Made by a program: the position numbers and the translations under genes. The notes beneath the pieces are model-generated. The model was not told where the DNA came from. It worked only from the letters and a program-made list of their open reading frames with translations, and made no database searches. Source: Methanocaldococcus jannaschii DSM 2661 (GTDB lineage Archaea; AGJL01; Methanococci; Methanococcales; Methanocaldococcaceae). Taken from it: a DNA stretch of 32,000 nt. This document shows, piece by piece, positions 1 through 32,000 of this stretch. The stretch is taken from positions 503,581-535,580 of the forward strand of contig NC_000909.1 of assembly GCF_000091665.1 (NCBI RefSeq). The letters run 5' to 3'. Positions within the stretch are counted from its first letter, which is position 1, and the number at the start of each line of letters is the position of its first letter.

Positions 1-926
1 GAAAATGGCTTTGAAACATCGAATGTAAATTTAAACAACATCCATAAAAATGGGATAATCAATAAAGTTCCTATTTTTTCATCTGTTAAAACATCATCAA
101 GCATTTCAGTAGTTGTTAGCTTTCCAGAAGTTTTTTTCATTACTTCTTTAACTATTTTATCAATAACCTTATACCTCTCCTCAACTATCCCCAATTCTGC
201 CTCTCCATATTTTTTAGATAATTCATTTATAATACTATCCAATACTGGTTTTAATTCATTCCAAACTTTGCTATTTTTTACAATCTCTTCAACATACTTA
301 TCATTTTCAAGGAGCTTTATAGCCAAATATCTCAGATTATACTTCTTTAAATCTTCATCCTTCTGTAAAATAGAGGTTATTTTTTTAATGTAAGGCTCAA
401 AGTTTGGATACTTGATTTCAGCTGTTTTTTTATCTTTTACAGCTATAGATATAGCTTTTTTTAAATCTTCAATACCCATCTTTTTAGCTGCAGATAAAGG
501 AACAACTTTAACTCCTAAAATCTTCTCTAATTTATCTACATCAATCTCTATTCCTAAACTTTTAGCTAAATCCATTTTATTTAAAGCCAACAATAAATTA
601 GCCCCCATTTCCATTAACTGTAAAGTTAAATATAGATTTCTTTCTAAGGCAGTAGCATCAACAATATTAACGACTAAATCTGGTTTTTCGTTTATTATGT
701 AGTCTCTTGCAATAATCTCATCAATAGAATTGGCTGTTAAACTATAAACTCCAGGTAAATCAACAACTTTAAATTTTTCTCCATTATATTCAAACTCTCC
801 TTCTTTTTTCTCTACAGTTACTCCAGGCCAATTTCCAATATATACATTTTCCCCAGTTAAAGCGTTAAATATGGTAGATTTACCAACGTTTGGGTTACCG
901 ATTAAAGCTATTTCATAGCTTTTCAT
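1..926 (-). CDS. feoB: Ferrous iron transporter FeoB, N-terminal part (G-domain, helical domain, start of membrane domain); the ORF runs off the left edge of the window
   Basis: Absent from the ORF track because no stop codon lies in the window. Translation from the ATG (complement of 924-926) gives [45 protein letters not shown]...DLPGVYSL...ALNKMD. This shows the GTPase motifs G1 (GNPNVGKS), G3 (DLPG) and G4 (NKMD) typical of NFeoB. The start overlaps the feoA stop by 14 nt. Confidence 0.93.
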
Positions 927-1161
927 TCTCTCCCCCATACTCAGCATCCTCTACCATTATTTTCATCGCTAAACCTCTCCCTATTGCTATATTGCTTCCT
1001 TTAGTTGATATTATTACAGGTCCATTCTGATTTCTTATAACTTTTAATTTACTTCCTATATTAATCCCCATGCTTACCAATCTCTGCATAGCTCCACAAC
1101 CAGCGTCAATTTTCTTTACTATAACTTCCTCTCCCTCTTTTGCAAATGCTAATGGATACAT
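913..1161 (-). CDS. feoA: FeoA-family small iron-transport accessory protein
   Basis: An 82-aa ORF immediately upstream of feoB and overlapping it. The pattern [16 protein letters not shown]...[15 protein letters not shown] is FeoA-like. Confidence 0.85.
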
Positions 1162-1181
1162 AATACCACAACATTTATATA

Positions 1182-1228
1182 TGGTTAAATGATTTAATTA
1201 TAGTTAAAATTTTTAACCGTAGTTAAAT
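1182..1228. promoter_or_regulatory. Candidate operator cluster in the divergent feoA / repressor promoter region
   Basis: Three direct copies of t(g/a)gttaaa(t/a) lie at 1182-1190, 1201-1209 and 1220-1228, spaced exactly 19 bp apart. There is a perfect 7-1-7 palindrome gttaaaatttttaac at 1203-1217 and a second palindrome ttaac-cgta-gttaa at 1213-1226. Confidence 0.35.
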
Positions 1229-1265
1229 AATAACATGCAGGGTATAAAAACCTTTCGGTGGCATC

Positions 1266-1643
1266 ATGTCTCAAAGTATTGAGGATTATTTAGAGAGGAT
1301 TTATTTATTCATAAAAGAAAATAACAGACCAATAAAAACAACTGAACTGGCTAAATTGTTAAATATAAAGCCATCAGCAGTTACAAATATGGCAAAAAAA
1401 CTGCATAGATTGGGTTATGTTAATTATGAGCCATATATTGGGATAACTTTAACTGAAAAAGGCATTGAAGAGGCTAAAAAAATATTGGACAAACATAAAA
1501 CAATTAAAATATTTTTAGTGGAGTTTTTAGGATTGGATGAAAAAACAGCATCTGAAGAAGCTTGCAAATTAGAACATGCATTATCAGATGAAATATTAGA
1601 GAGATTAAAAATTTTTATGGAGAAATTTAAAGATAAAGTTTAA
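1266..1643 (+). CDS. DtxR/MntR/IdeR-family metal-dependent transcriptional repressor (HTH plus dimerisation domain)
   Basis: The N-terminus SIEDYLERIY...TTELAKLLNIKPSAVTNMAKKLHRLGYVNYEPYIGITLTEKG matches the DtxR-type winged HTH. The gene is divergent from feoAB. Confidence 0.9.
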   Translation: MSQSIEDYLERIYLFIKENNRPIKTTELAKLLNIKPSAVTNMAKKLHRLGYVNYEPYIGITLTEKGIEEAKKILDKHKTIKIFLVEFLGLDEKTASEEACKLEHALSDEILERLKIFMEKFKDKV

Positions 1644-2518
1644 TTTTTTAATTTTAGTCCAATTTTTTTCCCTAATTCAACTGCCTTATCAATCTCATCA
1701 ATTTTACATTTAACCTCTCCAGAGGCATTTTTTAACTCATCGTTGGTAACAACTGCAGCTTTTAATTTTAATAACTCATTTTTTTCATCATAAACTGCTA
1801 AAGCTCCAAATGGAACACTACAACCTCCTCCAAATTCATTTAATGCAGTTCTTTCACATAAACTCTCTAAGTAAGTTCTTTCATGGTTAATCTCTTTTAA
1901 GATGCTTTTCATTTCCTCATCATCTCTTTTGCAAGCAACGGCTATAATTCCTTGAGCAGGAGCTGGAAGGATATCCAATCTTTTATAGTTAAAATCCTCT
2001 AAACTAACTCCCAATCTTATTATTCCAGCTTCAGATAAAACAATAGCATCATAAAGCCCTTCTTTTAGCTTTCTTAATCTTGTATCTACATTTCCCCTCA
2101 ATAACTCAAATTTTGCATTTGGATAAATAAACTTTAAAAAAGCCCTCCTCCTCATACTTGAAGTTCCTATAACTATTTTACTATCTTCATTAAAATCTAT
2201 ATCCTTATTCCATATTAGCAAGTCGTGATAGCTATCTCTCTCCAAAACAGCCCCAACCATTAAATTTTCATTCCAAATAGTTGGAATGTCTTTTAAGCTA
2301 TGAACTGCTATATCAATTTCGTTATTTAACATGGCTAAATCTAACTCCTTTGTAAAAACGCCAATACCTATATCCGATAGCTTTTTATCTAAAACCCTAT
2401 CTCCAGTAGTTTTAATTATCTTTATTTCTACCTTATAACCAAGATTTTTTAATAGTTCAGCCACTTTGTTAGCTTGATATAATGCCAATTTACTACCTCT
2501 TGTCCCTATTCTAATCAT
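1640..2518 (-). CDS. hemC: Hydroxymethylbilane synthase (porphobilinogen deaminase)
   Basis: IRIGTRGSKLALYQA at the N-terminus, the HSLKDIPT motif, and the cofactor-binding Cys in GGGCSVP. Confidence 0.95.
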   Translation of the reverse strand: MIRIGTRGSKLALYQANKVAELLKNLGYKVEIKIIKTTGDRVLDKKLSDIGIGVFTKELDLAMLNNEIDIAVHSLKDIPTIWNENLMVGAVLERDSYHDLLIWNKDIDFNEDSKIVIGTSSMRRRAFLKFIYPNAKFELLRGNVDTRLRKLKEGLYDAIVLSEAGIIRLGVSLEDFNYKRLDILPAPAQGIIAVACKRDDEEMKSILKEINHERTYLESLCERTALNEFGGGCSVPFGALAVYDEKNELLKLKAAVVTNDELKNASGEVKCKIDEIDKAVELGKKIGLKLKN

Positions 2519-2527
2519 AATCTCCCT

Positions 2528-3199
2528 TTATTCTTTATCAACCAATTTTGCCTTTTTTATATGGTAAATTCCCCAAGTTTCATGCCATTCTATCTCTGCC
2601 TCAACAACCTCTATCCTCTTTTTAAACATTGGAGCATCAAAAACGAATGTCTCAGCTTCTCCTCCCTCAAACGCCTTATGTATTCCATATTTTTCACAGA
2701 TATTTAATAATTTATCAATATTTTCCTTGGTTATTCTCTTTCCTAACCATTCTTTTCCTAAGCCATAAGCATAGACACCAACAATTCTCACATTAAAAAG
2801 CTCGCTAACAGTTCTTAAAATCCACTCTGGGTCTTTGTGCCATAATGGAGCAAAGGATTTTAATCCAAGTTCCTCACAAACTCTGTCAATCCTTGACTTT
2901 TGATAAATACTTGCCACAGCTCCTGTAACAATCCCCTCAACATCTAATTTTTCAAGCCCTTTTTTTAAATCTTCAACTTCTTTTTCTTTTTCTCCTTTTG
3001 TGTATAGTTTTATTAGAGGAATTCCTACAGCTTCAGCACTTAACTCAGTTAAATGCACATTTGGAATATGGAACATGTAACTTTCTTTATTCTCACTTTC
3101 AACATTTACAAGGTATTTTACATCAAAACCTTCTTTTAATGCCCAGTATAGTGCATAGTTTGAATCTTTTCCTCCAGAATACAAAACAGCGACTTTCAT
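2528..3199 (-). CDS. PP-loop ATP pyrophosphatase of the MJ0570/Dph6 (diphthine-ammonia ligase-like) family
   Basis: The N-terminal SGGKDS PP-loop ([13 protein letters not shown]) and the overall length and pattern fit the archaeal Dph6-like family. Confidence 0.8.
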
Positions 3200-3229
3200 A
3201 CAATCACCATAAAATTGGTTGGTTATAAA

Positions 3230-3683
3230 AATATAGAGTAAAGTATATATTTTTTGTTACCATAATTTTATTATAGATATAGGTTTGGAATTTCTGATTT
3301 TGTTGTTTGGTTTATTGATTGTCTTGTTGGATAAGTTTAGAATTTGAAAATAAGAGCATTTAGAAGTTATTAATTAGTTCAAAGGATTTTTATTTAATTT
3401 CTAAGGGTTTGCTGGTTTGATTATTTAGAATATTTAAGTTTATTGAATTATTCAGATTTTTGAAAATAAAAATTAAATAATTATCTAAATAAGATTTCTC
3501 TAACAGACAAGTTAAATTTTTGAATTTAAAAAGATAAAAATGCTTAGTTTTAGTAAAGAGATAAAATTTTAAATACTAAAAGGTTTATATTGTAAGATGG
3601 TTATTTACCCTTAGAAAAATATGGTATAGAAAAGCTTAAATATTAAGAGTGATGAAGTATATTATGTTGTGAATGATTGCCCT
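3230..3683 (+). promoter_or_regulatory. CRISPR leader (long AT-rich non-coding region upstream of the first repeat)
   Basis: About 450 bp with no credible ORF, directly abutting repeat 1. Degenerate repeats sit at the opposite end of the array, so this is the leader side. TATA-like tttatatt lies at 3584-3591 and ttaaatatta at 3636-3645. Confidence 0.65.
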
Positions 3684-4536
3684 GTTAAAATCAGACCGTT
3701 TCGGAATGGAAACTCTGATTTTAACTACCGAAATTTTTATATATGGATTTATATATAAATTGTTAAAATCAGACCGTTTCGGAATGGAAACTTTTATCCC
3801 TCCAAAAAATAAAAGAATAAATAAAAGTTAAAATCAGACCGTTTCGGAATGGAAACAGTGTAAATGAAGATTTCTTAACTATATTGCAACAAGCGTTAAA
3901 ATCAGACCGTTTCGGAATGGAAACAATTCTCTACAGAAACTAAATACAAATGACTTGTTAAAATCAGACCGTTTCGGAATGGAAACCAAAACATGAGTGC
4001 AGAAGAGGCAAATAACATTCTACAAGTTAAAATCAGACCGTTTCGGAATGGAAACCCCCCGAAAAGGTTGGAAACTCAGCAAAACTAATCGTTAAAATCA
4101 GACCGTTTCGGAATGGAAATATGGAACAAGAATGAGAATCTCTGGAGTGGATGTTATTAAAGTGTTAAAATCAGACCGTTTCGGAATGGAAACCTTATTG
4201 CCTCTTCAAATCTATAAACTATAGCATCAACACCGGTTAAAATCAGACCGTTTCGGAATGGAAACTTTTTATTTTAATAATGTTTCTATCATCTTAATTT
4301 TGAGTTAAAATCAGACCGTTTCGGAATGGAAACTTTTTATTTTAATAATGTTTCTATCATCTTAATTTTGAGTTAAAATCAGACCGTTTCGGAATGGAAA
4401 CAACTAAATCTAATTGAGATTTTTTTGGTTCATGTCTATTAAAATCAGACTGATTCGGAATGGAAACATAGTTCTTTTTCCTTCTACCTCCCAAAATTGT
4501 TTATAATTAAAATCAGACCTCTAAGAGGATGAAAAC
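3684..4536 (+). CRISPR. CRISPR array with 13 repeats and 12 spacers; consensus repeat gttaaaatcagaccgtttcggaatggaaac (30 nt)
   Basis: Repeats start at 3684, 3762, 3827, 3895, 3957, 4026, 4091 (ends ...aaat), 4164, 4236, 4304, 4372, 4438 (attaaaatcagactgattcggaatggaaac) and 4506 (attaaaatcagacctctaagaggatgaaaac, 31 nt). Spacer lengths are 48, 35, 38, 32, 39, 35, 43, 42, 38, 38, 36 and 38 nt. Orientation is inferred from the leader position and from the degenerate distal repeats. Confidence 0.97.
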
Positions 4537-4814
4537 TAAGAAAAATTATATTTCACTATTTTTTCAAATATTTTTAGTATAAAGAATAAAAATAATTAAA
4601 CTTCTTTAAGAGAAAGCTTTTCCTAAATAGTTTTAATCAAATTTAAAAATAGAACATTATATTCTCTTTTTAGCTTATGAACTAAAAATATAAAAGGTTA
4701 ATAAAAAGATGCTCCAATAACTCCTAACTCCCCAATAAAGAAAAATTTTAAATATACATGGTCTAAAATTTTGTGTGGTTAATCTTATCAATTATAAAAT
4801 AATTTTTGGTGTAA

Positions 4815-6239
<1,425 letters not shown>

Positions 6240-6278
6240 AATCTTTTATTTTTTATTTTTAATTTTTAGGGTGTTAAT

Positions 6279-6539
6279 ATGGATGAAAATATTAAAAAGG
6301 CAGAGTATTATTATAAAAAAGGTGTAGAAGTTGGAAATAAAGGAGATGTAGAAAAAGCCTTAGAGTATTTTAACAAAGCAATAGAATTAAACCCATTTTA
6401 TAGAGATGCATGGTTTAATAAAGCTTTAGCTCTGAGAATTTTGGGGAGGTATGAGGAAGCAAGGGAGTGTTTTTTTAGAGGTTTAGCTGTTGAAAAACAT
6501 CTGACGCATAAAAAATATAATTCTGATGATGAAAAATGA
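6279..6539 (+). CDS. Small TPR-repeat protein
   Basis: Two TPR-like units (AEYYYKKGVEVGNKGDVEKALEYFNKAIELNP / FYRDAWFNKALALRILGRYEEARECF). An SD agggtg lies upstream. Confidence 0.7.
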   Translation: MDENIKKAEYYYKKGVEVGNKGDVEKALEYFNKAIELNPFYRDAWFNKALALRILGRYEEARECFFRGLAVEKHLTHKKYNSDDEK

Positions 6540-6574
6540 ATAAACTTCTTTATTTTATTTTAAAATTTATCGAT

Positions 6575-6634
6575 ATATTTAAATCTTTTTTAAAAATATT
6601 AAAATGTATTAATTAATCGAAAGGTATAAATATT
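6575..6634 (+). promoter_or_regulatory. Conserved 60-bp promoter-proximal element, copy A (ends in TATA-like tataaatatt)
   Basis: Sequence atatttaaatcttttttaaaaatattaaaatgtattaattaatcgaaaggtataaatatt. It matches copy B at 54/60 positions and copy C at 53/60, with no gaps. It ends 46 nt before the ATG at 6681. Confidence 0.6.
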
Positions 6635-6680
6635 ACCTAATATATTTTTACTCATAAGCGGAAAATAATGAGGTGGGGAT

Positions 6681-7250
6681 ATGAATCCAGAGATGATTAT
6701 GGAGATGATGAATTCAGACATTGCTAAAGAAATGGCTCCTAAAATGATGCCAAAGATGATGCCTTTAGCTTTAGAGAAGTTTTTGCAATATATTCCTGAA
6801 AATGAAAGAAAGGAGTTTATAGCAAGAATTGTTGATATAATTGTAAGCAAGGATGAGAATAAAGAAGTTTCTGCTGAATATTTGGATATGTTTGAAGCCC
6901 TACTAAATGTTAAAGGTTTAAAAATCCATTCAAGAGGAGGAAAAGGGGCAATAAAGGAAAAAATATCCCCAATGGATTTGTTTTTAGCTGGGCTTTGTGG
7001 ATGTGTTTGCATAGCTGTTGGTAATACATTAAAAGCTAACAACATAGATGCTGAGATAAAAGTAGATGGAAAGGTTGAGAAATCCTTTGAAGAAGGAAAG
7101 ATAAAGAAGGTAATTATAAACATCTATGTAAAAGTTGATGGAGACATAGACAAAGAGAAATTAAAGAAATTAGTTTTAGAAGGCTCAAAAAAATGTTTAA
7201 TAAGCAACTCTATAAGCTGTGAGATTGAGAAGAATGTCATCCTTGAATAG
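6681..7250 (+). CDS. OsmC/Ohr-family (peroxiredoxin-like) protein with a Met-rich N-terminal extension
   Basis: The C-terminal half resembles OsmC domains, with two Cys regions (LAGLCGCVCIAVG... and KKCLISNSISCEIE). An SD gaggtgggg lies upstream. Confidence 0.65.
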   Translation: MNPEMIMEMMNSDIAKEMAPKMMPKMMPLALEKFLQYIPENERKEFIARIVDIIVSKDENKEVSAEYLDMFEALLNVKGLKIHSRGGKGAIKEKISPMDLFLAGLCGCVCIAVGNTLKANNIDAEIKVDGKVEKSFEEGKIKKVIINIYVKVDGDIDKEKLKKLVLEGSKKCLISNSISCEIEKNVILE

Positions 7251-7283
7251 GATTTGTCTCATTTGAATAACTAAGGGATATTT

Positions 7284-7565
7284 ATGTGGCCTTGTCCAAT
7301 AGGTTTTGGAATGGTTGGATTTCCAATTTTTGGATTTTTCTTTATGGGATTGTTTTTTGTTATTGGAATAGCAGTTTTTATAATAATTATTATTACCATT
7401 GTGGATATTTTAAAGAGGGATGCTTTAGATACTCTTGAAAAAATCTTATGGATATTGGTTGTCTGGTTTTTAGGGATAATTGGAGCAATAATTTACTATC
7501 TGTTATCTAAAAGAAACTCTAAGAGTAAAGGAGATAACAATGGCAAAAATATTGGTAGTAACTGA
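7284..7565 (+). CDS. Small two-TM membrane protein (PLD-N-terminal/short C-terminal-domain-like)
   Basis: Hydrophobic segments are followed by D...[27 protein letters not shown], a pattern seen in PLDc_N-type small membrane proteins. Confidence 0.55.
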
Positions 7566-8229
7566 TGGAGCTTATGGATACAGGATTAAAGGAACAATAA
7601 ACTCCTTTGGAAAGAAAAATAAATTCATTGGAATCTATAAAATCAACAAACCAGATGATTTGATAGTTGATGATATAGAGTTTCCAGATGAGTTGTTGGA
7701 AAAAATTAAAGAGGCTGATATTTTATTGCTTTATACTCAACATCCAGACAACACCTATTATCTCTGCTATGAGGCAAGGAGATTGAATAAAGATATTGCC
7801 ATAATCGTTGCTACGTGGAGTGGAGAGGGAGAGAAGAAGGAGCTAAAGAAGTTTGATGCTATATGTCCAGAAGAGATGTGTTTGTTGGATGAAAATGAGG
7901 TTGGAAGCTTGATAGATAAATATCCAAAATTAAAAGAATTTTTAGAAGAATTTGGAACTCCAAAGGTTAAGGTTTATGTTAAAGACAACAAAGTTATAGA
8001 TGTGGAGGTTTTAAGAACATCTATCTGCGGTTCAACCTTATTTATGGCTAAGCTGATGAAGGGAATGGAGGTTAATGATATTGAAGAATTTGCCAAAAAA
8101 TCTGCCATGCTAATTCAAAGATATCCATGCGTTGCTGGGAAGATAAAAATTTTTAGAGGAGATTGTAGAAAGCAAAAAGCATTAAACATACACAAAGAGG
8201 CTGTTTTAGAAGGGATAATTTTCATTTAA
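7540..8229 (+). CDS. Conserved archaeal hypothetical protein (possibly the DUF166/COG1810 family)
   Basis: An SD aaaggag lies upstream and the gene overlaps its upstream neighbour by 26 nt (operon). The family assignment is from memory only. Confidence 0.5.
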
Positions 8230-8289
8230 ATATTTAAATCTTTTTTAAAAACATTAAAATACATCAATTAATCGAAAACTATAAATATT
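8230..8289 (+). promoter_or_regulatory. Conserved 60-bp promoter-proximal element, copy B
   Basis: Sequence atatttaaatcttttttaaaaacattaaaatacatcaattaatcgaaaactataaatatt. It starts immediately after the stop codon at 8227-8229 and ends 51 nt before the ATG at 8341. Confidence 0.6.
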
Positions 8290-8340
8290 TGTTGTGTATT
8301 TTATTTTACCCATAAGTGGATATTTTAAAAGAGGGAGAGC

Positions 8341-9384
8341 ATGTTAGAGGCGTGTGAATCAAAATTAGACATAATTAAAAACTTCGTCCCTTCATGGTTT
8401 GCTGCAGTGATGGGAACTGGAATCTTAGCAGTTGATAGCTTACTATATTCATCTTATTTGCCAATTTTAAAAGATGTTGCAGTTGGATTGTTTTATTTCA
8501 ATGTTTTGTTGTTCTTTATATTCTTAGTTCCCTGGGTTTTAAGATGGATTATGTTCAAAGATAATGCTTTAGCTGATTTAAAGCATCCAGTTTTGAGTGC
8601 CTTTTATCCAACCATTGCAGTTAGTTGTTTAGTTTTAGGAGCTGACTTTATAAATATAGGGCATAATATGTTTTGGGGTGGAGTATTTTGGACTCTTGGT
8701 GCTATTGGCATGTTTTTATTCAGTTTGATAGTTCCGTTTTATATGTTTAAGTCTGAAAGTATAAAGTTAGACCATGTTAATCCGGGTTGGTATATTCCAC
8801 CTGTTGGTTTGATAGTTATTCCAATTGCCGGGAGTTTGATAATGCCTCATTTAACTGGAGTTTGGCATGAATTAACAGTTCTTATTAACTACTTCGGTTG
8901 GGGGGCTGGATTTTTCTTATATTTAGCTTTATTAGCAGTGGTAATTTATAGGTTTATACTGCATCATCCTCTACCCTCAGCAATGGCTCCAACAGTATGG
9001 ATTAACTTGGGGCCAATAGGGGCTGGAATTGTTGCCTTAATAAACATGGTTAATAACTCCCCATTCATAACAATAAAAGAGCCGTTTTATATCTTCTCCT
9101 TCATATTCTGGGGGTTTGGATTATGGTGGAGTTTGATGGCTATAATAATGACTCTCTACTATGTTAAAAAGCTAAAACTTCCTTATGCAATGTCATGGTG
9201 GGCATTCATCTTCCCATTGGGAGCTTATGTTGCATCATCACATTTAGTTTATAAAATATTCAAATTTAGTATAATCGATTACATAGGCTTTGGATTATAC
9301 TGGTTGTTATTCTTCTTCTGGGCGATAACTTTAATAAAAACAACAAACAAAGTTTATACTGGAGAAGTGTTTAAAGGTCATTAA
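8341..9384 (+). CDS. TDT-family (TehA/Mae1/SLAC1-like) anion / C4-dicarboxylate transporter
   Basis: About 10 predicted TM segments. The N-terminal FVPSWFAAVMGTGILA motif is characteristic of TehA-type transporters. Confidence 0.85.
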   Translation: MLEACESKLDIIKNFVPSWFAAVMGTGILAVDSLLYSSYLPILKDVAVGLFYFNVLLFFIFLVPWVLRWIMFKDNALADLKHPVLSAFYPTIAVSCLVLGADFINIGHNMFWGGVFWTLGAIGMFLFSLIVPFYMFKSESIKLDHVNPGWYIPPVGLIVIPIAGSLIMPHLTGVWHELTVLINYFGWGAGFFLYLALLAVVIYRFILHHPLPSAMAPTVWINLGPIGAGIVALINMVNNSPFITIKEPFYIFSFIFWGFGLWWSLMAIIMTLYYVKKLKLPYAMSWWAFIFPLGAYVASSHLVYKIFKFSIIDYIGFGLYWLLFFFWAITLIKTTNKVYTGEVFKGH

Positions 9385-9400
9385 TAAAAGGGTGAGTGTT

Positions 9401-9880
9401 ATGTATAAAAAGATTCTTTATCCAACTGACTTCTCTGAAACTGCTGAGATTGCATTAAAGCATGTTAAGGCGTTTAAAACTCTTAAGGCGGAAGAAGTTA
9501 TTTTACTGCATGTTATAGATGAAAGAGAAATCAAAAAGAGAGATATATTCTCTCTACTCTTAGGTGTTGCAGGTTTGAATAAATCAGTTGAGGAGTTTGA
9601 AAATGAGCTAAAGAATAAACTTACTGAAGAAGCTAAAAATAAAATGGAAAATATCAAAAAAGAACTTGAAGATGTTGGATTTAAAGTTAAGGATATTATT
9701 GTTGTAGGAATTCCTCATGAAGAAATTGTTAAAATAGCTGAAGATGAGGGAGTAGATATAATTATAATGGGTTCTCATGGAAAAACAAACTTAAAAGAGA
9801 TATTACTTGGTTCAGTTACTGAAAATGTCATTAAAAAATCAAACAAACCAGTTTTAGTTGTTAAAAGAAAAAATAGCTAA
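9401..9880 (+). CDS. Universal stress protein (UspA family, ATP-binding type)
   Basis: YKKILYPTDFSE... and the C-terminal GSHGKTNLKEILLGSVTENVIKKSNKPVLVV (the G-2x-G-9x-G(S/T) ATP motif). The track ORF starts at GTG 9392, which lies inside the SD gggtga (9389-9395). ATG 9401 is the better-spaced start. Confidence 0.93.
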   Translation: MYKKILYPTDFSETAEIALKHVKAFKTLKAEEVILLHVIDEREIKKRDIFSLLLGVAGLNKSVEEFENELKNKLTEEAKNKMENIKKELEDVGFKVKDIIVVGIPHEEIVKIAEDEGVDIIIMGSHGKTNLKEILLGSVTENVIKKSNKPVLVVKRKNS

Positions 9881-10686
9881 ATAAATTCTTTTAATTTTTC
9901 ATAAAGCTCTTTTATTGATTCTGATACTTTGCTATTACTATCACAAAGCAAAATCTTATTTGCAATCAATTTTGGAACATCAAAATCAAAAGGAATTGAA
10001 TGGAATATTTTGAATGGGTAGTTAATGTTATTCATGCCCTTTTTATTCTCAACAATTAAATATTCAACATTAAAGAAATTTAGTGTTTCTATTAATCTTA
10101 AACAATCATTAACACTTGATTTTGTTGGCTCAACTATACATAAAGCTAAATCAACATCTTTAACCGTTGAGATTAATGGACATCCAACTCCTGGAGGGCC
10201 ATCTATAATCCCCAACTCTGCTTTATATTTTTTGGCATGGTTTTTTATATGCTCAATAATCTTTCCACTTCCACTCTCACCAACCTCTAACTCTCCCCAA
10301 ATTAACGGAAAGCCAACAAAACCTTCGTAGATATAACCACTTTCACGTTTAATTGGCTCTATTGCATCAAATTCACAGATTAGCTCACAAGCTCCACAAC
10401 CTTCACACAGTATTGGATTTATCTTAAAATCCCCTATAGCGTCAAATTGACAGACATCTAAGCATTTTCCACATCTTATGCAGTCATCATTTATCTCATA
10501 TATCTCACGATAGATAACTTCCAACAATTTTTTATCTTTAACATCAAACATTAAGTTAAAGTTTGGTGCATCAACATCACAATCTAATGCTACAATATTA
10601 AACTCTTTTGAAAACAGCTTAGCTAAGGATGTTGAAATAGAAGATTTTCCTACTCCTCCTTTCCCTGAGATAATTGCTATCTTCAT
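9877..10686 (-). CDS. MinD/Mrp-superfamily P-loop ATPase with an inserted 2x[4Fe-4S] ferredoxin domain
   Basis: Deviant Walker A SGKGGVGKSS, plus two CxxCxxCxxxC motifs (CIRCGKCLDVC and CEGCGACELIC). The start is moved to MKIAIISGKGG (ATG 10686), 2 nt after the upstream stop. The track start is 10707. Confidence 0.85.
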   Translation of the reverse strand: MKIAIISGKGGVGKSSISTSLAKLFSKEFNIVALDCDVDAPNFNLMFDVKDKKLLEVIYREIYEINDDCIRCGKCLDVCQFDAIGDFKINPILCEGCGACELICEFDAIEPIKRESGYIYEGFVGFPLIWGELEVGESGSGKIIEHIKNHAKKYKAELGIIDGPPGVGCPLISTVKDVDLALCIVEPTKSSVNDCLRLIETLNFFNVEYLIVENKKGMNNINYPFKIFHSIPFDFDVPKLIANKILLCDSNSKVSESIKELYEKLKEFI

Positions 10687-10688
10687 TA

Positions 10689-11489
10689 TTATCCCCAAAT
10701 AATCCAATTTGCAATCTCTTCTATATAATTTCTCAAATCATTATATTTTAAAAAACTCTCTCCTTTGCAGTAGCATTCAACTATTCTCTTATCATAAGGA
10801 ATTTTGAAGTTATAACCAATTTTTAAATCACTGATTCCATATCTATTCAAAACAATCTTGTATGGAATATTTAGCTTTTCCACAACCTTGATTATCCTCT
10901 TTGCATCTGAAACACCAAAAGGTGTTGGCTCTGTAACTATAAGGACTTTATCTGCGTTAATTAATGCTCTCACAACGTTACAGTGAGTTCCTGCGGCAGT
11001 ATCTACAATGTTAATTTCGCAGTTTTTTGATAAACCATATTTCTTTGTTTCAGTTACGATTTTTGCTGTCTTTCTCTCTCCCAAGTTTGATTTTCCTACA
11101 ATTAGATATCCATTATCAAATTTTTTCTCGTAAATCTTTCCAATGCTCTTCTTTTTAAATGTTATATTGCTATTTATTCCACAAGCTTTACAGCCACTGC
11201 ATAAATCCTCAATAAATATTAATTTATCTCCAACTTTTAATAAAGCTCCTTCTTTACATACATTATTATAGTTGTAAGTTTTACCCTCCTCTATATTTGG
11301 AACTTCAATAAAAACTTCTCTTGCTAAGAATAAATCCTCACAACCTGTTAAGTAGGGAAGATTTGGCGTCTCAACATCACAATCTATTAAAGCAGTTTTA
11401 TAATTCTCAATAAAATAAAAAAAGAGGTTTGCTGACAAGGTAGATTTTCCAGTCCCTCCTTTACCACCAGTTACTGCAACAATCATCAT
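10689..11489 (-). CDS. MinD/Mrp-superfamily P-loop ATPase paralogue with a degenerate Cys insert
   Basis: Walker A TGGKGGTGKST and only one CxxCxxC motif (CSGCKAC). The track start at 11498 is TTG. ATG 11489 or 11486 (MMIVAVTGG) is more likely. Confidence 0.85.
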   Translation of the reverse strand: MMIVAVTGGKGGTGKSTLSANLFFYFIENYKTALIDCDVETPNLPYLTGCEDLFLAREVFIEVPNIEEGKTYNYNNVCKEGALLKVGDKLIFIEDLCSGCKACGINSNITFKKKSIGKIYEKKFDNGYLIVGKSNLGERKTAKIVTETKKYGLSKNCEINIVDTAAGTHCNVVRALINADKVLIVTEPTPFGVSDAKRIIKVVEKLNIPYKIVLNRYGISDLKIGYNFKIPYDKRIVECYCKGESFLKYNDLRNYIEEIANWIIWG

Positions 11490-11490
11490 C

Positions 11491-11820
11491 TCACTCAAAT
11501 TTTTCTAATTTTCCTTCTAAAAATAGCTTTATGCATTCATCAATAGATGTTGTATTAGCTTTATAAACATCAATGCCAAGCTGTTTAAAAACACTGTATG
11601 CCTTAGGTCCTATATTTTGGACTATTATGGCATTTACACCCATATTTGCAATTAATGAGGCTGATGTAGTTCCAACTCCATGCATGCCATTTCTTGCAGT
11701 GTTTTCAATGATCTCTTTATTTTTTATCTCTCCATTTTCAATCTCTACAATCATGAATTTTTCACACCTTCCAAAGTGTGGAGATAGCCGATTGTTATCT
11801 ATAGGTAGAGCTATTTTCAT
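11491..11820 (-). CDS. NifX/NifB-C-terminal-like (dinitrogenase FeMo-cofactor-binding fold) small protein
   Basis: MKIALPIDNNRLSPHFGRCEKFMIVEI... is typical of the NifX/NifY/NafY-type domain. An SD GGTGA (complement of 11826-11830) lies 5 nt before ATG 11820. The track start is 11847. Confidence 0.8.
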   Translation of the reverse strand: MKIALPIDNNRLSPHFGRCEKFMIVEIENGEIKNKEIIENTARNGMHGVGTTSASLIANMGVNAIIVQNIGPKAYSVFKQLGIDVYKANTTSIDECIKLFLEGKLEKFE

Positions 11821-11907
11821 TAATTTCACCTTTAAAATTTTCGTCATTCTTCAATATTACAACGCTTATGCGAGAAAATATATAAAATTTACTGAAATAT
11901 TATCCAA

Positions 11908-11967
11908 ATATTTGAATTCTTTTTAAAAATATTAAAATATATCAATTAATCGAAAACTATAAATATT
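11908..11967 (+). promoter_or_regulatory. Conserved 60-bp promoter-proximal element, copy C
   Basis: Sequence atatttgaattctttttaaaaatattaaaatatatcaattaatcgaaaactataaatatt. It matches copy B at 55/60 positions and ends 143 nt before ATG 12111. Confidence 0.6.
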
Positions 11968-11988
11968 ACTTTTAAAACCCAATAATAT

Positions 11989-12098
11989 TTAGTGTCTTTC
12001 AAAACATTTTGTAATACCTTAAGGTATTAATGAACGCCTTCCTTTAGGAAGGTGTTCAAATTTTCCTTAATAAATTTATTAATTTTGAAAGACACTAA
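11989..12098. repeat. 110-bp element bounded by perfect 16-bp terminal inverted repeats and containing three internal hairpins (MITE-like insertion or structured 5' leader)
   Basis: ttagtgtctttcaaaa (11989-12004) is the exact reverse complement of ttttgaaagacactaa (12083-12098). Internal hairpins: 12012-12018/12023-12029; 12031-12042/12047-12058 (12 bp including one G-U pair, loop ttta); and the palindrome ttaataaatttattaa at 12067-12082. Confidence 0.6.
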
Positions 12099-12110
12099 TT
12101 GGTGAGGGTT

Positions 12111-12359
12111 ATGGTAGTGATAAGGATATTCGGAACGGGCTGTCCAAAATGTAACCAAACATACGAGAACGTTAAAAAAGCAGTAGAAGAACTTGGCATA
12201 GATGCAGAGATTGTTAAAGTTACAGATGTCAATGAGATAGCTGAATGGGTTTTTGTTACACCTGGAGTAGCATTTGACGATGTAATTGTCTTTGAAGGAA
12301 AAATTCCCTCTGTTGAGGAAATTAAGGAAGAGTTAAAAAGTTACTTAGAGGGGAAATAA
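12111..12359 (+). CDS. Thioredoxin-fold 'redox-active disulfide protein 2'-type small protein (CPKC active site)
   Basis: MVVIRIFGTGCPKCNQTYENVKKA... is the typical N-terminus of this family. An SD ggtgagg lies at 12101-12107. The track start at 12099 is TTG. Confidence 0.8.
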   Translation: MVVIRIFGTGCPKCNQTYENVKKAVEELGIDAEIVKVTDVNEIAEWVFVTPGVAFDDVIVFEGKIPSVEEIKEELKSYLEGK

Positions 12360-12745
12360 TGAAAGTGGCAATTATCGCATGTCAAAAAATGGTTGAAATG
12401 GGATGTCCTGGGAAAGAGGCATGCGTATCTTGCTTTAAAGCAATAAATGAGAAGAGTGGAGCTTTTGAAAGATACAAAGATGTTGAGTTAGTTGCATTTA
12501 CAACCTGTGGGGGTTGTCCTGGAAGGAGATTTCCAATGAGAGTAAAGCTATTAAAAACTGCTGCTGGAGCTGAAGCTATTCATATAGCAAACTGCACCTT
12601 CTTACAGCCAGAATGCCCATACATAAACTTTGATGAAATCTGTAAGAAGTTGATGGAAGAGTTGGAGATTCCAATTGTATTTGGAACTCATACATTGGTT
12701 AAGAAAGGAGAAGTTGTTTGCACCTGTGGAGACAATAAGGAATAA
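12359..12745 (+). CDS. CGGC-domain protein
   Basis: Contains the TTCGGCPGRR motif and several additional Cys residues. Its ATG overlaps the upstream stop (ATAATG junction), which suggests translational coupling. Confidence 0.75.
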   Translation: MKVAIIACQKMVEMGCPGKEACVSCFKAINEKSGAFERYKDVELVAFTTCGGCPGRRFPMRVKLLKTAAGAEAIHIANCTFLQPECPYINFDEICKKLMEELEIPIVFGTHTLVKKGEVVCTCGDNKE

Positions 12746-12811
12746 CCCTATATTTATTTTTATAAATATTTTGATTAATTAACTCAAATTTATAGATTAT
12801 GTGGTGAAAAT

Positions 12812-12985
12812 ATGATTGTTTGGAACTTAATCTGTCCAAAGTGTGGAAAGAGGTTGAGATATAAGGTAGATGTTTGCCCGTGCATGGCTTCTGAGGTAGA
12901 GCTTCCAAACTGCCCAGATTGTGGAGAAAAGATGGTTCATGATTATACTTCATTAAAAGGAAGAAGGAGAATTAGGAGGGGATGA
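12812..12985 (+). CDS. 57-aa zinc-ribbon protein with a basic tail (not in the ORF track)
   Basis: Sequence MIVWNLICPKCGKRLRYKVDVCPCMASEVELPNCPDCGEKMVHDYTSLKGRRRIRRG*. An SD gtggtga lies at 12801-12807. The stop TGA overlaps the permease ATG (ATGA at 12982-12985). Cys pairs are CPKC, CPC and CPDC. Confidence 0.6.
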   Translation: MIVWNLICPKCGKRLRYKVDVCPCMASEVELPNCPDCGEKMVHDYTSLKGRRRIRRG

Positions 12986-14079
12986 AAATGGATGTTATGA
13001 GCTTTATAATGAACATTATTAATGTTATGATAAACACAATCATCGATTATTTAAATGTAAATAGAGTCTTAGCCTTATTGATGGCTTTCTTAATGGCTGG
13101 AGGCATTGCTTCAATGATTAACAAGAACTTTATTATAAAATATTTCGGTTCAAACACACCAAAATACATATCCTATACTGTAGCTGCTGTTAGTGGTAGC
13201 TTATTAGCTGTCTGTTCTTGCACTATCCTTCCATTATTTGCCAGTATTTACAAAAGAGGAGCTGGAATAGGGCCAGCAACAACATTCTTGTTCTCTGGGC
13301 CAGCAATAAATGTTTTGGCTATATTTTACTCAGCGGCATTGCTTGGATGGGACATTGGATTTTTAAGGGCTGTGTTTGCAGTAGTAGTCTCAATACTTAT
13401 TGGTTTATCAATGGAGATAATATTTAAAAGCCATGAGAAAAAGAGAGCTTTAAGAGTCCCAAAGGCAGATAAAATATCAGATAGGCCTCTATATCAAACA
13501 ATAACATTCTTTGCTCTGCAGTTTATCATGTTGTTGGTAATTACCGCCTCACCCAAGCTGTTTCCAACGTTATCAATGCCTCTATACGATGGATTTTTAT
13601 TAAAGCATCTGCTATTTATAATACTTGGGATTATCTTGGCTGTAACAACAAAAATCTGGTTTAAAGATGAGGAGATTAAGAACTGGCTCAGAGAGAGCTT
13701 TACACTGCTAAAGATTGTCTTTCCACTGCTAATTATTGGAGTTGCCATAGCTGGAGCTATTAAGGCAATTATCCCACCAAGTTATATAGCAACCTATGTA
13801 GGAGGAAACTCCATAACTGCCAACTTTATTGCCTCATTTATTGGAGCTTTGATGTATTTCGCCACATTAACAGAAGTGCCAATTATAAAGGCATTGATGG
13901 AGCTTGGTATGGGTGTAGGGCCGGCAATGGCTCTGCTGTTAGCTGGACCAAGTTTGAGTATTCCAACAGTCTTAACCATCTCAAAAGTCTTAGGAAAGAC
14001 GAAGGCTTTAACATATTTGGGTTTAGTTGTTATATTCTCAACAATATGTGGCTATATAGCTGGAATAATCCTCAGATAA
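12982..14079 (+). CDS. COG0701/DUF318-type permease (ArsP-like family)
   Basis: Polytopic membrane protein with a vicinal-Cys motif AVCSCTILP in an early TM segment, as I recall for ArsP-type permeases. Its genomic context (thioredoxin-like and CGGC genes) is typical for this family. Confidence 0.8.
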   Translation: MKMDVMSFIMNIINVMINTIIDYLNVNRVLALLMAFLMAGGIASMINKNFIIKYFGSNTPKYISYTVAAVSGSLLAVCSCTILPLFASIYKRGAGIGPATTFLFSGPAINVLAIFYSAALLGWDIGFLRAVFAVVVSILIGLSMEIIFKSHEKKRALRVPKADKISDRPLYQTITFFALQFIMLLVITASPKLFPTLSMPLYDGFLLKHLLFIILGIILAVTTKIWFKDEEIKNWLRESFTLLKIVFPLLIIGVAIAGAIKAIIPPSYIATYVGGNSITANFIASFIGALMYFATLTEVPIIKALMELGMGVGPAMALLLAGPSLSIPTVLTISKVLGKTKALTYLGLVVIFSTICGYIAGIILR

Positions 14080-14098
14080 GATAATATTTGGTGAAGAA

Positions 14099-14716
14099 AT
14101 GAAAAAATTAGCTTTTTTAATACTTTTAATTGTATTTTCTAATTTATCATTAGTAAATGCTATAGATGACAATATCTCAAATTACAGCAAAGAAATTAAT
14201 GAACTTACTGTAAAATTAAAAGAATTAGAGAGTAAAAATCCAAACGATGAGAGGATTGAAGAATATAAAGAGAAACTAAAACAATTGATAGAGAAACAGC
14301 ATGAATTAAAATCTCAAAATCTAAAATATAATGAAACTTTGGCATATATCCAAAGTGAAGAGTATTGGAAAATGCAGGAAGAGATTTGGGAATATAACAA
14401 TAAGGTTATGAAATGGTTTATTGCTATCTCAATCTTAATTTTAGGGATAATTTTAGCTACATTATGGATTCTTAGAAAAGATAAGTTTTTGTTATTCTTG
14501 GCAATATTTGGGTTGATAGTCCCATTCTTACAATTTAAAATTCCGAATTGGTTATTTAATATCTTAGCACTGCCTTTATTTGTCTATATTAAATTTATCG
14601 TTCCCGAATGCGCAGAAGGAAGCTTTTACTACAGCCCTTTAATAACTATACCAATCTCAATGTATGGATGGATATTAATTGGTTTGGCAGTTAAATTTAT
14701 AATAAAAAAGTATTAA
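14099..14716 (+). CDS. Hypothetical membrane protein (signal peptide, coiled-coil segment, three C-terminal TM helices)
   Basis: An SD tggtga lies upstream, 19 nt after the permease stop (same operon). The N-terminus is hydrophobic, followed by a K/E-rich helical region. Confidence 0.6.
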   Translation: MKKLAFLILLIVFSNLSLVNAIDDNISNYSKEINELTVKLKELESKNPNDERIEEYKEKLKQLIEKQHELKSQNLKYNETLAYIQSEEYWKMQEEIWEYNNKVMKWFIAISILILGIILATLWILRKDKFLLFLAIFGLIVPFLQFKIPNWLFNILALPLFVYIKFIVPECAEGSFYYSPLITIPISMYGWILIGLAVKFIIKKY

Positions 14717-14720
14717 AAAT

Positions 14721-14891
14721 TTATAACTCTTTTTTAACCTTCTCATTTAATTCTTTTAATTTGTTGTATAGCTCTTCGTAATCCTTAGTTTCTAAGCCAA
14801 GTTCTTTTAATTGGTTTAGTATAGCTTCAAAATGCTCCTCTGTATGATGTAAAGTATGAAGAAGCTTTTTTATTAATTTTTCCCTTTCCAT
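14721..14891 (-). CDS. 56-aa helical His-rich hypothetical protein (not in the ORF track)
   Basis: Sequence MEREKLIKKLLHTLHHTEEHFEAILNQLKELGLETKDYEELYNKLKELNEKVKKEL*. An SD GGTGA lies 4 nt upstream of the ATG (complement of 14896-14900). Confidence 0.4.
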   Translation of the reverse strand: MEREKLIKKLLHTLHHTEEHFEAILNQLKELGLETKDYEELYNKLKELNEKVKKEL

Positions 14892-14981
14892 ATTTTCACC
14901 AGTTAGTTATTTATACCCAACAATATAAACTAATGTTATCCAAAGTATATAAATGTTATTAAATTTTTGAGGGATAGTATT

Positions 14982-15479
14982 ATGCAAATGTGTGAGTTAT
15001 GCGGAAAGCTTACAGATAAGCTTTACAAGGTAATTATTGAAGGCTCTGAAATGAATGTCTGTAAAGAGTGTGCTAAATTTGGCAAAAGTCCAAAAACATA
15101 TTCAAGATTAGGTAAAAAAACTATAATAGGAAAAGGAACAATAACTACTAATAAACAAGTTAAAAAGCCTATTAAAAGAAGAAGAGATATATTTGATACT
15201 TTACCAATGTTAAGAGAGGATTATGGGGATGTTATTAGAGAAGCAAGAGAAAAGAGAGGTTTATCAATAGAAGAACTTGCTAAAAAACTTAAAATGAAAG
15301 CAAGTACTTTACAAAAATTTGAAAGGTATGAGTTAGAACCAAATGAAAAAGAAATTAAAATATTAGAGAAAGAGTTAAAAATAAGCTTAACTGAAAGTAT
15401 TGGGGAAGAAACTTCATATTATGGTGGTAGAGATGAAGATGGATTTACATTAGGTGATTTCATTAAAATTAAGAAATAA
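14982..15479 (+). CDS. mbf1: Archaeal MBF1 (multiprotein-bridging factor 1): N-terminal zinc ribbon plus C-terminal XRE-type HTH
   Basis: CELCG...CKECAKFG zinc ribbon, and an HTH segment [36 protein letters not shown]. The track start at 14967 is TTG. ATG 14982 follows the TATA-like agtatataaatg at 14944-14955. Confidence 0.85.
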
Positions 15480-15491
15480 TGAGGTAATAAT

Positions 15492-15614
15492 ATGGAAGGA
15501 GAAAGCTTATTTTTATTAGTTTCAATACTTTCTTTTGCAGTTATCATAAGTTTTGTAGTAGGATTATATATCTGGTATTTTAAATTAGGTGGTAGAAAGA
15601 TGATAGAGGATTAA
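15492..15614 (+). CDS. 40-aa single-TM mini-protein (not in the ORF track)
   Basis: Sequence MEGESLFLLVSILSFAVIISFVVGLYIWYFKLGGRKMIED*. An SD gaggt lies at 15481-15485, 12 nt after the MBF1 stop. Confidence 0.4.
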   Translation: MEGESLFLLVSILSFAVIISFVVGLYIWYFKLGGRKMIED

Positions 15615-15835
15615 CTTATTTTAATTTTTTGTAAATATCGTATAATATGGCTGAAAATACCCAAACAGTAAAAAATATTGCTACTGTATCTACTATTATC
15701 AAAGTCGTTCCTACACTAAAGGATACAACTCCAGAAGCAGTTTGTAAGTTGTAGCCCCTAAAAATACAATTTCATAACCAAAAATTATTTTAAATACATC
15801 AAATAAGTATGAGTAAAAAATAGAGGTTGATGAGT

Positions 15836-15955
15836 ATGGAACTTAATCCATTGATTATTGGAGTTATAGCAATACTTGTTTTTATATGTGGAGTTATGGC
15901 AATATTTTACTATTATTTTAGCAAGTTTGAGAAAGATATGAAGGATGCAAATTAA
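15836..15955 (+). CDS. 39-aa single-TM mini-protein (not in the ORF track)
   Basis: Sequence MELNPLIIGVIAILVFICGVMAIFYYYFSKFEKDMKDAN*. An SD-like gaggt lies at 15823-15827. The architecture matches the ORF at 15492. Confidence 0.4.
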   Translation: MELNPLIIGVIAILVFICGVMAIFYYYFSKFEKDMKDAN

Positions 15956-16413
15956 TTTTTACTTATTTTCTTTAGATTTTTTATGATTTTTAGGTATTTG
16001 ATAATTAAGGTTGTTATTATTGTAAATCCTACGATTAAAACTAATCCTACAATGAATACGAATTCGATTGGTTTTAATGGGTGTTCTATTTGATATAATT
16101 CCATTGTGGTTAATGTTGCTAATATTGTAGCCAATATTGTTAGTGTTAAATCTCTGACAAATACACACCAGAGTTTATGCTTATCATAAATGGTTAAGTT
16201 TTCCATACATCTATAGGTTAAACCCATTCCAATTAAAATATTGAACCAGATTATGGGCGTTGGAAGTAATAAACACAATAAAAAGGTGTTAGTCTCTATT
16301 TTAAAAAACATTGAATAAATAATAATTGCTAATATCGAAGCAATCCAATAACCAATAAGTGTAATGACAACCTTAAGTATGAATGAAGAGTGTGCTTTAT
16401 ATTCATTAACCAT
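15952..16413 (-). CDS. Hypothetical integral membrane protein (about four TM helices)
   Basis: A long ORF with clear hydrophobic segments. No recognisable family. Confidence 0.6.
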   Translation of the reverse strand: MVNEYKAHSSFILKVVITLIGYWIASILAIIIYSMFFKIETNTFLLCLLLPTPIIWFNILIGMGLTYRCMENLTIYDKHKLWCVFVRDLTLTILATILATLTTMELYQIEHPLKPIEFVFIVGLVLIVGFTIITTLIIKYLKIIKNLKKISKN

Positions 16414-16533
16414 GGCAACACCATTGGGGGCTTATTTTTTTATTTTCCTAATTTTTTAAGAGATATTTAAATCCCACAATAATTTTTCCTTTTATTATTT
16501 TTATTATTTTCCTAAAACTTCTTACTGAATCTT

Positions 16534-17826
16534 TTAATCCTTCTTTTCTATAAACTCCCTCAAAACAGAGGTTGCATAATTTCCTTTTTTTAAACAAAAC
16601 TGCAAAACATAGCTGTCATCTTCAATCCAATATTTCATATTGTATATTTTTCCAATCATCGCCCTTCTATCTCCAATAAATGAACCAAACTCACCAATCT
16701 TGAAATCCTCTGGACTTAGATTTTCTCTCTCATAAATCTCTCTCTCAATCTCTCCTTGTATTCCAGATGCAAACCTTGTTTTATATCCAAACAATGCCCC
16801 ACTCGGCACATTATCAATTAAAATATCCCCTTCCATAGGTTCAAAGCCATACTCAAACCTTCTATTGATTATCTCATTGAATAAATAGGATTGATAAGCA
16901 TTTATAAACATGCACCTTAAGTATGGTGGAAGAATCATAAATGCCTTTTGATAGCTCCCAGTTTCTATATAAGCTTTAATCATCCTTCTTTCATAAAAGA
17001 AAGCCTTTGGGAATTTTTTATACGCCTCTTTAAAATTCTCTTCATCCACCAACTCCCTTGCCAACTTTGATTTTTTGTCATCGTAAGGAAGGGGAGTTCC
17101 ACAATATGCATGGAAAGCTCCCTCCCAGTCTCTCTCTATAATAAACCTCCCAACTATGTGAGTTATTGGCCTTGTAGTTCCAAACCTTTGAACACCATAG
17201 TAATTTAAGAAGTATTTTAGCTTACATAACTTATTTAAAGCTTCTTCCAATTCTTTTCCTTTAAGCTCAGGCTCTCTAACTCTTATAGTAAATCTATTCC
17301 CCCACAAATCCCCCAACCTTATTTTTCTATTTGTTTTTTGGAAATCTCTCAATATTATGCCTTTAATCTTAACTTTCATTAAATCTTCTAACTTTACATT
17401 AAAACAGCCCACTCTTTGAGTAGTTACGGCATATTTATCCTTATTGCCAGCAAATCCAAAATGCTTTCTCTGCTTTCCTACTCTGTTTGCTATTTCTCTA
17501 ATGGCATCTAAAGTTGTCCAATTCCTCTTCTCTAATGTGAAGTGTATATAATTTCCCTTCCAATTTTCTTCATCTTTAAATTCTATACTCTTTCCAACTT
17601 CTAAAATAATTCCTTCTGGAGTTATCTCTTCAACAATAAAATCCTCTGGATATTTTTTAATAATTCCTCCTGTATAAGCATCAGTTAAGTATTTATTCAT
17701 GTTTAATGGCATTTCTTTTAGCTTTTCTTTAATTCTGCTGTCTCTTAATTTTTTTCTATATCTTTTTAATTTTTCTTTCAAATTTTTTTCACTTTCTTCC
17801 TTTCTCTGCTGAATCAAAAAATACAT
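16534..17826 (-). CDS. truD: tRNA pseudouridine synthase TruD/Pus7 family
   Basis: FGFAGNKDKYAVTTQ (catalytic Asp motif), GNRFTIRVRE, and YGVQRFG. A strong SD AGGTGA lies 4 nt upstream of ATG 17826. Confidence 0.9.
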   Translation of the reverse strand: MYFLIQQRKEESEKNLKEKLKRYRKKLRDSRIKEKLKEMPLNMNKYLTDAYTGGIIKKYPEDFIVEEITPEGIILEVGKSIEFKDEENWKGNYIHFTLEKRNWTTLDAIREIANRVGKQRKHFGFAGNKDKYAVTTQRVGCFNVKLEDLMKVKIKGIILRDFQKTNRKIRLGDLWGNRFTIRVREPELKGKELEEALNKLCKLKYFLNYYGVQRFGTTRPITHIVGRFIIERDWEGAFHAYCGTPLPYDDKKSKLARELVDEENFKEAYKKFPKAFFYERRMIKAYIETGSYQKAFMILPPYLRCMFINAYQSYLFNEIINRRFEYGFEPMEGDILIDNVPSGALFGYKTRFASGIQGEIEREIYERENLSPEDFKIGEFGSFIGDRRAMIGKIYNMKYWIEDDSYVLQFCLKKGNYATSVLREFIEKKD

Positions 17827-17881
17827 ATAATCACCTACAATACTTTAATAGTAATTAGTTAAATCTTAATTTGGTGATAGT

Positions 17882-18190
17882 GTGAGACCTAAAGAGGTCT
17901 GGAGAGAGTTGTTAGAGATAGCAAAAAATTACTATGATGAGGATAAGATTTTTTACTCCAAAACAAAAAGAGGGGCTTATAGGATAAAAAGCTTTACCAA
18001 GGATAAAATAGTTATTGAAAAATTGAGAGGAAAGTTGGATGAGGTTTTAGGGAAAAAGAGGTTTGTTGAAAATTGGGATAAACTTGTTCATGGTGTTGAA
18101 TGGAATATACCACCAGCAATAAAATCTTTTCTAAAGTTACATCCAAAAATAGTGGAAAATGAAGATGGAAATCTTATTTATAAAGAATAA
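17882..18190 (+). CDS. Hypothetical protein (102 aa)
   Basis: GTG start preceded by the SD ggtga. The composition is coding-like, but no family was recognised. Confidence 0.55.
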   Translation: MRPKEVWRELLEIAKNYYDEDKIFYSKTKRGAYRIKSFTKDKIVIEKLRGKLDEVLGKKRFVENWDKLVHGVEWNIPPAIKSFLKLHPKIVENEDGNLIYKE

Positions 18191-18192
18191 CT

Positions 18193-18336
18193 TTATTCTT
18201 TTTTAAAGAGATGGCCGTGAGCTTTATTTACATGTCTTGTGTAATCTTTTGAATATCTGAAAATTTTTCCACATCTTGGACATTTAAAGAATGTTTCCCC
18301 ATCTCTACTTGTTATTTTTATAGCTTTTAATCTCAT
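18193..18336 (-). CDS. 47-aa classical C2H2 zinc-finger micro-protein (not in the ORF track)
   Basis: Sequence [47 protein letters not shown]. It follows the C-x2-C-x12-H-x4-H pattern with F/Y hydrophobic core positions. A strong SD GGAGGTGA (complement of 18343-18350) lies 6 nt before the ATG. Confidence 0.65.
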
Positions 18337-18446
18337 AAAATCTCACCTCCATAATCGTTATTTGTTTAGGAGGTGAGAGTATATAAATGTTAAAAGAGAT
18401 AATAATTAGAATATTAAAAATCACTATAAAAATTTTTCTCTGAAAA

Positions 18447-20561
18447 ATGTGGGGGAGGGATTATGAGCTTAAATATATTTCCTATCCAAAATCAGTTGCT
18501 ATTATTGGAGCTTCAAAAACTGAAGGAAAGGTTGGATATGCAATAATGAAAAATTTAAAAGACTTTAATGGAAAAATCTATCCCATAAATCCAAAATATG
18601 ATGAAATATTCGGAATAAAATGCTATAAATCAGTTTTGGACGTTGAGGATGACATAGATTTGGCAGTTATAGTAGTTCCAAATATTGTTGTTCCTAAGGT
18701 ATTGGAAGAATGTGGAAAAAAAGGGGTTAAAGGGGCTGTAATTATTACAGCTGGCTTTTCAGAAGTAGGAAATTATGAGTTGGAAAATAAAATTAAAGAA
18801 ATAGCAAAAAGATACAACATAAGAATTATAGGGCCTAATTGTTTAGGTATAATGAACACCCATATAAACTTAAATGCCACATTTGCGAAGGTATTTCCTC
18901 CAAAAGGAGGAGTTTCAATAATCTCACAAAGTGGGGCTGTTTTAAATGCCATATTAGACATAGCCCCTTTATTGAATATTGGCTTTTCTAAAGTTGTTAG
19001 CATTGGAAATAAAGCTGATATTCAGGAAAGTGATTTATTAGAGTATTTTTTAGATGATGAAGATACTAAGATAGTTGTTTTATACATAGAAGGATTAAAG
19101 GATAAGAGATTTTTAAAAGTAGCTAAAAAATTATCTAAGAAAAAGCCAATAATTGCCCTAAAATCTGGAAGAACTGAAGTAGGAAAGAAAGCGGCAAAAT
19201 CCCACACTGGCTCTTTAGCTGGAGAAGATGTTATCTATGAGGCAGCGTTTAAAGAAGCTGGGATAATTAGGGCATATACGTTTGAGGAGTTAGTTGATTT
19301 AATCCATTTATTCTCAACACAGCCAACAATAAGCTCAAATGAAATTGGAATAATAACAAATGCAGGAGGATTTGGAGTTTTAGCAGCTGATAGCTGTGTT
19401 GATTATAACATGAAGCTATCTAACTTTGAAAAATCAACAATAGAAAAGCTTAAAAATATTCTGCCACCAACTGCCAATATATCAAATCCATTGGATATTA
19501 TAGGAGATGCCACACCAGAGAGATATAAAAAGGTTATAGAAGTTTTAGCTGAAGATAGCAATGTTAAGGGGCTTTTAGTTATCTTAACTCCACAAGAGAT
19601 GACAAAACCATTAGAAGTTGCTAAATCTATTATAGAAGTTAAAAATTCCCATAAAGAATTTAAAAATAAACCGTTAATTACTTCATTTGTTGGAGGAGTT
19701 TCAGTTAAAGGAGCTAAAAGTTATTTAAGGAAGAATGGAATCCCTGCATACATAACTCCAGAAAATGGTGTCAAAGCCCTATCTCATCTCTATAAATATA
19801 GCTTAATGAAAGTTAAGGAAGATTATGATGAATACTTAGAAAATATTAAAGAAGAGTTCATAAAAATTACTGAAGAAAATAAAGAAATTATTAAAGAATT
19901 ATTATCAAATCCAAATGAATACACTGCTAAAAAATTATTAAGCATTTATGGTCTTCCAGTTCCTAAGGGCTATTTAGCTAAAAATGAAGATGAAGCTTTA
20001 GAATATTGCAAAAAATTAGGTAAATGCGTAATGAAAATTGTCTCACCACAAATAATACATAAAACGGAGGCAGGAGGAGTTATAATAAATCCAAAAAATC
20101 CTAAAGAGGCATTTAAAAAATTAATTGAAAATGCTAAGGAATATGCAAAAAGAATGGGCATTGATAATTTAATTATAGAGGGAGTGTTAGTTGAAGAGTT
20201 CATTGAGAAAGATATGATGGAAATTATAATAGGGGCTAAGAGGGATGATATTTTTGGCTCTGTAGTTATGGTTGGGTTAGGAGGAGTATTTGTTGAGGTT
20301 TTAAAAGATGTATCTTTTGGCATTTCGCCAATAACAAGGGACTTTGCTCATGAGATGTTGAGGGAATTGAAATCCTATAAAGTCTTAGAAGGCGTTAGAG
20401 GAAGACCTAAGAGAGATATTAACTTTATTGTTGATACCCTAATAAAGATTGGAGTATTTATGGATATTCACAAAGAGATTAAAGAGCTTGATTTAAACCC
20501 AGTATTTGTCTTTAATGAAAAAGAGGGAGGATGTATAGGTGATGCAAGAATAATTAAATAA
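18447..20561 (+). CDS. ADP-forming acetyl-CoA synthetase (acetate--CoA ligase), fused alpha-beta form
   Basis: PKSVAIIGAS...GKVGY CoA-binding N-terminus, the phosphohistidine loop KSHTGSLAG, and a C-terminal ATP-grasp domain (KIVSPQIIHKTEAGGV). Confidence 0.9.
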   Translation: MWGRDYELKYISYPKSVAIIGASKTEGKVGYAIMKNLKDFNGKIYPINPKYDEIFGIKCYKSVLDVEDDIDLAVIVVPNIVVPKVLEECGKKGVKGAVIITAGFSEVGNYELENKIKEIAKRYNIRIIGPNCLGIMNTHINLNATFAKVFPPKGGVSIISQSGAVLNAILDIAPLLNIGFSKVVSIGNKADIQESDLLEYFLDDEDTKIVVLYIEGLKDKRFLKVAKKLSKKKPIIALKSGRTEVGKKAAKSHTGSLAGEDVIYEAAFKEAGIIRAYTFEELVDLIHLFSTQPTISSNEIGIITNAGGFGVLAADSCVDYNMKLSNFEKSTIEKLKNILPPTANISNPLDIIGDATPERYKKVIEVLAEDSNVKGLLVILTPQEMTKPLEVAKSIIEVKNSHKEFKNKPLITSFVGGVSVKGAKSYLRKNGIPAYITPENGVKALSHLYKYSLMKVKEDYDEYLENIKEEFIKITEENKEIIKELLSNPNEYTAKKLLSIYGLPVPKGYLAKNEDEALEYCKKLGKCVMKIVSPQIIHKTEAGGVIINPKNPKEAFKKLIENAKEYAKRMGIDNLIIEGVLVEEFIEKDMMEIIIGAKRDDIFGSVVMVGLGGVFVEVLKDVSFGISPITRDFAHEMLRELKSYKVLEGVRGRPKRDINFIVDTLIKIGVFMDIHKEIKELDLNPVFVFNEKEGGCIGDARIIK

Positions 20562-20608
20562 ATTTAATTTATTTCTGAAAAAACAGATAAATCCACACAA
20601 TAATAGAA

Positions 20609-20642
20609 GCTAACCGGTCCCAAAATTGGGTTCCCGGTTAGC
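20609..20642 (-). promoter_or_regulatory. Archaeal SECIS element (cis-acting mRNA hairpin)
   Basis: The minus-strand RNA reads GCUAACCGG-GAA-CCC-AAUUUU-GGG-A-CCGGUUAGC. It has a 9-bp lower stem, a GAA/A internal loop, three G-C pairs and a 6-nt loop. It begins inside the last codon and stop codon of the selenoprotein ORF. Confidence 0.85.
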
Positions 20643-20925
20643 ACTCACTACTACCTTCTATCTTAAGATACTTTCCAAATATTGACCTTCTCAATGAGAT
20701 ATTAACTTCATCAAGCCATTGATCTGCTATGGGGTCAATATAAACTTTAAATTCATTATCGTAAATTAATTTATCATTTTCGTTGGGGTGGGCGATAGCT
20801 ATTCCAAACTTAGGACCTCCTCAAGCAAATCCTTCAAAGTATATAACTACTTTATCCTGATTAGCTTTCTTTAACTTATCTAAGATGAATTTCTTAGCTT
20901 CATCAGATATAACAACCTTCTTCAT
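20638..20925 (-). CDS. HesB/IscA-like selenoprotein (95 aa, Sec at codon 35 encoded by TGA at 20821-20823)
   Basis: An SD GGTGA (complement of 20932-20936) lies 6 nt before the ATG. Sequence MKKVVISDEAKKFILDKLKKANQDKVVIYFEGFA-U-GGPKFGIAIAHPNENDKLIYDNEFKVYIDPIADQWLDEVNISLRRSIFGKYLKIEGSSEC*. A SECIS element follows directly downstream. Confidence 0.85.
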
Positions 20926-21136
20926 TCCATATCACCACTTTTATTATAATCCTATATCTCATATATATAATTTATGGTTATGTCAATACTTAACACAACC
21001 ATATAAAATAAGACTATAAAAATAAAAATAAAAAAGAAAAGAATAAAAATAATAAGATATTATAATGAGATGAATTAGTTAAAAACATTAAGCTAATTAT
21101 TTAACTACTTTAAAATACTTATAATGGTGATATTTT

Positions 21137-21922
21137 ATGCAAATGGTACCTCCAAGTGCTTATGATAGGGCTATTACAGTGTTTAGCCCAGAAGGTAGAT
21201 TATATCAAGTAGAGTATGCAAGAGAGGCAGTGAGAAGAGGGACAACAGCGATAGGTATTGCCTGTAAAGATGGTGTAGTTTTAGCGGTAGATAGAAGAAT
21301 AACAAGCAAACTCGTAAAAATCAGGTCAATAGAAAAGATATTCCAAATTGACGACCACGTTGCTGCTGCTACCTCTGGATTGGTAGCTGATGCGAGAGTT
21401 TTAATAGATAGAGCGAGATTAGAAGCCCAAATTTACAGATTAACTTATGGAGAGGAAATATCAATTGAAATGCTGGCTAAAAAGATTTGTGATATTAAAC
21501 AAGCTTATACTCAACATGGTGGAGTTAGACCGTTTGGAGTTTCATTATTAATTGCTGGAATAGACAAAAATGAAGCAAGATTATTTGAAACAGACCCAAG
21601 TGGGGCTTTAATTGAATATAAAGCAACAGCAATAGGTAGTGGAAGACCCGTAGTTATGGAATTATTGGAGAAAGAGTATAGAGATGATATAACATTAGAT
21701 GAAGGTTTGGAATTAGCTATAACTGCTTTAACAAAAGCAAACGAAGACATAAAACCTGAAAATGTTGATGTTTGTATCATAACGGTTAAAGACGCACAAT
21801 TTAAAAAAATTCCTGTGGAAGAGATAAAAAAACTTATAGAAAAAGTTAAAAAGAAATTAAATGAAGAAAATAAGAAAGAGGAAGAGAATAGAGAAGAAAC
21901 TAAAGAAAAACAAGAAGAATAA
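21137..21922 (+). CDS. psmA: Proteasome alpha subunit
   Basis: [24 protein letters not shown] is the hallmark N-terminus. The C-terminal tail is K/E-rich. Confidence 0.97.
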
Positions 21923-22071
21923 ATTATAGTAAAATTTTTAAATCCAACTATTTTAAATTATTTTTAGAGTATTAATATTATTTGGGAGTATCCTACTCAC
22001 TCTCACTAAAGTAATTTTTATAAATTCAAAACCCTTAGCCGAAACATTTATATAATGTGGGGAGGGATATT

Positions 22072-22779
22072 ATGGTGTCCTTAGAAGAGGCAGTAATAGC
22101 AAGATATACATCCCATGGCGAAAAATTTGAAATTTTAGTTGACCCATATTTAGCGGCTAAGCTTAAAGAAGGGCAAAATGTAGATTTTGATGAGCTTTTA
22201 GCTATTGAAGTTGTATTTAGAGATGCAAGTAAAGGGGAGAAAGCCCCTGAAGAGTTACTATCAAAAATATTTGGAACAACAGATGTTAAAGAAATTGCTA
22301 AAAAAATTATATTAAAAGGTCAAGTTCAATTAACTGCTAAGCAGAGAGAAGAAATTAGAGAACAAAAAAAGAGGCAAATTATAACCATAATTAGTAGAAA
22401 CACAATAAACCCTCAAACAGATACTCCACATCCACCGCATAGAATTGAAAAGGCAATGGAAGAGTTAAGAATTAACATAGACATTTATAAAAGTGCTGAA
22501 GAACAAGTCCCTGAAATTGTTAAAAAGCTTAAAAAAGTTCTACCTATTAGATTTGAAAAGAGAGATATCGCTGTTAAAATCCCAGCAGAATTCGCTTCTA
22601 AGGCATATAATGCTTTATACCAATTTGGAGCTGTTAAGCAGGAAGAATGGCAGCCAGATGGTTCTCTAATTGTATTAATTGAAATACCAAGTGGTATTGA
22701 AGCGGAGTTTTATGCTCATCTAAATAAAATAACCAAAGGAAATGTCCAAACAAAGGTTGTTAAGAAATACAGTGAATAA
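22072..22779 (+). CDS. SBDS/Sdo1-family ribosome maturation protein
   Basis: [16 protein letters not shown]... (FYSH domain) and the overall three-domain length. ATG 22072 follows the SD gggagg. The track start at 22057 is GTG. Confidence 0.9.
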
Positions 22780-22821
22780 TTTATAGATATTAAATAGATA
22801 TTAAAGACGAGGTGAGAGAGT

Positions 22822-23100
22822 ATGTTCAGCCACACAAAGAAAGTAGGTCCAACAGGAAGATTTGGACCAAGATATGGTTTAAAAATAAGAGTTAGAGTTA
22901 GAGATGTTGAAATTAAAGCTAAAAAGAAATATAAATGTCCTGTCTGTGGATTTCCAAAATTAAAGAGAGCTTCAACATCAATATGGGTTTGTGGAAAGTG
23001 TGGAGCTAAGATAGCTGGAGGAGCATACACACCAGAAACAGGTGCAGGAAAGGCTGTTATGAAGGCAATTAGAAGAATTGTTGAGAGAAAAGAAGAATAA
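22822..23100 (+). CDS. rpl37ae: Ribosomal protein L37Ae (eL43)
   Basis: [15 protein letters not shown]... and the zinc ribbon CPVCG...CGKCG. Confidence 0.95.
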
Positions 23101-23162
23101 CTTTTCATTATTTAGCATTATTATTTTATAAATTTTTATAACTTTTATTTTTGGGGATGTAT

Positions 23163-23303
23163 ATGGTAGAATACAAGTGTTTAAACTGTAAAAAGATAAT
23201 AAAACTTGAAGAGCTGGGAAAAAGAGCAAGATGTCCTCACTGCAGTTATAAGATATTGGTTAAACTTAGACCAAAAGTAGTTAAACATGTAAAGGCGAGA
23301 TAA
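23163..23303 (+). CDS. rpoP: RNA polymerase subunit P (Rpo12/RpoP), 46 aa (not in the ORF track)
   Basis: Sequence [46 protein letters not shown]. It has the zinc ribbon CxxC...CxxC and sits in the canonical position after rpl37ae. Confidence 0.85.
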
Positions 23304-23304
23304 A

Positions 23305-23814
23305 ATGATACTAACAACTTCAAGAAAACCCTCCCAAAGAACAAGAAGTTTTGCGAGAGATTTAGAGAGAACTTTAAATATTCCCTATGTTCAGAGAGGG
23401 AAGCTTTCATTAAAGGAGATTTTTGAAATTGATAAGCATGTTCTTTTAATTGGTGAGTTTAAAGCTAACCCTGGAACTTTAGTTGTTTATGATGTTGAAA
23501 ATGAAAAAAGACTATCAAGCTTTATCTCTGTTAAATTACAGAGAGAGATTTGTGGAGAGAAAATATATAATGATGATGGAATAAGAATAAAAATAAGTAG
23601 AGAACTTAAAGATAACGAGGAATTTCAAAAATACTATGAAATTTATGATGAATTTTTATTCCAACATTTAAATATTAATGAGGATAGTGATATAACATTG
23701 AGGTTGGAAAAAGACCCAAAATATCTATTTGCTATACAATTTTATAAAGGGAGAGTTAAAATAGGGCCTTTGATTAGAATAAAATCTATTAAGTTGTTTG
23801 ACAGCCTTTTATAA
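23305..23814 (+). CDS. Brix-domain (Imp4-like) ribosome biogenesis protein
   Basis: The N-terminus [20 protein letters not shown] is typical of archaeal Brix proteins, and the gene sits in the conserved position. Confidence 0.85.
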
Positions 23815-23824
23815 AGGGATTTTC

Positions 23825-24067
23825 ATGAATTCTTTTGAGTTAATATTGGAGTTTGATAGTGAGGAAGAGGCTGAAATTATCTATAAATCCATATTTTTGG
23901 AACATTTAACTTCTCAAATAAAATCCTCCGCCACAATGGAAATAAATAAAAATATAATAACGATAAATGTTAAAGCTAAAGATATTTCTATATTAAAGGC
24001 ATCTATCTATTCCTACTTAAGATGGATAGGTGTTGCACAAAACATTTATAAGATTTGTAAAGAATGA
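23825..24067 (+). CDS. pcc1: KEOPS subunit Pcc1-like protein
   Basis: An ~80-aa protein (EFDSEEEAEIIYKSI...ITINVKAKDISILKASIYSYLRWI) matching the Pcc1/CTAG fold pattern and its usual position next to Brix/rplX. ATG 23825 is preferred; the track start at 23798 is TTG. Confidence 0.6.
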   Translation: MNSFELILEFDSEEEAEIIYKSIFLEHLTSQIKSSATMEINKNIITINVKAKDISILKASIYSYLRWIGVAQNIYKICKE

Positions 24068-24079
24068 GGAGGTGGTAAT

Positions 24080-24310
24080 TTGGCTAAGATATTTAGAATA
24101 ACTGGAATTATGAGCAAAAAAGGTAAAGACCCATTATACTTTAGAAAGGAATACAAAGCATTAAAACCAGAAGATGCTTTAGAGATATTATACTCTGAAT
24201 TTGGAGGAAGATACAAAGTTAAAAGAAGTAGAATAAAAATCTTAAATATTGAGGAAATAAAGCCAGAGGATGTAACAGACCCTGTCTTAAAGAAATTAGT
24301 TACTGCCTAA
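24080..24310 (+). CDS. rplX: Ribosomal protein LX (L18Ae/eL20 family)
   Basis: KIFRITG...FRKEYKALKPEDALEILYSEFGGRYKVKRSRIKI. The start codon is TTG, preceded by a strong SD ggaggtgg. Confidence 0.85.
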   Translation: MAKIFRITGIMSKKGKDPLYFRKEYKALKPEDALEILYSEFGGRYKVKRSRIKILNIEEIKPEDVTDPVLKKLVTA

Positions 24311-24396
24311 TAGAGACTTAATTAAAGAGAATGATAACCTTCGCATCTAAGTCTTAAATTGATTATTATATAAACTGTAAAATCTCAACATCCATC

Positions 24397-24414
24397 TTTT
24401 TTGTTTATTTTTTT
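24397..24414 (+). terminator. Oligo-T tract pair, candidate archaeal intrinsic terminator for the rplX transcript
   Basis: A T6 run (24397-24402) and a T7 run (24408-24414) lie about 90-100 nt after the rplX stop, before the next promoter region. Confidence 0.3.
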
Positions 24415-24471
24415 ATTTTATAATCCATTTTTAACATTCAATTAAGTCTAAAATTTTATTTTGGTGAGATT

Positions 24472-24897
24472 GTGGAAGATAAAATTGAGTTTATGGCTAA
24501 GCATAAAAAATGGTTCGTAGTGAAAAAATTAAAAATAGATGAAAATACTGAAGATATTGAGATAGCGAGGTTATTGGCATCAATAGATGAGACAGTTTTA
24601 AATAAAATCCCTGAATATTTGCCATTTGATATGAATAAGTTGTATGAGATTGCAGATGGAATATATCAAAAGAAAAAAGGAAGGATTACAGAAGAAGAGA
24701 TTGCAGAAGTTTTAAAGAAATTAAAATCTCCAGCAACTACAAGAAAATTAAATGAGATTACTGAATCAAAGGAAGGTAAGGAGATATTAAAAGCTATTTT
24801 AAATAACATAATATTAGAGAGATTAGGAATTCAAACAAGAGTTTCTCCAAAAGTTATTGAGAAATATATTGAGAATAGTCAATCTTCAAATAGATAA
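24472..24897 (+). CDS. Hypothetical protein (141 aa, helical, K/E-rich)
   Basis: GTG start 4 nt after the SD ggtga (24463-24467). No family recognised. Confidence 0.55.
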   Translation: MEDKIEFMAKHKKWFVVKKLKIDENTEDIEIARLLASIDETVLNKIPEYLPFDMNKLYEIADGIYQKKKGRITEEEIAEVLKKLKSPATTRKLNEITESKEGKEILKAILNNIILERLGIQTRVSPKVIEKYIENSQSSNR

Positions 24898-24981
24898 TTA
24901 ATTTTCTATTATTTAAGCCAAAAGCTTATAAGTTCATTATTAAATAATGAAGTTTGAAGATTGACTATCGGGAGAGAGAAA

Positions 24982-26034
24982 ATGAAGGTTGAAGAAATAT
25001 TGGAGAATGCAAGAAAGGCATTTAAATTAACAACAAAACATTTCGGAAATACAGTTACATTTGAGAGGGCTCTTTTTTTAGGTTGGTATTGTAATCTAAA
25101 ACAGCCATGTAAGTTTTGCTACATGGCTACACAGAAAAACAAAATAAAAGACCCAAGAAAGGCAAGAAGAAGATTGGAGAGTGTTTTAGCTGAGGCAATT
25201 TTAATGAAAAGAATTGGTTGGAAATTAGAGTTTATCTCTGGTGGTTATGGCTATACACCCAAAGAAATAAATGATATTGCTGAAATGGTGGCTTATGTTC
25301 AAAAATGTAGGCAGTATTTGAATGTTGGAGTTATTGATTTAGACAACATTAATTTGGATGTAATTGAAGGAGTTGTAGGGGCTGTTGAAACTGTAAGCAA
25401 AGATAGGGATTGGATTTGCCCAGGAAAGCCATTAGATAAGATTAAAGATAATTTATTAAAAGCTAAAGAATTGGGTTTAAAGACAGGGATAACAATAATA
25501 TTAGGATTAGGAGAAAAAGAGGAAGATATTGAGAAGTTATTAAATTTAATTGAGGAGTTGGATTTAAATAGAATTACCTTCTACTCTCTAAATCCACAAA
25601 AAGGAACTATTTATGAAAACAAACCATCAGTAACTACAATAGAGTATATGAACTGGGTTTCTTCTGTTAGGTTGAATTTCCCAAAGATTAAGATTATTAC
25701 TGGAGTTTGGGTTGACAAAATTCCAATGATAAGCCCATTAATTATGAGTGGCTCCAATGTAATAACCAAATTCCCATTATTTTCAGTATTTGGAACAAAG
25801 GAAGCTCATTGGATAGAGAAAGAGATTTTAGCAACTGGTAGAGAGTTGTTAGGGACATTTACAGATATTGATATCTTGGCTGGAAAAAAAGTGTTAGAGA
25901 AAACCCCATACATAGAGGAAGAGATAAATATAAGTAGCGAAAATATTAAGAGGGTTGAGGAGCTTAGAGAAAATATAAATGAGAGAATAGAAAGTTATGT
26001 ATCTAAAGTTTTAAGGAAGATTAAAGCCAGTTAA
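24982..26034 (+). CDS. Radical-SAM superfamily protein, BioB/HydE/HcgA-like, with a non-canonical CX5CX2C cluster motif
   Basis: GWYCNLKQPCKFCYMATQ sits where radical-SAM enzymes carry CX3CX2C, and is followed by a TIM-barrel-like pattern (FISGGYG..., ITIILGLGE). ATG 24982 follows the SD gggagagag. The track start at 24961 is TTG. Confidence 0.75.
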   Translation: MKVEEILENARKAFKLTTKHFGNTVTFERALFLGWYCNLKQPCKFCYMATQKNKIKDPRKARRRLESVLAEAILMKRIGWKLEFISGGYGYTPKEINDIAEMVAYVQKCRQYLNVGVIDLDNINLDVIEGVVGAVETVSKDRDWICPGKPLDKIKDNLLKAKELGLKTGITIILGLGEKEEDIEKLLNLIEELDLNRITFYSLNPQKGTIYENKPSVTTIEYMNWVSSVRLNFPKIKIITGVWVDKIPMISPLIMSGSNVITKFPLFSVFGTKEAHWIEKEILATGRELLGTFTDIDILAGKKVLEKTPYIEEEINISSENIKRVEELRENINERIESYVSKVLRKIKAS

Positions 26035-26053
26035 TCTAATTTTTTGGGATAAA

Positions 26054-26923
26054 ATGGAAGTTAAACCTTTTTTAAAATGGGCTGGAGGAAAAACACAAAT
26101 TTTAAGTCAAATAGAAGAAAATTTACCAAAAGAATTGAAGGAAGGAAACATTAAAAAATATATAGAACCCTTTGTTGGTGGAGGGGCAGTTTTATTTTAC
26201 CTTTTACAAAAATACGAATTTAAAAAAGTTATTATCAGTGATATTAACGAGGATTTGATGCTATGCTATAAAGTTGTTAAAAATGATGTCGATAGATTAA
26301 TTGAGGAGTTATCATCCTTAAGGGATGAATTTTTATCATTGGATGAAGAAAAAAGGAAAGAATTTTATTATAAAGTTAGAGATGACTTTAACAAAAACAA
26401 GAATGATTGTGATGAAGTTAAAAGAGTGGCACAGTTTATATTTTTAAATAAAACATGTTATAATGGGCTATATAGGGTTAATAAAAAAGGAGAATTTAAT
26501 GTTCCTTATGGAAGGTATAAAAACCCAAAGATTTTTGATGAACAAAATTTGAAAAATGTTTCAAAATTATTAAAGAACGTTAAAATCCTCTGTGGAGATT
26601 TTGAGATTGTTGATGAGTATGTTGATGCTGAAAGCTTTGTTTATTTCGATCCACCATATAAGCCGTTAAATAAAACATCTTCCTTCACATCCTATACAAA
26701 GTATGATTTTAACGATGATGATCAAATTAGATTGGCAAAATTTTATAGAAAATTGGATAAAAGAGGGGCTAAGTTGATGTTAAGCAACTCTTATAATGTT
26801 GATTTCTTTGGAAAGCTTTATGAGGGCTTTAATATAAAAAAGGTTGTTGCTAAGAGGATGATTAACTGCAAAGGAGATAAAAGAAAAGATGGTATATATG
26901 AGTTATTGATTATGAATTATTGA
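26054..26923 (+). CDS. mjaIIIM: Dam-family N6-adenine DNA methyltransferase (probable GATC specificity)
   Basis: The N-terminus PFLKWAGGKTQIL and the catalytic FVYFDPPY are as in E. coli Dam and DpnM. The gene symbol is from memory of REBASE/UniProt naming. Confidence 0.92.
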   Translation: MEVKPFLKWAGGKTQILSQIEENLPKELKEGNIKKYIEPFVGGGAVLFYLLQKYEFKKVIISDINEDLMLCYKVVKNDVDRLIEELSSLRDEFLSLDEEKRKEFYYKVRDDFNKNKNDCDEVKRVAQFIFLNKTCYNGLYRVNKKGEFNVPYGRYKNPKIFDEQNLKNVSKLLKNVKILCGDFEIVDEYVDAESFVYFDPPYKPLNKTSSFTSYTKYDFNDDDQIRLAKFYRKLDKRGAKLMLSNSYNVDFFGKLYEGFNIKKVVAKRMINCKGDKRKDGIYELLIMNY

Positions 26924-26942
26924 ATAATTTTAAGGTGATTTA

Positions 26943-27542
26943 ATGCAAATAAAGCCATTTGAAGAGAATAAGCCCTATCCAGAATGGGATCCAGATGAGC
27001 CAGATAAAGTCCCAGGAATTCCTAATTGGAATAGAAATTTTGGAAATATCATAATAGAATTTGATAAAGGTACTCGAACATGTTATTATCATAGAAAAAA
27101 GAAAAATAAATATGATGTTGAATGTGGAGATTACAGAATAAAAATTACGTATTCACAAAAAAATTGGAATAAAAAAGTAGTTTATGACAATGATGCTTGG
27201 AAATGGTTAGTTGATTGTTTAGATCCAACGGAAATTAATAAATTCTTATGCCATCTATGTAAAATACTTGATATGAATATAGATAAAGATGTTTATGATT
27301 ACCTAATCAATAATGTTAATTTTAGTGTAAATAACAATGACTTGAGGGCATTATTATATTATTTCTGGCATCGTGCAATCATTGAAGATAGAATATACTC
27401 ACAAAAGAAGGGATATAACGGAAGAAAGCAAGTAATTGGTGCAACTTATGAAGTATTAAAAGAATTACGTAATAATCAAAATAGAGTTTATTTATATGAA
27501 AAATGTGATGAGATTTATAAAATGGCAAAAAAGAAATTGTAA
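26943..27542 (+). CDS. Hypothetical 199-aa protein located between the methyltransferase and restriction genes
   Basis: An SD aaggtga lies upstream, 19 nt after the methyltransferase stop. No methyltransferase, HTH or nuclease motif was recognised by eye. Confidence 0.6.
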   Translation: MQIKPFEENKPYPEWDPDEPDKVPGIPNWNRNFGNIIIEFDKGTRTCYYHRKKKNKYDVECGDYRIKITYSQKNWNKKVVYDNDAWKWLVDCLDPTEINKFLCHLCKILDMNIDKDVYDYLINNVNFSVNNNDLRALLYYFWHRAIIEDRIYSQKKGYNGRKQVIGATYEVLKELRNNQNRVYLYEKCDEIYKMAKKKL

Positions 27543-27595
27543 AGAATTGTATAACGAATTAACGAAGAAACCATCAAAATAATTAAGGGATATTT

Positions 27596-28468
27596 ATGAA
27601 TTTTGAATACATCATTAACAGCCTCTTAGAAACCATAAAAACCTACAATTTCTTTGTAGATTGGGAAAAAATTGAAAATAATATAAAAAAGATAGAGAAA
27701 AGATTACATATCCTAAATTATCTAATTGGAAAAGAGAATTTTAAAGAGGAGTTTTTTGAATTACTAAAAGAGTATCCAGAGGTTATTACTGTTTTTCCAA
27801 TTTTAATAGCTGTTAGAGATAACAAAATAACAATTTTAAACGAAAATATGGAATTAGAAACCTTAGAATTTAAAGAAAAGAAATATTTAACTGATGAAGA
27901 AATTGAAAGATATTATAAATTTTTTAAAGAGACTGGATTGGAGGATTTGTTAAAAAATAGAAAAATAAAGAATTTAGTGGATTATGTTTTTGGTGTTGAG
28001 GTAGGAATGGACACCAATGCAAGGAAAAATAGAATTGGAGATTTAATGGAAAATATTGTTAAAAAATATATTGAAAATCTATGCAAACAAAATAAAAACC
28101 TTGATTATATCTTCCAAGCAACAAAAGATAAAATAAAACAAAAATGGGGAATAAATTTAACATTGGATAAAACAAATAGAAAATTTGATTTTGCAGTTTT
28201 TAATAAAAACACTAAAAAGTTATATCTCATTGAAGTTAATTTTTATAGTGGAGGAGGTTCAAAGTTAAAAGCTACTGCTGGAGAGTATAGATCATTAAAT
28301 GAATTTATAAAAAACAATAACAATAATGTTCAATTTATATGGATAACTGATGGAAAGGGATGGAATACAGCAAAGAATCCATTAAAAGAAAGTTTTAATA
28401 GTGGAGTTGTTATATTAAACTTAAAAATGGTTAAAGAAGGATTATTAAAAGAAATATTAACTCAGTAA
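27596..28468 (+). CDS. mjaIIIR: DpnII/MboI-family type II restriction endonuclease (probable GATC)
   Basis: The N-terminal region FFVDW...LNYLIGKENFKEEFFELLKEYPEVITVFPILIAVR resembles DpnII/MboI family proteins as I remember them. It is adjacent to a Dam-type methyltransferase. Confidence 0.8.
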   Translation: MNFEYIINSLLETIKTYNFFVDWEKIENNIKKIEKRLHILNYLIGKENFKEEFFELLKEYPEVITVFPILIAVRDNKITILNENMELETLEFKEKKYLTDEEIERYYKFFKETGLEDLLKNRKIKNLVDYVFGVEVGMDTNARKNRIGDLMENIVKKYIENLCKQNKNLDYIFQATKDKIKQKWGINLTLDKTNRKFDFAVFNKNTKKLYLIEVNFYSGGGSKLKATAGEYRSLNEFIKNNNNNVQFIWITDGKGWNTAKNPLKESFNSGVVILNLKMVKEGLLKEILTQ

Positions 28469-28570
28469 TATTAGATTTAAAATTGTGAATGATACCATTA
28501 TTCAATTTCCAAAATGTATAAAAACTTGATCTTGAAAATAATATTGAAACTAAACTTTAAATAATATTAA

Positions 28571-29383
<813 letters not shown>

Positions 29384-29385
29384 TT

Positions 29386-30171
29386 TTAATTTTTTATACT
29401 CTCTTTTAATAAAACAATCTGCTCTCTCAATTTGTGATTTCCCACTTTTCTGGCAATATTTAAAATTGATTCAATCTCTTCATCAAAATTTTTTAAAATG
29501 CCTTCCTCAATTCTATAAATCTTTAAATTTATTAAGAAGAGGGCTTCATAATCAAAAGATGATTTAAATTCTTTTTTGTCTATAAAGTCTTTAACCATCT
29601 CTAAAATTTTTATAATTGACAATCTCTTCTGTATAAATTCTTCAGTTAATTTTCTCCTTCTTCTTCCAGTTAATAATAGCTCAATCTCATTTTTTAATTC
29701 ATAACTTCCAACTCTTAAAGCCATGTTAGTTAAGCTCCTAACTTCGGAATTATAATCTAAAACAATCCCATTATCCAACCTCAAAATTTTTAAACCAATT
29801 AGATTTAGGATGAGTTTATCTTCATAAGATTTGTATGGCTTCTTCTCTATATAACTCTTTAGATACTCTAAAATCTCAATAATCTTTTTTATTTTATTTT
29901 TTTGGGATTTTGTTAATCTTTTCCTTTCTCCAAATAGTAAAAGGCTTATTTCCCTCTTCATATCAAAACTACCAACTTTTTTAGCTATTTCTGAAATTTT
30001 GCTTGCTATTGGTAATATATCATCATCTAAAACATATCCTTTTTCAAGGTAATCTAACATCAATCTTATAATTGCCTTCTCATCACTGCCTTCCTTTGCA
30101 TACATCTCTAAAATTTCTAAAATATGTATAAATTGCTCAATAATCTCTATTTTGCTTTTTTCTAACAGCAT
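29386..30171 (-). CDS. Hypothetical helical protein built of three tandem ~88-aa repeats
   Basis: The internal repeat signature A(K/R)(K/R)VG(S/N)x(D/E/K)(M/L)K..I.LL recurs with VG at residues 66-67, 154-155 and 243-244. Units 1 and 2 end in basic linkers (GERKRLT and GRRRRKLT). Confidence 0.6.
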   Translation of the reverse strand: MLLEKSKIEIIEQFIHILEILEMYAKEGSDEKAIIRLMLDYLEKGYVLDDDILPIASKISEIAKKVGSFDMKREISLLLFGERKRLTKSQKNKIKKIIEILEYLKSYIEKKPYKSYEDKLILNLIGLKILRLDNGIVLDYNSEVRSLTNMALRVGSYELKNEIELLLTGRRRRKLTEEFIQKRLSIIKILEMVKDFIDKKEFKSSFDYEALFLINLKIYRIEEGILKNFDEEIESILNIARKVGNHKLREQIVLLKESIKN

Positions 30172-30210
30172 TTGAATCCCTTAAGAGAAAATTATAAAAA
30201 TAAGTTAAAA

Positions 30211-31491
30211 TTATTCTAAACCCTCAAACACATCCTCCATAGCCTTTATTGTCTTATCAACAACCTCATCATCATGTTTTATTGAGGTAAAGCAACATTC
30301 AAACTGTGAAGGAGGAACAAAAACCCCTTTCTCCAACAATCTCCAGAAGTATTTCATAAATTTCTCAGTATCACTCTGCTTGGCAATCTCATAATTCACA
30401 ACTTCCTTATCATTGAAGTAGATTTGGAACATTGAAGCAATGTTATAAACCTTAGCTTTAATATTATGTTTATCAGCCAACTCTCTTAAAGTATCTGCCA
30501 ATATCTTAGCAGTTCTTGCTGTTTCTTTATAAAACCTATCATCCAACTGCTTAAGAGTGGCGATTCCAGCAGTTATTGATATTGGATTTCCGTTGAATGT
30601 TCCTGCTTGATATATAGCTCCCAATGGAGAAAACTGCTCCATAAGCTCTCTTCTCCCCACAATAGCACCGATTGGAAATCCTCCTCCCAATATCTTTCCT
30701 AAGGTAGCTATATCTGGAACTACTCCAAAATACTCCTGAGCTCCTCCCTTAGCTAATCTAAACCCAGTTATAACCTCATCAAATATCAACAAAATATCAT
30801 TTTCCTCAGTTATCTCTCTTAAAAACTCTAAATAACCTTCTTTTGGTAATATACAACCAACATTTCCCATAATTGGCTCAACTATAATACAGGCAATTTC
30901 ATCTTTATTTTCATTTATTGCTTTTTTTACAGCATCTTCATCATTAAACGGAATTAAGATAGTATTTTTTGTTGTCTCTTCTGGGATTCCTGGAGAGTTT
31001 GGATGTCCGTGGGTTAGAGCACCACTTCCACTCTTAACCAAAACATAGTCATGAGCTCCATGATAAGCTCCATCAAACTTAATAATCTTCTTCCTTCCAG
31101 TAACTCCTCTTGCCAATCTTATAGCTGACATCGTCGCCTCAGTCCCAGAATTAACAAATCTAACCATCTCAGCACATGGAACTCTTTTAACAACCTCTTT
31201 AGCTAAAATAATCTCTTTCTCTGTTGGGCATCCATAAGCACTTCCTAATTCAAGTTGCTCTTTAACTGCTTTAATCACAGCATCATTTGCATGCCCTAAA
31301 ACCATCGGCCCGTAAGCTAAGCAGTAATCAATATAGCAGTTTCCATCAACATCAAATAAATAGCAATCTTTAGCTTTCTCAACAAAAAATGGATATGGTT
31401 TAAAATATCTAACTGGACTATTAACTCCTCCAACCAAATATTTTTTAGCCTCTTCAAATAATTCCTTTGACTTGTCCATTTTTAAGGCCAT
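30211..31491 (-). CDS. hemL: Glutamate-1-semialdehyde 2,1-aminomutase
   Basis: [21 protein letters not shown]..., and the class-III aminotransferase PLP region FDEVITGFR...LGKILGGG. An SD GGTGA lies 4 nt before ATG 31491 (MALKMDKS...). The track start at 31548 adds 19 poorly supported residues. Confidence 0.95.
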
Positions 31492-31559
31492 ATTTTCACC
31501 TTTACATTTTCTCATTAACTTCTTCCATAATGGAGAGGAATTAACCATCGATTTTATTC

Positions 31560-31862
31560 TTAATACAACACTCTTCCTTCCTCTAAAACATTCCTATGGA
31601 ATGACCAATTTATTTTTTTATTAAATAATTCCTCACTCTCAACAATTGCATTTATAACAACTCCATACTTCAATAGCAATTTAGTGCATAAATCAATAAC
31701 ATAATCAAAATCCACATCCCCAACTATTAAAATGTCAATATCACTCTCTTCAGTGTAATCTCCCCTTGCATAGCTACCAAATAGTATAATTTTCTTAATT
31801 CTACCTCTATATTTTGATTTTAATGCATTCACAAACTCTTTTATTGCTTTTTCTTCATTCAT
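31560..31862 (-). CDS. Minimal nucleotidyltransferase (MNT), antitoxin-type partner of a HEPN protein
   Basis: The GS-x-ARG-x(n)-SDIDILIV motif ([22 protein letters not shown]). The protein is 100 aa, and its ATG overlaps the upstream HEPN stop (ATGA). Confidence 0.85.
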
Positions 31863-32000
31863 AATATCTCCTTTAATGCCTTTTTTATCCTATCAACAAA
31901 CATCTCCGCCTCATATATTATTGATTCTGCTTCTTCTTCAGTTGGCTTGTCAGTTGTATAATCTGCCTTCCATCTTAAATTATAACTTTTTGTTATTATT
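31859..32000 (-). CDS. HEPN-domain protein, C-terminal part (the ORF runs off the right edge)
   Basis: The frame ending at TGA (complement of 31859-31861) reads ...[46 protein letters not shown]. The R-x-x-ADY segment and the helical tail resemble small HEPN proteins paired with MNTs. Confidence 0.65.
   Translation of the reverse strand, partial: IITKSYNLRWKADYTTDKPTEEEAESIIYEAEMFVDRIKKALKEIL

Follow-up and report, generated by a model that had tools for sequence, protein, structure and literature searches.

A gap-free 60-bp promoter module with a putative operator marks a candidate orphan regulon in Methanocaldococcus jannaschii and other Methanococcales

The window analyzed here, a stretch of 32,000 nucleotides of Methanocaldococcus jannaschii DNA spanning genes MJ0568 to about MJ0600, contains three copies (A, B, and C) of a 60-bp element, each located upstream of an operon on the same strand (Table 1). 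An ungapped recount returned exactly the positions that an earlier note on this DNA had given, along with its identities of 54/60 between A and B, 55/60 between B and C, and 53/60 between A and C. The blocks described there as invariant (ATTAAAAT, AATTAATCGAAA, and TATAAATATT) are real in all three copies. When the 32-kb window was searched with the two halves of the element, each with at most 3 mismatches, matches occurred only at A, B, and C, all on the plus strand; 100 dinucleotide-preserving shuffles gave 0 matches to the element halves, and repeat detection recovered the same family (D4). The edges are sharp: within a few bases of either end, the in-register flanks are no more similar than expected by chance. 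From the end of the element to the start codon there are 47 nt in A, 52 nt in B, and 144 nt in C, of which 108 are a species-specific insertion.

Pfam bears out the gene calls proposed previously for all three operons. In operon B, the transporter scores 446.8 bits against TIGR00816, over the cutoff, and the Usp protein, MJ0577, is that of PDB 1MJH. The thioredoxin-like protein of operon C likewise exceeds the cutoff of TIGR00412, and the SaoE and SO_0444 Cu/Zn efflux models match in this operon below their cutoffs.

Table 1. Positions of the element, its parts, and the neighboring operons in the window
Feature	Position	Strand	Description
Copy A	6575-6634	+	Upstream of MJ0573 (OsmC-like), MJ0574 (PLDc_N), MJ0575 (DUF166); nhmmer E=7e-12
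Copy B	8230-8289	+	Upstream of MJ0576 (SLAC1/TehA), MJ0577 (Usp)
Copy C	11908-11967	+	Upstream of MJ0581 (Trx-like), MJ0582 (CGGC), Zn-ribbon gene, MJ0584 (ArsP-type permease)
Distal quasi-palindrome	A 6575-6607; B 8230-8262; C 11908-11940	.	Element positions 1-33, dyad at 17
Proximal box ATyAATTAATCGAAA	A 6608-6622; B 8263-8277; C 11941-11955	+	Element positions 34-48
TATA box TATAAATA	A 6625-6632; B 8280-8287; C 11958-11965	+	Element positions 51-58
Predicted TSS region and TSS-proximal motif ACnCATAnGnGnAAAAT	A 6650-6666; motif in B 8308-8320	+	
Operon A	6681-8229	+	OsmC-like, Met-rich N-terminus (6681-7250); PLDc_N small membrane protein (7284-7565); DUF166 (7540-8229)
Operon B	8341-9880	+	SLAC1/TehA (TDT family) transporter (8341-9384); Usp MJ0577 (9392-9880)
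Operon C	12111-14079	+	MTH895/ArsE-family thioredoxin-like, Pfam Thioredoxin_3 (12111-12359); CGGC-domain (12359-12745); 6-Cys Zn-ribbon (12812-12985); ArsP_1 permease with CSC motif (12982-14079)
MJ0578-MJ0580 operon	9877-11847	-	Two MinD/CbiA-type ATPases (one with ferredoxin insert); NifX-like Nitro_FeMo-Co protein

Three parts make up the element: a quasi-palindrome of 33 bp that consists only of A and T, a box of 12 bp that overlaps the BRE, and a BRE/TATA close to consensus. The TATA box, which had been placed in the invariant 3′ terminal block, does lie there, the exact box being the octamer listed in Table 1, preceded by a canonical CGAAA BRE. It is identical in A, B, and C and fits the M. 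jannaschii consensus TWTATATA at 7 of 8 positions (PMC2699501); copies from Methanothermococcus and Methanotorris carry the variant TTTAAATA. With the BRE defined as the 9 nt that precede the TATA box (PMC2699501), we read it as AATCGAAA. The TATA-to-TSS rule of 23 ± 2 nt from the same study puts the predicted transcription start sites at 6654-6658 (A), 8309-8313 (B), and 11987-11991 (C); the genes of these operons are not covered by the 2009 M. jannaschii TSS paper. The similarity reported to continue downstream of the element holds for A (ACTCATAAGCGGA at 6650) and B (ACCCATAAGTGGA at 8308), with a 4-nt offset relative to the TATA box, and is unconvincing for C (ACCCAATAA). It recurs in the orthologous OsmC and SLAC1 promoters of other species, and the TSS-proximal motif is common to both promoter types in several species and absent from the Trx, permease, and Fer4-type promoters. 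The element contains more sequence than a core promoter needs, as had been noted, although the excess amounts to about 45 bp and not to 60. Since a survey of 131 mapped M. jannaschii promoters shows no conserved element upstream of the BRE (PMC2699501), these extra 45 bp are specific to the present module.

Within the extra sequence, the distal part has the family consensus ATATTTAAATATTTTT-T-AAAAATATTAAAATAT, and position 17 is the best dyad center in a PWM symmetry scan. Each of A, B, and C has 13 of 16 symmetric pairs, a value that is only marginally significant for a single copy (2-5% of shuffles reach it) because the sequence is almost pure A/T. The consensus of 35 copies has 15/16 symmetric pairs, equaled by 9 of 5000 shuffles, and the columns that vary (13, 17, and 21) also form a symmetric set. 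From this symmetry we infer that the distal quasi-palindrome is a putative operator. The proximal box contains a 12-bp palindromic sequence, TC(A/G)ATTAATCGA (positions 35-46), which overlaps the BRE (positions 40-48, core CGAAA) and is perfectly palindromic, TCGATTAATCGA, in several copies. It holds the highest information in the element (2.9 bits at C44, 2.7 at G45, and 1.6 at C36), and it is these sole conserved G/C positions that make the symmetric box over the BRE.

We collected 38 distinct copies, which come from vent metagenomes and from Methanococcales of at least 10 species and four genera. The sources are M. jannaschii, Methanocaldococcus sp. 16A, M. fervens, M. indicus, M. villosus, Methanotorris formicicus, Methanothermococcus sp. 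Ax23, M. okinawensis, M. thermolithotrophicus, SCGC single cells, Methanococcus aeolicus, and the vent metagenomes. The element is therefore not a private M. jannaschii duplication. The 38 copies align with zero gaps, and their mean identity to the consensus is 0.88 within the 60 bp, as against a background level of 0.46-0.53 in the flanks; conservation is base-specific at nearly every position, beyond mere composition. Copies from different genomes share 48.3/60 positions on average and at least 43/60, and orthologous promoter types group together across genera. Both the cross-genome identities and the clustering by type point to purifying selection, as opposed to recent copying. Each significant copy precedes a member of one of six gene families in the same orientation, with the start codon 20-175 nt away. 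These families are the Met-rich OsmC-like proteins, SLAC1/TehA, ferredoxin-like proteins, radical-SAM/SPASM proteins, MTH895/ArsE-type thioredoxins, and the Zn-ribbon plus ArsP-type permease. Orthologs of copy A stand in front of OsmC-like genes in sp. 16A, M. fervens, M. indicus, M. villosus, M. aeolicus, and metagenome contigs, and those of copy B in front of SLAC1 genes in M. fervens, Methanotorris formicicus, and many metagenome contigs. For copy C, the orthologs lie before genes for Trx or for Zn-ribbon/permease in M. fervens, Methanothermococcus Ax23, SCGC AD-155-M21, M. aeolicus, and M. okinawensis. In other species, the module also precedes ferredoxin-like and radical-SAM genes. In about 250 kb of Methanococcales loci, we saw no sign of a generic dispersed repeat unrelated to gene starts. 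The term “local” regulon used in the earlier note does not hold, however, as the operons are dispersed in other genera, e.g., in M. aeolicus and M. okinawensis.

Members of the gene set also lie together outside the order. Thermococcus radiotolerans has a cluster in which a SLAC1 gene (55% identical to MJ0576) lies together with NifX-like, ferredoxin-like, and rSAM/SPASM genes, TauE exporters, and ArsR- and TrmB-type regulators, and a Methanosarcina mazei cluster comprises permease, Trx_3, DGC, Usp, and SBF genes. As judged from such clusters, the gene families are functionally linked beyond Methanococcales.

Taken together, the gap-free module before the same six families and its conserved identity support the idea of a shared promoter-plus-operator module. 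We consider it probable that each copy joins a core promoter, at a fixed register, to an operator for a transcription factor, which would define an orphan regulon. In the mechanism that we propose, the BRE and TATA box in the 3′ third would set the start of transcription about 23 nt downstream. The sequence in excess of core needs, held in invariant, gap-free register, would provide two operator parts: the 33-bp quasi-palindrome, centered roughly 63-65 bp upstream of the start, and the 12-bp box (TCAATTAATCGA) over the BRE. We infer that a dedicated, sequence-specific factor binds both, probably one of the winged-helix type that works as two dimers or as a higher oligomer. Once bound, it would govern access of TFB and TBP to the BRE/TATA, and the OsmC/DUF166, TehA-Usp, and Trx-CGGC-Zn-ribbon-permease operons would thereby be switched together, joined in other species by the ferredoxin-like and radical-SAM genes. 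Such an arrangement has precedents among archaeal regulators, whose dimer sites lie a few bp upstream of the BRE at tightly constrained positions, with more sites two to three helical turns away (PMC2995911; CopR, PMC7830388). Among the loci examined, no gene for a regulator accompanies the module consistently; the DtxR-family gene MJ0568, 5 kb upstream, is not syntenic in M. fervens.

As for its role, the regulon, with its cysteine-rich stress and efflux genes, likely serves the response to thiophilic metal(loid) or redox stress. The original guess of a redox, chalcogen, or metalloid function seems reasonable, and both the family assignments and the linkage in Thermococcus and Methanosarcina strengthen it somewhat. 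More tentatively, the signal may be thiol-reactive stress caused by a soft metal, a metalloid, or a chalcogen oxyanion. The bound factor may occlude the BRE, i.e., act as a repressor that is lifted by the signal, and this is the mode that we favor slightly. Three observations favor repression: the core promoter is near consensus; the permease promoter of an M. okinawensis MAG (L017) has lost the distal palindrome and keeps only the proximal box and BRE/TATA; and the orthologous operon of M. mazei has perfect palindromes flanking its TATA box. Against this lean, an operator located mostly upstream of the BRE, as here, favors activation by an archaeal rule of thumb, and activation instead of repression is a possibility to which we give less weight.

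An activator could be accommodated by the same anatomy if an Lrp-like or other oligomer, bound to two phased AT boxes and the BRE-proximal box, recruited TBP/TFB, as Ptr2 does in M. jannaschii and CopR at copper-induced promoters of Pyrococcus, a scenario that we find rather unlikely. It would account for an operator that lies upstream of and abuts the BRE, for two 12-bp distal boxes (positions 1-12 and 22-33) whose centers are 21 bp, or two helical turns, apart, and for a gap-free register in 38 copies, which suits the “highly constrained” position of activator sites (PMC2995911). Indeed, Ptr2 (Lrp/FFRP family) acts in the same organism at the rb2 and fdxA promoters, with small redox proteins as targets and with sites just upstream of the BRE, at constrained distance and phased by whole turns (PMC2995911). 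In Pyrococcus furiosus, CopR (an Lrp-type HTH with a TRASH copper sensor) controls a regulon for metal detoxification through a semi-palindromic motif that, in several promoters, immediately precedes the BRE, with an extended, phased footprint and one operator serving divergent promoter pairs (PMC7830388). However, a near-consensus BRE/TATA should need no help, and CopR targets have C-enriched, weakened TATA boxes; the present core promoter differs from that of Ptr2 targets in this respect too. Moreover, the element matches neither the Ptr2 and Ptr1 consensus sites, GGACGA[AAA/TTT]TCGTCC and TACGC[AAT/ATT]GCGTA (PMC2715240), nor the CopR motif TTNNCAWWWTGNNAA. It lacks such GC-containing half-sites, its boxes are of even length and not of the 5-3-5 FFRP form, and no copR or copA homologue is linked to it. 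The L017 promoter, with its core kept and its distal palindrome lost, also speaks against an activator.

It is less probable still that there is no dedicated regulator and that the upstream 45 bp act structurally to enhance basal transcription (by way of flexible TpA steps in phase, bending of the DNA, extra TBP-like sites, or the exclusion or positioning of histones) or are part of a cassette of oligo-T terminator, insulator, and promoter that shields each operon from read-through. The AT-only sequence with TnAn blocks about every 10-11 bp, the resemblance of the ATATTTAAAT boxes to the TATA variant of some copies, and copy B, which directly adjoins the MJ0575 stop codon (8227-8229) and has a T6 run, are in line with this. 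Yet the T-run is broken in many copies (ATTCTT, ATACTT, ATATTT), conservation is base-specific, mapped M. jannaschii promoters have no such upstream element (PMC2699501), and the module is confined to one functional gene set instead of marking highly expressed genes generally. An origin as a mobile or dispersed repeat (of a MITE-like or “mobile promoter” kind) that spread recently or is homogenized by gene conversion, its association with genes being incidental, is very improbable, even though copies within one genome are slightly closer to one another than copies from different genomes (mean 52.1/60 against 48.3/60), the module precedes non-homologous genes, and one M. fervens copy adjoins a 5′-truncated ferredoxin-like gene, suggesting recombination at the repeat. 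Putative mobile promoters, homologous promoters before non-homologous genes, were reportedly described by Matus-Garcia et al. in 2012, and they share with the module the reuse of one promoter sequence before unrelated genes of a genome. In contrast, the present copies are ancient, conserved at orthologous genes across four genera, tied to one functional gene set, and always promoter-like in orientation and start-codon distance. In the two complete genomes that were scanned with the exact core (Methanocaldococcus sp. 16A and Methanothermococcus sp. Ax23), matches occurred only at regulon clusters, the flanks are unrelated and show no target-site duplications, and we found no link to insertion sequences and no match in the viral contigs searched.

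Two further parallels concern operon C. ArsP/ArsE-type genes are usually controlled by a metal-released repressor, and operon C resembles the ars-type operons of ArsR/SmtB proteins in its ArsP_1 permease with a CSC motif and its TIGR00412 MTH895/ArsE protein. The permease itself comes nearest to the metal-efflux families SaoE and SO_0444 (preprint 10.1101/2022.07.06.499078). Unlike in ArsR/SmtB systems, none of the Methanococcales loci examined shows an adjacent arsR gene, a 12-2-12 ArsR site is far shorter than the operator here, and OsmC, DUF166, TehA, Usp, ferredoxin-like, and rSAM genes belong to the regulon as well. The M. mazei permease-Trx_3 operon shares orthologous ArsP_1, Thioredoxin_3, CGGC-like DGC, and Usp proteins as well as AT-rich palindromic operators built into the core promoter, but there the operators are two perfect 20-bp palindromes, ATTTCAAA(A/T)ATA(A/T)TTTGAAAT, on either side of the TATA box, with no 60-bp module.

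Finally, copy C is divergent from the MJ0580-0578 operon, whose putative TATA box (about 11880-11887) is separated from the start of the copy by about 21 bp. This operon, with weak MrpORP/NifX matches, is a possible additional target of the regulon, and its arrangement is kept in M. fervens.

Copies A, B and C of the 60-bp element lie where the earlier note had placed them, and re-checking the sequence gave exactly the ungapped identities that it had counted (A/B 54/60, B/C 55/60 and A/C 53/60). When the two halves of the element were searched separately, allowing up to three mismatches, only these three copies matched in the 32-kb window, all of them on the + strand, and the halves found no match in 100 dinucleotide-preserving shuffles. 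Repeat finding recovered the three as a single family. The edges of the element are sharp, in that the in-register identity among A, B and C falls to chance within a few bases on both sides. An Rfam scan of positions 6000-15000 gave nothing relevant, so that we see no known RNA in the element or the leaders.

The 3' part of the element has the makings of an archaeal BRE/TATA promoter: a TATA box of the species type, a purine-rich BRE and a co-oriented downstream gene at 5'-UTR distance. In M. jannaschii, the TATA consensus is TWTATATA, the BRE is formed by the purine-rich 9 nt upstream of it, and transcription starts 23 ± 2 nt downstream (PMC2699501). The most conserved columns of our profile are C44 (2.9 bits) and G45 (2.7 bits). 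Since the same survey, which covered 131 mapped promoters, saw nothing conserved upstream of the BRE (PMC2699501), the additional ~45 bp are specific to the 60-bp module. These bases comprise a proximal box and a distal quasi-palindrome, whose consensus has 15 of 16 symmetric pairs around position 17, a score equalled by 9 of 5000 shuffles. Copies A, B and C taken singly have 13/16 pairs each, which 2-5% of shuffles reach, and the dyad symmetry is only moderate evidence because the sequence is AT-only. Equally well, the palindrome can be read as two 12-bp boxes ATATTWAAATAT with their centres 21 bp apart. The few variable columns (11, 13, 17, 21, 32-33 and 49-50) correspond to the dyad centre, the symmetric pair 13/21 or junctions between the parts.

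Coordinates of the 60-bp element, its parts and other features (window positions unless the element or a fetched locus, L, is named; element position 1 is 6575 in copy A)
Feature	Position	Strand	Description
Copy A	6575-6634	+	before operon A (MJ0573-MJ0575)
Copy B	8230-8289	+	before operon B (MJ0576-MJ0577)
Copy C	11908-11967	+	before operon C (MJ0581-MJ0584)
Distal quasi-palindrome	element 1-33		consensus ATATTTAAATATTTTT-T-AAAAATATTAAAATAT; AT-only; centred on 17
Proximal box	element 35-46		TC(A/G)ATTAATCGA; 12-bp, palindromic, perfectly so in several copies; overlaps BRE
BRE	element 40-48		AATCGAAAn; contains canonical CGAAA
TATA box	element 51-58	+	TATAAATA; 7/8 vs TWTATATA; invariant in A, B and C
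Predicted TSS, copy A	6654-6658		from the published 23 ± 2 nt spacing
Predicted TSS, copy B	8309-8313		from the same spacing
Predicted TSS, copy C	11987-11991		from the same spacing
Start-site motif, A	6650-6666		ACnCATAnGnGnAAAAT
Start-site motif, B	8308-8320		ACnCATAnGnGnAAAAT
MJ0568	1266-1643		125-aa DtxR/MntR-family metal-dependent repressor (Fe_dep_repress + Fe_dep_repr_C)
CRISPR array	3685-4466		12 repeats of ~30 nt, GTTAAAATCAGACCGTTTCGGAATGGAAAC; last repeat degenerate
Identical consecutive spacers	4266-4303 and 4334-4371		within the CRISPR array
Usp	9392-9880		MJ0577 (PDB 1MJH)
MJ0578-MJ0580	9877-11847	-	two MinD/CbiA-type ATPases (one with ferredoxin insert) and a NifX-like protein
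108-bp insertion	11990-12097		in MJ0581 5' leader, at predicted TSS of copy C
M. fervens module and truncated gene	L024 9575-9920		module abuts ferredoxin-like gene
M. thermolithotrophicus degenerate module	L029 16082-16141		nhmmer E ~0.5
M. mazei palindromes	L064 4907-4965		ATTTCAAAATAATTTGAAAT and ATTTCAAATATATTTGAAAT around TTTTATATA box

The region of the predicted start sites of copies A and B also carries the motif ACnCATAnGnGnAAAAT, which is partly palindromic in several copies (CACATATGTG-like). It is confined to OsmC- and SLAC1-type promoters (fetched loci L003, L024, L025, L031, L033, L041 and L042) and absent from the other types, and could act as a further operator placed at the start site or reflect conservation of the mRNA 5' end.

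To follow the element across genomes, we scanned species-representative genomes for the exact core AATTAATCGAAANNTATAAATA, which yielded 23 loci. Seven of these belong to the Methanococcales and have the upstream 36 bp in common too, while the remaining 16 (bacterial and other) share only the searched core and were set aside as chance matches. M. jannaschii, M. fervens and M. villosus gave no locus in the scan, yet all three hold exact matches in sequences fetched otherwise; these genomes are thus absent from the scan or masked in it, so that a scan without hits does not equal an absence of copies and yields no copy count for M. jannaschii. In Methanocaldococcus sp. 16A and Methanothermococcus sp. 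Ax23, whose scanned genomes are complete, the exact core was matched nowhere but at the regulon clusters. Further loci were fetched via homologues of MJ0573 and MJ0584 and by a metagenome scan with the upstream-half pattern, and an nhmmer profile run over all of them gave 38 distinct copies. They are found in Methanocaldococcus (M. jannaschii, sp. 16A, M. fervens with four, M. indicus with two, and M. villosus), Methanotorris formicicus, Methanococcus aeolicus (two), Methanothermococcus (sp. Ax23 and M. okinawensis with two each, and M. thermolithotrophicus), two SCGC single-cell genomes and many vent-metagenome contigs. The M. thermolithotrophicus locus holds a degenerate module within ~800 bp that lack a convincing ORF; this copy is perhaps a relic, or else serves an unannotated RNA as promoter.

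An alignment of 36 distinct copies contains no gaps. In a profile of 35 copies, the mean identity to the consensus is 0.88 over the 60 bp versus 0.46-0.53 in the adjoining 20-30 bp, with a weak upstream extension of ~10 bp at 0.65. We compared 20 copies from named genomes pairwise: two copies from different genomes agree on average at 48.3 of 60 positions (minimum 43) and two from the same genome at 52.1. Promoters of the same type are alike across genera, as seen for the Zn-ribbon/permease promoters of Ax23, M. aeolicus and M. okinawensis, and the encoded proteins are 54-86% identical among the named genomes. Taken together, the conservation of the module relative to its flanks, its likeness across genera and the divergence of the proteins argue for long-term purifying selection on non-coding DNA rather than recent copying.

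The gene assignments for the three operons were borne out by Pfam and NCBIfam. The products of operon A are MJ0573, which is OsmC-like and has a Met-rich N-terminus, a PLDc_N membrane protein and a DUF166 protein; in M. maripaludis, a DUF166 paralogue and CooC2 are both needed for CODH/ACS function (10.1101/2024.03.05.583561). Operon B consists of a TDT/SLAC1 (TehA-type) transporter and a Usp, which is the crystallised MJ0577 (matched over its full length). The genes of operon C are for a thioredoxin-like protein of the MTH895/ArsE family, which at 85.1 bits passes the TIGR00412 cutoff of 62, for a protein with a CGGC domain, for a 6-Cys Zn-ribbon and for a permease of the ArsP_1 type (PF03773, E=2.8e-98) with a CSC motif, whose nearest relatives are the SaoE and SO_0444 Cu/Zn efflux families, yet which scores under their cutoffs.

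Every significant copy of the module lies 20-175 nt upstream of a start codon, on the same strand, before one of six gene families: Met-rich OsmC-like proteins, SLAC1/TehA transporters, ferredoxin-like proteins (123-131 aa), radical-SAM/SPASM proteins (466-472 aa), Trx-like proteins, and the Zn-ribbon and permease pair. The same operons continue with DUF166, PLDc_N, CGGC and Usp genes. A homologue search found no M. jannaschii counterpart of the ferredoxin-like member. The regulon operons are clustered in Methanocaldococcus; M. aeolicus and M. okinawensis have their OsmC and permease operons far apart, each with the module, so that of the "local regulon" proposed in the earlier note the regulon stands, but it is not merely local. 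The gene families are also linked beyond the Methanococcales, which lends independent support to a common biological process. In Thermococcus radiotolerans (L067, 12.4 kb), genes for SLAC1 (55% identical to MJ0576), NifX-like, ferredoxin-like and rSAM/SPASM proteins occur within 10 kb, together with two TauE-family exporters, SufBC-like genes and two regulators, one ArsR-like with a Met-rich N-terminus (112 aa) and one TrmB-like (155 aa), a locus that could point to both function and regulator family. Methanosarcina mazei combines permease, Trx_3, DGC, Usp and SBF genes in one cluster. Before this cluster, two perfect 20-bp palindromes surround the TTTTATATA box, which suggests that this kind of operon has another operator here, laid out as for a repressor.

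The best-supported reading of these data is that a core promoter is fused, in fixed register, to the putative operator of a dedicated transcription factor and that the unit defines a regulon. The module precedes several operons, it is conserved at orthologous promoters whose flanks are not, and it has dyad symmetry; the promoter-operator interpretation of the earlier note is thereby upheld on strong comparative evidence. Two features, the phased TnAn blocks of an AT-only sequence and the T6 run that immediately follows the MJ0575 stop codon, would fit an upstream enhancer of a purely structural kind or a cassette of terminator plus promoter. However, the conservation is base-specific, the module is limited to one gene set and the T-run is broken in many copies, which leads us to reject a terminator or insulator as the main function of the central T-run and to regard such explanations as quite unlikely. 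Very improbable indeed is a mobile or dispersed repeat, the outcome that the earlier note had named as fatal to its proposal: although copies from the same genome are slightly more alike, the context is strictly promoter-like, target-site duplications are lacking, the flanks are unrelated, orthologous genes of different genera keep their copies, and no match was seen in viral contigs. Nor does the module have the terminal inverted repeats with target-site duplication, or the gene-unrelated positions and orientations, of a MITE or dispersed repeat. In M. fervens, the module abuts a ferredoxin-like gene that misses its first ~40 codons (a 62-aa C-terminal ORF is called), which suggests that DNA was rearranged or lost at the repeated module; together with the within-genome likeness, this gene suggests occasional recombination between copies.

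How a factor bound to the module would act is less certain. We lean towards repression, to which we give close to an even chance: the putative regulator would occlude the BRE, and a signal would relieve this block. Activation, which we hold to be a real though lesser possibility, would suit a site that is mostly upstream of the promoter, but the BRE and TATA box are near consensus and the conserved box overlaps the BRE, both of which favour repression. It is further disfavoured by the permease promoter of an M. okinawensis MAG (L017), which keeps only the proximal box and the core, and by the orthologous operon of M. mazei, with its palindromes on either side of the TATA box. As for the signal, gene content leads us to propose, tentatively, thiophilic metals, metalloids, chalcogen oxyanions or a related redox stress, based on the Cys-rich proteins (CPKC thioredoxin fold, CGGC and 6-Cys ribbon), the ArsP/SO_0444-type permease with its CSC motif, the TehA-type transporter, the Met-rich N-terminus of the OsmC-like protein and DUF166 with the CODH/ACS link of its paralogue. 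More speculatively, and with rather low probability, the cassette would be the putative operator of a stress regulon that is deeply conserved among the hyperthermophilic and thermophilic Methanococcales, has hitherto gone unrecognised and comprises the OsmC-like, DUF166, rSAM/SPASM, ferredoxin-like, TehA-Usp and Trx-CGGC-Zn-ribbon-ArsP permease genes and possibly the ORP-like MJ0578-0580, under a factor of a family new to archaeal metal(loid)/chalcogen/redox sensing. On this view, the operator would be welded to the core promoter so that copying could place the entire unit before new genes as a ready regulated promoter.

The layout of the module resembles several characterised systems. For Ptr2, LysM and Ss-LrpB, the site of one dimer is tightly constrained to a position a few bp upstream of the BRE, and more sites lie 2-3 helical turns away (PMC2995911); similarly, the proximal box of the module abuts or overlaps the BRE, and two distal boxes lie 21 bp apart centre-to-centre. 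However, the consensus half-sites of Ptr1 and Ptr2, of 13-15 bp and 5-3-5 form (PMC2715240), are absent from all copies. The Pyrococcus copper sensor CopR, which controls a detoxification regulon, likewise binds a motif (TTNNCAWWWTGNNAA) directly upstream of the BRE (PMC7830388), but no copy of the module has the CA-WWW-TG core. Membership in the Ptr1, Ptr2 or CopR systems is therefore not supported. Operon C, in pairing an ArsP-family permease with an ArsE/MTH895 thioredoxin-like gene, recalls ars operons; a linked arsR was found neither in the window nor in the Methanococcales loci L024-L030, L065 and L066, and only T. radiotolerans has a linked ArsR-like gene. EarA-type operators have the site TACATA, and this type was discarded, the corresponding element positions 32-33 being the most variable.

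Across the fetched loci, the module has no regulator gene as a constant neighbour. The window holds a single obvious specific regulator, MJ0568, which lies 5 kb upstream of copy A; its promoter carries no copy of the element, and as a candidate by neighbourhood it was rejected, not being syntenic in M. fervens. We also rejected aMBF1 (MJ0586), a general factor that is adjacent in Methanocaldococcus only, the HTH-ferredoxin gene beside the M. okinawensis cluster, which is part of the fwd operon, and the regulator types of the T. radiotolerans ArsR- and TrmB-like genes, which have no homologue in the fetched Methanococcales loci.

To our knowledge, very few archaeal regulons have been defined, and almost none in M. 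jannaschii besides that of Ptr2. We found no published description of the element in the literature on MJ0573-MJ0584, on Methanococcales regulons and motifs or on expression, and the TSS paper of Zhang (2009) makes no mention of the regulon genes. Regulon-defining promoter-operator modules are a known kind, of which the 60-bp element is a new example rather than something categorically new. Its gap-free register across four genera is a natural experiment that can show which limits the spacing from operator to BRE sets on archaeal regulation. Were the module merely a strong constitutive promoter variant, its significance would be minor. As a phylogenetically footprinted 60-bp bait, it offers a lead that can be tested directly, both to an archaeal regulator and to the roles of several uncharacterised families, since it ties DUF166, CGGC, the Met-rich OsmC-like protein and the 6-Cys Zn-ribbon, whose roles are obscure, to ArsP/SO_0444-type efflux and TehA. 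These links point to thiophilic metal or metalloid handling in vent methanogens. The module could also serve as a compact inducible promoter in M. jannaschii and Methanococcus genetic systems.

Three other features of the window deserve mention. MJ0578-MJ0580, which resemble the genes of the Desulfovibrio orange-protein (MrpORP) complex, are divergent from copy C, with a putative TATA box ~21 bp from the element, and may share its operator. The 108-bp insertion in the MJ0581 leader is bounded by perfect 15-bp terminal inverted repeats (TAGTGTCTTTCAAAA ... TTTTGAAAGACACTA) with ATT on each side and contains two internal hairpins (RNA fold -44.7 kcal/mol, z = -8.25). The orthologous leaders of M. 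fervens and of a close metagenome relative (L038) lack the insertion, and it has no Rfam match, no second copy in the window or fetched loci and no viral-contig match. Unlike the module, it has the marks of a MITE or dispersed repeat; it looks like a MITE-type insertion that lends a regulated transcript a long structured leader. Finally, the window holds a CRISPR array in which two consecutive spacers are identical.

Follow-up and report, generated by a model that had tools for sequence, protein, structure and literature searches.

A 110-bp palindromic insertion, very probably MITE-like, ahead of a thioredoxin-like operon in Methanocaldococcus jannaschii

Methanocaldococcus jannaschii reportedly carries 141 copies of palindromic repeats in three groups (MJRE1-3), which are mostly extragenic and amount to 14.3 kb in total. 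Palindromic repetitive elements of about 100 bp, some of them fused to coding regions, are credited to this species in Suyama, Lathe & Bork 2005 (FEBS Lett), going by the citations of that paper in PMC2229807 and PMC2996958. The other described systems closest to the locus treated here are the prokaryotic MITEs (Sulfolobus SM, Neisseria Correia/NEMIS, and pneumococcal RUP; PMC2229807), the REP/BIME sequences and Rickettsia palindromic elements (RPE), and, by position, riboswitches and RNA thermometers. We found nothing further in the literature on MJ0580-0582 or on MITEs in Methanocaldococcus.

The window analyzed here is a stretch of 32,000 nucleotides of M. jannaschii DSM 2661 (NC_000909.1, positions 503,581 to 535,580 of the forward strand; 31% G+C), and all coordinates refer to it unless a locus is named. 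It contains a palindromic element of 110 bp, here called E1, which lies just ahead of the first gene of an operon. We conclude that E1 is very probably a non-autonomous, non-coding, hairpin-forming mobile element of the MITE type and a member of a dispersed Methanocaldococcus family.

The palindrome and its surroundings

The whole insertion (11989-12098) is delimited by its perfect 16-nt termini, by the leader of an orthologous locus (L084), and by a family HMM that matches the window at 11990-12094 (E = 5.5e-21). An inverted-repeat search gives the left (11989-12004, plus strand, TTAGTGTCTTTCAAAA) and right (12083-12098, plus strand, TTTTGAAAGACACTAA) terminal repeats; the arms are 100% complementary over 16 nt and 78 nt apart, in agreement with the initial annotation, which had called them exact reverse complements. 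The three hairpins that it placed between the arms are also found at its coordinates. Hairpin 1 (12012-12029) is a perfect 18-nt palindrome, TAATACC-TTAA-GGTATTA. The central, G+C-rich hairpin (12031-12058), recognized from the fold and from the family alignment, has a 12-bp stem (12031-12042/12047-12058) and the loop TTTA. The AT palindrome TTAATAAATTTATTAA (12067-12082) is perfect and melts in the 65 C and 85 C folds. The sole imprecision concerned the central stem, where a G:T wobble at 12036:12053 makes it imperfect as a DNA palindrome.

Perfect 16-nt inverted pairs with a span of 40-200 nt occur twice in the window, at E1 and at 24875-24968, and in none of 100 dinucleotide shuffles of the window. 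The RNA minimum free energy of E1 is -44.7 kcal/mol versus -15.4 +/- 3.0 for shuffles (z = -9.65), and the minus strand folds at z = -9.68. There is no transposase, and only spurious short ORFs cross the 110 bp. A comparison of E1 with Rfam gave nothing at the gathering threshold, and the E-value search returned only chance miRNA-type matches (E >= 1). The HMM detects no second family copy within the 32-kb window. E1 is a real feature, and the observation of it was correct.

The operon begins with a gene for an MTH895/ArsE-family thioredoxin-like protein (12111-12359, plus strand; Pfam PF13192) with its ATG at 12111, followed by a CGGC gene (12359-12745; PF08821), a small ORF (12812-12985), and a gene for an ArsP permease (12982-14079; PF03773). 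The Shine-Dalgarno sequence (SD) of the first gene, GGTGA, was read at 12101-12105 on the plus strand, and E1 stops 2 nt short of it, as had been noted. Upstream of E1 is a promoter/operator block of about 75 nt (copy C, 11895-11969), which includes a BRE-like CGAAAAC and the TATA box TATAAATA (together 11951-11965, plus strand), both conserved in the three copies of the block and in orthologous leaders. The TATA box itself (11958-11965) is 24-31 nt upstream of the left end of E1.

The block follows the pattern TTTTTTAAAAATATTAAAAT.TATCAATTAATCGAAAA.TATAAATATTA and occurs twice more in the window, ahead of a 189-aa ORF at 6681-7250 (copy A, 6562-6636) and ahead of an operon for a SLAC1/TehA-like transporter and a Usp protein (copy B, 8217-8291). 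Both copies had been said to be free of the E1 block, and both are. The leaders of A and B share TTACYCATAAGYGGA, which C does not have. The three blocks suggest a small regulon under one putative regulator. The ORF at 9392-9880 gives a full-length match to PDB 1MJH (MJ0577).

A second palindromic insertion, E2 (24875-24968, 94 bp), belongs to another family. Its 16-nt termini, ATAGTCAATCTTCAAA, are perfect inverted repeats that enclose three hairpins, and it folds with a z-score of -6.6. The 95% orthologous locus (L105/L106) has no E2, and there the DUF2666 and radical-SAM genes overlap. In the window, E2 takes over the C-terminal end of the DUF2666 ORF (24472-24897; ...IENSQSSNR, stop), replacing its tail and contributing the last 7 codons and the stop codon. 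Between E1 and E2, no sequence relatedness is detectable beyond TAGT...TTCAAA at the termini. An element in a coding end fits the title of Suyama, Lathe & Bork 2005, the paper cited in PMC2229807 and PMC2996958.

Two other repeat features occur in the window. A CRISPR array (3684-4467) has 12 repeats (Rfam CRISPR-DR13), the last of them degenerate, and two of its consecutive units (4236-4303 and 4304-4371) are 100% identical, with one spacer duplicated. An imperfect 32-nt inverted repeat at 15357-15534 (72% complementary, arms 114 nt apart, each with AAGCTT at its inner end) reaches from the 3' end of an HTH gene (14967-15479) into the intergenic stretch behind it and is possibly the decayed form of a third palindromic element.

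Orthologous leaders and the repeat family

We collected orthologous loci via the thioredoxin-like protein and then read their leaders. E1 is identical in three independent assemblies in which the thioredoxin-like protein is also identical. The leader of a 94% ortholog (L084) equals the window leader minus exactly 11989-12098, with the junction TATAAATATTACTTTTAAAACCTTATAGTAT/TTGGTGAGG (right side also written TTGGTGAGGAGTATG). It had been proposed that taking out E1 would give a normal leader spacing, and this leader has exactly that form. E1 is absent as well from loci with 88% (L006-8), 79% (L087-89), and 77% orthologs (L090-92, including M. vulcanius CP001787), in which the promoter/operator block runs straight to the SD; in L087-89 the upstream gene is the same as in the window. 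The block upstream of the thioredoxin-like gene is kept in all orthologous loci examined.

The closest ortholog (L004, 96%) has only the left ~30 nt of E1, TTTAGTTTTTGTAAAACATTTTGTA with a decayed arm, joined to TTTGGTGA, and its operon is intact. The remnant is apparently the product of an internal deletion between two TAAT motifs. Overall, six distinct orthologous leaders lack E1, and a seventh, L004, has it in truncated form. From this distribution we conclude that the M. jannaschii lineage acquired E1 and that a sister lineage later lost most of it while its operon stayed whole. The loss in L004 and the absence from all other relatives argue that E1 is dispensable.

L004 also differs from the window next to this site. 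Where the window has 9877-11847, L004 has only 3525-3845 and is without three divergently transcribed genes, two for MinD/CbiA-like Fe-S ATPases and one Nitro_FeMo-Co-like gene; of the FeMo-Co-like gene, the first ~40 codons are still present in decayed form. We read this loss as a lineage-specific deletion adjoining the truncated E1.

The reciprocal case was found by nhmmer with E1. A full-length family copy at L004:7924-8033, with 83% identity to E1 and its own perfect 16-nt arms, sits between TruD and a 102-aa ORF, and the window counterpart, a short intergenic stretch at 17826-17882 (..atcTTAAttt..), is empty. A paralogous pair of sites is filled in L028 and empty in L037.

A scan with the central-hairpin pattern over one genome per species returned 75 stretches, of which 24 are in two Methanocaldococcus MAGs and about 50 are unrelated bacterial hairpins. 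It returned no M. jannaschii locus, E1 included (the region is probably masked), and its counts are therefore those of other genomes. MAG JBDOKN01 has at least 15 family loci and MAG JAMOTQ01 at least 9. Terminus and HMM searches of these loci turned up more copies, some of them shorter or longer but with unchanged ends. The 24 aligned copies have a mean identity of 92% and perfect termini of 15-18 nt. Their 114-nt consensus opens with TTATAGTTCTTTTCAAAA, and its full form is TTATAGTTCTTTTCAAAATATTTTGGAATACATAAGGTATTAATGAACTCCTTCC(ATTA/TAAT)GGAAGGAGTTCAAACTTCCTTAATAAATTTTATTCACTTTTGAAAAGAACTATAA.

The terminus of the E1 subfamily, TAGTGTCTTTCAAAA, is present in copies L061, L095, L097, and L098, which represent three other unrelated loci (L097 and L098 are one locus from two samples). 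The copy on metagenome contig L095 (1085-1191) is 6 nt downstream of a tRNA-Sec gene (989-1080). A metagenome scan for paired E1 termini gave seven matches, four of them unrelated G+C-rich palindromes and three real copies from two loci. The initial annotation had proposed a search for other copies of the E1 termini, and the same or closely related termini do occur at unrelated loci.

The ~30 copies all lie between genes or overlap no more than the end of one. About 13 of the 30 are at most 35 nt from a start codon and often, like E1, stop a few nucleotides short of the SD; for about 13, a stop codon is no more than 25 nt away. With respect to the downstream gene, orientations divide 7:5, without bias. 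This placement appears to be that of a mobile element in a compact genome and is unlike that of a strand-specific RNA motif.

At L061, in a genome of 31% G+C, G+C-rich self-complementary sequence is found on both sides of the E1-subfamily copy (2380-2460 and 2566-2660). These flanks read GGAGGTCGTGC...GCGCCCAGACCTCC and CCCCCCAACTTCGAACCC...GGGTCGGTTCGTTGGGGG and look like a structured RNA gene that adjoins, or is interrupted by, the copy. Rfam gave no gathering-threshold match to them and only a chance-level match at E <= 1. Two further family copies occur within 2.4 kb at this locus.

The family consensus folds as a long imperfect palindrome with a terminal stem, a weak middle stem, and a central hairpin, the last being the most conserved part. 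Replacement of GGTATTAATG by GGCACTGATG breaks hairpin 1 in many copies, the family retains the AT palindrome only in part, and neither hairpin 1 nor hairpin 3 is conserved. Three positions of the terminal arms vary between subfamilies, yet the arms are perfectly complementary inside each copy. In the central stem, position 5 is G:T in E1, A-T in L061 and L095, G-C in L097 and L098, and T-A in the main subfamily, and position 4 is C-G or T-A across copies. Of the central loops in the A4 alignment (loci L013-L082), 12 read ATTA and 11 read TAAT or CAAT; in both MAGs, ATTA and TAAT are about equally frequent. The orthologous copies L097:3571-3680 and L098:4879-4986 differ in the loop (AAA versus TTT) and by a stem change from C-G to T-A. 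The two loop states are mutually reverse-complementary and the asymmetric inner flanks hold one orientation, a behavior that appears flip/flop-like. Covariation in the central stem may be explained equally well by upkeep of the palindrome at the DNA level as by an RNA fold, with copies in both orientations. E1 itself is still perfectly paired and identical in three assemblies, and the central stem compensates across copies, so some structural constraint is possible.

In the main subfamily, TTA/TAG...CTA/TAA (T-TA-[TAG...CTA]-TA-A) is the reading of 15 of 22 copies. TTAA stands at the only clean empty site, and these flanks are compatible with a TA duplication at TTAA. Across the three filled/empty pairs the picture is mixed, since the best empty sites of E1 and E2 do not fit such a duplication. 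L084 lacks the whole 110 bp with no duplicated bases, and the empty site of E2 fits insertion without duplication and contains no TA.

No autonomous element with the family termini was found, and no terminus pair is more than 171 bp apart, in ~212 kb of Methanocaldococcus loci. The plasmid, phage, and viral collections contain no family relative; one viral contig matches the main-subfamily termini, but the family HMM does not match it, and we set it aside as chance.

Transcription, folding, and alternative readings

The TATA region of M. jannaschii promoters is centered about 30 nt upstream of the start site (PMC2699501). With the TATA box of promoter C where it is, this spacing predicts a start at about 11986-11992, at the left arm of E1, and transcripts from promoter C would plausibly open with E1 as their first ~110 nt. 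The four-way-junction-like leader proposed earlier corresponds to the 37 C minimum-energy fold of E1 (a single copy). In the predicted 85 C fold (-7.5 kcal/mol versus ~0 for shuffles), the AT palindrome is lost, but hairpin 1, the central hairpin, and 12 bp of the terminal stem persist. At 37, 65, and 85 C alike, the SD stays unpaired in the predicted folds of the leader. The imperfect pair of E1 is G:U on the mRNA strand and C:A on the opposite strand. Among 134 mapped M. jannaschii 5' UTRs, only one is stably folded at 85 C (PMC2699501); since stable structure is this rare, an effect of E1 on mRNA stability or translation is conceivable.

The comparison of leaders and the family searches show E1 as an insertion with exact boundaries whose family copies occupy many unrelated intergenic sites in both orientations. 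We favor the MITE-like reading because of these other copies, the presence/absence polymorphism with exact boundaries, and the lack of orientation bias, and to this extent the first of the two readings offered by the initial annotation is upheld. Its arrival, at or beside the transcription start of the thioredoxin-like/CGGC/ArsP operon, would postdate the split of the M. jannaschii lineage from close relatives. The mRNA leader would then contain a terminal stem and central hairpin that survive at 85 C, with the SD free. The effect would most likely be neutral, or a modest shift in mRNA stability or translation, and not ligand or temperature sensing. We infer that the arms co-evolve through the element's own mechanism, whether through a need for the two ends to be recognized or through template switching at the hairpin that copies one arm from the other; perfect arms upheld in this way would need no selection on the thioredoxin-like operon.

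A former mobile insertion may since have been exapted as a 5' leader that serves the operon, for example as a 5'-terminal stem-loop that shields the mRNA from a 5'-to-3' exonuclease or tunes translation at high temperature. The predicted start at the left arm (TATA 11958-11965; spacing from PMC2699501) would suit such a role, as would a fold that persists at 85 C in a species where 1 of 134 mapped 5' UTRs does so (PMC2699501), the sole imperfect pair being G:U on the mRNA strand and C:A on the other, and the ~13 of 30 family copies at most 35 nt from a start codon. We nevertheless judge it unlikely: six orthologous leaders have no E1 and the closest one has lost most of it, while the operon is intact, orientation is unbiased (7:5), hairpins 1 and 3 are unconserved in the family, the SD is never sequestered, and one G:T is a single event that proves nothing. 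Somewhat less probable again is an outward promoter carried by E1, with the AT palindrome acting as the TATA box, a start near 12100, and E1 outside the mRNA. The palindrome is ~30 nt upstream of the right end of E1, an archaeal TATA distance (geometry from PMC2699501), and many family copies end 4-35 nt before a start codon, but it fits poorly to the TTTATATA-type box of promoters A, B, and C and has no BRE-like purine run upstream, and promoter C is intact and conserved just upstream of E1.

Strong predicted structure and position in a leader are what speak for a riboswitch or RNA thermometer of a thiol/metalloid operon, or for an independent small RNA gene, all of which we consider very improbable. 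The riboswitch- or thermosensor-like leader was the second reading of the initial annotation, under which a regulatory structure was expected to be conserved in orthologous leaders. E1 is not conserved there, being absent from six of them; it has no Rfam match and no expression platform (the SD is unpaired and no terminator follows); and family members also stand beside unrelated genes, after stop codons, and after a tRNA gene. That reading is not sustained. A fortuitous one-off palindrome has the AT-rich genome in its favor and nothing else, and with no 16-nt pair in 100 shuffles and related copies elsewhere, its probability is close to nil.

Beyond the MITE-like reading of E1, we tentatively propose for the family as a whole, as a doubtful but interesting possibility, a hairpin-dependent mobile element that prefers TTAA-like sites at transcription-unit boundaries, often between promoter and SD, and whose copies act as portable heat-stable 5' stem-loops that change mRNA fate. 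The proposal draws on the compensatory changes in the G+C-rich central hairpin, the flip/flop loop, and the TTAA-like site preference. If true, Methanocaldococcus would have a mobilizing enzyme for it.

Comparison with known systems

The analysis offers a correction, in that a striking predicted leader structure is to be read as a mobile palindromic repeat and no riboswitch or thermosensor annotation is warranted. It also brings out a MITE-like family that has recently been active in genomes of uncultured Methanocaldococcus, where its copies are near-identical, and that is represented by older copies in M. jannaschii, and it supplies clean filled/empty site pairs. The full, truncated, and absent copies in close relatives form a natural experiment on what a heat-stable stem-loop of 110 nt does when an archaeal mRNA begins with it, and a genetic system for M. 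jannaschii exists (PMC6616113).

Like riboswitches and RNA thermometers, E1 is a highly structured segment between promoter and SD; unlike them, it is unconserved at the orthologous position, does not sequester the SD, has no Rfam match, and belongs to a family found beside unrelated genes. REP/BIME sequences and RPE resemble E1 as palindromic repeats at gene boundaries whose transcribed copies can form mRNA stem-loops, and RPE-like insertion into coding ends is seen for E2. REPs differ in being ~35 bp long and linked to RAYT transposases, and they have no sequence similarity to E1.

The likeness to prokaryotic MITEs (Sulfolobus SM, Neisseria Correia/NEMIS, pneumococcal RUP; PMC2229807) is broader. 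Both they and the E1 family are shorter than 200 bp, non-coding, and A+T-rich, with terminal inverted repeats, TA at the termini, dispersed intergenic copies, and insertion polymorphism, and co-transcription with neighboring genes and hairpin folding, described for MITEs, are predicted for E1. Unlike MITEs, the E1 family has no match to a parental IS or transposase (in ~212 kb) and no demonstrable target duplication, and its members are imperfect palindromes over their full length, in which a G+C-rich central hairpin is conserved and has two reverse-complementary loop states.

The MJRE1-3 repeats share with E1 and E2 the organism and the form, palindromic repeats of ~100 bp. With 141 copies, their density would be ~2.7 per 32 kb, and the window has two such elements, E1 and E2. 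Some MJRE copies are fused to coding regions; likewise, E2 rewrites the C-terminus of the ORF at 24472-24897. The E1 family differs in that its near-identical recent expansion is seen in other Methanocaldococcus genomes, and the window has one family copy. E1 probably belongs to the MJRE repeats, beside which we set it by description only, and it is in either case an ordinary element of a known kind.

What the first reader, a model, noticed from the sequence alone, without database searches (positions are those of the whole stretch)
12111..14716. Five-gene thiol-rich operon with a hidden zinc-ribbon ORF coupled to an ArsP-like permease
The gene order is:
- thioredoxin-fold CPKC protein (12111-12359)
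- CGGC-domain protein (12359-12745)
- an untracked 57-aa zinc-ribbon protein (12812-12985)
- COG0701 permease (12982-14079)
- a signal-peptide/coiled-coil membrane protein (14099-14716)

The zinc-ribbon ORF has its own SD. It carries the Cys groups CPKC/CPC/CPDC and an RRRIRR tail. It ends in an ATGA overlap with the permease start, which argues for real, coupled translation. The track instead shows an antisense ORF at 12699-12953.

The permease has a vicinal-Cys CSC motif in an early TM segment. As I recall, that motif is essential in ArsP organoarsenical efflux permeases. The trx-like/CGGC/permease trio is a widespread but functionally unresolved module, and the extra zinc-ribbon and coiled-coil proteins are not part of the usual description.
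Basis: partly seen in the sequence, partly recalled or inferred. Interest (0 to 1): 0.6.

Follow-up and report, generated by a model that had tools for sequence, protein, structure and literature searches.

The report
Zinc-ribbon partner of archaeal ArsP-type permease
A 57-residue cysteine-rich zinc-ribbon gene missed by the original annotation of Methanocaldococcus jannaschii is real, occurs only in Methanococcales, and always sits beside a metal/metalloid-type export pump whose helper it probably is; the rest of the cluster is the ordinary, widespread pump-plus-thioredoxin-like module.

Summary
All five + strand ORFs, the Cys motifs, the SDs and the ATGA overlap are at the stated coordinates in M. 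jannaschii (chromosome 503581-535580).

**The zinc-ribbon ORF (12812-12985) is a real gene.**
- It is intact in 25 of 40 Methanococcales genomes, across all five genera.
- dN/dS is 0.02-0.13, and all six Cys are invariant.
- In all 25 genomes it lies next to a transporter gene, in seven gene orders, one of them reversed.
- The antisense 84-aa ORF is broken by stops in 13 of 20 relatives, so it is spurious.

**It is not hidden any more.** The exact protein is already in NCBI/UniRef as a hypothetical protein. No Pfam or NCBIfam family covers it, and a profile search of 1.8 billion proteins finds only three clusters.

**The conserved core has three genes, not five.**
- Core: MTH895/ArsE-type thioredoxin-like protein, zinc ribbon, ArsP_1/UPF0718 permease (MJ0584, invariant CSC).
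- CGGC is optional.
- The fifth gene is a ~640-bp insertion found only in M. jannaschii.

**Context.** Bacteria hold the same permease + thioredoxin-like pair under ArsR. Methanococcales instead use a lineage-specific operator-promoter, shared with OsmC and TehA/Usp operons.

**Best reading.** This is a thiophilic metal(loid) efflux module with a lineage-specific, co-translated Cys-rich accessory protein. Substrate and mechanism are inferred. The scan noted the same ORF in another genome (e1-2455377).

The parts
11895..11969 (+). Shared operator-promoter module (near-palindrome TCAATTAATCGA followed by TATAAATA) that heads the operon
Evidence: There are three copies in the window: 6562-6636, 8217-8291 and 11895-11969. 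The same motif lies about 65-75 nt upstream of the first gene of the module in nearly all related loci, whatever the gene order, including genomes that have no zinc-ribbon gene. It also precedes the unlinked thioredoxin-like gene in one genus.
12111..12359 (+). Thioredoxin-like protein with CPKC, MTH895/ArsE family (MJ0581 by position)
   Evidence: PF13192 scores 81.8 bits. TIGR00412 scores 85.1 bits against a cut-off of 62. It is a homologue of the MTH895 NMR structure 1ILO, E 4e-14. It is lost together with the permease in G009, G013 and G015.
12359..12745 (+). CGGC-domain protein, 11 Cys including a C-terminal CTC; optional member
   Evidence: PF08821 scores 91 bits. It is found in only 7 genomes, all of one genus. 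The AF2 model has pLDDT 72 and an alpha/beta three-layer fold, and it gives only generic lumazine-synthase-like Foldseek hits. There is no solved relative by sequence.
12812..12985 (+). 57-aa zinc-ribbon protein with six invariant Cys (C8, C11, C22, C24, C34, C37), the invariant core DVCPC(M)ASEV and a basic tail
   Evidence: It is conserved in 25 of 40 Methanococcales genomes. The alignment is. dN/dS is 0.015-0.125. The AF2 model has pLDDT 83, with a beta-hairpin at 2-7/14-19 and a helix at 23-28. No curated family is above cut-off. Only three 50%-identity clusters were found among 1.8 billion proteins.
12974..12979 (+). Shine-Dalgarno (AGGAGG) of the permease, embedded in the Arg codons of the zinc-ribbon tail
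   Evidence: Sequence. The equivalent GGAGG/GGTGA lies inside the last codons of the zinc-ribbon gene in most relatives (13 of 20) where the permease follows.
12982..14079 (+). ArsP_1 / UPF0718 / COG0701 permease MJ0584 with about 10 TM segments, CSC at residues 78-80 and an internal two-fold repeat. The start is 12982 or, more likely, 12988.
   Evidence: PF03773 scores 329 bits. It is the only ArsP_1 gene in the genome. CSC is invariant. The N- and C-halves align at E 2e-8. The name 'UPF0718 protein MJ0584' appears in PMC10138600.
14099..14716 (+). 205-aa signal-peptide / coiled-coil / TM protein; an M. jannaschii-specific insertion, not part of the conserved module
   Evidence: In four close relatives the permease stop is followed directly by the sequence that matches window 14717-14720 onward. 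Homologues occur in 8 of 40 genomes and are never linked to the module. No family is above cut-off.
12699..12953 (-). Spurious antisense ORF (84 aa) of the old annotation
   Evidence: Its frame carries stops in 13 of 20 relatives. The exact product is absent from the 15-billion-protein collection. It has no family hit.

Best explanation
The locus is the Methanococcales version of the widespread 'ArsP-type permease + MTH895/ArsE-type thioredoxin-like protein' module for exporting a thiol-reactive (soft) metal or metalloid.

Shown:
- The conserved genes are the thioredoxin-like protein, the 57-aa zinc-ribbon protein and the 10-TM permease with an invariant CSC.
- They are driven by a lineage-specific operator-promoter. 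That element also heads an OsmC operon and a TehA/SLAC1-Usp operon, so the module belongs to a stress regulon.
- The zinc-ribbon gene is real, strongly constrained, restricted to Methanococcales and always abuts a transporter gene. The permease's ribosome-binding site lies inside its last codons, so the two are made together.

Inferred:
- C8/C11 and C34/C37 hold a structural Zn.
- The invariant CPC at 22-24 is the working site. It binds the thiophilic substrate or exchanges thiol ligands, and hands the substrate to the permease's CSC or gates that site at the cytoplasmic face. The basic tail keeps the protein at the membrane or on the pump.
- The CxxC thioredoxin-like protein, and CGGC where present, keep these thiols reduced or prepare the substrate.
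- The substrate is probably arsenite or another arsenical, or a similar soft metal(loid). The genome has no Acr3 or ArsB.
- The protein is an enhancer, not an obligatory subunit, because two lineages have the permease without it.
For: Gene reality:
- 25 of 40 genomes, no internal stops.
- dN/dS 0.015-0.125, against stops in the antisense frame.
- A conserved SD before every copy.
- The exact protein is already in public databases.

Coupling:
- Seven arrangements all keep the gene next to a transporter. They include a reversed permease-then-zinc-ribbon order with a 4-nt overlap.
- Where the permease follows, the stop-to-start distance is -4 to +30 nt.
- In the two zinc-ribbon-less genomes of the same genus the permease has dropped to 62-63% identity. 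The neighbouring CGGC gene stays at 85-95% and the thioredoxin-like gene at 80-84%.
- The permease tree needs two independent losses, both on long branches.

Family and context:
- PF03773 329 bits, TIGR00412 85 bits.
- CSC is invariant in 5 Methanococcales and 20 bacterial homologues.
- 18 of 20 bacterial ArsP_1 loci have the thioredoxin-like gene close by on the same strand. At least six have an ArsR, five of them with a CVC motif.
- An arsR-arsP-arsE(PF13192)-DGC operon is induced by arsenic in P. mercurii ND132.
- There is no Acr3 or ArsB in this genome.

Regulon: the operator is shared with OsmC and TehA/Usp operons. It is kept before the module in all gene orders and before the unlinked thioredoxin-like gene.
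Against:
- No structure or family links the zinc ribbon to any known metallochaperone.
- Twelve genomes carry the permease without it: 11 intact copies and one fragment in G013.
- Three closely related genomes keep it with an MFS transporter after losing the ArsP_1 gene. It is therefore neither essential for nor exclusive to the ArsP_1 permease.
- There is no ArsR and no other ars gene nearby, and the co-regulated operons (OsmC, TehA, Usp) point to general thiol or oxyanion stress as much as to arsenic.
- The permease matches no characterised subfamily at equivalog level.
Confidence: 0.6

Rival explanations
1. The zinc ribbon is a nucleic-acid-binding regulator, of transcription or translation, for the operon rather than a partner of the pump. 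The zinc ribbon plus basic tail would bind the shared operator or the mRNA in response to thiol or metal status sensed by the CPC.
For: - Small zinc ribbons with Arg/Lys tails are typical nucleic-acid binders. The weak best sequence and fold matches are to RNA-polymerase subunit P, MCM zinc domains and ribosome-associated zinc ribbons.
- It is the first gene behind the operator in many genomes.
- It survives loss of the ArsP_1 gene in three genomes.
Against: - The operator is intact before the permease in genomes with no zinc-ribbon gene anywhere: L056-L059, against zero matches for those genomes. It cannot be the regulator that the operator depends on.
- The tight stop/start junction with the transporter, kept in both orders, suggests 1:1 co-production. 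That is unusual for a regulator.
- All structural matches are non-significant, E > 0.1.
Confidence: 0.15
2. The zinc ribbon is a redox client or relay partner of the thioredoxin-like protein. Its CPC cycles between dithiol and disulfide, for example to reduce a substrate before export or to reactivate an oxidised CSC in the pump, without itself binding the transported species.
For: - The thioredoxin-like gene is within about 1.5 kb in 23 of 25 zinc-ribbon genomes. In the other two it is under the same operator.
- Every soluble product of the cluster carries CxC or CxxC.
- After ArsP_1 loss the zinc ribbon stays with the thioredoxin-like gene.
Against: - The thioredoxin-like + permease pair works without any zinc ribbon in bacteria and in 11 Methanococcales genomes.
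- The gene always abuts the transporter, not the thioredoxin-like gene.
- CxC disulfides are strained and are rarely used as relays (general knowledge).
Confidence: 0.2
3. The 57-codon frame is not translated. Its conservation would reflect an RNA or DNA element in the permease leader.
For: No proteomic or ribosome-profiling evidence was available here.
Against: - dN/dS is far below 1, with synonymous sites near saturation.
- There are invariant Cys pairs at zinc-ribbon spacing, a conserved SD and start codon, and a confident AF2 fold.
- The gene is kept when it is moved downstream of the permease.
- There is no Rfam match.
Confidence: 0.02

Closest known systems
ArsP methylarsenite/roxarsone(III) efflux permease of Campylobacter jejuni (TC 2.A.119; Pfam ArsP_1 PF03773)
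   Same: Same Pfam family, 329 bits. It shares the conserved Cys-x-Cys in an early TM segment and works as a secondary carrier (reviewed in PMC6205960).
   Different: MJ0584 belongs to a distinct 'AVCSCTILPLF' subtype with two extra central TM segments, whereas the common bacterial type reads 'TPFCSCS'. There is no ArsR and no ars neighbour. The substrate is untested. C. jejuni ArsP has no known zinc-ribbon partner.
arsR5-arsP-arsE-DGC operon of Pseudodesulfovibrio mercurii ND132 and the ArsR-ArsP_1-thioredoxin-like loci of many anaerobic bacteria
   Same: An ArsP_1 permease lies directly next to a PF13192 thioredoxin-like protein, plus an extra Cys-rich protein that probably binds zinc. The ND132 operon is up-regulated by arsenic. 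18 of 20 bacterial loci fetched here have the pair.
   Different: The bacterial loci are ArsR-controlled. Methanococcales use their own operator-promoter, shared with OsmC and TehA/Usp operons. The extra protein in bacteria is a DGC-domain protein, not a zinc ribbon. No bacterial locus held a zinc-ribbon homologue.
SO_0444 Cu/Zn efflux transporters and SaoE (NCBIfam NF033936, NF040736)
   Same: These are the nearest curated subfamilies. CSC (sometimes Sec-Ser-Cys) is their signature motif.
   Different: Scores are far below equivalog cut-offs: 118 against 300 and 130 against 325.
Soluble metallochaperones that feed exporters: ArsD to ArsA, CopZ to CopA, MerP to MerT (general knowledge)
   Same: This is the proposed working principle: a small Cys-bearing soluble protein, encoded next to the transporter, hands a soft metal(loid) over by thiol ligand exchange.
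   Different: There is no sequence or fold relationship. Those chaperones have thioredoxin-like or ferredoxin-like folds, and ArsD and CopZ serve ATPases. This is an analogy only and is untested.
MTH895 (PDB 1ILO) / ArsE thioredoxin-like proteins, TIGR00412
   Same: The first gene is a clear member: 85 bits against a cut-off of 62, E 4e-14 to 1ILO, and a CxxC motif.
   Different: The ArsE of the ArsEFG system was described for nitro-aromatic arsenical detoxification (Chen, Zhang and Rosen 2019). That is cited from memory and from notes e1-2890293 and e1-1587815, and was not read here. No ArsF or ArsG is present.

Membership tests
ArsP / UPF0718 / COG0701 permeases (Pfam PF03773, TC 2.A.119) | Profile match above the curated cut-off over the full length | tested here: met
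   329.2 bits against 32.3, covering model positions 4-293 of 294. Whole-genome scan: one copy, 328.8 bits.
ArsP / UPF0718 / COG0701 permeases (Pfam PF03773, TC 2.A.119) | Conserved Cys-Ser-Cys in an early transmembrane segment | tested here: met
   C78-S79-C80 lies in the second hydrophobic segment. It is invariant in 5 Methanococcales and 20 bacterial homologues. The motif's status in the family comes from 10.1101/2022.07.06.499078.
ArsP / UPF0718 / COG0701 permeases (Pfam PF03773, TC 2.A.119) | Two homologous halves (internal repeat) | tested here: met
   The N-half aligns with the C-half at E 2e-8, 26% identity over 74 residues. CSC aligns with ATL in the second half.
ArsP in the strict sense (organoarsenical exporter in an ars operon) | ArsR-controlled ars operon context | tested here: not met
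   No ArsR or other ars gene is adjacent in any Methanococcales locus; a lineage-specific operator is there instead. Bacterial relatives do have ArsR.
ArsP in the strict sense (organoarsenical exporter in an ars operon) | Transport of MAs(III)/Rox(III) and resistance phenotype | not testable with these tools
   Needs expression in an ars-deleted laboratory E. coli strain, or deletion in a methanogen.
SaoE / SO_0444 subfamilies (NCBIfam equivalogs) | Score above the equivalog cut-off | tested here: not met
   130.1 against 325 and 118.3 against 300.
MTH895/ArsE thioredoxin-like proteins (TIGR00412, PF13192) | Profile match above cut-off, a CxxC motif and a solved relative | tested here: met
   85.1 bits against 62, PF13192 81.8 bits, CPKC motif, 1ILO E 4e-14.
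CGGC domain (PF08821) | Profile match above cut-off | tested here: met
   91 bits against 27, full length of the model.
Zinc ribbon (generic fold class) | Two CPxC knuckles on beta-hairpins, about 20-25 residues apart | tested here: inconclusive
   CPKC at 8-11 and CPDC at 34-37 are invariant. AF2 places the first knuckle between strands 2-7 and 14-19, pLDDT 83. The best Foldseek hits are zinc ribbons, but with E of 0.35 or more. Metal content is untested.
Any curated small-protein family (e.g. DUF7479 PF24292, DVU_1557 NF045645) | Score above the family cut-off | tested here: not met
   18.5 bits against 27 and 17.5 against 60. Only 2 of 16 family members touch PF24292 at all.

The most novel reading that the evidence does not exclude
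The 57-aa protein is the founding member of a new class of dedicated soluble partners for secondary (ArsP-family) metal(loid) exporters. It would be a zinc-stabilised mini-protein whose CPC site captures the substrate and passes it to the pump's CSC. That makes it an ArsD- or CopZ-like hand-off invented independently for a proton-driven carrier, in a hydrothermal-vent archaeal lineage.
Probability: 0.3. Interest if true: 0.65.

Novelty: new variant of a known kind. Interest (0 to 1): 0.45.

Why it matters
The ArsP/UPF0718 + thioredoxin-like pair is among the most common 'arsenic-type' modules in anaerobes, yet how the pump gets its substrate is unknown and no structure exists.

A lineage-restricted, tightly co-encoded mini-protein with an invariant CPC gives a concrete and testable handle on that step. 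The organisms concerned (Methanococcus, M. jannaschii) have genetic tools.

It also adds a well-supported small gene and removes a spurious one (MJ0583 by position) from a reference archaeal genome. And it ties the module to an operator-defined stress regulon (OsmC, TehA/Usp) whose signal and regulator are still unknown.

Tried and rejected
- **Family assignment of the zinc ribbon.** Pfam and NCBIfam give only sub-threshold generic zinc-ribbon hits. The PDB by sequence and by fold gives nothing significant. I therefore rejected the DUF7479/DVU_1557 lead.
- **Wider homologues.** The word-based search found 4 proteins and the exhaustive profile search found 3 clusters plus one chance hit. There are no fusions to permeases or thioredoxins.
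- **Zinc ribbon as the regulator of the shared operator.** Rejected as the sole regulator, because genomes without the gene keep the operator.
- **Convergent permease substitutions after loss of the zinc ribbon.** Four columns separate zinc-ribbon-linked from zinc-ribbon-free permeases. Both loss lineages sit on long stems, so this number is not beyond chance and I make no claim from it.
- **CGGC function.** There is no solved relative. The AF2 model is only moderately confident, its fold hits are generic, and there is no DGC cross-hit at E of 10 or less.
- **Literature.** Nothing functional was found for MJ0581-MJ0584, the CGGC domain or UPF0718. The primary ArsP paper is not held, so the 'essential cysteines' statement rests on my memory of its abstract.
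- **Internal promoter.** An operator-like sequence in the CGGC/zinc-ribbon spacer (about 12771-12784) lies too close to the start codon to serve as a promoter for this ORF. I left it as an aside.
- **Complex prediction.** I did not try to predict a zinc-ribbon/permease complex, because the structure tool takes single native chains only.
- **Rfam.** No match across 11800-14950.
Full report
**Where we are.** The window is Methanocaldococcus jannaschii chromosome 503581-535580. The genome has 1,739,927 bases in 3 contigs. The permease is the protein UniProt calls 'UPF0718 protein MJ0584' (wording seen in PMC10138600). By position the neighbours are MJ0581 (thioredoxin-like), MJ0582 (CGGC), MJ0583 (the antisense ORF) and MJ0585 (the 205-aa protein). 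Those four tag assignments are my inference from gene order.

**Observation.**
- The thioredoxin-like and CGGC genes overlap by one base (TAATG).
- A 66-nt spacer precedes the 57-codon ORF, which has GGTGA 4 nt before its ATG.
- Its stop overlaps ATG 12982 (ATGA).
- The permease's SD (GGAGG, 12975-12979) is encoded by the Arg codons of the zinc-ribbon tail. It lies 2 nt from ATG 12982 and 8 nt from ATG 12988.
- Homologous permeases begin at the residue that corresponds to 12988. I therefore favour 12988 as the start. The two genes abut either way.

**Is the 57-aa ORF a gene? Yes.**
- A six-frame search of all 40 genomes of the order finds it in 25, across all five genera, always as an open frame with no stops, at 55-98% identity.
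- The alignment has no internal gaps. Its invariant residues are W4, N5, L6, C8, P9, C11, D20, V21, C22, C24, A26, P32, C34 and C37.
- Nei-Gojobori dN/dS against M. jannaschii is 0.015-0.125 wherever dS is not saturated.
- The antisense frame of the old 84-aa ORF has stops in 13 of 20 relatives.
- Every copy has an SD-like GGTGA/GGAGG before the start.
- AF2 on the 16-sequence alignment gives pLDDT 83: a hairpin at 2-7/14-19 around the first CPxC, a short helix carrying CPCMASE, the second knuckle, and a short C-terminal helix before the disordered basic tail.

**It is not hidden in current databases.**
- The exact sequence is in NCBI and UniRef.
- Cluster mates are named 'hypothetical protein' (WP_012981137.1, Methanocaldococcus sp. 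FS406-22), 'zinc ribbon-containing protein', or, by IMG, a topoisomerase-type zinc finger.
- The antisense product is absent from the collection.

**The family is undescribed and narrow.**
- No Pfam or NCBIfam model reaches its cut-off.
- PDB searches by sequence and by fold return only generic, non-significant zinc-ribbon matches.
- An exhaustive profile search of 1.84 billion representative proteins returns three small-protein clusters and one chance hit.
- I saw no fusion to any other domain.

**What it travels with.** I found seven arrangements.

| Arrangement | Genomes |
|---|---|
| trx-CGGC-znr-perm | 5 |
| trx-znr-perm | 5 |
| znr-perm-trx | 6 |
| znr-perm-MFS-trx | 1 |
| znr-MFS-trx, with the ArsP_1 gene gone | 3 close relatives, one with the MFS gene frameshifted |
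| znr followed by a divergent 324-aa ArsP_1 (TPFCSCS type, 25-29% identical) and a divergent thioredoxin-like gene | 3 |
| perm-znr, reversed order, with a 4-nt overlap or a 25-nt gap | 2 |

- In all 25 genomes the gene abuts a transporter gene.
- The thioredoxin-like gene is within about 1.5 kb in 23.
- In the two reversed-order genomes it is unlinked but carries the same operator.
- Genomes that lack the permease, or keep only a fragment of it (G009, G015, G013), also lack the thioredoxin-like gene and the zinc ribbon.

**The zinc ribbon is dispensable for the permease.**
- Eleven genomes have an intact MJ0584-type permease but no zinc-ribbon gene.
- The permease tree places them in two separate clades. 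That means at least two losses, both on long branches.
- In the two zinc-ribbon-less Methanocaldococcus genomes the permease is 62-63% identical to MJ0584. The CGGC gene next to it is 85-95% identical and the thioredoxin-like gene 80-84%.
- In zinc-ribbon-bearing congeners of similar CGGC identity the permease is 91-95% identical.
- Loss of the small gene therefore goes with a disproportionate change in the pump. That is the best indirect sign here of a functional tie.
- Replacement of the permease by an unsampled xenologue is not excluded.
- Four alignment columns fully separate the two classes, but given the long stems this is not beyond chance.

**The other genes.**
- *Permease.* It is a full-length PF03773 member, the only one in the genome. 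It has about ten hydrophobic segments, a basic central loop and an internal repeat in which CSC aligns with ATL of the second half. It falls far short of the SaoE and SO_0444 equivalog cut-offs. No homologue has a solved structure.
- *Thioredoxin-like protein.* It is a clear MTH895/ArsE-family member with a solved relative, 1ILO.
- *CGGC.* It is a bona fide PF08821 protein but occurs in only seven genomes of one genus. Its model is a generic alpha/beta sandwich. It ends in a conserved CTC/CSC, so every soluble product of the cluster carries CxC or CxxC.
- *The fifth gene is an interloper.* In four close relatives the end of the permease gene is followed directly by the sequence matching window 14717-14720 onward. 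Its homologues in 7 other genomes lie elsewhere. In M. jannaschii it is probably co-transcribed, given a 19-nt gap, an SD and no T-run, but it is not part of the system.

**Comparison with bacteria.**
- A degenerate-pattern scan of 185,579 species genomes with a permease alignment returned 20 bacterial loci.
- In 18 of them a thioredoxin-like gene of the same family lies close to the permease on the same strand, immediately adjacent in most.
- Seven ORFs in six of those loci are ArsR-family. In five of the loci the ArsR carries the CVC motif. As I recall, that motif forms the As(III) site of R773-type ArsR.
- None has a zinc-ribbon homologue.
- A preprint on Pseudodesulfovibrio mercurii ND132 describes an arsR5-arsP-arsE(PF13192)-DGC operon that is up-regulated by arsenic.
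- The core pair is therefore a known, named module in an arsenic setting. The Methanococcales novelty is the zinc-ribbon partner and the replacement of ArsR.

**Regulation.**
- The 75-nt element at 11895-11969 has two more copies in the window. They lie in front of OsmC/PLDc_N/DUF166 and TehA(SLAC1)/Usp.
- Its core, AATTAATCGAAA followed by TATAAATA, lies 65-75 nt before the first gene of the module in nearly every relative, whatever the gene order.
- Loci of genomes with no zinc-ribbon gene also have it. The zinc ribbon therefore cannot be the factor this operator depends on.

**Mechanism, and how sure I am.**

| Statement | Probability |
|---|---|
| The zinc ribbon is a real protein | ~0.97 |
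| It works with the transporter module | ~0.8 |
| It acts as a Zn-scaffolded CPC site that captures or hands over a thiophilic substrate, or gates the pump | ~0.35-0.4 |
| It is a redox relay partner of the thioredoxin-like protein | ~0.2 |
| It is a nucleic-acid-binding regulator | ~0.15 |

The substrate is unknown. Three things favour an arsenical or similar soft metal(loid):
- the absence of Acr3 and ArsB from the genome;
- the ArsR context of bacterial relatives;
- the CxC chemistry.

The co-regulated OsmC and TehA/Usp operons keep a broader thiol or oxyanion stress role open.

**Novelty.** This is a new variant of a known kind. The module is known. The small partner family is already called as a gene but is uncharacterised, unnamed and lineage-restricted. 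The scan's first stage noted the same ORF in another genome (e1-2455377). An analogous Cys-rich mini-peptide next to an ArsP-type permease was noted in a CPR bacterium (e1-1082963). I did not re-test those notes.

Noticed in passing
window 6562-6636 and 8217-8291: Two further copies of the operator-promoter module. They head an OsmC-like / PLDc_N / DUF166 operon (6681-8229) and a TehA/SLAC1-type anion channel plus Usp operon (8341-9880). This defines a small stress regulon with the permease module.
   Followed up: partly
window 14081-14716: The 205-aa membrane protein gene is a ~640-bp insertion relative to four close relatives. Its C-terminal TM domain recurs in unlinked paralogues, and in much longer open frames (467-608 aa), in other Methanococcales.
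   Followed up: partly
window 14721-14891 (-): The 56-aa His-rich helical ORF, convergent with the operon, is conserved at 93-96% identity in three relatives, directly after the permease stop. It looks like another real small gene (see note e1-2523018).
   Followed up: partly
L021 2787-3935 (-), L022 4349-5497 (+), L026 4352-5502 (+): In three related genomes the ArsP_1 gene between the zinc-ribbon and thioredoxin-like genes is gone, and a Cys-free 382-aa MFS transporter remains (PF07690). It is frameshifted in one of them. A fourth genome (L023) has both transporters in a row.
   Followed up: partly
window about 12771-12784: The spacer between CGGC and the zinc-ribbon gene contains TTGATTAATTAAC, a 10-of-12 match to the operator palindrome, followed by a TATA-like TTTATAGA. 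It lies too close to the ATG to drive this ORF, so it may be a relic of an ancestral separate zinc ribbon-permease promoter. The same spacer sequence persists in the two genomes that lost the zinc-ribbon gene.
   Followed up: no
G013:C1:260318-260668: Only a C-terminal 117-residue fragment of the permease remains (86% identity), with no zinc-ribbon or thioredoxin-like gene in that genome. This is a decaying copy of the module.
   Followed up: no
L074 894-2192, L075 2827-4302: Two uncultured bacterial MAGs (one Clostridia, one unclassified) carry permeases of the archaeal 'AVCSCTILPLF' subtype, 40-47% identical, each followed by a thioredoxin-like gene. This suggests inter-domain transfer of the pair.
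   Followed up: no

Follow-up and report, generated by a model that had tools for sequence, protein, structure and literature searches.

Does the interval between acs and psmA in Methanocaldococcus jannaschii hold a gene that stop-to-stop calling of open reading frames overlooks? In the window (the whole 32-kb stretch of DNA that was analyzed), acs occupies positions 18447-20561 of the plus strand and psmA positions 21137-21922 of the same strand; acs is presumably MJ0590, and psmA is MJ0591. The stop-to-stop ORF list shows between them only a 34-aa piece on the minus strand (20821..20925). The initial annotation of this DNA had placed here, on the minus strand, the gene of a HesB/IscA-like selenoprotein, with an in-frame UGA and an adjacent SECIS element. 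It had also given the gap as 576 bp. We found 575 bp, from the end of the acs ORF at 20561 to the psmA start at 21137, and the gap is indeed not empty. The psmA product encoded in the window is identical to PSA_METJA (Q60177, AAB98581.1, WP_010870095.1), which makes the DNA that of M. jannaschii or of an organism that cannot be told apart from it at this locus.

Structure of the gene and its flanking signals

The gene runs along the minus strand at 20638..20925 and comprises 95 codons plus TAA, with the start codon ATG at 20925-20923 and the stop codon TAA at 20640-20638. Its delineation draws on the translation, the TIGR01911 score, the homologues, the pN/pS values and an AF2 model, each described below. 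The product reads MKKVVISDEAKKFILDKLKKANQDKVVIYFEGFA-U-GGPKFGIAIAHPNENDKLIYDNEFKVYIDPIADQWLDEVNISLRRSIFGKYLKIEGSSEC. Around codon 35 the translation runs ...VVIYFEGFA, then the TGA, then GGPKFGIAIAHP..., and this in-frame TGA at 20821..20823 of the minus strand is the proposed selenocysteine codon 35, which is supported by an invariant TGA in the orthologues and by Cys in aligned proteins. The codons GGA GGT CCT (G-G-P) follow the TGA (20823-20821) directly, and the residue thus lies in a UxGP motif (U-G-G-P). The Shine-Dalgarno sequence GGTGA, the ATG at 20925 and the 95-codon frame broken only by the TGA at 20821-20823 were all located where the initial annotation had placed them.

Several candidate expression signals flank the frame. 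The Shine-Dalgarno-like sequence GGTGAT at 20931..20936 (minus strand) was read directly 5 nt before the ATG and would serve in initiation, and GGTGAT lies 2-6 nt before the ATG in all orthologous loci. Further upstream, a candidate archaeal TATA box (TTATATATA, 20962..20970, minus strand) ends approximately 37 nt before the ATG and may mark the promoter; L009, L011 and L012, three of the orthologous loci introduced below, have similar TATATA(T/A) boxes at the corresponding position. Scanning for sigma-70 promoters and terminators is not applicable to archaeal DNA. On the 3' side, an oligo-T run (TTTTTT, 20578..20583, minus strand) is a candidate terminator approximately 25 nt 3' of the SECIS, situated in the 47-nt spacer ahead of the convergent acs stop, and T-rich tracts are found 3' of the SECIS in all orthologues. 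ARAGORN detected no tRNA over the window, and therefore no tRNA-Sec is encoded there.

Protein family and predicted fold

We classified the read-through product with profile searches in which the Sec/UGA codon was entered as Cys. It matched NCBIfam TIGR01911, "HesB-like (seleno)protein" (HesB_rel_seleno), with 141 bits (E = 1.4e-41) over model positions 1-92 of 92, against a curated cutoff of 66.35 bits. Searched as a full read-through single sequence, it reached 22.4 bits (E = 1.5e-4) with Pfam PF01521 (Fe-S_biosyn), which is below the gathering score of 26.3, and the N- and C-terminal halves searched apart gave nothing significant in Pfam.

A word-indexed search returned six full-length homologues with 77-92% identity, and a hidden Markov model (HMM) of these six, run against 1.84 billion cluster representatives, returned 37 relatives. 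Residue 35 is entered as 'W' in all six close homologues, and their DNA at this codon is TGA; we took the 'W' of the database homologues to be a TGA read by automatic callers under a code in which TGA = Trp. Nearly all of the 37 relatives also carry 'W' in the column G-x-G-[U]-G-G-P, and two carry Cys. From the sequences, we read the 'W' of this column as a probable TGA across the relatives; the DNA that confirms this reading covers the members from Methanocaldococcus and M. maripaludis. The two relatives with Cys at the Sec column are P0013 (…EGMSCGGPE…), which belongs to the same subfamily, and P0032 (…GGGCSGF…, C-terminal CGC), which is of the classical IscA type. In the family alignment, conservation of the C-terminal Cys reaches 90% or more.

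Comparison with proteins of known structure placed the family among A-type carriers. As a single sequence, the product retrieved only HI1723 from the PDB with phmmer (E = 0.23). The family profile matched, over its full length, HI1723 (3.9e-16), AQ_1857 (1.8e-14), E. coli IscA/YfhF (1.8e-8), IscA with a [2Fe-2S] cluster (7e-6) and SufA (2e-3). In the profile alignment, the Sec35 column coincides with the cysteine of the GGGCSGF motif (IscA Cys35) in HI1723, AQ_1857 and E. coli IscA, and Cys95 coincides with the first Cys of the C-terminal motif, equivalent to IscA Cys99. The proposal that Sec sits where A-type Fe-S carriers have a ligand Cys was thus upheld both by the Cys of P0013 and P0032 and by IscA Cys35.

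An AF2 model of P0001, a homologue 92% identical to the product, was computed from 40 aligned sequences and had a pLDDT of 93.2 and a pTM of 0.83. The top eight PDB matches of this model in Foldseek were all IscA, SufA, AQ_1857 or HI1723, with TM values of 0.65-0.77; for IscA/SufA the values were 0.72-0.78, with a probability of 1.0, and DsrR is also named among the top matches. On the basis of the profile matches and this model, the HesB-like protein has the fold of an A-type Fe-S carrier (IscA/SufA). Of the three ligands of E. coli IscA (C35, C99 and C101), two have counterparts in U35 and C95, and an equivalent of C101 is absent; the chain ends at C95 and contains no other Cys.

Conservation and decoding of the in-frame UGA

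To follow the TGA at the DNA level, we used eight distinct orthologous loci, seven from Methanocaldococcus and one from M. maripaludis. A contig scan with exact peptide patterns yielded five close Methanocaldococcus loci and none from another genus, and M. maripaludis was reached via the HMM search of cluster representatives. The copies are designated L001, L002, L003 and L004 (Methanocaldococcus spp.), L009/L010 (M. lauensis-like), L011 (M. fervens) and L012-L015 (M. maripaludis). The psmA product served to assign the last three: its cluster pointed to M. lauensis for L009/L010, and it was identical to that of M. fervens in L011 and to PSA_METMP in L012-L015. All eight loci (L001-L004, L009-L011, L012-L015) have TGA at this codon, and in each the reading frame stays open and conserved past it. 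The synteny, with psmA divergent upstream and acs convergent downstream, extends from Methanocaldococcus to Methanococcus wherever the downstream flank is available, with the exception of L004.

Purifying selection on the codons that follow the TGA is strong. Comparing each orthologue with the window gene gave, for the 60 codons 3' of the TGA, a pN/pS of 0.07-0.14 (pS 0.49-0.61, pN 0.04-0.09), and approximately 75% of the differences in this segment were at third codon positions. Taking both sides of the TGA, pN/pS ranged from 0.07 to 0.24, and constraint on the post-TGA codons was no weaker than on the 34 codons ahead of it. Conservation past the TGA, which the initial annotation had named as a check of its reading, thus continues in every distinct locus.

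These data bear on two ways in which the locus could be something other than a selenoprotein gene. The first is a pseudogene, in which a nonsense mutation to TGA arose in a HesB gene formerly of the Cys type, leaving a 34-residue peptide or nothing as its product, the hairpin at its 3' end being an unrelated terminator. Stop-to-stop calling, which yields only the 34-aa ORF, would agree with this reading, as would L004, which lacks the SECIS and keeps the TGA as a decaying gene might. However, the TGA is invariant in eight distinct loci of two genera despite approximately 55% synonymous divergence, the codons beyond it show the low pN/pS given above, and the same column is almost always 'W' (read as TGA) across bacteria and archaea. 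In addition, the M. maripaludis orthologue is described as a 75Se-labelled protein in the source cited below. We regard a pseudogene as extremely improbable.

The second is that the UGA is read as Trp or another standard amino acid, as the 'W' of the gene callers assumes. Besides that uniform 'W' at position 35 of the six close database homologues, the rarity of TGA as a stop speaks for it, since TGA ends only one of the 27 long ORFs in the window. That one case nevertheless tells against it: TGA at 26921-26923 terminates an ORF of 289 codons (26054-26923). Further, the protein's own Trp70 has the codon TGG. In Cys-type homologues and IscA structures, the residue facing position 35 is Cys, never a Trp truly encoded by TGG, and the gene comes with a canonical SECIS. 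Methanococcales are moreover established Sec decoders that use the standard code (PMC2933860; PMC5054222). We therefore consider both readings untenable, because the TGA and the frame are conserved in 8/8 loci, TGA is a normal stop elsewhere and Trp70 is TGG; decoding of the UGA as a standard amino acid has, in our judgment, hardly any chance of being correct.

The SECIS hairpin

The hairpin proposed as the SECIS element occupies 20609..20642 of the minus strand, and its assignment draws on the fold z-score, its uniqueness, covariation and the published rules for such elements. Its 34 nt read GCUAACCGG-GAA-CCC-AAUUUU-GGG-A-CCGGUUAGC. A basal stem of 9 bp pairs 20642-20634 with 20617-20609; above it, the GAA bulge (20633-20631) faces a bulged A at 20618, and an apical CCC/GGG clamp (20630-20628 with 20621-20619) closes the loop AAUUUU (20627-20622). 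The initial annotation had described a hairpin that starts in the last codon and stop codon and carries the GAA/A internal loop and three G-C pairs, and such a hairpin is present at 20642-20609. It overlaps the end of the ORF by 5 nt, made up of the UAA stop and the two preceding nucleotides, which belong to the Cys95 codon, and its 5' base lies approximately 180 nt downstream of the UGA, where published UGA–SECIS distances are 80-1300 nt (PMC2933860).

The hairpin is exceptional within the window in stability, composition and sequence. Its fold energy was -26.2 kcal/mol, compared with -13.8 +/- 2.8 for shuffled sequences (z = -4.5), and none of the 200 shuffles was as good. The core GAACCC-N(3-12)-GGGAC occurs once in the 32 kb, against 0.02 occurrences expected. 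The element had been called one of the few GC-rich patches, and it does stand out, with 56% GC compared with 30.6% for the window, a value that only 0.4% of 34-nt windows reach.

Conservation follows the structure. The hairpin is kept with compensatory changes in seven of the eight orthologous loci, and the GAA, the opposing A and the CCC/GGG are invariant in 7/7 aligned loci, including M. maripaludis. Within the basal stem, a C-G pair is replaced by U-A in L009, wobble changes occur in L003 and L011, and CCGG/CCGG becomes UUAA/UUAA in M. maripaludis. Across the seven-locus alignment, 96% of the cells are paired and 5 of the 12 pairs have changed on both sides, a combination matched by 0/500 shuffles; when the alignment register is slid, the pairing collapses. 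The loop varies, from AAUUUU in the window to ACUU, GUUU, UUUAU and UAAAUA in the orthologues.

We searched for such elements with two kinds of covariance model. Our own model, R1, scored 67 bits at the window element, and the next sense-strand match anywhere stayed below 10 bits. R1 was built from the same orthologues and is not independent, and its score therefore shows uniqueness within the window rather than membership in a family. The Rfam 15 scan of 20300-21200 at E <= 10 returned no SECIS and gave chance-level hits to 6A, IMES-3, uxuA, sR46 and RMST_9, a silence that we took to mean that no Rfam model fits such elements. The element can instead be set against the published rules for methanogen SECIS elements. 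These comprise a purine-only, kink-turn-like GAA/A motif in which two A's and the opposing A are essential by mutagenesis (PMC11881835), together with a basal stem of 3 bp or more with a GC clamp, 2-3 C-G pairs above the bulge and a non-conserved, A/U-rich loop of 4-6 nt (PMC11881835; PMC13188914; PMC5054222). Judged by its sequence, the window hairpin has all the defining features of a methanogen SECIS. Of the archaeal SECIS scan that the initial annotation had proposed, the part concerning these features thus came out positive, with covariation in 7/8 loci, and the Rfam part gave no match. As for the unusual placement, a SECIS directly after the stop codon is known to work (PMC9622424), and we met no discussion of a SECIS–ORF overlap as such in published SECIS work.

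A third reading accepts the selenoprotein gene and takes the hairpin at 20642-20609 as a structure of the transcript end or of transcript stability, with the recoding signal elsewhere. The hairpin does close the gene on its 3' side, with T-rich sequence behind it as in a terminator, and the lack of an Rfam match would suit a structure of this kind. Against this reading, the positions essential by mutagenesis (the two A's, the opposing A and the apical GC clamp) are invariant and the remainder varies or covaries over the seven loci, a pattern that marks a SECIS and that a generic terminator would not show. Archaeal termination needs oligo-T only. There is also no other SECIS-like element on the strand of the gene in the window. 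We consider it very improbable that the recoding signal lies elsewhere, and we treat the hairpin as the SECIS in what follows.

A SECIS-less orthologue in Methanocaldococcus sp. 28A

The one locus that departs from this pattern is that of Methanocaldococcus sp. 28A (CP187540; L004), whose orthologue is 81% identical, intact and retains the TGA. Its sequence diverges right after GCTAAC, 1 nt past the stop codon, and half of the SECIS is missing (GGGAACCC...GGGACCGGTTAGC). In place of the SECIS stands a perfect hairpin with a stem of approximately 21 bp (fold -36 kcal/mol, z = -5.7), followed by a 162-aa fragment of a DDE transposase (PF01609, 40 bits) and, downstream, by unrelated genes in place of acs. 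The sequence of this hairpin is absent from the window.

We looked for a substitute signal in L004. No recognizable SECIS was found within 3 kb on either side, and the best score of R1 with filters off was 9.4 bits. A relaxed descriptor scan proposed positions 1539-1570 of L004 (AAA/A, two GC pairs), which we rejected as a chance match because of its distance, 1.4 kb upstream and on the far side of the divergent psmA. The long insertion sequence (IS)-associated hairpin after the stop codon has a 5' GAA but lacks the opposing bulged A and is not a canonical SECIS.

The initial annotation had held that a relative retaining the TGA and lacking the hairpin would speak against its reading. L004 is literally such a relative, and the only one; the other seven of the eight loci keep the hairpin. 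Its post-TGA pN/pS of 0.14 is at the top of the range, equal to that of L009, and far from neutral. The simplest reading is that a recent IS-mediated rearrangement orphaned the gene from its SECIS. A secondary lesion accounts better for L004, which leaves the argument for the window gene as strong as before. The loss of a SECIS next to an intact TGA-containing ORF is, to us, a new observation.

Relationship to known selenoproteins and A-type carriers

The minus-strand locus between acs and psmA is almost certainly the HesB-like selenoprotein gene of M. jannaschii, with its UGA and SECIS. The gene is real, was correctly interpreted by the initial annotation and is already known, because it is the syntenic orthologue of an experimentally verified gene of M. 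maripaludis. The statement of the initial annotation that a HesB-like selenoprotein had been reported for Methanococcales is borne out by the literature. PMC5054222, citing Kryukov & Gladyshev 2004, gives eight selenoprotein genes in M. jannaschii, including the HesB-like gene. For M. maripaludis, PMC11097638, citing Stock et al. 2010, states that mutagenesis and 75Se labelling showed the HesB-like protein to be a selenoprotein; the protein also appears in Table 1 of PMC2933860. This 75Se evidence belongs to the M. maripaludis orthologue, which is 39% identical to the M. jannaschii protein. According to PMC11097638, the M. maripaludis disruption mutant was still able to fix nitrogen, and no nitrogen-fixation phenotype is reported for it. 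The HesB-like selenoprotein family is widespread among anaerobic bacteria (PMC1794560), and a 2026 review gives its TIGR01911 entry and the motif UxGP (PMC13188914).

Compared with the M. maripaludis protein (MMJJ_08070), the M. jannaschii protein belongs to the same TIGR01911 family and shares the UxGP Sec motif, the length (95 aa in M. jannaschii, 98 aa in M. maripaludis), the C-terminal Cys and the psmA/acs neighborhood, and both genes have a SECIS that begins within their final codons. The two differ in their C-termini, a single Cys (…SSEC) in M. jannaschii and CC in M. maripaludis, in addition to the limited amino acid identity noted above. Their SECIS basal stems are GC-rich (CCGG/CCGG) and AU-rich (UUAA/UUAA), respectively. 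There is no categorical difference between the two systems.

The hairpin resembles the 3'-UTR SECIS elements of methanogens, such as those of fruA and sps in M. maripaludis and M. jannaschii, in its GAA/A loop, three C-G pairs, GC clamp below, 6-nt A/U loop and position 3' of the ORF. Unlike these elements, its basal stem overlaps the end of the ORF by the 5 nt described above. In comparison with IscA, SufA and ErpA (PF01521; PDB 1s98, 1r94, 1x0g, 2d2a, 2apn and 1nwb), the protein has the same fold, with Sec35 and Cys95 at the places of Cys35 and Cys99. In contrast to these carriers, it has Sec for the first ligand Cys, reads G-F-x-U-G-G-P where they read G-G-G-C-S-G-F, and lacks the third ligand (Cys101 of the CxC).

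Proposed mechanism and role

We propose the following course of expression. The minus strand would be transcribed from the AT-rich, TATA-type promoter, and the ribosome would initiate at AUG 20925 behind the GGUGAU Shine-Dalgarno sequence. At the UGA of codon 35, selenocysteine would be inserted from Sec-tRNA(Sec) brought by archaeal SelB (aSelB), with no termination, and this recoding would be licensed by the SECIS, with which the 3' UTR opens approximately 180 nt farther downstream. We infer delivery by aSelB and licensing by the SECIS because this is the established archaeal mechanism. Translation would then stop at the UAA (20640-20638), a codon that the SECIS includes in its basal stem. 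In the folded product, Sec35 takes the place of the ligand Cys35 of IscA, in a turn between two beta strands.

By analogy with A-type carriers, the protein would most likely use its Sec and Cys to bind or transfer iron, an Fe-S cluster or a chalcogen, and it probably acts as a dimer. An Fe-S carrier role is put forward as an analogy because only two of the three canonical A-type ligands are present. For the same reason, with only Sec35 and Cys95 remaining of the three ligands, a different role is conceivable, in which the protein forms a selenenylsulfide and acts as a redox or S/Se relay and not as an Fe-S carrier. A separate consequence might follow from the position of the stop codon in the basal stem: a terminating ribosome would melt the SECIS and could thereby limit Sec decoding to approximately one ribosome on the 60-codon segment. 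Both ideas, the relay and the one-ribosome limit, are read from the anatomy; we offer them tentatively and, taken together, consider them rather unlikely. The two-ligand arrangement of U35 and C95, in either role, is a reasonable starting point for biochemistry.

Annotation of the locus

The value of this locus is practical and not conceptual, and the gene itself is no discovery. Here a real gene goes missing, without any warning, from a stop-to-stop ORF track. With its in-frame TGA, 3' GAA/A hairpin and Cys homologues, the locus is a clean positive control for the detection of selenoproteins from raw sequence.

The concern that the gene is easily mis-annotated proved justified, and three types of entry occur in public annotation. 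In the first, the called ORF is truncated to 34 aa at the TGA; JGI/IMG lists exactly this fragment as an ORF, and its cluster has a near-identical member, also of 34 aa, under the name 'hypothetical protein'. In the second, a 95-aa product carries Trp at the Sec position, apparently called with TGA = Trp. In the third, the product is properly named, as in a partial Methanocaldococcus copy that NCBI calls "HesB-like protein" (MEO2117707.1).

Overlap between the SECIS and the end of the reading frame

On the minus strand, the basal stem of the SECIS and the end of the hesB-like selenoprotein gene occupy the same nucleotides (20638-20642), the stem taking in the UAA stop codon together with the final 2 nt of the Cys95 codon. 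A comparable arrangement was found in Methanococcus maripaludis, in which the last two Cys codons lie under an outer GCUGU/ACAGC helix (2789-2797 of the orthologous locus L012). The C-terminal Cys codon is therefore under both protein and RNA constraint, and the base of the SECIS must be unwound by the terminating ribosome. In M. fervens, this codon has changed from TGC to TGT, converting a C-G pair to U-G.

Representation of the selenocysteine position in public databases

In nearly all public metagenome and genome gene calls for this protein family, comprising the clusters of the close relatives P0001-P0007 and most of the remaining protein relatives, P0008-P0043, Trp occupies the Sec position; the apparent cause is a reading of TGA as Trp. 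For P0003, P0006 and P0007, the DNA shows TGA at this position. The ORF called by JGI/IMG corresponds exactly to the 34-aa truncated N-terminal product, and a near-identical 34-aa member of the same cluster is named "hypothetical protein". In selenoprotein searches of such collections, an invariant "W" aligned to Cys should be taken as a flag for Sec.

In-frame and terminal TGA codons

The 27 long ORFs in the window end predominantly in TAA (24) or TAG (2), and a single one, on the plus strand at 26054-26923, ends in TGA. Because the next ORF begins 20 nt downstream in a different frame, this TGA looks like an ordinary stop rather than a second Sec codon, and no SECIS-like element was found near the ORF.

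The orthologue of the hesB-like gene in Methanocaldococcus sp. 28A (locus L004, 3283-3950; CP187540.1, about 605,990-606,935) retains the in-frame TGA within an intact 95-codon frame. From 1 nt past its stop codon, a hairpin whose stem of ~21 bp is perfectly paired (CCGUUUCCCAUUUUCAUAG…CUAUGAAAAUGGGAAACGG) stands in place of the SECIS; the replacing sequence also carries a 162-aa DDE_Tnp_1 transposase fragment, and the downstream synteny with acs is gone. No SECIS was found within 3 kb to either side of the gene. Either this gene lost its function very recently, or its UGA is recoded without a canonical SECIS.

Inverted repeat upstream of the hesB-like gene

The terminator-like scan, and no other analysis, flagged a 14-bp inverted repeat at 20973-21003 on the minus strand (TATGGTTGTGTTAAG…ATAACCATA), which is AT-rich and imperfect. 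It lies in the divergent psmA/hesB-like intergenic region, and the hesB-like gene's putative TATA box follows just downstream of it. This repeat could be an operator or an element of promoter architecture.

What the first reader, a model, noticed from the sequence alone, without database searches (positions are those of the whole stretch)
26054..28468. GATC-type restriction-modification cassette whose middle slot holds an unrecognisable 199-aa protein instead of a second methyltransferase
The cassette is a Dam-like methyltransferase (26054-26923; FLKWAGGK and DPPY motifs) followed by a DpnII/MboI-like endonuclease (27596-28468). This mirrors the DpnII-type cassettes, which as I recall are three-gene units with a second methyltransferase.

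Here the gene wedged between them (26943-27542) has its own SD and a 19-nt gap to the methyltransferase gene. I could see no SAM-binding, DPPY, HTH or obvious nuclease motif in it. It is rich in W/Y/N/K and has paired Cys residues (CYYH...ECGD, CLDP...CHLC).

Its tight embedding suggests a functional link. It could be a controller, a specificity or ssDNA-protection factor, or an independent defence or anti-defence gene riding in the cassette. The cassette is also even more AT-rich than its neighbours by eye, which is consistent with horizontal acquisition.
Basis: partly seen in the sequence, partly recalled or inferred. Interest (0 to 1): 0.65.

Follow-up and report, generated by a model that had tools for sequence, protein, structure and literature searches.

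The report
Unknown third gene in GATC restriction cassette
Between the methylase and the nuclease of a known archaeal GATC restriction system sits a real gene from a rare, undescribed protein family that turns up next to GATC restriction-modification genes in distant archaea and bacteria, so it is probably an optional third component whose job is still unknown.

Summary
The cassette is a Dam-class methyltransferase (26054-26923), a 199-aa ORF (26943-27542) and a DpnII-family endonuclease (27596-28468). The outer two genes appear to be the characterised MjaIII (GATC) system.

The middle ORF ("X") has no hit in Pfam, NCBIfam, PADLOC, PHROGs or PDB. An exhaustive HMMER scan of 1.84 billion proteins found about 20 relatives at 27-42% identity.

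In 11 of 14 informative neighbourhoods these relatives lie directly beside a GATC-type gene: a Dam or DpnA-like methylase, or a DpnII or MutH/Sau3AI-like nuclease. Gene order and strand vary.

X is dispensable. Methanocaldococcus sp. 16A has the same M-R pair (89-92% identity) with a 34-nt spacer and no X. X also diverges faster than its neighbours.

With a 19-sequence alignment AlphaFold gives a confident model (pLDDT 88, pTM 0.88): a β-domain followed by a helical bundle. Foldseek finds no match in PDB or BFVD. Invariant residues D63, D82, H143, R144, E148 and R150 suggest an active or DNA-contact site.

My best reading (confidence about 0.45) is an optional accessory that acts on GATC DNA itself rather than on a particular partner enzyme. 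A controller, a guard toxin and a second nuclease remain open. It is a new variant of a known kind, of moderate to high interest.

The parts
26054..26923 (+). Dam-class (D12) N6-adenine DNA methyltransferase, corresponding to M.MjaIII (GATC)
   Evidence: PF02086 at 2e-82 and TIGR00571 at 355 bits against a cutoff of 115. FLKWAGGK and FDPPY motifs are read directly. It is 89% identical to the methylase of Methanocaldococcus sp. 16A. MjaIII GATC/m6A is reported in PMC2615612 and PMC11033074.
26924..26942 (+). 19-nt M-X spacer carrying the ribosome-binding site of X (GGTGAT at 26934-26939)
   Evidence: Read. M and R have the same style of site (GGGAT plus 3-4 nt plus ATG). There is no oligo-T terminator, so co-transcription is inferred.
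26943..27542 (+). X: a 199-aa member of an undescribed protein family associated with GATC R-M systems. It has an N-terminal β-domain (about residues 1-80) and a C-terminal five-helix bundle (82-177) with the invariant W142-H143-R144..E148..R150..Y152 motif.
   Evidence: About 20 homologues were found, with alignments and invariant residues. The AF2 model has pLDDT 87.9 and pTM 0.88. There is no fold match and no family match.
26941..27577 (.). Indel of about 636 bp relative to the M-R cassette of Methanocaldococcus sp. 16A. It comprises the X ORF plus its 3' tail, lying between two SD-like motifs.
   Evidence: In L001 the M stop and the R start are separated by 34 nt. Homology to the window resumes at ...AAGG(T)GAT on the left and at (T/G)A(A/G)GGGATA..ATTTATG on the right.
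27543..27595 (+). 53-nt X-R spacer carrying the ribosome-binding site of R (AAGGGAT)
   Evidence: Read. The last approximately 18 nt are conserved with sp. 16A.
27596..28468 (+). DpnII-family Type II restriction endonuclease, corresponding to R.MjaIII (GATC)
   Evidence: PF04556 at 1.1e-105. It is 92% identical to the sp. 16A endonuclease and 64% identical to the DpnII-family gene flanking an X homologue in L008. R.MjaIII activity is shown in PMC2615612 and PMC4752239.

Best explanation
**What it is.** The cassette is the known MjaIII GATC restriction-modification pair (Dam-class methylase plus DpnII-family endonuclease). Between the two genes it has acquired or kept an optional third gene, X.

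X belongs to a rare, fast-evolving protein family that is in no curated library. Its predicted fold, a β-domain plus a helical bundle, matches no solved structure.

**What is shown:**
- X is a real gene with about 20 relatives.
- Those relatives are found in archaea and bacteria, in DNA of 19-51% GC.
- They lie directly beside GATC-type methylases of two unrelated classes, or beside GATC nucleases of at least two unrelated families.
- Gene order and strand vary from one locus to the next.
- A sister species has the same M-R pair without X. I infer from this, and from the cloned MjaIII endonuclease gene being active (PMC4752239), that the system works without X.

**What is inferred:**
- The only constant partner of X is GATC methylation and restriction, not any one enzyme family. 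X therefore most likely acts on the shared substrate or product. That could be GATC DNA in a given methylation state, or the common 5'-GATC cleavage end. It is less likely to dock onto a particular M or R protein or to act as a transcription factor.
- The invariant residues K/R45, D63, Y64, D82, E/D114, H143, R144, E148, R150 and Y152 look like a catalytic or DNA-contact site.
- I therefore read X as an accessory DNA-binding or DNA-processing factor that augments or tunes GATC restriction. It would depend on the adjacent methylase to spare host DNA.
- In this window M, X and R are probably co-transcribed.
For: **Family exists.** The exhaustive HMMER search gave 20 hits with E<=1e-3, the best at 37-42% identity over the full length. 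The motifs YPxWNP, IPxIPNW, FxxGxK, GDYxI and LYxxWHRxxIE[DE]RxYP are conserved.

**Neighbourhoods:**
- Window: M > X > R.
- L008: DpnII(-), X(+), Dam(-), next to an integrase.
- L005-7: Uma2 > X > Dam > PDDEXK_11, inserted in a liv operon.
- L011: X > Dam.
- L009, L010 and L021: X convergent with a DpnA-like methylase 0-10 nt away. L021 also has Dam, PDDEXK_11, GmrSD and DpnII.
- L018: N6_N4 methylase > X.
- L019: Dam > MutH/Sau3AI-like > X.
- L016: two paralogous X > MutH-like pairs flanked by N6_N4 and Dam methylases.

**GATC specificity of these hosts.** GATC is strongly under-represented in the window and in L001, L005, L008, L016, L019 and L021.

**Dispensable.** The sp. 16A cassette lacks X.

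**Fast evolution.** Identities between the window and L008 are R 64%, M 47% and X 29%. In L016 the X paralogues are 37% identical while their MutH-like partners are 62% identical.

**Structure.** The model is confident and has no fold match.

**Not viral or plasmid-borne**.
Against: - No biochemical or structural homology ties X to DNA binding or catalysis. The mechanism is inferred only from gene context and residue conservation.
- Family pI ranges from 5.1 to 9.7, so X is not a uniformly basic DNA binder.
- Three of the 14 contexts show no methylase or nuclease next to X: L012, L015 and the P0011 contig. All three are short or truncated contigs.
- L009, L010 and L021 are closely related, so the independent count is nearer 9 of 12.
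- GATC specificity of the neighbouring enzymes is inferred from family membership and GATC depletion, not measured.
- The AF2 model rests on only 19 sequences, and AlphaFold DB could not be searched.
- A protein that reads a fixed DNA motif would not obviously be expected to diverge faster than M and R.
Confidence: 0.45

Rival explanations
1. X is itself a GATC-specific, methylation-sensitive endonuclease, nickase or glycosylase with a new fold. It would be a second R activity, held harmless by the adjacent methylase.
For: - X is always tightly linked to an m6A methylase, in any orientation, as R genes are.
- It has the size of a small restriction enzyme and evolves fast.
- It has invariant acidic residues plus His and Arg.
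- Its sequence is unrecognisable, as is typical of restriction enzymes.
Against: - Wherever enough sequence is visible, another nuclease candidate is already present: DpnII, MutH-like or PDDEXK_11. No clear system of X plus methylase alone was seen.
- The predicted fold matches no known nuclease fold, whether PD-(D/E)XK, HNH, GIY-YIG, PLD or half-pipe.
Confidence: 0.15
2. X is a controller of the cassette, analogous to C proteins. It would delay or tune expression of R (or M) when the cassette enters a new host.
For: - X lies immediately upstream of the nuclease gene in the window and in both L016 pairs.
- In L008 it is divergent from R across a 50-nt spacer.
- It is non-essential.
Against: - No HTH or other DNA-binding domain is detected by sequence or fold.
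- No palindromic operator was seen in the short spacers.
- The position is not consistent: X is downstream of R in L019 and convergent with M in L008, L009 and L021.
- A transcription factor would not be expected to track GATC specificity across unrelated enzyme families.
- The conserved Asp/Glu/His cluster is atypical for a repressor.
Confidence: 0.15
3. X is an independent defence or abortive-infection effector, a 'guard' like PrrC inside EcoprrI. It would ride in the cassette and fire when the R-M system is inhibited or overwhelmed.
For: - X is embedded in an R-M cassette and in defence islands containing GmrSD and NACHT genes.
- It diverges rapidly, as expected for a protein in an arms race.
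- It is absent from phages and plasmids.
Against: - There are no PADLOC hits for any of the 19 members scanned.
- A guard that docks onto its R-M partner should track one enzyme family, but X is found with three or more.
- There is no toxin-like or NTPase domain.
Confidence: 0.15
4. X is a hitchhiking or selfish ORF with no role in restriction-modification. It would persist simply because R-M cassettes are mobile and addictive.
For: - X shows presence/absence polymorphism between near-identical cassettes.
- It is inverted in L008.
- It is rare.
Against: - Association with GATC-type genes recurs through 27-42% sequence divergence, across domains of life, and in at least five different gene arrangements. 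This is hard to explain without selection for linkage.
- No transposase, integrase or homing-nuclease features are present.
- No flanking repeats were found.
Confidence: 0.08

Closest known systems
DpnII / MboI / LlaDCHI-type GATC cassettes (dpnM-dpnA-dpnB)
   Same: These also have a Dam-class methylase first, a DpnII-family endonuclease last, and a third gene in between on the same strand. They share GATC specificity. The architecture is taken from my own knowledge of Lacks et al. The family assignments of M and R were tested here.
   Different: In those cassettes the middle gene is a second methylase acting on single-stranded DNA (DpnA, β-class). Here it is an unrelated protein with no SAM or DPPY motifs. 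In L021 X co-occurs with a DpnA-like methylase rather than replacing it.
MjaIII R-M system of Methanocaldococcus jannaschii (MJ0598/MJ0600)
   Same: The outer two genes of the cassette appear to be this system. R.MjaIII is active, and M.MjaIII makes m6A at GATC (PMC2615612, PMC4752239, PMC11033074).
   Different: The papers found describe only M and R. A full-text search for MJ0599 returned nothing. Mapping the window to the MJ locus numbers rests on my own knowledge.
C (controller) proteins of Type II R-M systems
   Same: They are small, non-essential extra genes inside R-M cassettes, often just upstream of R.
   Different: C proteins are Xre-type HTH proteins of about 80-100 aa with C-box operators. 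X is 157-234 aa, has no HTH, has a different predicted fold, and sits in variable positions.
PrrC / RloC embedded in Type I R-M loci; Vsr next to Dcm-type methylases
   Same: These are precedents for an accessory gene that is genetically welded to an R-M or methylase gene and serves as a back-up or corrective function.
   Different: There is no sequence, domain or fold similarity. PrrC has an ABC-ATPase domain plus an anticodon nuclease, and Vsr is a PD-(D/E)XK-like nickase. X is tied to m6A/GATC rather than to Type I or m5C systems.
R.PabI ('half-pipe' restriction glycosylase of Pyrococcus)
   Same: It is a precedent for an archaeal R-M component with an unrecognisable sequence and a new fold, discovered by genome comparison (my own knowledge).
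   Different: No PabI structure appeared among the Foldseek matches. No activity is known for X.

Membership tests
DpnII-type GATC Type II R-M cassette | Dam-class (D12, α-type) N6-adenine methyltransferase | tested here: met
   PF02086 at 2e-82; TIGR00571 at 355 bits against a cutoff of 115; FxGxG-like and DPPY motifs present.
DpnII-type GATC Type II R-M cassette | DpnII-family restriction endonuclease | tested here: met
   PF04556 at 1.1e-105 over the full length.
DpnII-type GATC Type II R-M cassette | Recognition and cleavage of unmethylated GATC; m6A protection | not testable with these tools
   The literature on MjaIII supports it. Indirect support here: GATC occurs 3 times against 76-84 expected outside the cassette.
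DpnII-type GATC Type II R-M cassette | Second methyltransferase (DpnA-like, β-class) as the middle gene | tested here: not met
   The middle ORF has no methyltransferase hit. hhalign against a DpnA-like methylase gives probability 0.2%, and against M 1.5%.
C (controller) proteins | Xre-type helix-turn-helix domain of about 80-100 aa | tested here: not met
   No HTH family matched any of the 19 members. The model is a β-domain plus a five-helix bundle. No C-protein structure appears among the Foldseek matches.
C (controller) proteins | Palindromic C-box operator upstream of the C/R unit | tested here: inconclusive
   No convincing inverted repeat was found in the 19-nt and 53-nt spacers. No consensus is known for this family.
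Known restriction-nuclease folds (PD-(D/E)XK, HNH, GIY-YIG, PLD, half-pipe) | Recognisable catalytic core by sequence or structure | tested here: not met
   Pfam and PDB profile searches are negative. Foldseek against PDB gives a best E of 0.19 and TM of 0.27 or less. AlphaFold DB was not available.
Known anti-phage defence proteins (PADLOC) and phage protein families (PHROGs) | Match to a defence-system or phage-family HMM | tested here: not met
   PADLOC gave 0 of 19 members. PHROGs gave only weak chance-level hits with E of 0.015 or more.
New 'GATC R-M-associated protein' family (proposed here) | Shared motifs GDYxI ... D ... WHRxxIE[DE]RxYP, and adjacency to a GATC-type methylase or nuclease | tested here: met
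   The window protein carries all invariant residues. It lies between M and R. Eleven of 14 contexts of relatives show the same linkage.

The most novel reading that the evidence does not exclude
X defines a previously unrecognised third component of GATC-specific restriction-modification systems, shared by archaea and bacteria. It would be a new-fold enzyme that reads the methylation state of GATC DNA, or the 5'-GATC ends left by restriction. It would then cut, nick, excise or process that DNA, making restriction harder for invaders to repair or evade.
Probability: 0.3. Interest if true: 0.8.

Novelty: new variant of a known kind. Interest (0 to 1): 0.6.

Why it matters
Type II restriction-modification systems are usually treated as complete two-gene units, sometimes with a C protein or a second methylase added. 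A conserved extra protein that tracks one recognition sequence (GATC) across unrelated methylase and nuclease families would point to a new layer of function acting on the DNA site or on the cleavage product.

It would also add a new protein fold, and possibly a new DNA-reading or DNA-processing activity usable as a reagent. It is directly testable, because MjaIII has been cloned, E. coli dam- hosts exist, and a natural cassette without X is available in a sister species.

Tried and rejected
**Single-sequence searches of X.** Pfam, NCBIfam, PADLOC, PHROGs and PDB (phmmer) all returned only chance-level hits.

**Word-indexed homology search.** It found only a 99%-identical copy. That copy lies on an ENA contig that is essentially the same genome, with 2 SNPs in 6 kb, so it is uninformative for selection.

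**Single-sequence AlphaFold model.** It was unusable at pLDDT 44.

**Profile searches.** The PDB profile search and the per-member Pfam and PADLOC scans gave nothing consistent.

**Foldseek on the good model.** Against PDB and BFVD there was no hit with E<=0.001 and all TM-scores were low. Domain-wise searches and AlphaFold DB were not possible.

**tblastn against phage and plasmid collections.**
- Window X was searched against INPHARED phages and PLSDB plasmids.
- Three other subfamily members were searched against PLSDB.
- Three IMG/VR scans were run.
- None found a relative.

**Repeat search around the cassette.** No terminal inverted repeats and no convincing target duplication were found for X.

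**Hypotheses rejected:**
- X as a diverged methylase or a detached piece of R (hhalign).
- Zinc-finger Cys pairs as a family feature.
- The long hits P0006 (2762 aa, no discrete matched stretch) and P0013 (1866 aa, 12 stretches at 19% identity). I judge these to be compositional artefacts rather than domain fusions.

**Failed or unavailable steps:**
- MAFFT misplaced the indel in the first DNA alignment. It was redone by hand.
Full report
**1. The observation**

ORF listing and direct reading confirm three same-strand genes at exactly the stated coordinates:
- M, 26054-26923, 289 aa.
- A middle ORF, 26943-27542, 199 aa, called X below.
- R, 27596-28468, 290 aa.

M is a Dam-class methyltransferase. 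It matches PF02086 at 2e-82 and TIGR00571 at 355 bits against a cutoff of 115. R is a DpnII-family endonuclease, matching PF04556 at 1e-105.

The spacers are 19 nt and 53 nt, with no oligo-T run. All three genes carry the same kind of ribosome-binding site, GGTGAT or GGGAT followed by 3-4 nt and the ATG. Co-transcription is likely, but this is an inference.

X is not a chance ORF:
- None of 20,000 shuffles of its sequence stays open.
- The codon-frame score is positive only in the annotated frame.
- GC1 > GC2 > GC3.
- It has homologues whose N-termini coincide with its own.

**2. Identity of the cassette**

The window is Methanocaldococcus-like:
- An ENA contig is identical apart from 2 SNPs in 6 kb.
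- Methanocaldococcus sp. 16A has an M that is 89% identical and an R that is 92% identical.

From my own knowledge the arrangement corresponds to MJ0598/MJ0599/MJ0600, the MjaIII system. The literature shows that R.MjaIII (MJ0600) is an active GATC endonuclease. It also shows that M.MjaIII makes m6A at GATC (PMC2615612, PMC4752239, PMC11033074). A full-text search for MJ0599 returned nothing. The outer genes are therefore known, and the middle one is not.

**3. X has no recognisable domain but does have a family**

Pfam, NCBIfam, PADLOC, PHROGs and PDB sequence searches give only chance-level hits. The word-indexed search of 5.8 billion proteins found only a 99%-identical copy of X, from a near-identical genome.

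The exhaustive HMMER scan of 1.84 billion cluster representatives found 20 proteins with E<=1e-3. The best are full-length at 37-42% identity. Two long hits (P0006, P0013) look like compositional artefacts.

Alignments and a conservation count show invariant or nearly invariant residues: Y12, P13, P27, F40, G43, K/R45, G62, D63, Y64, D82, E/D114, W142, H143, R144, E148, R150, Y152 and G160. These fall in the motifs GDYxI and LYxxWHRxxIE[DE]RxYP.

No member matches any Pfam or PADLOC model consistently. Profile comparison with M, R and a DpnA-like methylase gives a probability of at most 1.5%. X is therefore neither a decayed methylase nor a detached part of the nuclease.

**4. Structure**

Without an alignment AlphaFold fails (pLDDT 44). 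With the 19-sequence alignment it gives pLDDT 87.9 and pTM 0.88:
- an N-terminal arm and a β-meander domain, residues about 1-80;
- a five-helix bundle, residues 82-177, whose fourth helix carries the WHR..IE[DE]R motif;
- a disordered tail.

Foldseek finds no match with E<=0.001 in PDB or BFVD. The best E-values are 0.19 and 0.14, with TM-scores of 0.27 or less against PDB and similarly low full-length scores against BFVD. AlphaFold DB was not available, so 'new fold' is provisional.

**5. Neighbourhoods of relatives (the key test)**

| Locus | Arrangement |
|---|---|
| Window | Dam > X > DpnII |
| L008 | DpnII(-), X(+), Dam(-), then an integrase |
| L005-7 | Uma2 > X > Dam > PDDEXK_11 nuclease, a four-gene block inside a liv ABC-transporter operon |
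| L011 | X, 77 nt, Dam |
| L009, L010 | X convergent with a β-class N6_N4 methylase about 10 nt away |
| L021 | X convergent with such a methylase (0 nt), then Dam > PDDEXK_11 > GmrSD > DpnII |
| L018 | N6_N4 methylase, 2 nt, X |
| L019/L020 | Dam > MutH/Sau3AI-like nuclease > X |
| L016 | two paralogous X > MutH-like pairs, flanked by an N6_N4 and a Dam methylase |
| L015 | X followed by a HARE-HTH protein; no methylase or nuclease visible |
| L012 | KilA-N-like and ThiC flanks; no methylase or nuclease visible |
| P0011 contig | no methylase or nuclease visible; contig is truncated just after X |

Additional details:
- In L008, R is 64% and M is 47% identical to the window's genes.
- The β-class methylases beside X are 52-60% identical to the methylase that sits beside a DpnII gene in L002.
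- The MutH-like protein in L019 matches NF040973 at 1.8e-20.

Overall, 11 of 14 informative contexts have a GATC-type methylase or nuclease directly adjacent. L009, L010 and L021 are close relatives, so the independent count is nearer 9 of 12.

The hosts and elements are strongly depleted in GATC, which fits active GATC restriction.

**6. X is optional, mobile and fast-evolving**

In Methanocaldococcus sp. 16A, M and R are separated by only 34 nt. A related MAG has the same downstream flank as sp. 16A, although its contig starts inside R. In both, the cassette lies at a different chromosomal site, next to eIF2α and Nop10.

Hand alignment puts the difference at about 636 bp, window 26941-27577. 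That is the X ORF plus its 3' tail, lying between two SD-like motifs that sp. 16A retains. Whether this is an insertion in the window's lineage or a deletion in sp. 16A cannot be decided.

L008 has an X in the same slot, but it belongs to another subfamily (29% identity) and is on the opposite strand. In both comparisons X diverges faster than its neighbours:
- Window versus L008: R 64%, M 47%, X 29%.
- Within L016: X paralogues 37%, their MutH-like partners 62%.

No relative was found in INPHARED, PLSDB or IMG/VR. A phage anti-defence role is therefore unlikely.

**7. Horizontal acquisition**

GC is somewhat lower in the cassette (24-28%) than in the window overall (31%), but not uniquely so.

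A stronger sign is GATC content. The cassette has 5 GATC sites against 5-6.5 expected. The other 29.6 kb has 3 against 76-84 expected. CTAG (0 against 59) and GTAC (2 against 24), the MjaI and MjaV sites, are similarly purged. Together with the different location in sp. 16A, this supports mobility of the cassette.

**8. Mechanism**

*Shown:*
- X is a real gene and a family member.
- The family is linked to GATC R-M genes.
- A sister cassette exists without X.
- The model is confident and has no fold match in PDB or BFVD.

*Inferred:*
- R-M function does not require X. This rests on the X-less sister cassette and on the cloned MjaIII endonuclease gene being active (PMC4752239).
- X keeps company with two unrelated methylase classes and at least two unrelated nuclease families. 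All that these share is the GATC site and, for the nucleases, the 5'-GATC end. X therefore most likely acts on DNA, on the site in a given methylation state or on the cleavage product, rather than on one partner protein.
- The invariant Asp/Asp/Glu/His/Arg/Arg/Tyr set looks like an active or DNA-contact site.

I commit, at about 0.45, to 'an optional DNA-level accessory that augments or tunes GATC restriction and relies on the adjacent methylase for self-protection'.

*Rivals:*
- A stand-alone new-fold GATC nuclease (0.15). Against it, another nuclease is always present where enough sequence is visible.
- A C-protein-like controller (0.15). Against it, there is no HTH, the position is inconsistent, and a repressor would not be expected to track a recognition sequence.
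- A PrrC-like guard or abortive-infection effector (0.15). It fits the fast evolution and the defence islands, but X does not track one enzyme family.
- A hitchhiking ORF (0.08).

*Weak points:*
- pI varies from 5.1 to 9.7.
- The alignment is shallow.
- There is no biochemical evidence.

**9. Comparison with known systems and novelty**

The cassette works like, and in its outer genes belongs to, the DpnII/MboI-type GATC systems. It fails the 'second methylase' feature of the three-gene DpnII layout.

X fails every test for membership of C proteins, methylases, known nuclease folds, PADLOC defence proteins and PHROG families. It is best filed as a new variant of a known kind: a known R-M system carrying an undescribed, conserved accessory family.

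Interest is about 0.6. It is not a revolution, but it is a specific, cheap-to-test lead to a new R-M component and a possible new fold or activity.

Noticed in passing
window 3684-4467: A CRISPR array of 12 repeats matching Rfam RF01326 (CRISPR-DR13). Tandem Repeats Finder reports a 68-nt unit repeated 2.4 times at 100% identity at 4236-4401, so one spacer appears to be duplicated in the array.
   Followed up: no
whole window; GATC at 11710, 20721, 26648, 26720, 26988, 27222, 28290, 28528: Restriction sites are extremely avoided outside the cassette: GATC 3 against about 76-84 expected, CTAG 0 against 59, GTAC 2 against 24. The cassette itself carries GATC at the expected density, 5 against 5-6.5. 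Two of the GATC sites lie inside X, at the WDP and LDP codons.
   Followed up: partly
window 26017-26040 and 28570-28593: An imperfect 24-nt direct repeat (75% identity, sharing AATCTAAT) brackets the whole M-X-R cassette. One copy is at the end of the radical-SAM gene and the other at the start of thi4 (family D9). It could be a target duplication from cassette insertion, or chance in AT-rich DNA. The empty site in a relative could not be fetched.
   Followed up: no
L005 6911-7447 and L021 8306-8875: A PD-(D/E)XK protein of about 180 aa (PF20472, PDDEXK_11) follows the Dam-class methylase in two distant loci and is 55% identical between them. It may be a further conserved partner, or the nuclease, of these GATC modules. 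In L021 it coexists with a DpnII-family gene and GmrSD.
   Followed up: partly
L005 5029-7447 (also L006, L007): A four-gene block, Uma2 > X homologue > Dam > PDDEXK_11, is inserted with overlapping or abutting stops and starts between livM-like permease and livG-like ATPase genes of a branched-chain amino-acid ABC transporter operon. It looks like an R-M-type 'operon insertion'.
   Followed up: no
L016 6001-11818: Two paralogous X > MutH-like gene pairs lie in one defence-island-like region, together with an HTH_26 gene, an N6_N4 methylase and a Dam methylase. An EAD8 protein and a 1692-aa NACHT/TPR protein lie next to them.
   Followed up: partly
window 29386-30171 (- strand): A 261-aa ORF with no Pfam hit on record for the identical gene in L004, low GC (26%), and what looks by eye like three internal repeats of about 85 aa (...LLLxGxRRRxL...IIxILExxKxxIxKKxxKS...). 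It lies between thi4 and hemL.
   Followed up: no
window about 31560-32000 (- strand; from the identical contig L004 6004-6698): A nucleotidyltransferase (PF01909) / HEPN (PF05168) gene pair, a typical MNT-HEPN toxin-antitoxin module, lies just past hemL at the window's end.
   Followed up: no
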